36,801 nt of DNA from a virus (Duplodnaviria; Caudoviricetes). Position 1 is the first letter of the stretch, and each line of letters begins with the position of its first letter. Under the pieces are notes generated by a model. That model was not told the origin of the DNA. It was given only the letters and a program-made list of their open reading frames with translations, and made no database searches. The DNA lies in the IMG/VR virus record IMGVR_UViG_3300038675_000028, positions 1-36,801 of that record; one strand, 5' to 3'. This document shows, piece after piece, positions 1 to 36,801 of the stretch. The position numbers and the translations under genes were made by a program.

Positions 1-3000
1 GACCTTGATATTAAGTTCATCATCACAACTGATACGCACTATCTCAAAAAGGAAGATAAGGCAGTTCACAAAGCCTATCTGAACGCGCAGAATGGTGACC
101 GTGAGGTTGATGATTTTTATGCGACGACCTATTTGATGGGTACAGAAGAACTGGAGGGGTATCTCGGTGACCTGACCAGAGAGGAACTCGACGAAGCCTA
201 CGCAAATATCCGACTTATTGGGGATATGTGTGAAAACTACTCCTTGATGAAGTCGTTGAAAATTCCTCAGTTGATGTGGAAAACACCGAGCGGGCGCTCG
301 ATTCCTGATGAAATGATGCAGGCTATCCCATACTTCCACAACTTTATTACTTCGGATTTTGAGGGTGATAAGTTATTGGTTGACGCGATTGTTGATGCAG
401 TTAGCGCCGACCCTCGCCTTCAGAATAAGGAGACTTATGAGGAAATAAATGCGTGTCTGGAAATGACTTGGGTGAGTTCTGAAGTCAATAAGACGCATTG
501 GAGTTCGTACTACCTCAATTTGCAAAGAATTATTGACGAGTGTTGGAACGCTGGTACACTCGTGGGCTGTGGACGTGGTTCTGGCGTTGGCTTCATCATT
601 TTGTACCTGCTTGGGATAACACAAATTAACCCTATGTGGGAGACGACTAAGACGTTTAGATGGAGATTTTTGAACCCGGCGCGTGTTTCCGTACTGGACG
701 TTGACGTTGATATAGAGGGTGGCCGGCGTAAGCAGGTTTTGAACCATCTGCGCGATGTATACGGCGAAGATAGAGTTGCGAACGTTGCAACTTTTGGTAC
801 AGAAAAGTCGAAGTCGGCAATTTTGACTGCTTGCCGCGGACTGGGCATTGATGTAGATGTTGCTCAGTATTTGGCTTCGATGATTGAAGCAGACCGTGGG
901 ATGTTGCGTACCTTGGACCAAACATTCTATGGTGATGAAGAAGCAGGTTTTGCACCAAATCAACAGTTCATTAGGAAAATGACAGAGAACTATCCCGAAG
1001 TTTGGGAAGTTGCAAAGAAAATTGAAGGGCTGATTTGTCGGCTTGGAGAACACGCTGGTGGTGTTATCTTTGTTGATGAACCTTTCACGAACTCGACAGC
1101 ATTGATGCGCGCGCCAAATGGTGACATCATGACACAGTTCGATTTGCATGATTGTGAAGATGTGTCGTTGATTAAGTACGATTTGCTGTCTGTTGAAGCC
1201 CTCGATAAAATGCACATTTGTCTTGACCTTTTAGTTGAGCAGGGATATATTGAAGCTGGCGCGAGCCTTAAAGAAACATATGAGAACACCATTGGTATCT
1301 ACAATTTGGAGCGGTCGGCGCCTGATATGTGGAAGATGGTTTGGGAGCATAAGATTCATTCGCTATTCCAGATGGAAAAGCAAAGCGGTATCCAAGGTAT
1401 CGCGCTTGTTCACCCGGAAAGTGTTGACGATTTGGCTACCTTGAACTCAGTTATTCGGCTGATGGCGCAAGAAAAGGGCGGAGAACAACCGCTTAACAAG
1501 TTCGCGCGATTTAAGAATGATATTAGTTTGTGGTATGATGAAATGCGTCGGTATGGACTTACACCGCATGAGCAGGAAATTTTGGAGCCGGTCGTGAAGA
1601 TTTCTTATGGGATGTGTGAATCCCAGGAAGGATTTATGCAACTGGTACAGATACCCGAATGTGGTGGATTCGACCTGAACTTTGCTGACCAACTTCGTAA
1701 AGCGATTGCGAAGAAGAACCCCGCGGCATATGACGAACTTCAAAAGCAGTACTTTGCGACTGTTAAAGAAAAAGGATTGAGCGAGAAGTTGTGTAACTAT
1801 GTATGGAATATACTGGTTGCAACAAGCCGTGGCTATGGATTTAATAAATCACATACGCTTGCCTACTCGCTCATCGCTCTCCAAGAAATGAACCTCGCTT
1901 ATCGCTACCCCACAATGATTTGGAACACAGCGTGTCTTATCTCCGACAGTGGCGGCGCGGAAGCCGCAGAAGTTGAAGAGGAAGAAGACGTTTATCAGGA
2001 AGAAGTCTGCTACGATGGTGGATTTGAGGATTTTGCTGTTGAAGAAGACGACAGCGAGGAAGACGAAGACGAGGACGAAGATGGCGCCGGCGCGAAGAAA
2101 AAGAAGAAAGTTCAGAAAAGCGCCGATTATGGACGTATTGCAAGCGCCATTGGGAAGATTAAGGCGACGGGCATAGTGGTCGCGCCGCCTGATATCAACA
2201 ACTCGACGTTTACGTTCTCTCCTGATGTAGAATCCAACACCATTCGTTATGGTATGAGTGGAATCACTCGTATTGGTGAAGAATTGGTGAGGACTATCAT
2301 GGCGAATCGTCCTTACACATCAATTAGTGACTTCTTAAAAAAGGTAAAAGTCACGAAGCCGCAGATGGTGAACTTAATTAAGTCTGGCGCATTTGATTCG
2401 TTTGGGCCAAGAGAAGAACAAATGCGACAGTACATCAACTTGGTGAGTGATACCAAAAAGCGGATTACGTTGCAGAACATGAAGATGTTAATTGATTTTG
2501 GGCTTGTGCCGGAAGAGTATGACCTTCAGCGCCGGGTCTATAACTTCAATAAGTACATCAAGAAGATGAAGCTGGATGCAACGTATTATGGTTTGGATAA
2601 CATTGCTTATGCGTTCTATGATAAGTGGTTTGACATTGATGAACTGATTCAGTGCGAGGATACAGAAAGCGGTTTCAAGGTTAAGCAATCTGTGTGGGAT
2701 AACCACTATCAGCATCATATGGATATCATTCGTCCATGGGTGCGCGCTAATGCAGATGAACTTCTGGTGCAGGTAAACGATAAACTGACTGCGGACTTAT
2801 GGTCTAAGTATTGTCTTGGTTCGTTGAGTAAGTGGGAAATGGACAGTGTGTCTTTCTACAGCCATGAGCACGAATTGGCGCGAGTTGACACCGAAGTCTA
2901 TGGGTTCTCCCAGTTCGAAGACTTACCCGAAGAACCGGAAATTGACCGTATCATCTCTATCAGAGGTAAACAAGTTCCATTGTTTAAGATTCGGAGGATT

Positions 3001-3324
3001 ATTGGGACTGTACTGGATAGGGATAAGTCGAAAAAGACAGTTACATTGTTAACTACCGGAGGCGTCGTAACAGTCAAGATTTATGGCGGCGCGTTCACCA
3101 TCTACGACAAACAAGTCAGTGAGCGCGGGGCTGATGGGAAAAAGCACGTCATTGAAAAGTCGATGTTCAGCCGCGGTAATAAGATTATTGTAACTGGCAT
3201 CCGGCGCGAAGATGGTTTCTTAGCAAAGAAGTACAAAGCAACACCGTTCCATCTGATTGAGCAGATTGTTGATGTGAATGAGGATGGATTGATTGTCACC
3301 AGGTCAAGGAGTGAGACTGAATGA
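1..3324 (+). CDS. dnaE: DNA polymerase III alpha subunit (family C, DnaE-type), 5'-partial
   Basis: Frame of the 133..3324 ORF is open back to base 1 (DLDIKFIITTDTHYL, PHP-domain TxDxHY motif). Motifs GCGRGSG, RFLNPAR, LDVDVD (catalytic Asp), HAGGV, KYDLL, YGFNKSH, PPDINNS, KSGAFD and a C-terminal OB fold. Confidence 0.96.
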   Translation, partial: DLDIKFIITTDTHYLKKEDKAVHKAYLNAQNGDREVDDFYATTYLMGTEELEGYLGDLTREELDEAYANIRLIGDMCENYSLMKSLKIPQLMWKTPSGRSIPDEMMQAIPYFHNFITSDFEGDKLLVDAIVDAVSADPRLQNKETYEEINACLEMTWVSSEVNKTHWSSYYLNLQRIIDECWNAGTLVGCGRGSGVGFIILYLLGITQINPMWETTKTFRWRFLNPARVSVLDVDVDIEGGRRKQVLNHLRDVYGEDRVANVATFGTEKSKSAILTACRGLGIDVDVAQYLASMIEADRGMLRTLDQTFYGDEEAGFAPNQQFIRKMTENYPEVWEVAKKIEGLICRLGEHAGGVIFVDEPFTNSTALMRAPNGDIMTQFDLHDCEDVSLIKYDLLSVEALDKMHICLDLLVEQGYIEAGASLKETYENTIGIYNLERSAPDMWKMVWEHKIHSLFQMEKQSGIQGIALVHPESVDDLATLNSVIRLMAQEKGGEQPLNKFARFKNDISLWYDEMRRYGLTPHEQEILEPVVKISYGMCESQEGFMQLVQIPECGGFDLNFADQLRKAIAKKNPAAYDELQKQYFATVKEKGLSEKLCNYVWNILVATSRGYGFNKSHTLAYSLIALQEMNLAYRYPTMIWNTACLISDSGGAEAAEVEEEEDVYQEEVCYDGGFEDFAVEEDDSEEDEDEDEDGAGAKKKKKVQKSADYGRIASAIGKIKATGIVVAPPDINNSTFTFSPDVESNTIRYGMSGITRIGEELVRTIMANRPYTSISDFLKKVKVTKPQMVNLIKSGAFDSFGPREEQMRQYINLVSDTKKRITLQNMKMLIDFGLVPEEYDLQRRVYNFNKYIKKMKLDATYYGLDNIAYAFYDKWFDIDELIQCEDTESGFKVKQSVWDNHYQHHMDIIRPWVRANADELLVQVNDKLTADLWSKYCLGSLSKWEMDSVSFYSHEHELARVDTEVYGFSQFEDLPEEPEIDRIISIRGKQVPLFKIRRIIGTVLDRDKSKKTVTLLTTGGVVTVKIYGGAFTIYDKQVSERGADGKKHVIEKSMFSRGNKIIVTGIRREDGFLAKKYKATPFHLIEQIVDVNEDGLIVTRSRSETE

Positions 3325-4427
3325 GTGTTGGGTTGTATGATATGGACATGGCAACCTACACTCTCGTCCCTCCTAACTTGGAGATAATGAAGTTATCTAC
3401 GTGGTATAAGCGCAAAGGAGAAGTGGTGGTGCTAACGCCCACTTTTTCTCCTGAGCGCAATTCCAAGTTCATTGTTCGGAAAGATTATGATGATGGGAAT
3501 TTCCCAAAAGGGATTATGGACGTGGAGTATGGCGGTCTTGCTTTTACGAGTAATAAGTATATGCCACTTCCAATAGAGATAGAGCAATGTCAACCAGACC
3601 CAACTATTTATCAACGTTTGGAAAGTAAATTTATGATGATGCCAAGACAAAAACAAAAAGTATATAAAGACATCTTCAATGCTGAACATCTACGCTTATC
3701 TCTTGACGAAAAAACAATCTGGCCTGATTACCGAAAACAGTTCAAATGCTTAGTCGGCGCCCGCAGCGTGATTTATCACGATTACAACCTTGGAAGTGTA
3801 GAAGGCGCTTTTAACGAAGTCAAACGGACACTGGAAATTGCGAAACGGACAACTATTCCTGTTCGTCTTGGCACGAAGTTTCCTATCCAGATAAGTTCTG
3901 GCGCTGACCTCATTAACTGGGCTTCTCTTCCAACCAATTCCGTTTTCTTCGGTATGCAATTCAATGGTATGATTGACAACGAATCACTCATGACTTATGC
4001 AAAAATGGATTGCGATCGTGTTGCCTATACCCAAATGAAATACAATGTGACCCGTGGATGGTCATCGGAGAACGAGTTTGTGATGTACGGCTTACCCCAA
4101 ATTTTAAGGCAGGTTATCTTTTCACGTACTTATCGCGCTTGTTTTTCACTTATATATGACGACGGTTTTTTCGTAGATAAAACTTGGGAAGATGTTATCA
4201 AGATGATTGATATGTATAGTCGGTCTGGACTGGATATCAGTATTGACCTTGGCAACGACACAGTTTTTAACTTCGCATCTGTGGTAGTGGAAAAGCCAAA
4301 GCTATACAAAACATTAACCGTTCAGCGTATGCGCGAGCTGTTTGCGTTTGTACGAGAAAGGCAGCCGGCGCTGTTTAAGGATTTCTACGAATGTTCGTAC
4401 AACTCTATGAAGGGGGTCTTAACATGA
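3321..4427 (+). CDS. Hypothetical protein resembling the N-terminus of phage B12-binding/radical-SAM proteins but lacking CxxxCxxC
   Basis: 368 aa; ATGA overlap with the dnaE stop. N-terminal pattern VGLYDMD..PNLEIMKLSTWYKRKG..YGG..LPIEIE..PDPTIY matches my recollection of that family. No cluster-binding Cys triad. Confidence 0.55.
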   Translation: MSVGLYDMDMATYTLVPPNLEIMKLSTWYKRKGEVVVLTPTFSPERNSKFIVRKDYDDGNFPKGIMDVEYGGLAFTSNKYMPLPIEIEQCQPDPTIYQRLESKFMMMPRQKQKVYKDIFNAEHLRLSLDEKTIWPDYRKQFKCLVGARSVIYHDYNLGSVEGAFNEVKRTLEIAKRTTIPVRLGTKFPIQISSGADLINWASLPTNSVFFGMQFNGMIDNESLMTYAKMDCDRVAYTQMKYNVTRGWSSENEFVMYGLPQILRQVIFSRTYRACFSLIYDDGFFVDKTWEDVIKMIDMYSRSGLDISIDLGNDTVFNFASVVVEKPKLYKTLTVQRMRELFAFVRERQPALFKDFYECSYNSMKGVLT

Positions 4428-4618
4428 CTGGCTTGGATATTAAAGCCAAGATTGACGAGAACAATCGAATCATCGAAAGTTTGCTTTGCCCGAATCAGTT
4501 CACACTGAATAACACCATCGCAAACCTGCTCCGCGAGAATGTCAAACTCCAGAAGCATTGTCCTCATAAGTTTGAGGATGGCTTCTGCATCTACTGCTAC
4601 GGGGAGGAAAAGAAGTGA
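4424..4618 (+). CDS. Small coiled-coil protein with C-terminal CxH..CxxC putative Zn finger
   Basis: ATG 4424 overlaps the upstream stop (ATGA), preceded by AGGGGG; 64 aa ending CPHKFEDGFCIYC. Confidence 0.7.
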   Translation: MTGLDIKAKIDENNRIIESLLCPNQFTLNNTIANLLRENVKLQKHCPHKFEDGFCIYCYGEEKK

Positions 4619-4815
4619 AAGTGATTTTGTACACCATTGGTTGCCCGGCTTGTAAGATGCTGGAATCTAAGCTGGACGCCAAGAATATCGCGTATGATAA
4701 GGTCAGTGATGAGGCCGTTTTGCGCGAGAAGGGTATCGACGTGCTTCCTAAACTGGAAGTTGATGGTCAGATGATGGGTCTGGCTGTTGCGAACTCCTGG
4801 ATTAACAACCAGTAA
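4615..4815 (+). CDS. Glutaredoxin/NrdH-like redoxin
   Basis: 66 aa, VILYT-x-GCPAC active-site motif, cis-Pro motif VLPKLEVDG; GGAGG RBS; GTGA overlap; directly upstream of nrdD. Confidence 0.9.
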   Translation: MKVILYTIGCPACKMLESKLDAKNIAYDKVSDEAVLREKGIDVLPKLEVDGQMMGLAVANSWINNQ

Positions 4816-4824
4816 GGAGGTAGT

Positions 4825-5499
4825 ATGGCAAATATCAATGTGCGGTTGGGGAAGAATTTCACAACTGCTTTCAATCGGATGAACGACACCTACGGTGAGG
4901 AATTTGCAAAGCTGAATGGTTTTGCTGACAGTCAGCTGAGTTATACCGACTTTATCGACAATTTTATTGACTCGGAGACGGTTGCAGATGCCTCTGTCGA
5001 CGGCAGCGCCAATGTCGGCAACAAGGATATGCGGACGCTGCTGAATGAGATGCCTAAGCCTCATCGTAAGCTACTGGCGTATAACAAGATTTACCACGAA
5101 CTCAATAAAAAATATGGGTTCAAAACTGCAAATGAGTGGGTGCGCGCCGAGTGGACAAAAGCACTCTATCTGCATGATGCGGATACTGCTTCATTCTTGC
5201 ACTACTGTTTTGCATATGATTTGAAGGACTTAGCCGAAAAAGGTTTGTTCTTCTTGGATAACTTCAATGCAGAGCCACCGCAGCATTTTTCCACTTTTGT
5301 GGACTTTGTTAAGGAGTTCATTTCCTTCACTTCCAATCGCTCTTCCGGCGCTTGCGGCCTGCCGAATTTGGTGCCATACCTGTACTATTTCTGGTACAAG
5401 GATTGTGAGAATGGGTACGCGACGAAGTCTCCAGATTACTACGCACGCCAGCAAATTCAGAGATTCATATACGCGGTGAATCAACCGTATGTCAGGGAT
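4825..5499 (+). CDS. nrdD: Anaerobic (class III) ribonucleotide reductase, exon 1
   Basis: AAGGAGG RBS; YLHD, YCFAYDL, PPQH, SSGACG, NQP motifs. 225 codons ending at the predicted 5' splice site (..GTCAGGGAT|). No N-terminal ATP cone. Confidence 0.92.
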
Positions 5500-6644
5500 A
5501 GACAAAATACTGTCCATTAAACACTTTTCCGGTTCATCACCGGGGTCATTTATATAATGGCTAACGAGGAAGCCTAAGTCCGAAAGGATATGGTAATCTC
5601 GTGGGAATCAAATCAATTAGGCTATCACTTGATAAGGAGGTGAGTAAATTGAAAAAGGATATTTATGTCATCAAAAATGACATGAATAATAAGGTTTATG
5701 TTGGGCAAGCCATAGATGCGAAAATCAGATTTCAAAGTCATTGTAAACCATCATCTGCTTCTTATTCATTGATTTCAAAAGCAATTCAAAAATATGGACG
5801 CGAACATTTCACTTATAAGATTGTTGAACGGCAGATTGAAAATTACAATGAACGAGAGAAATATTGGATTGAAAAATATAATTCAATCGCGCCCAATGGT
5901 TACAATTTGCTTCCTGGTGGAGAAGAACCTCCAATTATGAAAGGATTTAACCATCCTGAAAGTTGCCTTTCTGCTCAAGATGTAGAAGATTTAACTTTTG
6001 AACTTCAGCAAACAGATAAAACTTTTATTGAGTTAGCTAAAAAATATGGTTTTAAGTCAAATACTTCTATTTCTGAGTTTAATAAAGGTTTAACTTATGT
6101 GCGAAACATAGAATATCCAATCAGACCCAGTCCTCACAACGGCAAGTTATCTCAAACAGAAGTTGATGAAATTTACTTGCTCCTAAAATATACCTATCGC
6201 TCTTATGAAAGTATAGGTCAGCAATATGGAGTTGAAGCGCGAGCTATTTCTCGGATAAATCGGGGTATTTTTCATAAAAAAGATAACGAAATTTATCCAC
6301 TAAGAGAAGGAAAAATCGGCAGCGTTCCACCTAAGTTGACTTATGAGCAAGTTACTTCTATTATTAGCCAACTTCAATCAACTTCTAAAAGTCTACGAGA
6401 AATTGCCAGAGATTTTGACGTAGATTATAAAGATATTCTTGATATAAAAAATGGTACAACCAAGTTGTATAGACGACGTGGAATAGCCTATCCACTTCGG
6501 CCTAATAATTGATTTGAAGCCTGTATCGACTATCTCCGCGAAGGAGAGTACATCTACTATTGATACGTAGATGGAAAGAGTGTTTACTTCCTTTAAGAGG
6601 AAGTTAAAAAATAGTCAATGCTTAGTGAAAACTAAGATAACATG
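5500..6644 (+). mobile_element. Group I intron (IA2-like) in nrdD
   Basis: P1 GGAU|AG pairs with CUGUCC, giving a U.G wobble at the splice site. P10 AAUACU pairs with exon-2 GGUAUU. P3 ACACTTTTCC/GGAAAGAGTGT; P7 GACTAT(6528)/ATAGTC(6611); P7.1 and P7.2 hairpins; P8 ACTTCCT/AGGAAGT; P9 CTTAGT-GAAA-ACTAAG; terminal G6644. Removal restores in-frame NQPYVRD|GIQSAFTN. Confidence 0.93.
5649..6512 (+). CDS. Intron-encoded GIY-YIG homing endonuclease with three C-terminal HTH-like repeats
   Basis: TAAGGAGGTGA RBS then TTG 5649; DIYVIKN..VYVGQA, RFQSH, REKYWI, GYNL motifs; AT-rich; enclosed by the intron stem TCAAATCAATTA/TAATTGATTTGA. Confidence 0.92.
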   Translation: MKKDIYVIKNDMNNKVYVGQAIDAKIRFQSHCKPSSASYSLISKAIQKYGREHFTYKIVERQIENYNEREKYWIEKYNSIAPNGYNLLPGGEEPPIMKGFNHPESCLSAQDVEDLTFELQQTDKTFIELAKKYGFKSNTSISEFNKGLTYVRNIEYPIRPSPHNGKLSQTEVDEIYLLLKYTYRSYESIGQQYGVEARAISRINRGIFHKKDNEIYPLREGKIGSVPPKLTYEQVTSIISQLQSTSKSLREIARDFDVDYKDILDIKNGTTKLYRRRGIAYPLRPNN

Positions 6645-7889
6645 GGTATTCAATCCGCATTTACCAATGTGTCCGTCTTTGATGGCCCATATCTGGAAGC
6701 CCTGTTTGGCGGCGCCACCTTCCCTGATGGGACTTTTATGATTGACCATTTAGAGCAAATCAAAGAGTTCCAAAAGACTTTCATGGAAGTCGTGTCTGAG
6801 ATTCGTTCTCATAACATGATGACCTTCCCTGTGTTGACCATTTCTCTGCTTCGTAAGAATGGTAAGTTTGTTGACGAACCATTCGCACGCTGGGGAGTAG
6901 CGCATAATATGAAGTGGAATGATTCCAATTTGTTCATTGACGACAGTGTTACGTCTTTGTCGAATTGCTGCCGTTTGAAGTCCAACATTGACGACCTGGG
7001 TTATTTCAACAGTATCGGCGGGACAGCATTGAAAGTTGGCTCCGTTAAGGTTTCTACCGTGAATCTCGCGCGAATTGCTCTTGAGCATCAGACCGAGCAA
7101 GACTACCTTGTTGCGTTGCGCGACATCGTTGAACTCAACTGTAAAGTTCTTGATGTTGTACGTACCATTATGCAACGTAATGTTGAAAAAGGGCTGCTTC
7201 CTAACTTCTCTAAAGGTTTGGTTGACTTTGAGCATCTCTACAACACCGTTGGCATTATCGGTGTCTACGAAACAATGAAATCCTTCGGCTATGTGCGCGA
7301 GGACGAATTTGGTAACTCTTTCTACACCGAAGATGCTGACCGTTTCGGTAAGAAAATCTTTGAGGTCATCCATCGCACGAAAGACCAATTTGCGCTGGAT
7401 AAGAACTATAAGATTAACCTGGAACAAGTTCCTGGTGAAACCTGCGCGAATAAAATGATGCAGGCCGATAAACTGCTTTATCCTGAAAGCGTAGTTGATG
7501 ACCTGCCCCTGTATGGAAATCAGTTTATTCCGCTGGGAATTAAAACTACGCTCCAGGGGCGCGTGAGAATTGCTTCTCTGTTCGACTCCTATTGCAACGG
7601 CGGCAGTATTGCTCATATCAATATCGAAACTCCGTTCAAAAACTTTGAGCAGGCGTGGAAGATGACGGAGTATATTGCTGACCAGGGACTTACTTACTTC
7701 GCCTTTAACACCAAAATCCAGGCGTGTGAAAAGAACCATGCGTTCTTTGGGAAAGTATGTCCTGTGTGTGGGCGCCCGATTGCTACTGAATATACCAGGA
7801 TTGTTGGCTTTTATACACCAATTAAGACTTGGTCGAGAGAGCGCAAAGATGAATATGCTATGCGCGAATGGGAGAACGTAAATGAGTGA
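6645..7889 (+). CDS. nrdD: Anaerobic (class III) ribonucleotide reductase, exon 2 (spliced product ~639 aa)
   Basis: QSAFTN, TFPV, finger loop SNCCRL, NLAR, GIIGVYE, EQVPGE, NGGSI, metal site CEKNH..CPVC and glycyl-radical motif RIVGFY. Confidence 0.94.
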   Translation, partial: GIQSAFTNVSVFDGPYLEALFGGATFPDGTFMIDHLEQIKEFQKTFMEVVSEIRSHNMMTFPVLTISLLRKNGKFVDEPFARWGVAHNMKWNDSNLFIDDSVTSLSNCCRLKSNIDDLGYFNSIGGTALKVGSVKVSTVNLARIALEHQTEQDYLVALRDIVELNCKVLDVVRTIMQRNVEKGLLPNFSKGLVDFEHLYNTVGIIGVYETMKSFGYVREDEFGNSFYTEDADRFGKKIFEVIHRTKDQFALDKNYKINLEQVPGETCANKMMQADKLLYPESVVDDLPLYGNQFIPLGIKTTLQGRVRIASLFDSYCNGGSIAHINIETPFKNFEQAWKMTEYIADQGLTYFAFNTKIQACEKNHAFFGKVCPVCGRPIATEYTRIVGFYTPIKTWSRERKDEYAMREWENVNE

Positions 7890-8370
7890 ACCTATGAAAG
7901 TGCCATATGACGTTGTCAAGCGTATGCTTGACAGCGTCGCAGAGCACTATAAACATGAAAATTGGCGCCTGGATGATTGCTACCTGACTTTTGAGTATAT
8001 CATTGGTAGCTGTTTCCCATCTGCCTTGCACACTATCAAAGACACAATGCGCGACCTCCACACTCAGGGGTATATCCAGGGGAGAGCCGCGCGCCTGATG
8101 GAAGATGGCGGAGTTGTCTCTATCCAAGGGGTGTCTCAGCACATCAACACAATTCTGACTGGGTTGGCGCCGCTCCGCAAAGAAATTCAGGATGCAAGCC
8201 GTATCGTTGATGAAGCACCGAATCATGGCTGGTCCGCCGAGGAAATTTACCCCAATCTCAAAGCTGTTGACCAGAGTGAGTATCTGCTGAATGAGCTAAC
8301 GATTGCCTGTCAAAATGCACTCGGCGCCAATGCCATTGTTGTTCTTAAGGAGGACACAAATGAGACTTAA
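7882..8370 (+). CDS. Hypothetical protein between nrdD and nrdG
   Basis: 162-aa ORF, GGGAG RBS, overlaps both neighbours; no motif recognised. Confidence 0.75.
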   Translation: MSEPMKVPYDVVKRMLDSVAEHYKHENWRLDDCYLTFEYIIGSCFPSALHTIKDTMRDLHTQGYIQGRAARLMEDGGVVSIQGVSQHINTILTGLAPLRKEIQDASRIVDEAPNHGWSAEEIYPNLKAVDQSEYLLNELTIACQNALGANAIVVLKEDTNET

Positions 8371-9064
8371 AGGTTTGGTTGATGAGGATATCGCCAATTA
8401 CTCCAAGACGTCGATGTTCCTTATCTTTCCTGACTGCTCTTTCAAGTGCGATATCGAGTGCGGAGAACAGGTGTGTCAAAACTCCGCACTCGCGCACGCT
8501 CCGGTAATTGATATTGCTAAAGAGGAAATCTGTGAACGATACATCACAAATCCCATGACAGAGGCGGTCGTACTTGGCGGCCTTGAGCCTTTCGATTCTG
8601 CTATGGATTTGGTGAGTTTTGTTAATTGCCTCCGGCGCCAGTATCAGTGTGAGGATGATATCGTCATCTATACCGGCTACACCGAAGACGAAATACTGAA
8701 TGGCGCGATGCTGAAGAACGTCTTTGAGACTATCTGCCAGTTTGGCAATATTATCGTGAAATATGGGCGATTTGTACCTGGCCAGGACAGTCACTTTGAC
8801 CAGGTATTAGGTGTGAATCTGGCATCACTTAATCAATACGCTAAACGATATGAAAAAGGGATGCTTTCTTCTTTCCCCTCAAAGAAAATTATTCTAAATC
8901 CTGACAAAGATGTTGTGGATGCAGTCCGCGCCGCCTTGAAAGAGAATGATGGTTACTGCCCTTGTCGCTTGGAGAAGACTGCTGATACAAAGTGTATGTG
9001 CAAAGATTTCCGTGAGCAAGAAAGTGGTATGTGCCATTGCGGTCTGTATATCAAGGAAAATTGA
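8360..9064 (+). CDS. nrdG: Class III RNR activase (radical SAM) fused to a C-terminal ferredoxin:thioredoxin reductase catalytic-like domain
   Basis: AAGGAGG RBS, ATG 8360. CSFKC..CQN, GGLEPF, IYTGY, GRF, ASLNQ are NrdG motifs. The last ~60 aa (LNPD..GYCPC..CMC..CHCGLY) carry the three Cys-x-Cys motifs of the FTR catalytic chain. Confidence 0.9.
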   Translation: MRLKGLVDEDIANYSKTSMFLIFPDCSFKCDIECGEQVCQNSALAHAPVIDIAKEEICERYITNPMTEAVVLGGLEPFDSAMDLVSFVNCLRRQYQCEDDIVIYTGYTEDEILNGAMLKNVFETICQFGNIIVKYGRFVPGQDSHFDQVLGVNLASLNQYAKRYEKGMLSSFPSKKIILNPDKDVVDAVRAALKENDGYCPCRLEKTADTKCMCKDFREQESGMCHCGLYIKEN

Positions 9065-9089
9065 CTTTTCGTCAAATTCGTGATATACT
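9061..9089 (+). promoter_or_regulatory. sigma70/sigmaA-type promoter with extended -10
   Basis: TTGACT(9061-9066)-17 nt-TATACT(9084-9089) with TG at the extended -10 position. Confidence 0.85.
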
Positions 9090-9121
9090 TTAAGTATAAT
9101 AAGAGTAAAAGGAGTAATGCT

Positions 9122-9343
9122 ATGAGAACATCTGATACCGCTGTCACTCTTGTTGTGACACTTATTATCGTCCTGCTGCTCGAACTGCTTGTGTGGCCGG
9201 TGTTCATCATGTGGGCATGGAACGCTGTTATGCCCTATCTGCTGGGTCTGCCCATGTTGAACTGGGGCTACGCCTTCGCGCTGAACCTGCTGTGCACTCT
9301 GCTGTTCGGACACGTCACCAGCGGCAGTTCCAATAAGAACTAA
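9122..9343 (+). CDS. Small membrane protein (two hydrophobic segments)
   Basis: AAAGGAG RBS, ATG 9122; 73 aa, almost entirely hydrophobic (AVTLVVTLIIVLLLELLVWPVFIMWAW; WGYAFALNLLCTLLF). Confidence 0.8.
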   Translation: MRTSDTAVTLVVTLIIVLLLELLVWPVFIMWAWNAVMPYLLGLPMLNWGYAFALNLLCTLLFGHVTSGSSNKN

Positions 9344-9354
9344 GGAGGACGCTG

Positions 9355-10035
9355 ATGAATAAACCTCTCTCTAATATTAAGGTTTACGACCTTGAGGAAA
9401 GTCTGATTGCCAGCGGCTACCCAATGCGCACCACCGCTGAAATGCGCGAGGTCGAAGACAAGGATTGGAAGCGCGGGCGCAATCTGACAAAGGCATCTAA
9501 CGGAAATAACGCCCACGGTCAGTGGCTTACGGGTGTGCGTGTCGCCTTTGATATGACCTTCTCTAATAAGGGATGGGTCGAGGCGGAGCGTTATCGCTTT
9601 CTTGAGTTCGTCAGTTCCCAGTCCACCATGCACCGAATCACTAAGTTCGACATCCGGCGCCAGTACAATGAGTACGTTGACCCACGGGTTATCGAAATTA
9701 TGGAGGAAAAAGTCGCTGTATATAACGCCTGGGTTGATGAGCCTGATGTCATTATGAATGATTATGGCATCACCAAGGAAGAGTACAACGAGCGGCTTAA
9801 GGTGAAATACCTTGAAATCCTCTATACGAATCCTGCTGGATTCACACTGACGGCACGCATGACTACGGATTACCGTTGTCTGCTGAATATGTACGTCCAG
9901 CGCCATGACCATCTTCTGCCGGAGTGGCGCCTGCTGTGTGAGCAGTTGTTGGAGTTGCCGCATTTTAAGGAGTTGGTGGAAGCCTATTACTCTGGCGGCA
10001 TCCACAAAGATAACTTCTTCGAGGGTGAGCGCTGA
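9355..10035 (+). CDS. thyX: Flavin-dependent thymidylate synthase-like protein
   Basis: AAGGAGG RBS; ERYRFLEFVSSQS (variant of RHRx7-8S), NPAG, TDYRCL, QR..H.LPEW; located in a nucleotide-metabolism cluster. Confidence 0.72.
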   Translation: MNKPLSNIKVYDLEESLIASGYPMRTTAEMREVEDKDWKRGRNLTKASNGNNAHGQWLTGVRVAFDMTFSNKGWVEAERYRFLEFVSSQSTMHRITKFDIRRQYNEYVDPRVIEIMEEKVAVYNAWVDEPDVIMNDYGITKEEYNERLKVKYLEILYTNPAGFTLTARMTTDYRCLLNMYVQRHDHLLPEWRLLCEQLLELPHFKELVEAYYSGGIHKDNFFEGER

Positions 10036-10295
10036 TGAAAATGCGCGTGTTCTATGGTGAGGGAGACAAAATCTCCTTCACCAGATACGAACTGGAGAAA
10101 CTTCTTGGGGAAGTGTTCCAAGAAGGATTTGACGCAGGCGTAAAGTCAGTGGAGTCGATGGAGCAGTTGGTGATTAACCCTGTTTACACGCCTCCCGCTT
10201 GGCCTTGGCCTATCCCAAAAGAAATCTACTGCGAGACTTCTCCTCTCGACAGTTTGGAAGGAGGAACGACAGATGCGTCTCTTAAAGCAAACTGA
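10035..10295 (+). CDS. Hypothetical protein
   Basis: 86 aa, TGATG coupling to the upstream stop. Confidence 0.7.
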   Translation: MKMRVFYGEGDKISFTRYELEKLLGEVFQEGFDAGVKSVESMEQLVINPVYTPPAWPWPIPKEIYCETSPLDSLEGGTTDASLKAN

Positions 10296-10485
10296 CGAAT
10301 ATCGTGTGGAAAACGAAATAGAAGCAAAAGAAATGATGGAGAAGTTCCGCACGGAAGCCCATGAAGAGGGCTATACCATCGGCAAGATGGGTTATACTCT
10401 GAAAACCAAAAAGTCTAAGGGCGAAATCATCGACGAGGGCTGTCTGTTGACTGTCCAGAAAGTCTTTGGCGCGTTCTTCGACTAA
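10273..10485 (+). CDS. Hypothetical protein
   Basis: 70 aa, AAGGAGG RBS, fills the gap before dut. Confidence 0.75.
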   Translation: MRLLKQTDEYRVENEIEAKEMMEKFRTEAHEEGYTIGKMGYTLKTKKSKGEIIDEGCLLTVQKVFGAFFD

Positions 10486-10494
10486 GGAGGAACA

Positions 10495-11457
10495 ATGGCT
10501 GAAATTCTGACAATCGACCAAACGAAGGCGGCCGCCCAAAAGGTGGCAGAAATGCCTGCTCAGGTCGAGCAAGAACAAAAGAATCTGTTCCAATCCATTA
10601 TGGAACAAATGAGCGCCGTCAATCAAAGTCTCGGTGGTTTTGAGGAACTCGGCGCGCTGCTCGCGCTTCCCGATGAAATGTTCACCATTCTCGGCCCAAT
10701 TTTCTTGGAGGAATTGGAGAAGGGGCTGAATAACACCAATGACAAAATGCTGCTGGTGCAGGCGCTCAATGCGTCTGGTATGCAGGTGCAGGACGTCCAG
10801 GCAGAATATGTGAGTATCGCTGCCGGCATCGACAAGATGGAAGGTCTGACAAACATGAAGAAGGACTTCCTCAAGCAGATGATTGGGATGGTGTACAACG
10901 GGATTGCTGACACAGCGGGCGCCGGTAAGAAGTTCATCAACATCGCAGTTGAGCTGTGCCATCCTGACGCGAAGATGCCTACCTATGCTAATCCTGGCGA
11001 CAGCGGCATGGATGTGTATGCCGTGGAAGATACGACCGTCGCGCCGGGTGAGACAAAGCTGATTCATACCGGCATTAAGATGGCTATTCCGCTGGGATAT
11101 GAAATCCAGGTTCGTCCCAAGAGCGGGCGCGCGCTGAAGACGAAACTGCGCGTTGCTAATACGCCTGGTACGATTGATTCCGGGTATCGGGATGAAATCT
11201 GCGTTATCATTGACAATATCGAGCCGCCTGTTACGGATGTGGCTGGAGACTATATTGGTGATGGTTCCACTGGCCCCATCAGTTTCAAGGTTGGTTCCGT
11301 GGCAACCGGGCGCGAGTTCACTATTGGGAAAGGAGAGAAGTTCTGCCAGTTTGTGCTTTGCGAAGTTCCCAAAGCCGTTCTTCACCAGGTTGAGAGCGTT
11401 GGGTCTATCGCAAATGACGGGCGCAACGGGGGCTTTGGAAGTACGGGAGTGAAGTAA
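10495..11457 (+). CDS. dut: Trimeric dUTPase with ~145-aa N-terminal extension
   Basis: Five motifs present: DSGMDV, RPKSG, GTIDSGYRDEI, KFCQ, RNGGFGSTG; AAGGAGG RBS. Confidence 0.93.
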   Translation: MAEILTIDQTKAAAQKVAEMPAQVEQEQKNLFQSIMEQMSAVNQSLGGFEELGALLALPDEMFTILGPIFLEELEKGLNNTNDKMLLVQALNASGMQVQDVQAEYVSIAAGIDKMEGLTNMKKDFLKQMIGMVYNGIADTAGAGKKFINIAVELCHPDAKMPTYANPGDSGMDVYAVEDTTVAPGETKLIHTGIKMAIPLGYEIQVRPKSGRALKTKLRVANTPGTIDSGYRDEICVIIDNIEPPVTDVAGDYIGDGSTGPISFKVGSVATGREFTIGKGEKFCQFVLCEVPKAVLHQVESVGSIANDGRNGGFGSTGVK

Positions 11458-11458
11458 T

Positions 11459-12199
11459 GTGGCCCGTATAACCATTGAGTCCATTAACACAGAACTCGCG
11501 CCGAATGGCTGGAAGTGTGTTTCGGAGAAGTACGAAAACCTTGACAGCCAACTTCACTTCAAGTGTAATGAGGGACATGATGTTTACTCCACTTGGAAGA
11601 GAATACGCAGTCGGCGCGAGTGCCCTATGTGTGCGGACAATGAACTCGCTAATGTTGATGCAAAGGTTGTACCAAAGAAAGGAAAGCAACGTATTCTCGC
11701 GCTCGACCAATCGTCGCATATGACTGGTTGGTGTGTTATTGATGATGGCACACTGGTTAAGTATGGGACGTTTAATGCGGGCGCCGGGGATGAAGCGGAA
11801 CGGTTTAATCGGTTGAAGATGTGGTTCTGCTCGATGGTTGCAACTTGGAAACCGGATTTTGTTGGATTTGAAGGGATTCAGTTGCAGGATACATCTGATG
11901 GTGATAAATCCAAGAAGATGGGTGTTACGGTATTTCAAACGCTCGCGCGCACTCAAGGGGTGCTGATGGAGACTGCGTTTTCGTTAAAGTTACCATTTGA
12001 GATTGTACCAACGAACACTTGGAGAAGCCATGCAGGTGTTAAGGGCAGGACGAGGACGGATAAGAAAACGTCGATGAAACTGTTGATTAAACAGTGGTAC
12101 GATGTGACTGTTGTGGATGATATCGCTGATGCTATCGGCATTGGGAAGTATGTGTCGGATAGAGTTGTCAGCGCCGTGACAACGGAACAATGGGATTGA
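11459..12199 (+). CDS. ruvC: RuvC-like Holliday junction resolvase with N-terminal Zn-ribbon
   Basis: ILALDQSSHMTGWCVI (catalytic D), VGFE, DDIADAIGIG; N-terminal CNEGH..CPMC. Confidence 0.8.
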   Translation: MARITIESINTELAPNGWKCVSEKYENLDSQLHFKCNEGHDVYSTWKRIRSRRECPMCADNELANVDAKVVPKKGKQRILALDQSSHMTGWCVIDDGTLVKYGTFNAGAGDEAERFNRLKMWFCSMVATWKPDFVGFEGIQLQDTSDGDKSKKMGVTVFQTLARTQGVLMETAFSLKLPFEIVPTNTWRSHAGVKGRTRTDKKTSMKLLIKQWYDVTVVDDIADAIGIGKYVSDRVVSAVTTEQWD

Positions 12200-12234
12200 A
12201 AAAACCCCGACTTCGGAGAGAAGTCGGGGTTTTC
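12199..12234. terminator. Bidirectional intrinsic terminator between the convergent modules
   Basis: AAAACCCCGACTTC-GGAGA-GAAGTCGGGGTTTT perfect inverted repeat, A-run on the left and T-run on the right, between two facing stop codons. Confidence 0.92.
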
Positions 12235-12235
12235 G

Positions 12236-12619
12236 TTATTCTTGGATGAAGGGAAGAAGCAGAGACATATCATCAACGCTGAAGTTGATGCCCGCGAAGT
12301 CGGAAAGTTTGAAAGTAATATCAGGGATATCGACCTGCATTTGGGAGAGTTCGGTGAGTTTCTCGCCGCACTCTTTCACTTTCTCTTGTTTGATGCGGAC
12401 GCCTTTACCGTCTTCGGTTGCGATGGGATGGCCTTCTTCGTCGCGGTCAACGTAGAGGTCAATGTATTGATTGAAGCGTTCCTCGTAGAACTTGATTTCC
12501 GGCGCGAAGGCCATACGAAGTTTGGCCATCTTGTAGGCGATATCGAGAGGGAGCTTCTTTTCGGAGAGATTGTCCAGCAGCTTATTGAAGCCGAGGATGT
12601 TTGAGATTTGCGTTTTCAT
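12236..12619 (-). CDS. Phage protein, DUF1617-like
   Basis: 127 aa, AGGAGG RBS; pattern KLPLDIAYKMAK..FYEE..DEEG..LLLPFI recalls small proteins found after tail-tip genes. Family call is from memory. Confidence 0.65.
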   Translation of the reverse strand: MKTQISNILGFNKLLDNLSEKKLPLDIAYKMAKLRMAFAPEIKFYEERFNQYIDLYVDRDEEGHPIATEDGKGVRIKQEKVKECGEKLTELSQMQVDIPDITFKLSDFAGINFSVDDMSLLLPFIQE

Positions 12620-12643
12620 CAGCAGATACCTCCTATTTTCTTT

Positions 12644-12672
12644 AGTATAACAGAATTTTGAAGAGATGTCAA
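12644..12672 (-). promoter_or_regulatory. sigma70/sigmaA-type promoter for the 127-aa gene
   Basis: Minus strand TTGACA(12672-12667)-17 nt-TATACT(12649-12644) with extended -10 TG, followed by AGGAGG. Confidence 0.85.
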
Positions 12673-12673
12673 A

Positions 12674-15600
12674 TTAACTACTGGAAGCAGGGATAAAGGA
12701 TTGAATGTATGCGTCAATACGGATTCCATCAACATAGAGATTACTGATACGAACACCATTCATAGCACTCAGACTAAGAGCGCCAATAACACAATACATT
12801 TCCAAAACGCCGCTATAACTATTCAAGACAATACGTCCATCTTCGTATTCATTAGAAGAATATTGGCGTAAAAATTTAATCATACCATCATTGATGACAA
12901 TACGTGTTTGCCCCCATCCGATATTACCTGAAGTTTGGAACGTCGCACCAGTAATTGTGCCACCAGTAATATATGGGGATACAACAGTATTACCACTGAT
13001 GAATGTGCCACCAGAGTAAGTACCATTGGCAATTTGACGAGCAAGATTACTAGCGTTAGAAGCAGCTATACTCGCCGCGCTTGCCGCAGATTCAGCGTCA
13101 GCGGCGTCTCTCGCAGCAGCTACGGCTTCATTATAAGCAGTAAGTGCGTCTGCTTTTGCTCCATCATCCGCAGCAGACATGATAGAAGACTTTGCTGTTG
13201 TATCAAAAGAAATGGCGCCTGTGAGGGTAATATTACCATTATTGCCGTCGAGTTTAATGTTGCCCAAATCAAGGTAATTGCTATCAATCTTACCAGTACC
13301 ATCAAGAATGTTTACATAACTTCCTGTCCCACCGTTCTTAATCATCAAATTTGCAGCCTTAATTGTACCAGTAAACTCACCATCAGAAGCATACACCGTA
13401 CCATTGAAGTAACCAGATTCAGCCTCAACTTTACCATGAAACTCACCATTGGTTGCCTTCACGTTACCCTGACCATCAACAGTAAATTTGTTATTCACGT
13501 TAATAACATCAGGAGTTTGGGTATCAATATGAATCGTCAGTCCGCGCCAAGTCAAGCTAAACATCGCATCCGTAATAACCTGGTCTACGCTGGTAGGACG
13601 ATAATTCGTCTTGTTTGTAATCCCATACAAACCAAACCTATCCATCCTCACGAACTTATTAAAGTTCGTATTCGCTACGTTCCCCTGGCTATCCATATCA
13701 AAAGCATACGCGCTCAACCCATAAGCATCCCACCGGAAAGTCTCTTGCCCATCAGCATAGATATAAACTTCTCCCGTGTTCAGGCGCCCGGTCGTAATCA
13801 CACTCGCGTTGATACCTTCGGCGCTAATGGCTGTCTGATAGTTTCCGCCAGTACAAACCAAAATACCCAGTGAGTTAATGAGTAAGTCTCCGCGACCACT
13901 GGTTGCGGTGATAGTGCCTTTGTCTTGGTCGATAATCAGTTCACCATTCGGCGCGCCCATAATCAAACCAATGTTCTTCTCCAGCGAATTGCGCAGGAAC
14001 TCACTATTGAGAGTGCCGTCAGGATTTACAGCAGAGCCGGCGCGATTGTAGACGCCTTCTGCGTATTGGAGAGAAGTTGTAGAGGCGGTGATGCGTTGGA
14101 ACAAATCCTCGAACTGGGTTTTGTAATTTTGAACGGTGATTACGTTCTGGCTTGGGTCGTCCAGATGATACAAAACCTTCGAGATTACGATTTCCTCACG
14201 GTAAGGACTACCATTCGAGTTGTATCCAAAGAACTCGGTATCTTCCATATAGGTTTTGTCGCCAATATGGAAGGTATATGGCTCAAATCCCTCAACTTGA
14301 GAAAGTTCCAGCACGTCAATGGTGTAGGTAAGTTTCGGAAAAGCGGACTGGCGCAGTACCTCAACAGCATCCATGTAGTACAAATCTGCGTCGATGTAAT
14401 CCTCCGAAATCCATGTTCCCTCTTGGATGAAACGAGAATACTTGGAGTAGAACATCTTATTGAGGGCCTGCTTCTGCTCCGAAAGTACCGCAAGGCTGGC
14501 CGCGAGATTATTGTATGCGCTTTGATACGCATTTACCAGCGCATCAGTATCCGTTACGATTTGGGAGTACTGATTGATGATGGAGGCGGCGGTATCACGT
14601 TTTGTAATGATACTGTTGAGTTCGTCGTTGTTACCCGGTCCGCGCTGTTTAGTGGCGGCCGCGGATGGAGTAATACCGCACCAGTTGGCAATGTCGGTAA
14701 TGTACTCTTGATAGTTATTCTTCGCTTCCTCTACCAATGCAGAGTATACTTGCTGGCGCGCGATAAGGTTTACCAACGTATTCCCCAGTTCACCCAACTC
14801 ATAGATATCCGGCTTCATCCGCTGATTCATCGTATGCAACTTCGCAAAATAAGCCATGCCACCATCGTTATCCCCAAAGAGGTCACGATTGAGGTCGCGC
14901 CGACTGAGCAAACCATTCTGAATGAAGTAGTTAAAGTTGAACATCGCTGTTTCCAGCGTTGGATTCATCGTAGCGTACTGAATAGTACAAGACCCATTCT
15001 CTGCATACTCATTCGCATTTGGCTGGACAATCATCTTCGACACAAGCTGATTAGAATCAATGCGCCGCTGAATACCCTTAAGGTTAATTCCGTACTTAAA
15101 TCCTGCCCAGTTTTCCTGGCCGATAAACTCCTTGAATGCAACCCATTTCTGGATATGACGTTCATAGTTCACACCAGAGAAAGAGGCCCCTTCTGCATAG
15201 GTATATTCATTAAAGTTGAAATCGTTTGAATACTGATTTCCATACTCACCTGGTTGAGACGTAGCCTTCTTGTAGTAGATTTTACCCGGCACCGGCGCGC
15301 TGTCTTCGGTGAGTTGATAGACATAACGCGGAGAGCCGTCAGAGAAGTGTTCGATGGTGAACTTCGCCCAACACTCAAATGTTTCGCAGAGTTCCTGGAG
15401 AAGATTGAAGCGATTGGACTTCGAGCCGGTAATGGAGCGAACTTTCTCAAAGGTTTCGTCCTTTTCAGGAGTGTACGCAGAGAGCGTGCTCTCGTCCGAG
15501 TAGCAGACTTCGGACAGCCGCAAATTGTTGATGCTGGTAACGCCATTGAGGTTCTGAGGGGAGAAGAAATTGTATCTCACCTTTACGACGGAGTTCATCG

Positions 15601-17185
15601 TGTTCTCCATATCGGGGACAATGATGTATCCATTCTTACCGATGGCGTACTTAAACAGCTTTGCATCAATCAATTCAACTGTCACACCTGTCTCTCCATA
15701 TGCGACAAAGTCGAGCGTGTAACGCAACATTTCCTCGTAAGAGAGCGCCCAGTTGCAGGTGCCGAGAAAAACATCATATCCTACCAAAGAAGTAGGAATA
15801 TTAGCAGAAGTTCGCGCGAAGCTGACAAAAGTTGTCTCACCAGTGCCATATGGAGCATCCAAAGGGGCACCTACGATGGCGGCGCCAGTAATCTTTGCTG
15901 CAACATTGGTCTTAACAGCAAAGATATATTTGTCACCCGGCGCGAACCCATTGGTTTGAGAACGATGGTCATAGAAACCGCTGTTCCGGATTTCCGGACT
16001 GTTCAAACGGAAGACGCAGCGCAAAGTTGGAGTGAATTCGCCGTTTTGAGTGATTTGGCTGAGCGCGACGGTAGTGTTGCCCTTGCCTTCCCAACCAAAG
16101 GTAGAAGTGAAGTTATTGCCGTTAGTGAGAAGTTGTTGAATCTCGGCGATGGAAGCGTACTCTGTGTCCTGATAACAGTAGTACAGCGCGCCATTCTTGC
16201 GCCAAAGCGTGCAGTACTTGTCGATTGCTTGGACATAGATAGTTTTCTGCTTCGACACCAACATATTGCCAAAGTAGACATCGCTTGCTTCCATGTTCTC
16301 CAAAGAGAAGCCGATTGTGGGACACGCAGCCTGCCAGTTTGGAGAGTTGAGGATTATGCCGTCTTCATCAACGATATAGTCATCATCAATGCTGGTGCGC
16401 TCGCGCCAGAAGAATTGGATTTGCTTATCTTCGTTAATGATGGAAGAATAACACACCCAAATGGTTTGACCAGCAGGAATAGTACGAACTGTGCCCTTCG
16501 CAATTTCCTCGTCGATGAGGTTATCAACAAAACGGTAATCATCCATAACAGTGGCGCAGAGCGGGCTTCGAAGCGTGTACGCAAAGAGGTTCTCTACGTT
16601 CTTCTGTTTGATAAGGTCACAGTTCTCTCTATCAACGCGCCAGTCGCTTCCGTCGAGGATGTAATCACCCAAATCACAGACAGTGCCCATGTTGTTTTCC
16701 AATTCGATATCCATCTCGATTTCATAACCGGCTTTTGCCAGTTCATTGATGTATTGGTCTGTGCAGGTGTAGGTAAAGGTGTATTCAGTCGAGTTCTCCT
16801 GAATATCTTTAATTACCAAATCATACCATTCACCATCGTACAGCACCTTAACTTTCCGCTCATTCACCAGCAAACTGGTAAATGGGTTCATTTTGTAGGT
16901 GTCGTCTACCTCATCATAGTACCGATAGAACATCTCAAAGGTAAACGTATGTGACCCATTCAGTTCACAAACGAGTTTCGGGTTGAAGGCGCGCACCGGT
17001 GTATCCATCGTATCTGACCCAATCGTCACCAGAGGGACTTCACGGTAGGTATGATTCAGAATTGTGTAGTTACCATTTGCGAGATTGAGGTCGGTTACTT
17101 CCTTTCGCCCATTATTATCACTAATAATGTAAATGCTGTCGTCGCCCCAAAGACTAATCTTATAAGGCTTTTTAGCAATACCCAT
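12674..17185 (-). CDS. Tail tip / baseplate hub (Tal-like) protein with coiled coil and C-terminal beta-repeat spike
   Basis: 1503 aa directly after Dit; N-terminal NGSHTFTF hub pattern, FHIGD motif, ITTGRLNT, C-terminal AxxGxFxGxI repeats. Confidence 0.8.
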   Translation of the reverse strand: MGIAKKPYKISLWGDDSIYIISDNNGRKEVTDLNLANGNYTILNHTYREVPLVTIGSDTMDTPVRAFNPKLVCELNGSHTFTFEMFYRYYDEVDDTYKMNPFTSLLVNERKVKVLYDGEWYDLVIKDIQENSTEYTFTYTCTDQYINELAKAGYEIEMDIELENNMGTVCDLGDYILDGSDWRVDRENCDLIKQKNVENLFAYTLRSPLCATVMDDYRFVDNLIDEEIAKGTVRTIPAGQTIWVCYSSIINEDKQIQFFWRERTSIDDDYIVDEDGIILNSPNWQAACPTIGFSLENMEASDVYFGNMLVSKQKTIYVQAIDKYCTLWRKNGALYYCYQDTEYASIAEIQQLLTNGNNFTSTFGWEGKGNTTVALSQITQNGEFTPTLRCVFRLNSPEIRNSGFYDHRSQTNGFAPGDKYIFAVKTNVAAKITGAAIVGAPLDAPYGTGETTFVSFARTSANIPTSLVGYDVFLGTCNWALSYEEMLRYTLDFVAYGETGVTVELIDAKLFKYAIGKNGYIIVPDMENTMNSVVKVRYNFFSPQNLNGVTSINNLRLSEVCYSDESTLSAYTPEKDETFEKVRSITGSKSNRFNLLQELCETFECWAKFTIEHFSDGSPRYVYQLTEDSAPVPGKIYYKKATSQPGEYGNQYSNDFNFNEYTYAEGASFSGVNYERHIQKWVAFKEFIGQENWAGFKYGINLKGIQRRIDSNQLVSKMIVQPNANEYAENGSCTIQYATMNPTLETAMFNFNYFIQNGLLSRRDLNRDLFGDNDGGMAYFAKLHTMNQRMKPDIYELGELGNTLVNLIARQQVYSALVEEAKNNYQEYITDIANWCGITPSAAATKQRGPGNNDELNSIITKRDTAASIINQYSQIVTDTDALVNAYQSAYNNLAASLAVLSEQKQALNKMFYSKYSRFIQEGTWISEDYIDADLYYMDAVEVLRQSAFPKLTYTIDVLELSQVEGFEPYTFHIGDKTYMEDTEFFGYNSNGSPYREEIVISKVLYHLDDPSQNVITVQNYKTQFEDLFQRITASTTSLQYAEGVYNRAGSAVNPDGTLNSEFLRNSLEKNIGLIMGAPNGELIIDQDKGTITATSGRGDLLINSLGILVCTGGNYQTAISAEGINASVITTGRLNTGEVYIYADGQETFRWDAYGLSAYAFDMDSQGNVANTNFNKFVRMDRFGLYGITNKTNYRPTSVDQVITDAMFSLTWRGLTIHIDTQTPDVINVNNKFTVDGQGNVKATNGEFHGKVEAESGYFNGTVYASDGEFTGTIKAANLMIKNGGTGSYVNILDGTGKIDSNYLDLGNIKLDGNNGNITLTGAISFDTTAKSSIMSAADDGAKADALTAYNEAVAAARDAADAESAASAASIAASNASNLARQIANGTYSGGTFISGNTVVSPYITGGTITGATFQTSGNIGWGQTRIVINDGMIKFLRQYSSNEYEDGRIVLNSYSGVLEMYCVIGALSLSAMNGVRISNLYVDGIRIDAYIQSFIPASSS

Positions 17186-17199
17186 TTAACTCCCTCCTT

Positions 17200-18270
17200 T
17201 TAGAAGTAAAGGTAATCGTATTCAATCTCCATTCGAGTAGGAGACGCGCCGCCCCATGAGAAGCCCATCCACTCAAGGTCTTCAGTCGGCGCCAGCTTAA
17301 AGAAATCACCGGATTGGGTGTAGCGATTGTAGATGGTGCCGGTTGGGTTACCGAGGATGTCGATACCTTCGATAAGATTCAGCGCGGTATTGATTTGGAT
17401 GCCAGCGTCTTGCACATAGGCGCCCTGCGCTGTTTGTTTGTTGAATGGTTTAATGCGGAAATTCTTATTGTCGGCCGCGTAAGTAATAAGCAAGCCGTCG
17501 AATTGACCATTAAACCAAATTTTGAGTTTGAATGGAGTCTCAATGTCGCCAGGATTGTAGACCATGCAACCGTTATTAACTGGGGTATCAATTACGTAGT
17601 CAACGCCGTTGTGCTTTTTCATCGCAGAAGACAGCTTCATTCTGCTACTTTCAACCCATTCATAGTAATTGAAGAATACATCACTTGCCAGCGGGCTATC
17701 CATAGAACCCCACTCAGGGATGTTTGTAACCTTGTATTCATCCAAATACTTAAAACGACTGCGCGCATAAGGCGAATAGGCGACAAAGGAGAGGTTTCCT
17801 TCTCCCCGATACAGGCGCCCCTTCATGATACGTGTCCCAATCCCATAAAGGTCATCCTTCGTGCGCAGAGAATTATCTACGTCATCAACCCGGTCGTCAA
17901 ACTCGGCTTCTGTCTCAAAGCACACGTACTTCAAGTTCGGCGTACCATTCGGGCGCACCTTATACATCTTATAAGGCAATTCATCAAAGATAAGATTCAT
18001 CACTTTTTTCTGCCCCATAAGCTGGCGCAACTGCCGAATGTTTTCTTCCGTCATACAATCATACGCAATCGGGAAGTTGAACGGGCGCTGTGTATAGTAA
18101 GAACCAAACAAATAGTTCCCATCTCCGCCAGGCACCTGAACGGTTTTATCCTGAAGTGTAGGGAGAATATTGTCGGTGTATCGTGTACCATCGCTAACAC
18201 GCATAATGTTCAAGTCGATTGAATGAACCCCATCAAGCGTGAAACCGATGAAATCACCTTTGCTTGTCAT
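17200..18270 (-). CDS. Distal tail protein (Dit)
   Basis: GFTLDGVHS..VPGGDG..LIFDELPYKMY..YNPGD motifs; follows the tape measure; ATG 18270 with GGAGG 8 nt upstream. Confidence 0.85.
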   Translation of the reverse strand: MTSKGDFIGFTLDGVHSIDLNIMRVSDGTRYTDNILPTLQDKTVQVPGGDGNYLFGSYYTQRPFNFPIAYDCMTEENIRQLRQLMGQKKVMNLIFDELPYKMYKVRPNGTPNLKYVCFETEAEFDDRVDDVDNSLRTKDDLYGIGTRIMKGRLYRGEGNLSFVAYSPYARSRFKYLDEYKVTNIPEWGSMDSPLASDVFFNYYEWVESSRMKLSSAMKKHNGVDYVIDTPVNNGCMVYNPGDIETPFKLKIWFNGQFDGLLITYAADNKNFRIKPFNKQTAQGAYVQDAGIQINTALNLIEGIDILGNPTGTIYNRYTQSGDFFKLAPTEDLEWMGFSWGGASPTRMEIEYDYLYF

Positions 18271-18291
18271 ATTCAATTCCTCCTTTAATGG

Positions 18292-18317
18292 GTGGGGAGA
18301 GGAGAACCTCTCCCCAC
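18292..18317. terminator. Intergenic hairpin between tape measure and Dit
   Basis: GTGGGGAGAGG-AGAA-CCTCTCCCCAC, 11-bp stem; short T tract only on the + strand. Confidence 0.55.
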
Positions 18318-18322
18318 TTTCG

Positions 18323-21300
18323 TTACTTCAATCGACTGACTGCGTTGACATTACGATAGATGGACTTATCATAAATGTCTCTCTCAACGCGCGCCACCAT
18401 AGCATCAACGTCATAATCGCTCTCAACGTGCGGGTCGTTGACATCAATATCAAACTGATAAGTGTCTCCGCCCTTGTTGATAGACGCCGCGCCGTCCAGT
18501 GTCTCGCGCAGAATGTCACGCAATTCAAAGAAGTTACGAGTATCTTGTGCATTAAGCACGGCTTCGGGTTTGCTGGGTGTACCATCGAGCCATGCTGGGC
18601 CAGTGAAGTCAGCCAGGCCGCCGTGTGCGTAAGCAGTAAGGTACTTTTTGTTCATCAGGCCAGTTACGCCGGTATTTGTCCAGGCGCGGCCGATGTAGTA
18701 GTTACCATTACCTGCATCTTTAAGGATTTTGAAGGCGCCGGGTTTACCATCAACAACTCCGTTGGAGCGGACGCTTTCGATAATGGGGAGACCATTAGAA
18801 GCGAACACCGCACCCTTTGCAACACGGACGTATGAACCGACAGAGAAGTTGCCTGCGTTTTGGTTTGTGGGAGTTGTTTGTGGGGTTTGTGTGGTAGTGG
18901 TAGGTTTATTAGTTGTGGTTGTTGCTGTTGTTGGAAGGTTTTGGGGAGTGTTAGAGACGTATGGGTTAGAGGTAATGCCAGTTGCAGGTTGAGTATTTTT
19001 ACCACCATTGTTCCACCAGGTACGAAGTTCTTGTTCAATTTGGGAGTCAGTCAGTTCAGGGTACTTCGCAGCGAGGTCAGGGTTATCCCGAATCTTTTGG
19101 TTACGCAGAGCGTTGAGTTCGATGATTTTTCCGGTCATCTGCCCACCGGCCGCGGCGTAAGCCTTCATCATCTCTGCCATGTAGTCGATATCGGGGTTGT
19201 AAACTCCAGAACCACCGTTCTCAATGCTGGAAATCTTGGAGATTTCAACAACTGCCTCAGCCAGACGTTGCAGTTCAGCCAGCATATCGGCGATTGCTGT
19301 CGGGGACTTGGACTTCCATTGTTCACCCTCATACAGAATCTGGTACAGCTTACTATCTGTTGTAACCAGGCCATCGGGTGAGTTCTGCAACTCTTGAAGT
19401 ACCGCGGCCGCCTGCTGAGCATAGACACCATTCTTCACACTCCAATCAATTTGGCTTTCCATTAAAGCAATTTGTTTGTCGCGTTGTTCAGCCGCATAGT
19501 CTTGCTGAGTTTGAAGGTTAGTGAGCGCCTGGTCAACCAGTTGGTCTTGATACTGCTGGCGCGCTTTCTCAATCTCGTCTTCGAGTTTGAGGATGTCGAC
19601 TTGGTTGCTGCCAGACGTGTCTTGGCGCATATAAGCGAGACGACGTTCTTTCTTTGCGATGTCCTCTTTACTTTCTGCATTACTCCGCGCCGTCCGGTAC
19701 TCATTGATTTGCTCGCGCATAGCCTCAAGCAAATCTTTGTCGGCATCAGTGATAGCGTCATAAACTTGGTTAAGTGCTTCGACTTCGTTACGGTCGATTT
19801 GCTCCAGCGCAGCAATCACACGGTCTTCCAGAGTGATATAGTCTTCGTGCAACTGGGCGCGGAGTTCTTCGTATTCGAGCTGCGCATCGAGCATCGCGCC
19901 TTCTGCGTCTTCGATTGCGTCTTGGATATCTTTGAGTTTAGAGATGTAGTCCTCGATTTTCTGACCTTCTTCGGTGTTTTCGGTCTGGTCGAGAGAGTTA
20001 ATCAAATCCCAATCAATTTCAATTCGCATTTTATCGAAGTTAAAAGTGCCATATTTCGCCATTTCGGCGTTCTCGTTAAGGAAGCGTTGCATTTCCCCAA
20101 GGCGCTTATTCATCATTTCTTTTTGGAGGTCATAGGTTTCAGACATGAGTTCGAACTGTTTGTCGTAGTAATCAGAAGCGATTTTGAAGTTGGTTTGTCC
20201 GCGCTTTTGGAGGATTTGGAACTTCTTTTCGAGGTTATTGCGAACACGGAGGTTTTCGTTGATTTTCTCCGTGAGGTTGTAGAGCCAGTCGTAGGGGTTC
20301 TTCCAGAGGTCTGGTTCATCTGCCAGGTCACCGCCACCGTTTTGGTCATACTTCCATTGAGCATTGTAACCAGTAGCAAATTGCGGGAACATATCCTCTG
20401 GTCCACGGTTAAGGATTTCCTTGGTTTGGTCTGCGGTATAAACTGTATCTCCCTTCTCAATGCGCGCCATCTGTGGTTTTTCCGCAACATAGGCGCCGCG
20501 CTTGGTACGAATCAGTTCTGGGCCATCCTCAGCAACCAGCGCGGGGTGAGTTTTGGGAGAGTCCTTAATACCAGTTGCGTGTCCAGGAACAGTAGCACTG
20601 GAAGGATTAAGAACCCCAGGATTAGTAACAGTATAAGTAAGTTTAACTTCTTTTGTAAGATTCAAATTGTTGATTGCATCTTTAATCATTTGCGTTTTAG
20701 TTTCAATAGACAACTTAGGCATTGGGGTCATCTTTTCTACAGTATCTTTAATTGTTTGCCGCACTGTGTTCATATTAGTATCATCAGTTGTTACTTGAAT
20801 AGTGTATTCTTCACCAGTTACTTCATCAGTGATTGTTGTAACTACCTGCTGAACGCTCCCTTCATCAAGCCCAAGAGTAACTTCCATACCAGCAAAGGCA
20901 TCAGCCACAGCTTGTGCCAGTTCAGAGTTTTGAAGTTCTGTTTCAGCATTACGAATAGCAGTCTCAACATCAATATCAGGAGTGATTTCGAGAGAAGTAA
21001 CACTACCATCAGACAACTGATAATCGAGATAAACGGTTTGGTCTTCACCCAAATTACGCCGGATATCCTGAACAAAAGCGGTAGCCACTTCGGTAAACTT
21101 CTCTTGAGGGATATTCAGATCATTCATTACTCGCTGCATTTGGTCATAGTCAAGAATGTTAATCTTATTTTCTGTATCAACCTTCTTTAAGAAGTCGGAG
21201 TACCAAAGAGCAGATTCGTCAGCAGTCGCGCTAACCAATACTCGCTTAGCTTCTGCGACGATTTCGCTTGTCTTACGCAGGAATCCTTCTTCATCATAGA

Positions 21301-24300
21301 AATTAGAGATAAGCGCGCCCTTAGCTTCAAGGTCTGCCTTCAGTTGGTCATAAGAAACACCGATTGTATCTGCAACAGCCTTAATTTCACTTTCATCAAT
21401 AATCCGTTTTGCAACAAAGCGTTTGAAGTTTGTACCATTAGCGCTCGCTTGAAATACGAGCCGCGCACTGTCATACATTTCCTGTACAGCCGCCGCGTAG
21501 TCATTTTCTTTAAATTCCTTTGCCAAATCAGCCGAATAATTCTTAAAATCACCCAGCATCATTTCAGCATAAGTCTCAGACACATGATACGCATTTTGCA
21601 ACTTTTCAAGGATGTCCTGAGTAGTCATGCCTTCGAACCCAGTCAGTTCAATTTTCTGACCAGTATCGACAATAGACAAACCGCCCAAATCTCCGGCTGC
21701 TTCGCCGTAGATATCCTTGCCAGCCGCAAGGTCAGCCCAGGATTGACGCATATCCTCACTATTCTGGCGCAACTTTTCGTTCATATAAGTCATTTTCTCA
21801 ACCAGTTCATCACCAGCTAAGTCAATGATATTACCATCTTCGTCCGTCTTTTGGCGCCATTGTGGACCAAACAACAAATCGAAGTAACTAAAGTTTTGAT
21901 TGTTACCAATCGCGACCTTTTCGAGATTTTCGTTAATTGTCTCGTAGGCGTCTTTAATAAATTCCGCAATATCATTTTCATCAGCGCCGGGGTCAAAGTC
22001 TTCCAAGGTTTTCAAAACTTTAGCCACAACACCATCGAGACTATCAAACGAACTCAGCGCCGCCAGTACGGCATTTGTCAACTGGTTCATGTTGATTTTG
22101 CCCTTGGAGATAGCGGTCAACGCCTTAGCCACATCATTGGCTGTTACACCGGTGTTAGCCATGAACTTGTCAAGAGTCTTATAACTACTTGCCAAGTCAT
22201 ATACATCACTTGCAGCAAGTTTTCCATTTGCCGCAATGATTTCGTTAATGTCCTCTTGAACGTCTTCAAAGGCTTCGGACTTGAGCATATACTGCATTTG
22301 CTTACCGGCGCTGTATGCGTTCTTACCAGCGACAAGCATTTTAGCAGCAAATTGCTGAGAAAGTCCGGTGCCATTTGCCAATTCTTGATTCAAACTGTAG
22401 ACAGCTTCGATTGGGTTAGACCAATCAATGCTGGAAACAAACGAATCGAGACTTTGAATCATAGCAACAGAATTGCTATCATCATTCGCCATCTTCCAGA
22501 ACTCTTTAATTCCGGCATTAGAAATTTCCTCGCTACCAGACCGAGCCAAATTAGCAGAGACGTTATCAAAGATTACATTGAAGTCAGCGCCGACTGCATC
22601 GAATTTATCTTCCAATCCTTGAAGTTCGTTAATAATTGTTTCATAAGATTTGCCAGTAGATTTATTTGCCTTTTTAACAGCGCCAACAATTTGGGTACGC
22701 CGTTTGTTGAGAGCATTTGTCGCATTGGAGAAGTTATTTCCAATCAGATTCGTCATGTCCTCAACAGACATACCAAATGCTTCAGCCATTTGTTCCATGC
22801 TATCAAAGTTATAATCTTTGGCGAAGGAGTCCCAATCAATTTCAGCGGGATTAGCAAAGGCTTCTGCATAAGATTTAAGCATCTGTTTGCTGATGTTTTC
22901 GCCATTGGACGACATAAGAGCAGCGAGGTCTTCTGCTTTGTCGGCGCCGGCTGTATTAGAGATATTTTTGAACACATCAGCGATGTTCATCATATCATTG
23001 GAAAGGGATTCGGTAGCACGAGCCGCAGCGAGTTGTTGTTTGATATGTGCATTAGTAATATCAACATCTTCCCCACTTTCAGCATCAACAATTTTCTTTC
23101 CATTGCTGCTTACTTCATATTTACCTTGACTAAGGTCGGCGTATTCTTGAAGGTCTTCACGACTAAGATTACCATTTTTATCCTCACCTTCGGTAATTGT
23201 AGCAGTTTCATCGTTAATTTTTTCGTCAAGTTTACCAGTAAACACGCTATCGTCAAGCTGATTTACCAAATCGCCTTGGAAATGTTCATCCAAATTGCTG
23301 TAATCTTTCGCATTGTTAATCAATGCAGAACGATAAGTTTCAATCGAAGCGTTAGAAGCAATCAAACTCTCACCAAAAGCACGAAGATTATCCACATTAT
23401 CAGCAAGAGCGACAGACATAGCTGTAATATCCTCAGAAGCCATACCATTGAGGTCTTGACTGGTCAGCCAACTAAGGATTTCATCCTGATAACTACCATC
23501 TGTATCATCATTAAAGATTTTACCAGATGCGATTGCTTCTGCCAATGCCTCAGTAAGCTGACGATTAGAAGAAACTCCAACGCTTACTTCTGCACCGCGC
23601 CCTTGGGCGATATAAGAATCATATTCCTCTTTGGTAATATGTTCTTGTGTTCCTTCGTAACCGTAACCATAATTGTCGTAATAATAAACTTTCTCATTAA
23701 CTCTTGCTTGATCGTTAAGATGGCTGTAATCCAGGTCTTGCTCACCTTGGCGTACGGTGATATCCTCCATAGCTTTCATAGATTCACCCAGGATTAAATC
23801 ATTTTCTTTCTTTTGAATAATGCCCTGAACTTCAGAACTCTTAACGTCGATAGTCAGAACACCATTCTTATTTGTAACGAACGAAGCCAATTCTTTGTAA
23901 TTCTTAATCAAATCCAGAACTTGGCTATTCGTACTCATAACAGATTCACGCCAGGCGTCGGTTCCCTTGGTAAGATTATCCAAATTAGAATAACTATCAA
24001 CAAGTTCATCCAGGCTGGTTTTCAGCTCGTCAACGCTCTTGCGCGCACCATCAACCAAATCTGCCGCAGCGTCCGCAGCCTTTCGAGCATTTTCGAGTTG
24101 TTTCTCTGGCGTACCTGCTTCATAAGCCTTCCAAAGCAGGTAAACTGCTGCGATAAGTGCTACAATACCAGCAATAATCCACCCAAGCGGGCAAGCCAGC
24201 ATAGCAGCGTTAAGTCCTGTTTGAGCGCCAGTAGCTCCTGCCGTTGCGGCAGCCATACCGAGTTTCGCTGCGGCATCGGCGCGCGCCTGCTTAGTGCCAA

Positions 24301-27187
24301 ACAGAAGTATTGCGATATACTTCAATCGAGTGAGAATACCCATTTTCTCGACGTTTGTATTCAATGCAGTAGCCGCAGCCTCTTTGATTTGCTCCGCTGT
24401 CAATCCTTCAGTCGTAATTCTTTGACGAAGTTGCGCGGCCGCTACGCTATCCGACATGACGATTGCCAATTCATCCTGGGTCAATCCTGCCGCCATAATA
24501 GCGTTGTAGCTTTCATTGGTCAGGCCCAATGCTTGGAGAGCACTTGCGCGACTTGCTTCTGCGCGAAGCAGACTTTGTTCTGCCTGATATTTCGCCTGCG
24601 CGGTAGCAGTTCCAGCTTGTTCAACAGCCGCCTTACGAGCCTCGGCGTTGGATACGTGTTCAATAGACACTTGCAAAGCATCGTATTGAGTTTTGATTGC
24701 TGGGTCAATTTTCAGCCCGCCGCCTTTACCAATCCAGAACTTTTTATTGAACATCGACTTAACAGAAGTACCAAAAGCAATAACGCCATTGCGCATTGTC
24801 TTCAGCCCATCAAGCGTTGTCTTAGTCAAAGCCTTAATTGGTGCCTTAGTAGCTGCCAAATTAACAAAGAAAGCATCGAAAATCGCGCTTCCTGCTTTCA
24901 AACCAGCCATCGCCAAAGCGAATTTTGCAACACCACTTGTTGCGGTAGAAACTTCGTTAGAGACGCCCGGAATCAAACCAACGACCTTGCCAACACCATC
25001 AGTAAGAGCATTGACACCGTTAATCAATCCAGTAAGTCCGTCAACCGCGGCCTTAATAACCGCGCTATTCGCCAGACCCATAGTAAAAGCATCCCAAGCA
25101 TTAGCCAGCTTGTTCAACTGACTCTCCAGCGATTCAGTCGTCTTCTGGAACTGCTTCTCACTGGCGCCGGCGCTATTATGCGCTGCATCCACCAGTTCCA
25201 AAGTACGCTCGTAATCACTCATCATAGCGATGAAACGAGACTGTTGACGAGAACCAGCCGCCATAGTGGCAATGTAACGCTGTGTATTAGTATCCAGCGA
25301 GTTCCACTTCGATGCAACCTCCAGGAATACGTCATCCAAATCCCGGAATTGCCCAGTCGTATCCCTCAGTGCCACACCAATAGTCTTCAGCGCAGTTTCA
25401 ATCTTGTTAGCGTCAACTTCTTCCCCGTCAACCAATCCAATCTCTGCCGGGTCTTTTTTCAACTCTTGGAAACGGGCGATAACCGTTTTCATAGCCGTAC
25501 CAGCAGTCTCGGCAGATTCACGAGTAGTCTCAATAATCTGAGACAGGAACGCCGCGGTAGTCTCAAACTCCATGTTAGCGTTATTCGCAATAGACGCCGT
25601 CTTCGTCATAGCAGTAGAAATCTCCTGCGTATCAGACGCCGTAATAGCCGCCAGCTTGGAGTAAACATCATTTACTCGTTGAGCAGATGTCTCATTCAGT
25701 TCCATATTGAAACCACGAAGTGCGGCAGTCATCATGTTAGTTGCTTCGGTATAATCCATACCAGCAATCCGCGCCATCTTCATGGTTTCTGTACTAATCT
25801 CAAAGACTTCGTTAGTCTTCAAACCCTGTTGATAGAACAGAGTCATAGTTTGATACGCGCCCAGTGTGGTAGTTCCCAGTGCATTAGCCGTATCAGTGAA
25901 CTGTGGAAGTTTATCCCACATATCGCCAACACTGAAATCAGTCACCACCGCAGTTTCTGTCATGGCTTTGTCAAGTTCTTTGACAGTGTTCATGGCAGAA
26001 CGAATTGCGTTACAGAACAGGTTAATAGAGTTTGTCAGACCGAAGAAGTACTGAATACGATGTTTCAGCCCATCAACTTCGCGTGATTGACGATTGAAGT
26101 CCTCCATCGCAGCGCCAGCTTCGCGGTTCTTCCCCGCAAATTCATCCATAGCTGGCGCGCCCTGCTCAACGGCGCCATTCAGTTGCTCAAATCCTTGTTT
26201 CAGTTGGGTCAACGCGTTTGCATCCAAAGATGCAATCGCTTGTCGCATACCATCAATCGTATTCGGGAATTGACTAATATCCAATCCCTGAATTTGAGAC
26301 AGAGCAGTATACAAATTTTGGAGAGCCTTTGTGTCACCAGCACTCTGCAACTTATTCAAAGTTGCAGTCATATTGCTCAACTCATTCTGCGCATCGGTCA
26401 AAGATTGCTGAAGTTTCTGAACCTCTGCCGCCTGACGGTTGAACGTAGTGGTGTTATTAAAGGTCTGCTGCATATCATCGAACTTTTGTTGAGCATCCCC
26501 AACTTTCTGTTCAAGGTCAGCAATCTCCTGGGTCAGCGCACGATATTTGCTCGACTTAGCCGGCGCCTTCAACGAAGCAGCAAGTGCCTCGGCTTTTTGT
26601 TGTGTTTGAACCAGTTGAGCCTGATAGCCTTCCAGTTCAGTTTTAGCAGCGCCGAGGTCCTTCTCCATCTGTTTATAATCAGCAGGAGTAACCGTATTCT
26701 TACCTTGCGCCGCCGCCATTTTATTATTCAGACTATCAATCGCTGCTTTCTGCTTATCAATAGCCTTTGTCTGCGCGTCAATTTCCTTTGCAGTCTGACT
26801 AACAGCCGCATTGTACGTATCCAGCGCCTCGTGCGCAGTTTCAATGTTATTCGCTACGCTTGGCGGAAACAGCTTAGAAAGTTCCTTATCGCTCAGTGAA
26901 CCAAGCTGGCGCACAGACACTTGCAGGCTGTGATACAGCGAGAGAATCTTCTCGCCAGACTTCGACAGATTCTTAAAGTCCGACGCAGATTCCAGTCCTT
27001 TGGCGGCTTGCTGTTCAAAGTTCGCAATCTCGCGCGTCAGATTATCCATCGTCTTAGTAAAACTATTGGCGATGTTCTGCGGCATTGTAACATTAGAAAA
27101 GGCTCTCTGAATCTCACCAACGGCGCTCTTGACTTGCGCGATATTCATCGAAGCATCAAACACAATGCTTACTCTTTTGTCCGCCAT
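18323..27187 (-). CDS. Tape measure protein (~2954 aa)
   Basis: ATG 27187 with AAGGAGG; long helical Ala/Gln-rich sequence, TP901-type core (ELDKAMTE..TRESAETAGTAMKT..AGSRQQSRF), hydrophobic stretches, C-terminal YAHGG..PEAVLN motif. Confidence 0.93.
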   Translation of the reverse strand: MADKRVSIVFDASMNIAQVKSAVGEIQRAFSNVTMPQNIANSFTKTMDNLTREIANFEQQAAKGLESASDFKNLSKSGEKILSLYHSLQVSVRQLGSLSDKELSKLFPPSVANNIETAHEALDTYNAAVSQTAKEIDAQTKAIDKQKAAIDSLNNKMAAAQGKNTVTPADYKQMEKDLGAAKTELEGYQAQLVQTQQKAEALAASLKAPAKSSKYRALTQEIADLEQKVGDAQQKFDDMQQTFNNTTTFNRQAAEVQKLQQSLTDAQNELSNMTATLNKLQSAGDTKALQNLYTALSQIQGLDISQFPNTIDGMRQAIASLDANALTQLKQGFEQLNGAVEQGAPAMDEFAGKNREAGAAMEDFNRQSREVDGLKHRIQYFFGLTNSINLFCNAIRSAMNTVKELDKAMTETAVVTDFSVGDMWDKLPQFTDTANALGTTTLGAYQTMTLFYQQGLKTNEVFEISTETMKMARIAGMDYTEATNMMTAALRGFNMELNETSAQRVNDVYSKLAAITASDTQEISTAMTKTASIANNANMEFETTAAFLSQIIETTRESAETAGTAMKTVIARFQELKKDPAEIGLVDGEEVDANKIETALKTIGVALRDTTGQFRDLDDVFLEVASKWNSLDTNTQRYIATMAAGSRQQSRFIAMMSDYERTLELVDAAHNSAGASEKQFQKTTESLESQLNKLANAWDAFTMGLANSAVIKAAVDGLTGLINGVNALTDGVGKVVGLIPGVSNEVSTATSGVAKFALAMAGLKAGSAIFDAFFVNLAATKAPIKALTKTTLDGLKTMRNGVIAFGTSVKSMFNKKFWIGKGGGLKIDPAIKTQYDALQVSIEHVSNAEARKAAVEQAGTATAQAKYQAEQSLLRAEASRASALQALGLTNESYNAIMAAGLTQDELAIVMSDSVAAAQLRQRITTEGLTAEQIKEAAATALNTNVEKMGILTRLKYIAILLFGTKQARADAAAKLGMAAATAGATGAQTGLNAAMLACPLGWIIAGIVALIAAVYLLWKAYEAGTPEKQLENARKAADAAADLVDGARKSVDELKTSLDELVDSYSNLDNLTKGTDAWRESVMSTNSQVLDLIKNYKELASFVTNKNGVLTIDVKSSEVQGIIQKKENDLILGESMKAMEDITVRQGEQDLDYSHLNDQARVNEKVYYYDNYGYGYEGTQEHITKEEYDSYIAQGRGAEVSVGVSSNRQLTEALAEAIASGKIFNDDTDGSYQDEILSWLTSQDLNGMASEDITAMSVALADNVDNLRAFGESLIASNASIETYRSALINNAKDYSNLDEHFQGDLVNQLDDSVFTGKLDEKINDETATITEGEDKNGNLSREDLQEYADLSQGKYEVSSNGKKIVDAESGEDVDITNAHIKQQLAAARATESLSNDMMNIADVFKNISNTAGADKAEDLAALMSSNGENISKQMLKSYAEAFANPAEIDWDSFAKDYNFDSMEQMAEAFGMSVEDMTNLIGNNFSNATNALNKRRTQIVGAVKKANKSTGKSYETIINELQGLEDKFDAVGADFNVIFDNVSANLARSGSEEISNAGIKEFWKMANDDSNSVAMIQSLDSFVSSIDWSNPIEAVYSLNQELANGTGLSQQFAAKMLVAGKNAYSAGKQMQYMLKSEAFEDVQEDINEIIAANGKLAASDVYDLASSYKTLDKFMANTGVTANDVAKALTAISKGKINMNQLTNAVLAALSSFDSLDGVVAKVLKTLEDFDPGADENDIAEFIKDAYETINENLEKVAIGNNQNFSYFDLLFGPQWRQKTDEDGNIIDLAGDELVEKMTYMNEKLRQNSEDMRQSWADLAAGKDIYGEAAGDLGGLSIVDTGQKIELTGFEGMTTQDILEKLQNAYHVSETYAEMMLGDFKNYSADLAKEFKENDYAAAVQEMYDSARLVFQASANGTNFKRFVAKRIIDESEIKAVADTIGVSYDQLKADLEAKGALISNFYDEEGFLRKTSEIVAEAKRVLVSATADESALWYSDFLKKVDTENKINILDYDQMQRVMNDLNIPQEKFTEVATAFVQDIRRNLGEDQTVYLDYQLSDGSVTSLEITPDIDVETAIRNAETELQNSELAQAVADAFAGMEVTLGLDEGSVQQVVTTITDEVTGEEYTIQVTTDDTNMNTVRQTIKDTVEKMTPMPKLSIETKTQMIKDAINNLNLTKEVKLTYTVTNPGVLNPSSATVPGHATGIKDSPKTHPALVAEDGPELIRTKRGAYVAEKPQMARIEKGDTVYTADQTKEILNRGPEDMFPQFATGYNAQWKYDQNGGGDLADEPDLWKNPYDWLYNLTEKINENLRVRNNLEKKFQILQKRGQTNFKIASDYYDKQFELMSETYDLQKEMMNKRLGEMQRFLNENAEMAKYGTFNFDKMRIEIDWDLINSLDQTENTEEGQKIEDYISKLKDIQDAIEDAEGAMLDAQLEYEELRAQLHEDYITLEDRVIAALEQIDRNEVEALNQVYDAITDADKDLLEAMREQINEYRTARSNAESKEDIAKKERRLAYMRQDTSGSNQVDILKLEDEIEKARQQYQDQLVDQALTNLQTQQDYAAEQRDKQIALMESQIDWSVKNGVYAQQAAAVLQELQNSPDGLVTTDSKLYQILYEGEQWKSKSPTAIADMLAELQRLAEAVVEISKISSIENGGSGVYNPDIDYMAEMMKAYAAAGGQMTGKIIELNALRNQKIRDNPDLAAKYPELTDSQIEQELRTWWNNGGKNTQPATGITSNPYVSNTPQNLPTTATTTTNKPTTTTQTPQTTPTNQNAGNFSVGSYVRVAKGAVFASNGLPIIESVRSNGVVDGKPGAFKILKDAGNGNYYIGRAWTNTGVTGLMNKKYLTAYAHGGLADFTGPAWLDGTPSKPEAVLNAQDTRNFFELRDILRETLDGAASINKGGDTYQFDIDVNDPHVESDYDVDAMVARVERDIYDKSIYRNVNAVSRLK

Positions 27188-27212
27188 CTTCTCAACCTCC
27201 TTAAATAATAAA

Positions 27213-27248
27213 TATCGGCATCGACTCCATTCCAAGTCGATGCCGATA
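27213..27248 (-). terminator. Hairpin/terminator upstream of the tape measure gene
   Basis: TATCGGCATCGACT-8 nt-AGTCGATGCCGATA, 14-bp perfect stem followed by TTTATTATTT on the - strand. Confidence 0.7.
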
Positions 27249-27251
27249 CCA

Positions 27252-28046
27252 TTACATATCAGTGTCTATGTCGTCATTGAGGAAGGTAAGTGTCATTGCC
27301 CTTTGTTTCCCCCTTGGCCCAACCGGACAAGCATAAGCATCCAATTTACCAACAACTGGATTCACTTCGCTGCCAAGTCGCATAGATATATCAGACATCA
27401 ATTTTAACTTGGGAATATGGAGTATTCCCGTTCTATTTTGCCCGGTAATATCATCCTTCACTCTCGTTCTTCCCTCAAAGGAGAAAAAGCCGTTTGTCAA
27501 CTGGCCGCCAATCACCAATCGCGCGGCGCCGCCTTTGTATTCAAAGGCATAGTCGGCAATAACAGTCAAATACGGTGTGCTTACCTTCACACTTTTTTCT
27601 GTTACCGGCTCAAAATTAACTCGCTCCCCAGTTTTCAAATCATACAAAAAGCAATAATCCATAGGTGTCTCACTGAACTCAACAATCCCATCATCATCAC
27701 TTTCAAGCTGCTCGCGCCGAGTAAGGTAAATTGGTTCTCCTTCATCAATTCGCGCCAGCTTACGATTTGTCATTAACGCCAACTGGGTATTTGAAAAGAT
27801 GCCTTGGGTGAATTGCACCTTAACATCTTTTGTTGTTTCCCACCACACATGGTCTCTATCATCGGCACCACCATGCGCAGTCCACACCTTCACGGTGTCG
27901 TCAAAAGTAGCAACCATTACCTTATCAAATGCAGCAATAGTCTCATTTGCTTCAAACTTTTGACCATTTACCTCTATATTAGAAGTAGCCTTAATGGAGC
28001 AAGAATACAATTCTCGCATCCCAAATTCAAAATTCGATTCTGCCAT
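27252..28046 (-). CDS. Tail-tube-like protein (paralogue of the major tail protein)
   Basis: 264 aa, AAGGAGG RBS; aligns by eye with 28545..29402 (FGMRE/YGIKE; GG..W..K.V; IPKLKL/IPKAKV). Confidence 0.7.
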   Translation of the reverse strand: MAESNFEFGMRELYSCSIKATSNIEVNGQKFEANETIAAFDKVMVATFDDTVKVWTAHGGADDRDHVWWETTKDVKVQFTQGIFSNTQLALMTNRKLARIDEGEPIYLTRREQLESDDDGIVEFSETPMDYCFLYDLKTGERVNFEPVTEKSVKVSTPYLTVIADYAFEYKGGAARLVIGGQLTNGFFSFEGRTRVKDDITGQNRTGILHIPKLKLMSDISMRLGSEVNPVVGKLDAYACPVGPRGKQRAMTLTFLNDDIDTDM

Positions 28047-28109
28047 AATTCCTCCTTATCAGCGCCGACTGCGTCCAATGTACATCCATCATACACCTCT
28101 CGCGCAGCT

Positions 28110-28140
28110 AAAAAAGGAGAGTGGTTTACACCACTCTCCT
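28110..28140 (-). terminator. Intrinsic terminator after the major tail gene and its extension
   Basis: 11-bp stem AGGAGAGTGGT/ACCACTCTCCT, GUAA loop and U-run on the - strand. Confidence 0.85.
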
Positions 28141-28149
28141 AATCAGCTT

Positions 28150-28548
28150 TTATGCCGTCCAATTAGAGTTGACTGTGTAGGTCGTAGTCTTCCCATCAGC
28201 AGTCACATCAATCGTAACGGTACTCGCGCCTTCCTTCAGAATGAACCAAAGGTCTGCGTTGTCAGCGCTTCCGGTATAAGTCTTCTCCTTGACCCAAGTG
28301 CTGCCGTCCTGAGAGATAGACGGGTCGTCACTGAACTCCGCCAAAGCGGGGTTGGTCTGCTTCACCGTGAAAGTACCGCTGTCAGGCAGGATGCCTTTCA
28401 GGCACATGGCGATAACGGGTTCAGCACTCATATCCCCGAACAGGCCCTCTGCGTCAGTGCTGGAGACGCCAGTGACCACGTCGGTGCCGGTCACGGTGAA
28501 GGTGTTACCAGACGCCTTCACCGTGACGCCGCTATTTGAGGACGTTAA
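28150..28548 (-). CDS. Beta-rich (Ig-like) C-terminal extension of the major tail protein, reached by -1 frameshift
   Basis: Open -1 frame from the slip site (LTSSNSGVTVKASG..TVTIDVTADGKTTTYTVN), no RBS of its own, Thr/Val-rich strands. Confidence 0.75.
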   Translation of the reverse strand, partial: LTSSNSGVTVKASGNTFTVTGTDVVTGVSSTDAEGLFGDMSAEPVIAMCLKGILPDSGTFTVKQTNPALAEFSDDPSISQDGSTWVKEKTYTGSADNADLWFILKEGASTVTIDVTADGKTTTYTVNSNWTA

Positions 28549-29402
28549 GGGTTTTCGCTTTCCTCAGGGTCGGCCATGTTATTCACTTCCAGCGCGTGAT
28601 TGTGAATAATGTCGGCGTTGGTCTCAGAAGCGTCCTCGGGGTCGAGGGCCTCATACTTGACCAGCTTCATCATGATGCCGTCAGCGGGACGCATAACGCG
28701 CAGGTTCATGTTGAAGACAGAGGGGTCGCCTTCGGCCTCCATGGTGATGGTGTTCTCGGACTGCACCTTGGCCTTGGGGATGATGAACTGGAAGAACTCG
28801 TCCAGACCGCTGGCCTCGGAACGGGCGTAGGTGTCGCCGGTGACGTAGTAGGTGCCGGGGAAGCTGTTCGCAGAAATCTCGATAACAGAGCCGCTGACCT
28901 TGATATCGAAAGTGCAGAAGAACTTGCCGCCCTTCACCAGTTCAGTCACGTTCTTGCCGGTGGCGTCGTAGAACTTGGGGTTGATTTTCTTGTAGGTGCG
29001 ACCATCGGGGCCGGTGAAACGAGGAGTCCAACCAGAACCAGCGGTGTCCTCAACAGGCAGAGCGGTGTCGGTAGCCACGAAGGTCTCGGTCTTCATGATG
29101 TAGGCGGTATCGCCGCTGTAAGGCTTGACCTTACCATTGCCGAACATGATAGCCATGGACTTAGCAGAGAACAGAGCGTCCTCAAGGGTCACAGTAATCT
29201 CCTTACCATAGTCCCAGATGATAAGAGGAGCATTACCCTTGCCGCCAGTAGACTCGGCTTCCTCACCGGACTGCTCAAGAGTAGACACCTTCAGAGTGTC
29301 CAGGAACAGAGCAGGGTTGGTAGGCGCGCCGTTATTGTCCAGCTCGTAGAAGGTAACGTCAGCAACCTCCTTGATGCCATAACGGTCGAGAATGTTGGCC
29401 AT
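28545..29402 (-). CDS. Major tail (tube) protein
   Basis: 285 aa, AAAGGAGG RBS, strongly biased codons; YGIKEVADV..GGKGN..IPKAK..GDPSVF pattern; position between connectors and tape measure. Confidence 0.85.
   Translation of the reverse strand: MANILDRYGIKEVADVTFYELDNNGAPTNPALFLDTLKVSTLEQSGEEAESTGGKGNAPLIIWDYGKEITVTLEDALFSAKSMAIMFGNGKVKPYSGDTAYIMKTETFVATDTALPVEDTAGSGWTPRFTGPDGRTYKKINPKFYDATGKNVTELVKGGKFFCTFDIKVSGSVIEISANSFPGTYYVTGDTYARSEASGLDEFFQFIIPKAKVQSENTITMEAEGDPSVFNMNLRVMRPADGIMMKLVKYEALDPEDASETNADIIHNHALEVNNMADPEESENP
28548..28554 (-). other. Programmed -1 frameshift site A-AAC-CCT before TAA
   Basis: X-XXY-YYZ heptamer at the last two codons of the tail tube gene; GAGGA SD-like sequence just upstream. 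Confidence 0.72.
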
Positions 29403-29423
29403 CTCAAAAGCCTCCTTTAGATG

Positions 29424-30161
29424 TTATTCATTCCTAATCCAATATTTGGGCTTGACTTTCTTTTTGTCAGCGCCCGCTTGCAGACTGCGCACATCCATAT
29501 CGAACTTTTCCTTCTCTTGGTAAGTCCGAAGCAGAGGCCCAATGGCTGCATAGCTTAACTCTCCGATATTAAGTGGGTTTATTCCCAACCCCATACAAGA
29601 AATTGAAACAATGAGAGTTTCCAATGAAATTCCGAGTCCTTGTTTCTGTTTAATCTTGTCACGATAGCGCGCCTTTGCTTTAATGCGCGAGACGCGCGGG
29701 TCCTCTTTTGGATTGGGCCGCTCAACGGTTTTTTCACCCATTGAAACTCTCACCATGTTTTGAAAGTCGAAGAAATTTTCTTCATTGAGATAGCGCAAAT
29801 CGTTCAATGTCTGCGCCGCGCTCAACTGCTCTTCCAAATCACCAATGAGAATTAGCTTCTTATCGTAGATAAATTGGACTGGTTCGCGGATGAAAAAGTT
29901 AAATGCTTCCACAGCAATCTGACGATATTCAGCACTTTGGTAAGCATTTACGAGAAGAAACTCAAGCGGAGTGGGAAATTTTTCCTTTTTGTCGAGTTTT
30001 TCGACTAACTCGTCTTGAACTTCCTCTTGAGAAGTAGTTAAAATTTTTACCCATAAAGGGAAATGGCGCTTGGCGCTGACATCCTTAATAGTAGGCGGAT
30101 AGACCGTAAGAATGTCATTAAATTCTAACCCTTCTCCGACGAGAAAAGCAGCATTAGGCAT
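29424..30161 (-). CDS. Tail morphogenesis protein, possibly assembly-chaperone-like
   Basis: 245 aa helical protein in the neck/tail cluster; function inferred from position only. Confidence 0.5.
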   Translation of the reverse strand: MPNAAFLVGEGLEFNDILTVYPPTIKDVSAKRHFPLWVKILTTSQEEVQDELVEKLDKKEKFPTPLEFLLVNAYQSAEYRQIAVEAFNFFIREPVQFIYDKKLILIGDLEEQLSAAQTLNDLRYLNEENFFDFQNMVRVSMGEKTVERPNPKEDPRVSRIKAKARYRDKIKQKQGLGISLETLIVSISCMGLGINPLNIGELSYAAIGPLLRTYQEKEKFDMDVRSLQAGADKKKVKPKYWIRNE

Positions 30162-30645
30162 AGGATACTAAAACAAAGGTCTGCTCGAAATCTGTCATTT
30201 CGTCAGAACCGAAGTTGAAGTCAAAATCTCCGCCTTTCATCTTACCTAAGCCGTTGATGGTTTTATTGTTAAGGCTTTCTTGGATTTCACCAAGAATCGC
30301 GTAAGGGCGCAAATTTGTTCCCTTAATCAGCCATTGGGTGATGGGGACAAATACCTCAACAGTGAAAACTACCGTTTTGAACTCTGTGTTCTCCGCAATC
30401 CCCGCGGATTTGCGCGCCACCACTGACACCACCGCATTGGAATACTCTGTCGGGTCCAGGCGCGGCACAATCTTGAGTAACTTATTGAATAAGAACTTTT
30501 CTTTCTGTTCATCGGTCAGATTGGGATGGGAAAGAGGGTCTGAATCGGTGTAATATAGCAACTTGCAAAGGTCATCATTCGCCATAAGGCGCCGGACAAT
30601 CTTCTGCATATTCTCACCAATGTCGCGGCAATTACGAATAGCCAT
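30154..30645 (-). CDS. Putative tail terminator/completion protein
   Basis: ATG 30645 with GGAGG RBS (MAIRNCRD..), 163 aa; position before tail genes. Confidence 0.55.
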   Translation of the reverse strand: MAIRNCRDIGENMQKIVRRLMANDDLCKLLYYTDSDPLSHPNLTDEQKEKFLFNKLLKIVPRLDPTEYSNAVVSVVARKSAGIAENTEFKTVVFTVEVFVPITQWLIKGTNLRPYAILGEIQESLNNKTINGLGKMKGGDFDFNFGSDEMTDFEQTFVLVSYA

Positions 30646-30646
30646 A

Positions 30647-31399
30647 TCAGTTTCCCTCCTTTCCTTGCAGCCAGAAGAAATCGTCAGGATTATCCCCCGG
30701 TTCGGGTTTTGGAATTGGAGTATGGTCACGGGTATACACGGGGTCAACTGTGACAAACTCAACACCAGGGGTGGATACGAAGTCATAACCAGTAACCCGA
30801 AAAGCCTGGGTAATACCTTGGTCGCTCAACTCGAAGTAATCCTCTTTTTGAATTGCCGGATTTGTCGGGCAAATAAAGAAGCTGCTCTTCAAGTTTTCGT
30901 TGTAGAGAACGTCAGAGCGACTGCGCGACTTCAATTCATCCTTCAACATATTATCTTCTTGACCATAGAAATATGCTGGGGTAGAGTGCTCAACGCCGTC
31001 CCGGTCTTTCCAAGTGATGGTATGCGTCATACGGAGCATAATGTAACGATTGTACCCACTGGCGCGGAACTTTTCCAGATAGTAGACCATCCAGGGCTTA
31101 TATTCCTCGCTTTTGTTGAAATCTTGCAACATCAACATCGTCCCACCAGGCAACACAAGGTCAACCTTAGTGAGCAAATGATGCAAGGTTCTCGTCTCAT
31201 TTTGCTTATACGGCTCAAACACACCTGGATGTACCAGCGGCGCGCCTTCTTCGTCTATCCCGTACTCAAAGTCCAAACGATAGATAGATTTCAAAAGCAA
31301 ATTGTCGAAAAAACGTTCACGCTGTCCTTGAGTTCTTGTTTGATAGTCATAACCGTACCGATTCAGTCGGCGCCGGTAGACATCTTCATAGTAGCCCAT
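30647..31399 (-). CDS. Putative head closure protein
   Basis: 250 aa beta-rich protein in the connector cluster, GAGG RBS; function inferred from synteny. Confidence 0.55.
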   Translation of the reverse strand: MGYYEDVYRRRLNRYGYDYQTRTQGQRERFFDNLLLKSIYRLDFEYGIDEEGAPLVHPGVFEPYKQNETRTLHHLLTKVDLVLPGGTMLMLQDFNKSEEYKPWMVYYLEKFRASGYNRYIMLRMTHTITWKDRDGVEHSTPAYFYGQEDNMLKDELKSRSRSDVLYNENLKSSFFICPTNPAIQKEDYFELSDQGITQAFRVTGYDFVSTPGVEFVTVDPVYTRDHTPIPKPEPGDNPDDFFWLQGKEGN

Positions 31400-31401
31400 A
31401 T

Positions 31402-31686
31402 TTACTTTTCCTCAGTTGCCCACTTGGAAACCAAGTTCATGCAATCGAAGATAGTAGTTCTGAAGTACTCGTACCTCAGATAGCGAAGACTGGACAACTT
31501 GTAATACAGGATGTAATAGTTAATGGTCTTGTCCTTTTCGTCATAGCCCATCAACTCAATGAGAATGGCATCAAGGAACTTATCCCAATCGCGCCCTTTC
31601 TCAAATTCACACAGAAGCCCAAACAGCCGATTCTTCAACTTATTCCCATAGGCTTCCAGCATTGTCGCATTACTAATCTGCATCAC
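31402..31686 (-). CDS. Hypothetical protein (connector region)
   Basis: 94 aa helical ORF coupled to both neighbours. Confidence 0.7.
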   Translation of the reverse strand: MMQISNATMLEAYGNKLKNRLFGLLCEFEKGRDWDKFLDAILIELMGYDEKDKTINYYILYYKLSSLRYLRYEYFRTTIFDCMNLVSKWATEEK

Positions 31687-32111
31687 TTACCACCTGCCAA
31701 TTTGCTGTATTTGTAAGGTTTTCCCTTACGAGAGCGATAGTAAATGCTCTCCAACCACTCAGCATTTTTCCGTTCTGCGGCAAGCGTATTCTTCATCTTA
31801 TCCAGCAGATTTGCCTGGGAGAAATCGCGTTCCTCATACAAAGGCTTCACATTCTCCCAAGTCATAATGCAGCGGTTGAGCCACTCACATTTCATGTAAT
31901 TGGCGATGATTTGAATTTCTTCGGGACCAAGGTCTTCGCTAAATCCTTCGTCCGTCCGCTCAAGAGACACGCGTGGGAATCTGAACCAGACTACTGCCGC
32001 CTCCAAGATGGCGCGCCAGTCTTGCTCAACGTTTTCCTCGGCCCAATTCTCCCATTCGTCTTCCAGGATTCGGGCCAAAAAAGCATCGTAAACCTTTTGG
32101 AAGGGTGTCAT
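31683..32111 (-). CDS. Putative head-tail adaptor
   Basis: 142 aa helical, MTPFQKVYDAFL..DFSQANLL; AAGGAGG RBS; synteny after the capsid genes. Confidence 0.6.
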   Translation of the reverse strand: MTPFQKVYDAFLARILEDEWENWAEENVEQDWRAILEAAVVWFRFPRVSLERTDEGFSEDLGPEEIQIIANYMKCEWLNRCIMTWENVKPLYEERDFSQANLLDKMKNTLAAERKNAEWLESIYYRSRKGKPYKYSKLAGGK

Positions 32112-32112
32112 A

Positions 32113-32610
32113 TTAACCCTCCTTCTTCGCCGGCTCCTCGTTGGCTTTCTTCAACTCAATAGCGCGCACCACATCGATGCCAGACATCTGCTTCATAATG
32201 TCCATACGCTCCAAGGAAAGAGTAGAGCCGTGTTCAACCATGTAAGACGCAATTTCGCGCTTCTGGTTATCGGTCAGCTTGCGCAGGGCCGCCTTGAACT
32301 CGTTTGCGGGCATAACAGTAACCATGCGCTTGATGTACTCGTCGCTCAGTCCAATCAGGTTGACAGGCTCGGTAGCATCTTCCGGCTCCAGACCCATTTC
32401 CTTCTTGACGTCCATATCCATGATGAACAGCACGCCGTGCTTGAGCATATTGTTGAAGCCGATGTCGTACATCATAACATCGAAGATATCCTTATCAACC
32501 TTCACAACTGCTCCCTTACGAGGCCATTGGAACCTACGGTTAATCTCGCGCAGATTCACTCCGACTGTCGCGCTCACCATGCTCTTGATGCTAATCTTGT
32601 TGTCACTCAT
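32113..32610 (-). CDS. Hypothetical protein downstream of the major capsid gene
   Basis: 165 aa, AAAGGAG RBS, biased codons. Confidence 0.75.
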   Translation of the reverse strand: MSDNKISIKSMVSATVGVNLREINRRFQWPRKGAVVKVDKDIFDVMMYDIGFNNMLKHGVLFIMDMDVKKEMGLEPEDATEPVNLIGLSDEYIKRMVTVMPANEFKAALRKLTDNQKREIASYMVEHGSTLSLERMDIMKQMSGIDVVRAIELKKANEEPAKKEG

Positions 32611-32672
32611 AGCTAACTCTCCTTTTTATCCTGACGCCACTGTTTCAGACGCCAATTATTTTTGAAAGAACA

Positions 32673-32696
32673 ATAGGGGAGGTTACCCTCCCCTAT
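32673..32696 (-). terminator. Hairpin/terminator after the major capsid gene
   Basis: 10-bp stem ATAGGGGAGG/CCTCCCCTAT with GUAA loop on the - strand, followed by TGTTCTTT. Confidence 0.72.
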
Positions 32697-32707
32697 CAAG
32701 TAGTTGC

Positions 32708-33763
32708 TTACTCAGCAAACCCGTAGGGGTTGTAGCTGGTGTCGTCCAGACCCTCGTTCTGGTAGATACCCCAGTTGTAGTGGGTCAGGATAGCCGCGCC
32801 CATCTTCCGGTAGCAGTGAATCTCCATGGAGTTGTCGCGGTTGGTGAAGTCATGGATTTGGGTTGGGCCTTCCAGACCGACCTTCACGACCTTCTCCTTG
32901 CCGGTAGGCAGGACGTAGGCATACTGCGGGTTAATCCAAGTCGTGGTGTTGGACTCGTCAGTGTAAGACTGAGGAATCTCCACAACAGGAGTGCCGCGGA
33001 ACATCTTGATGTAGCCAGTGCGGTGAATGGCATCGATGTCATCGGGATGGTACACACCCTGCGCCAAGCCGACGATAGACGGAACGATGGCGTCGGGACC
33101 CATGGCGCCAATGAACTCAGGTGTCGCAAAGATAGCAGCATTGCCGCCGTAGGCGCGCACAGTGCTGACCAGCTTGAACATCTTATCGCCGTCGAACACA
33201 TTCTCAATCACCAGGTTAGCAGCGGGACGACCCACGGCATCCTTAGCAGCAATCAGAGCGCGCTGGACTTCACCAAACACGGCGTCGGTCAGACCCTCGG
33301 TCAGAATGTCCATCAGGTCGGCCATGTTCTCAGAACCATCGAGGAAACGCTCGAAGTCGATGGTGGCAGCGCCGCCAACGGCCTTCATGCTCAGCTCGAA
33401 GGTCTCGGTGTCCAGACGGAAGGTCTCGTACACACCGCTCAGACCCACCTGGGTCAGGAACTTCTTGGCGCGGTTCTTACCAATGACGCCGCGCTTGAAC
33501 ATGATGCGGTCGCCCTGGGGAACAGTCACTACCTCAGCGAACAGGCCCAGAGCATCCTTGACCTGGTTGGGGACGATTTCGTCAGCAGTCTTGATGATGA
33601 TATCATAGATATCATAACGATTCCGCATGAACTCATTGACGGAACCGGCGATGTCGTTCATGGCATCGCGCAGAGCAGCATTCACGCTCTCAACACTGAA
33701 AGTGGAAGGAGCAGTACGCTTAGCTGCGTGGAGAGCCAACTCTCTCATTTCAGCAAGAGTCAT
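32708..33763 (-). CDS. Major capsid protein
   Basis: 351 aa, AAGGAGGT RBS, extreme codon bias; GYIKMFRGTPVVEIP (HK97-fold G.pV motif); follows scaffold and decoration genes and is followed by a terminator. Confidence 0.88.
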   Translation of the reverse strand: MTLAEMRELALHAAKRTAPSTFSVESVNAALRDAMNDIAGSVNEFMRNRYDIYDIIIKTADEIVPNQVKDALGLFAEVVTVPQGDRIMFKRGVIGKNRAKKFLTQVGLSGVYETFRLDTETFELSMKAVGGAATIDFERFLDGSENMADLMDILTEGLTDAVFGEVQRALIAAKDAVGRPAANLVIENVFDGDKMFKLVSTVRAYGGNAAIFATPEFIGAMGPDAIVPSIVGLAQGVYHPDDIDAIHRTGYIKMFRGTPVVEIPQSYTDESNTTTWINPQYAYVLPTGKEKVVKVGLEGPTQIHDFTNRDNSMEIHCYRKMGAAILTHYNWGIYQNEGLDDTSYNPYGFAE

Positions 33764-33787
33764 AATTCAATTACCTCCTTCGTTTTA

Positions 33788-34345
33788 TTACAGCGCCTGG
33801 AACTGGATGGCGTATTGACCGTCAGGCATGGTGAACGGGCGCCGGACAATCAGCTTCACGCCCTCGGTGGGCTTAGTAGCAGTGACCAGGATGGCGCCAT
33901 TCTCGCTTTGGGTGCCGTAAATCAGGGCGGCGCCGTCTTCCGCGACACCAGCGATGGCCTCTTTCAGGGCGTCGTCGTCGGCGTACTCAGAAGTGTCATA
34001 GCAGATGGTGTTGCTGGTGAACTTGTCGCCGCGGGACAGATAGCCCAGGCGGGGCAGGAACTCGTCCAGACCCAGCTTGAAGTTCTTCAGACCCTGGGCG
34101 CGCTCGTCATACAGGTGCTCGGCGCTGTAGTGCAGAGCGATGGGGAACTCCTCGCCGCTCACAGGGAACTTCACGATACGATGGATATTGTCAACGGCAA
34201 GCAGCATACCGTTCTCAGCAGGCACAGACGCGAAATCGGTCTCGCTCAGCTTGCACTGGGCTTCGATGCGGCCATCCCGGCGGAAAGCGACGTTATTCAG
34301 CTCGACCTGACCATAGCCGTCGATAGTCAAACGTTGAATTGCCAT
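33788..34345 (-). CDS. Putative capsid decoration/cement protein
   Basis: 185 aa between scaffold and major capsid gene, ENGMLL..TMPDGQ, same high codon bias. Confidence 0.65.
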   Translation of the reverse strand: MAIQRLTIDGYGQVELNNVAFRRDGRIEAQCKLSETDFASVPAENGMLLAVDNIHRIVKFPVSGEEFPIALHYSAEHLYDERAQGLKNFKLGLDEFLPRLGYLSRGDKFTSNTICYDTSEYADDDALKEAIAGVAEDGAALIYGTQSENGAILVTATKPTEGVKLIVRRPFTMPDGQYAIQFQAL

Positions 34346-34366
34346 TTTTTCATTCCTCCAGAAAAA

Positions 34367-35176
34367 TTACTTTTGGTACTTCGCCAGAATGGCTTCGATA
34401 CCACCCTGTGGGTTATCCTTGGGGATGCGCCCAGCAGGTGCCTGACCCTTCGTAAAGACGGAGGGGTTGGTCTTCTTCAGTTCGTAGGCCAGTTCCTTAT
34501 CGAGGTCTTCGACGCTGTAATCAGCGGCTTTCTCACGATAACTTGTCAGAACTTCCTCGCTCAGCATAGAAGCATAAGAATCAATCACCGCGTTGCGCTC
34601 GGCGCTTTCGGTGGTTTCTTTGAAGGAAGCCAGCGCAGCGTTTTCCTCTTTCAGAGTATTCAGCGCGGTATTAGCCTCTTCCAGCTTTGTCTGAGCCTCA
34701 GTCACCAGTGTGTTGGCCTTTTCGTAGTTGGCGTTCGCTTCGTCCCGCTCTGTGGTCAGAGTGGTAATCTGCGTATTCAGCTCGCCAATCTTCGTATCGT
34801 ACTCAGTCTTAGCCTGGTCAGCCGCTTCTGTGGCCGCCTTGTTGGCGCTAAAGACCTCGTCGATTTTTTCGTAGTTGCCACCGTTCAGACCCTGGATAGC
34901 AGACAGAGCCGCCATTTCAGTCTCGGTCACATCAACGATGAAGCACTTCTTCTTCTTGTTGATGGTAACGGTGTTGTTGGTGTCGTCCTTGGTGTAATAC
35001 ACCCGCTCAAAGCACCCTTCGCCGTAATTGCGAACCACAGCATACTCGTCGAACACATCGCAGATGCCGTATTCGACGGACCAGCCGCCGGCCTCGTTGT
35101 AGTTGGGGTTCAGCAATTCGAACAGCATATCAAACTTAGAGCTGTCGCTCAGTTTGAAGTTCATAAACTTGGGCAT
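34367..35176 (-). CDS. Scaffold protein from an internal in-frame start (269 aa)
   Basis: AAGGAGGAG RBS before in-frame ATG 35176 (MPKFMNF); codon bias increases downstream of it. Confidence 0.75.
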   Translation of the reverse strand: MPKFMNFKLSDSSKFDMLFELLNPNYNEAGGWSVEYGICDVFDEYAVVRNYGEGCFERVYYTKDDTNNTVTINKKKKCFIVDVTETEMAALSAIQGLNGGNYEKIDEVFSANKAATEAADQAKTEYDTKIGELNTQITTLTTERDEANANYEKANTLVTEAQTKLEEANTALNTLKEENAALASFKETTESAERNAVIDSYASMLSEEVLTSYREKAADYSVEDLDKELAYELKKTNPSVFTKGQAPAGRIPKDNPQGGIEAILAKYQK

Positions 35177-35806
35177 TTCTGCTCCTCCTTGCCGACTATT
35201 TTGAGTTTCCAGATTGTACTTCTCAATCTTCTTAAGCATTTCCGCAATATCGGAATACAAGGTGAAGAACGCGGCGCCTTCAAAGCATGGCTCAACTTCT
35301 TCACCAAGCGCCTGCAAACCGATAAAACATCCTTCCGTAAACACGAAGTACCGTTGTCCATTTATCATCTGCCAAGAACCCTGAATGGATTTCTCATAGA
35401 TTTCCATGGACTGAGGTCTGCCGACGATATCTTCGGCTTCACCGTAAAGCGCGGTAAACAGCAAAACGTCCACACACGCATAAGTACGGGTCACGCCATC
35501 GTCATCCAAATGTTCCTCCCAAGCAAAGTTGGGATTTTCGGGAACCACACCATAAATGCGCCCCAAAGAACGGCTCATTCCATGGTCACTATAGTCCTCG
35601 CCATCATAGATACCCTTGACTGGCGCGTAGGGAAGTGATGCAATCAATTTCTCAGCGAACTCATCCGTAATATAAGTGCCGTTTCTATTAGCATACTTAT
35701 AAAAAATGCGTACCCTTGCTTTAGAAAGAACTTCGTTGTACTTTTCCAAATTCCCATAAACGGTCACAGGAAACTCCGTAGAGAACTCGCACTTCACCTT
35801 TGGCAT
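34367..35806 (-). CDS. Prohead protease-scaffold fusion
   Basis: N-terminal NRNGT, PVKG, DHG (His), QSME (Ser), PCFEGA protease motifs; C-terminal acidic coiled coil; TAATG coupling to portal. Confidence 0.85.
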   Translation of the reverse strand: MPKVKCEFSTEFPVTVYGNLEKYNEVLSKARVRIFYKYANRNGTYITDEFAEKLIASLPYAPVKGIYDGEDYSDHGMSRSLGRIYGVVPENPNFAWEEHLDDDGVTRTYACVDVLLFTALYGEAEDIVGRPQSMEIYEKSIQGSWQMINGQRYFVFTEGCFIGLQALGEEVEPCFEGAAFFTLYSDIAEMLKKIEKYNLETQNSRQGGAEMPKFMNFKLSDSSKFDMLFELLNPNYNEAGGWSVEYGICDVFDEYAVVRNYGEGCFERVYYTKDDTNNTVTINKKKKCFIVDVTETEMAALSAIQGLNGGNYEKIDEVFSANKAATEAADQAKTEYDTKIGELNTQITTLTTERDEANANYEKANTLVTEAQTKLEEANTALNTLKEENAALASFKETTESAERNAVIDSYASMLSEEVLTSYREKAADYSVEDLDKELAYELKKTNPSVFTKGQAPAGRIPKDNPQGGIEAILAKYQK

Positions 35807-36801
35807 TAGGAGTCACCTTCCTGTGTTGTTGTTGTGGTAGTTTTGGTTACTGTCTGGTTGTCGATGGAGGTCTCGTTTTTGAGGGTTTTGTCGGATTTGT
35901 CTTCGTCCGCCAGCTTCGGGCGCCCCACCGGATTGCCTGTTCCGTTGGCGCCATTCTGTGTGTAGGCAGAAGACAATGGCCTTAGCTTGTCGCTCAAATC
36001 TAACACCTCATTTTCCAAATCCTTAAGATTCGGCAAGTCCTTCTGCGACAATCCCATTGCGACAGCCGGCATTAGCCAGCTATAACCAGAGTTGGCGAGT
36101 TTGTAGGCCAACTCAACGTAGTCCTTTTCGTTGTGGTAAGAGACGGGAAGAATTTGGTACTTGAAAGAGATATTGCCGTTTGCGTACACGTTGTTCACGG
36201 CATAACTGACGAAGTTGGAAAACTTGTTTGCGAGATACATCATCATCGCAATATCGTTTCGGATAGAAGTAGGAAGCGTAGAACTGCCTGTTGCCGCGAA
36301 GATTTCACTACTTGTGCCTGCCTGAGCATAAATATTTTTCATCATTCGCTCAAGGGTATTGTTTGAGGCATCCGACGCTGTCTTCGACACTATTGCATCG
36401 ACATCAGCATATGTCGTCAACACACTAACATTTTTATTACCCTTCAACATACCTACTGTACCAGTGTTCGAATAGCAGACGACCATCGGTTAAGTGGGGT
36501 ATTTTCTGAACGATAATCTTCCGAATTTCTTCAGCATCTCTTTCCTGTTCTGTTTCAACGGCTTTATCGTACTCGATAGTAGCAGGAATTACGTTGAGAA
36601 ACAGCGGGCGCCCATCGAACAAACTGAAACAGACGCCAACCTCGCCGGGGATAATGACCCACTTACTGGTGCGCTTACCCTTTTGCCAACGGCGGTAAGC
36701 CCGCACGACGACAGGAGGATACAGACTGAGGACTTCTTCACGAACTTCTTCGTCAAAGATTGTGTTAAAGTACGTAATGTCGAATTCAATCACATCGTTG
36801 C
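35806..36801 (-). CDS. Portal protein, 5'-partial, with a reading-frame break at ~36466
   Basis: Two overlapping ORFs (36437..36793, open to the window end, and 35806..36486) read as consecutive parts of one protein (IIVQKIP..LLFE | TGTVGML..VLTTYADVD..SSAYTQ..GRP); position upstream of the protease. Confidence 0.78.

What the first reader, a model, noticed from the sequence alone, without database searches (positions are those of the whole stretch)
4615..9064. Phage-encoded, self-contained electron chain for a thiol-dependent class III RNR: redoxin + Cys-Cys NrdD + NrdG-FTR fusion
Seen: in one tightly packed operon, a CPAC redoxin, an NrdD whose finger loop reads SNCCRL (tandem Cys) and an NrdG ending in a domain with CPC/CMC/CHC motifs. 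Established: T4-type NrdD (MGCR loop) uses formate, whereas Cys-Cys NrdDs use redoxins; Methanosarcina barkeri NrdD is fed by NrdH and an FTR-family ferredoxin:disulfide reductase. Inference: this phage taps host reduced ferredoxin through its own FTR domain to re-reduce its redoxin and NrdD, making dNTP synthesis independent of formate and NADPH/TrxR. I do not know of this arrangement being described in a phage.
Basis: partly seen in the sequence, partly recalled or inferred. Interest (0 to 1): 0.88.

Follow-up and report, generated by a model that had tools for sequence, protein, structure and literature searches.

The report
Phage anaerobic RNR with mini-FTR relay
This phage carries an oxygen-sensitive enzyme for making DNA building blocks, split by a self-splicing-type intron, together with a small redoxin and a 59-residue iron-sulfur reductase domain that likely pass it electrons from the host's ferredoxin instead of formate; the gene set is common in related phages but its activity is untested.

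Summary
The motifs are real: CPAC redoxin, SNCCRL NrdD, and NrdG ending in a FeThRed_B domain (28.1 bits, cut-off 22) that folds like Methanosarcina FDR. The NrdD is Thermotoga-type (Glu kept, no Met), not M. barkeri NrdD3. Among related phage nrdD loci, 75 of 76 carry the redoxin and 56 of 71 the mini-FTR. None of 80 MGCR-type phage loci carries either. Host copies sit beside trxA in 11 of 24 loci, one phage fuses FTR to the redoxin, and a complex model docks FTR Cys202 on redoxin Cys10. So ferredoxin→FTR→redoxin→NrdD is likely (0.65), but it is not self-contained or obligate. Seven near-complete relatives lack FTR, 0 of 5 FTR-bearing phages encode a ferredoxin, and the NrdG fusion is rare (0 of 71) and probably incidental. 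Phage c-st has the unfused set, annotated in GenBank. This scan reported the module on three other phages. I found no paper describing it. New variant of a known kind.

The parts
4615..4815 (+). Small NrdH/glutaredoxin-like redoxin, 66 aa, C10-P-A-C13, Pro45 in the cis-Pro position; GTG start overlaps the stop of the ORF upstream
   Evidence: a homologue lies upstream of nrdD in 75 of 76 viral loci; all 76 redoxin hits examined keep CxxC and the downstream Pro
4825..5499 (+). nrdD exon 1 (aa 1-225), including Tyr127/Cys128 (= T. maritima Tyr124/Cys125); begins without an ATP cone by its alignment to the T. maritima N-terminus
   Evidence: PF13597; T. maritima 4U3E/4COI, E 1e-40
5500..6644 (+). 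Group I intron, 1,145 nt, 34.5% GC against 45-46% in the exons. P1 GGAU|AG pairs with CUGUCC (5496/5510); P3 5518/6579; P7 GACUA/UAGUC 6528/6612; P8 6587/6599; ends in G6644. The extra stems between P7 and P3 fit subgroup IA2 (assignment recalled)
   Evidence: intronless relatives join exactly here (L001: aa 225 ends at 4540, aa 226 starts at 4541; 83-86% identity); 255 of 270 loci are continuous across the site
5601..6512 (+). Intron-encoded GIY-YIG homing endonuclease; the likely start is TTG 5649, behind AAGGAGG
   Evidence: TIGR01453 72.4 bits against a cut-off of 56; PF01541; start sites
6645..7889 (+). nrdD exon 2 (aa 226-639): SNC333C334RL, NSI349GG, Ser358, Glu485 (= T. maritima Glu495), Zn-ribbon cysteines 586/597/600, glycyl-radical Gly613 (RIVGF)
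   Evidence: T. maritima NrdD is the only PDB match, E 2e-96
7882..8370 (+). 162-aa ORF of no known family between nrdD and nrdG; its middle part recurs at this position in some relatives
   Evidence: no hit in NCBIfam, Pfam, PHROGs or the Atlas; tblastn hits in L001, L002, L009
8360..8854 (+). NrdG radical-SAM activase domain; likely cluster ligands C26, C30, C39 (expanded motif; C34 is not conserved in L002 and L009)
8885..9064 (+). Mini-FTR domain (aa 176-234): C200PC202-x9-C212MC214-x10-C225HC227, joined to NrdG by a short linker that holds an in-frame ATG at 8861
   Evidence: PF02943; AF2 pLDDT 96; matches 4TPU, 7PWE and 1DJ7; internal ATG

Best explanation
This is a phage class III ribonucleotide reductase operon of the Thermotoga maritima type that likely re-reduces its active-site disulfide through its own redoxin, which is in turn likely reduced by the 59-residue FTR domain using electrons from host ferredoxin or flavodoxin. 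Steps: (1) The intron is predicted to self-splice, giving a 639-aa NrdD (anatomy shown, splicing inferred). (2) NrdG would put the radical on Gly613 (established family chemistry). [quoted passage not shown] (4) Redoxin Cys10/Cys13 would reduce that disulfide (inferred). (5) FTR C200, C212, C214 and C225 would bind a [4Fe-4S] cluster, C202-C227 would be the redox disulfide, and C202 would attack the redoxin (inferred from homology and a model). (6) The electron donor must be a host protein, since these phages encode none. The FTR is accessory: it frees the phage from relying on a host reductase that fits its redoxin, and lineages that lose it would use a host enzyme. The fusion to NrdG is most likely a tolerated loss of the stop between two adjacent genes.
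For: Co-occurrence. Of 80 viral loci anchored on this NrdD, 75 of 76 with enough upstream DNA have the redoxin and 56 of 71 with enough downstream DNA have the mini-FTR within 1.8 kb; at 90% identity that is 28 clusters with FTR, 11 without and 1 mixed. Control: 0 of 80 viral MGCR-type nrdD loci with flanks carry either gene (0 of 50 under the strict filter), and a profile-free three-CxC pattern also finds nothing. In the other direction, 66 of 70 FTR-anchored loci have NrdD plus redoxin, with finger loops NCCR 65, MCCR 4, SCCR 3 and MGCR 0 of 80, falling in three NrdD groups under 40% identical to each other. Partner. Chromosomal homologues lie within 1.5 kb of a thioredoxin gene in 11 of 24 loci, and L024 fuses the mini-FTR to a CPRC redoxin between nrdD and nrdG. 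Fold. 4TPU Z 6.7, rmsd 1.7, 58 aligned; 7PWE Z 6.6, rmsd 1.6, 58 aligned; 1DJ7 Z 5.4, rmsd 2.1, 56 aligned; next row Z 2.5. All six Cys are invariant in 19 of 19 aligned rows, and the His is kept in 53 of 60. Complex model. Score 0.65 against a best control of 0.00 (mark reached by 116 of 157 solved and 2 of 215 mismatched pairs; runs agree in at least 97% of contacts; partner pLDDT at least 91), with FTR C202 touching redoxin C10 and the cis-Pro loop. Like complexes are solved, so this may show likeness only. No formate signature: no Met before the CC motif, and Phe at the T. maritima Met356 position. T. maritima NrdD was inactive with formate and needed a protein factor (PMC4493059).
Against: No activity, cluster binding or splicing has been measured. 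Seven near-complete phage genomes with the same NrdD and redoxin have no mini-FTR anywhere (G016; G031-33 and G036-38), and five tested also lack a flavoprotein disulfide reductase. The tree needs 4 to 11 gains or losses. T. maritima itself has no PF02943 hit (control). The mini-FTR also occurs in complete phage genomes with no NrdD: G007 and G008 have no RNR of any class, and crAss001 has only a class I/II RNR about 73 kb away. It fuses to unrelated ORFs too (HTH, Lar, ThyX). It lacks the rubredoxin domain of M. acetivorans FDR and about half the length of FTRc, so the ferredoxin-docking face is unproven. The co-occurrence counts are inflated by shared descent, the control phages are mostly smaller, and my profiles were built from this family.
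Confidence: 0.65

Rival explanations
1. NrdD depends on the redoxin, but in the cell the redoxin is mainly recharged by host reductases (NADPH-TrxR, flavin FFTR or the host's own mini-FTR). The phage mini-FTR is a general thiol-redox passenger that travels with nucleotide-metabolism genes and adds little to RNR turnover.
For: Repeated loss in complete genomes with no replacement; presence in phages without any RNR; 34 of 101 genomes of one host-type family already encode a mini-FTR.
Against: It is kept directly behind nrdG in 56 of 71 loci and with three distant Cys-Cys NrdD groups, and not in any of 80 MGCR loci; FTR-redoxin fusion inside an nrd operon.
Confidence: 0.2
2. The FTR domain serves NrdG rather than the redoxin: an electron relay or cluster store that reduces or rebuilds the radical-SAM cluster, which is why it sits behind, and fuses to, nrdG.
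For: It almost always follows nrdG directly; 44 of 120 top homologues are NrdG-FTR fusions; some loci keep nrdG plus FTR with nrdD absent or truncated (L053, L074, L080).
Against: The disulfide Cys pair and the His are conserved. The 46 NrdG cores closest to this one are unfused, and fusion is 0 of 71 among the closest viral nrdD loci. Linkers differ between fused lineages. Host copies sit beside trxA.
Confidence: 0.08
3. This NrdD is formate-dependent or needs no redoxin, or this copy is inactive because the intron does not splice; the neighbours are incidental.
For: No biochemistry exists for this NCCR subgroup, and the active conformation of the T. maritima type is itself unsettled (PMC4493059 section 15).
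Against: No Met in either position, Glu kept; intact intron core and intact exons; redoxin upstream in 75 of 76 loci.
Confidence: 0.05

Closest known systems
Methanosarcina barkeri NrdD3 + NrdH + ferredoxin:disulfide reductase (Wei et al. 2015, Biochemistry 54:7019; only the title seen in reference lists; content recalled)
   Same: Same proposed logic: ferredoxin → [4Fe-4S] disulfide reductase → small redoxin in the operon → class III RNR. The mini-FTR's best structural match is the M. acetivorans FDR 4TPU.
   Different: NrdD3 has QCCR/A and no active-site Glu; this enzyme has NCCR and Glu485. The reductase here is a 59-aa core without a rubredoxin domain, is phage-encoded inside the operon, and in this copy is fused to NrdG.
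Thermotoga maritima NrdD (subclass NrdDh1; PDB 4COI/4U3E) and N. bacilliformis thioredoxin-dependent NrdD (NrdD2)
   Same: Only PDB matches; Tyr-Cys on strand A, xCCR, SIGG, Ser368 and Glu495 equivalents kept; no ATP cone.
   Different: NCCR instead of SCCR; Phe in place of both Tyr227 and Met356. T. maritima has no PF02943 gene and its reductant was unidentified in PMC4493059.
Clostridium phage c-st CST074-CST077 (AP008983)
   Same: Glutaredoxin, NrdG-related gene, T. maritima-like NrdD and a 63-aa FTR-like gene (59% identical) next to dUTPase; the GenBank note already says 'weakly similar to ferredoxin-thioredoxin reductase'.
   Different: Order grx-nrdG-nrdD-FTR, unfused, with an in-frame insertion (putative intein, PMC3653736) instead of this intron. 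No functional link is drawn in the record or in the passages I saw.
Plant and cyanobacterial FTR catalytic chain (PF02943; PDB 1DJ7) and the Desulfotalea Grx-FDR fusion (7PWE)
   Same: Three CxC motifs with CHC last; same core fold.
   Different: About half the length, 9 residues between the first two motifs, no variable subunit, anaerobic phage context.
crAss001 gp5 'putative ferredoxin-thioredoxin reductase' (PMC6235969)
   Same: Same mini-FTR family, 45% identical, already named as a phage auxiliary gene.
   Different: It lies among tRNA genes, in a genome with no class III RNR.
Phage group I introns in nrdD (T4 sunY and others; PMC3653736)
   Same: Intron with a homing endonuclease gene in nrdD, the most often split phage RNR gene.
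   Different: Different NrdD subclass and site (after aa 225); about 12 other loci carry insertions at or near this site.

Membership tests
FTR/FDR catalytic chain (PF02943) | Score above Pfam's gathering cut-off | tested here: met
   28.1 bits (whole protein) and 30.9 bits (domain) against 22
FTR/FDR catalytic chain (PF02943) | Six Cys in three CxC motifs, with a His in the last (residue roles recalled) | tested here: met
   C200/202, C212/214, C225-H226-C227; they align with 4TPU and 7PWE
FTR/FDR catalytic chain (PF02943) | FTR fold | tested here: met
   AF2 pLDDT 96; Z 6.7, 6.6 and 5.4 to 4TPU, 7PWE and 1DJ7 over 56-58 residues at rmsd 1.6-2.1, next row Z 2.5; Foldseek E only 0.026
FTR/FDR catalytic chain (PF02943) | Binds [4Fe-4S] and reduces a redoxin with ferredoxin | not testable with these tools
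   Needs biochemistry; the complex model only supports it
Methanosarcina FDR | C-terminal rubredoxin domain | tested here: not met
   The protein ends 7 residues after C227; 4TPU is 169-173 aa
Class III RNR NrdD | NRDD fold, glycyl-radical motif, Zn ribbon, partner NrdG | tested here: met
NrdD1 (formate-dependent, T4/E. coli type) | MGCR finger loop with Met | tested here: not met
   SNCCRL
NrdD2 / NrdDh (thioredoxin-type, T. maritima and N. bacilliformis) | Double Cys without Met, plus active-site Glu | tested here: met
   NCCR; Glu485 aligns with T. maritima Glu495 and is invariant in 10 of 10 rows; criterion from the passage; that Glu495 is the catalytic Glu is recalled
NrdDh1 subgroup | Ile at T. 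maritima position 359 (SIGG) | tested here: met
   NSI349GG
NrdDh1 subgroup | Tyr at T. maritima position 227 and an SCCR motif | tested here: not met
   Phe231 and NCCR: closest to NrdDh1, but a separate phage subgroup
NrdD3 (M. barkeri) | QCCR/A, neither Met nor Glu | tested here: not met
   NCCR with Glu485
Group I intron | P1 with U·G at the 5' site, P3, P7, P8, terminal G, precise restoration of the reading frame | tested here: met
   (read by hand; no Rfam model matched)
Group I intron | Self-splicing activity | not testable with these tools
   needs RNA data or an in vitro assay
NrdH/glutaredoxin-like redoxin | CxxC, cis-Pro, score above the family cut-off | tested here: inconclusive
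   CPAC and Pro45 present; Pfam 18.4 bits against 22.9; PHROG thioredoxin domain E 5.5e-7

The most novel reading that the evidence does not exclude
Anaerobic gut, rumen and bioreactor phages carry the smallest ferredoxin:disulfide reductase known, a 59-residue [4Fe-4S] enzyme, as a dedicated reductant chain for Thermotoga-type class III RNR. In this lineage a single NrdG-FTR polypeptide uses one host ferredoxin both to install the glycyl radical and to pay for each turnover. The operon would then also supply the missing native reductant system for the T. maritima-like subclass.
Probability: 0.3. Interest if true: 0.75.

Novelty: new variant of a known kind. Interest (0 to 1): 0.52.

Why it matters
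The T. maritima-type NrdD is the structurally odd class III RNR (Ile at the finger tip). In the paper I read it needed an unidentified protein from cell extract, and neither formate nor E. coli thioredoxin worked (PMC4493059). These phage operons offer a complete three-protein set from probably mesophilic hosts with which to reconstitute turnover. They would also extend the archaeal FDR-NrdH route to a second NrdD subclass and to viruses, and define a minimal FTR core without a variable subunit or rubredoxin. Ecologically, it would mean that many large anaerobic phages draw on the host's low-potential ferredoxin pool for DNA synthesis. The limits: the chemistry is known in outline, the parts are annotated in c-st and crAss001, and the FTR is dispensable.

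Tried and rejected
Rfam gave no group I intron match on 5200-7000 (two chance hits), so the intron rests on hand-read pairings and intronless relatives. No RNA holder was listed for this stretch; the four DNA runs of one study show no joint; neither bears on expression or splicing. ORF 7882-8370 got nothing from NCBIfam, Pfam, PHROGs or the Atlas. ORF 9355-10035 looks ThyX-like only by recalled motifs, with no Pfam or PDB hit. Rejected: the fusion as an assembly error; the fusion as the ancestral or defining state (the 44-of-120 figure is enriched because fused proteins score higher); NrdD3 membership; a phage-encoded ferredoxin or flavodoxin (0 of 5 each); a phage TrxR replacing FTR in FTR-less relatives (0 of 5). 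The Fisher p-values printed are not used, because the loci are related. The NrdD tree is the quick tree; the careful search did not finish. Rows left out of the counts: 9 of 80 viral and 18 of 80 genome-collection loci with under 2.5 kb downstream; 40 of 120 control loci with about 600 bases only; 10 of 80 FTR-anchored loci with under 4 kb upstream; L140 was not held. 86 of 110 candidate neighbour ORFs were scanned, so 11 of 24 is a lower bound. Wei 2014 and Wei 2015 were not held; they or their supplements may already mention FTR-like genes in phage or clostridial nrdD operons. Literature searches found no paper linking a phage FTR to class III RNR; subscription journals are not covered.
Full report
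Observation. The window is a 36.8-kb linear virus record, 31% complete, with tail, Dit and portal genes on the minus strand and DNA polymerase III alpha and dUTPase flanking the locus. Two things were missed. First, nrdD is in two pieces, separated by an AT-rich 1,145-nt insert (5500-6644) that encodes a GIY-YIG endonuclease (TIGR01453). Removing it restores a 639-aa frame at exactly the point where 83-86% identical relatives are continuous. The insert has P1 with a U·G pair at the cut, P3, P7, P8, P9 and a terminal G, so it is a group I intron by anatomy. Second, a 162-aa ORF of unknown family lies between nrdD and nrdG.

What kind of NrdD. The only PDB relatives are T. maritima NrdD, 4COI and 4U3E. 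Tyr127/Cys128, C333/C334, SI349GG, Ser358 and Glu485 align with T. maritima Tyr124/Cys125, the SCCR cysteines, SIGG, Ser368 and Glu495. There is no Met before the cysteines, and the Met356 position is Phe. Burnim et al. (bioRxiv 2022.04.23.489257, passages) class enzymes with Glu and without Met as likely thioredoxin-only, and define NrdD3 as QCCR/A with neither. Aurelius et al. (PMC4493059; passages and sections 11 and 15) report that T. maritima NrdD did not work with formate or E. coli thioredoxin and needed a protein fraction, and that two Clostridium phages belong to its subgroup.

What the C-terminal domain is. In 19 aligned homologues all six cysteines are invariant. The AlphaFold2 model (pLDDT 96) matches M. 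acetivorans FDR (Z 6.7, rmsd 1.7, 58 aligned), the Desulfotalea Grx-FDR fusion (Z 6.6, rmsd 1.6, 58 aligned) and Synechocystis-type FTR 1DJ7 (Z 5.4, rmsd 2.1, 56 aligned), and nothing else above Z 2.5 among 48,161 chains. The family is large: 1,291 clusters at E up to 0.001. It is also cellular: 34 of 101 genomes of one host-type family have it, and 11 of 24 of those loci have a thioredoxin gene within 1.5 kb. A model of redoxin plus FTR domain plus cluster scored 0.65 against a best control of 0.00 (mark reached by 116 of 157 solved and 2 of 215 mismatched pairs; at least 97% contact agreement; partner pLDDT at least 91), with C202 against redoxin C10 and the cis-Pro loop. Like complexes are solved, so this shows compatibility, not binding. 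The FTR mechanism is taken from PMC3838966 and PMC9025218 (passages); the roles of single residues are recalled.

Co-occurrence test. Anchored on NrdD, the best 80 of 601 viral matches all have xNCCRL and the Glu. The redoxin is upstream in 75 of 76 and the mini-FTR downstream in 56 of 71 evaluable loci; in the genome collection, mostly MAG contigs whose phage origin I did not test, the figures are 70 of 73 and 46 of 62. Anchored on FTR, 66 of 70 evaluable loci have NrdD plus redoxin, and the NrdDs fall in three groups under 40% identical to each other, all double-Cys. The control of viral MGCR-type nrdD loci has neither gene in 80 loci with flanks (22 clusters at 80% identity). L024 fuses FTR to the redoxin inside the operon.

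Results against an obligate, self-contained chain. Seven genomes at least 95% complete have this NrdD and redoxin but no mini-FTR, while the positive controls ring. Five tested have no PF02943 and five no PF07992 reductase. Presence changes 4 to 11 times on the tree. The mini-FTR occurs without NrdD in complete small phages and in crAss001, whose paper calls it an auxiliary gene (PMC6235969, one passage). None of five FTR-bearing phages encodes a Fer4 ferredoxin or a flavodoxin, so the donor is a host protein of unknown identity.

The fusion. It is real and recurrent (44 of the top 120 clusters) but rare near this lineage: 0 of 71 viral and 1 of 62 genome-collection loci, 2 of 80 FTR-anchored loci. 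The 46 closest NrdG cores are unfused, and the window's protein sits alone among 49 unfused ones in a branch of 96% support. Linkers differ between fused lineages, nrdG and FTR usually overlap or abut, and the domain also fuses to unrelated ORFs. Repeated loss of a stop codon between neighbours is the simplest account. A shared-donor advantage is possible but unsupported. An in-frame ATG at 8861 could also yield a free FTR.

Known versus new. The logic is that of the M. barkeri FDR-NrdH-NrdD3 system (Wei 2015; title seen, text not held). The unfused gene set is annotated in phage c-st, and PMC3653736 (passages; no occurrence of 'ferredoxin') discusses c-st nrdD without the FTR gene. Ten literature searches found no description of the phage module. 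This scan noted it earlier on three other phage genomes; those notes are not independent support. Verdict: a real, widespread, untested variant of a known electron chain, coupled to a different NrdD subclass and reduced to a minimal enzyme. Mechanism confidence 0.65, interest 0.52.

Noticed in passing
L024:5262-5681: Mini-FTR fused to a CPRC redoxin between nrdD and nrdG; its NrdD has a TCCR loop and its last motif is CDC. A natural single-chain test object.
   Followed up: partly
L018:5434-6189 and L019: ThyX (PF02511) fused to a C-terminal mini-FTR with CIC/CMC/CRC motifs; the genome's SCCR-type nrdD is about 75 kb away and has TAG stops inside.
   Followed up: partly
L009, L011-L013, L036, L042, L054, L126: In-frame TAG codons inside nrdD, nrdG or FTR suggest that some of these phages read TAG as an amino acid.
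   Followed up: no
L075-L111 group, e.g. L076:6772-7557: The redoxin is fused to the C-terminus of an NT5C-type 5'-deoxynucleotidase (PF06941) directly upstream of nrdD.
   Followed up: partly
nrdD in loci L006-L286: nrdD of this family is a hot spot for introns and inteins, with breaks near aa 129, 175, 225, 290, 333 (at the Cys-Cys motif), 429, 488 and 510.
   Followed up: partly
window 7882-8370: The ORF's EYIIGSCFP-like segment recurs between nrdD and nrdG in relatives (L001, L002, L009, L035) and is fused to a mini-FTR in P0238; function unknown.
   Followed up: partly
window 9355-10035: Conserved ORF (phrog_6721) that follows FTR and precedes dUTPase in relatives; ThyX-like only by recalled motifs.
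   Followed up: partly
window 10495-11457: dUTPase with an N-terminal extension of about 150 aa that is conserved in close relatives.
   Followed up: no
window 5568-5598: Loose ends in two runs show another intron with a near-identical 30-nt core stretch in the same samples.
   Followed up: no
L412, L424, L436: Chromosomal mini-FTR beside rubrerythrin, desulfoferrodoxin, thioredoxin and a Crp-type regulator, which points to an oxidative-stress role in hosts; L421 has one next to an ATP-cone NrdD.
   Followed up: partly
L053, L074, L077, L080: nrdG plus FTR remain where nrdD and the redoxin are missing or cut down to the last ~85 codons; decayed prophage or assembly effect not resolved.
   Followed up: partly
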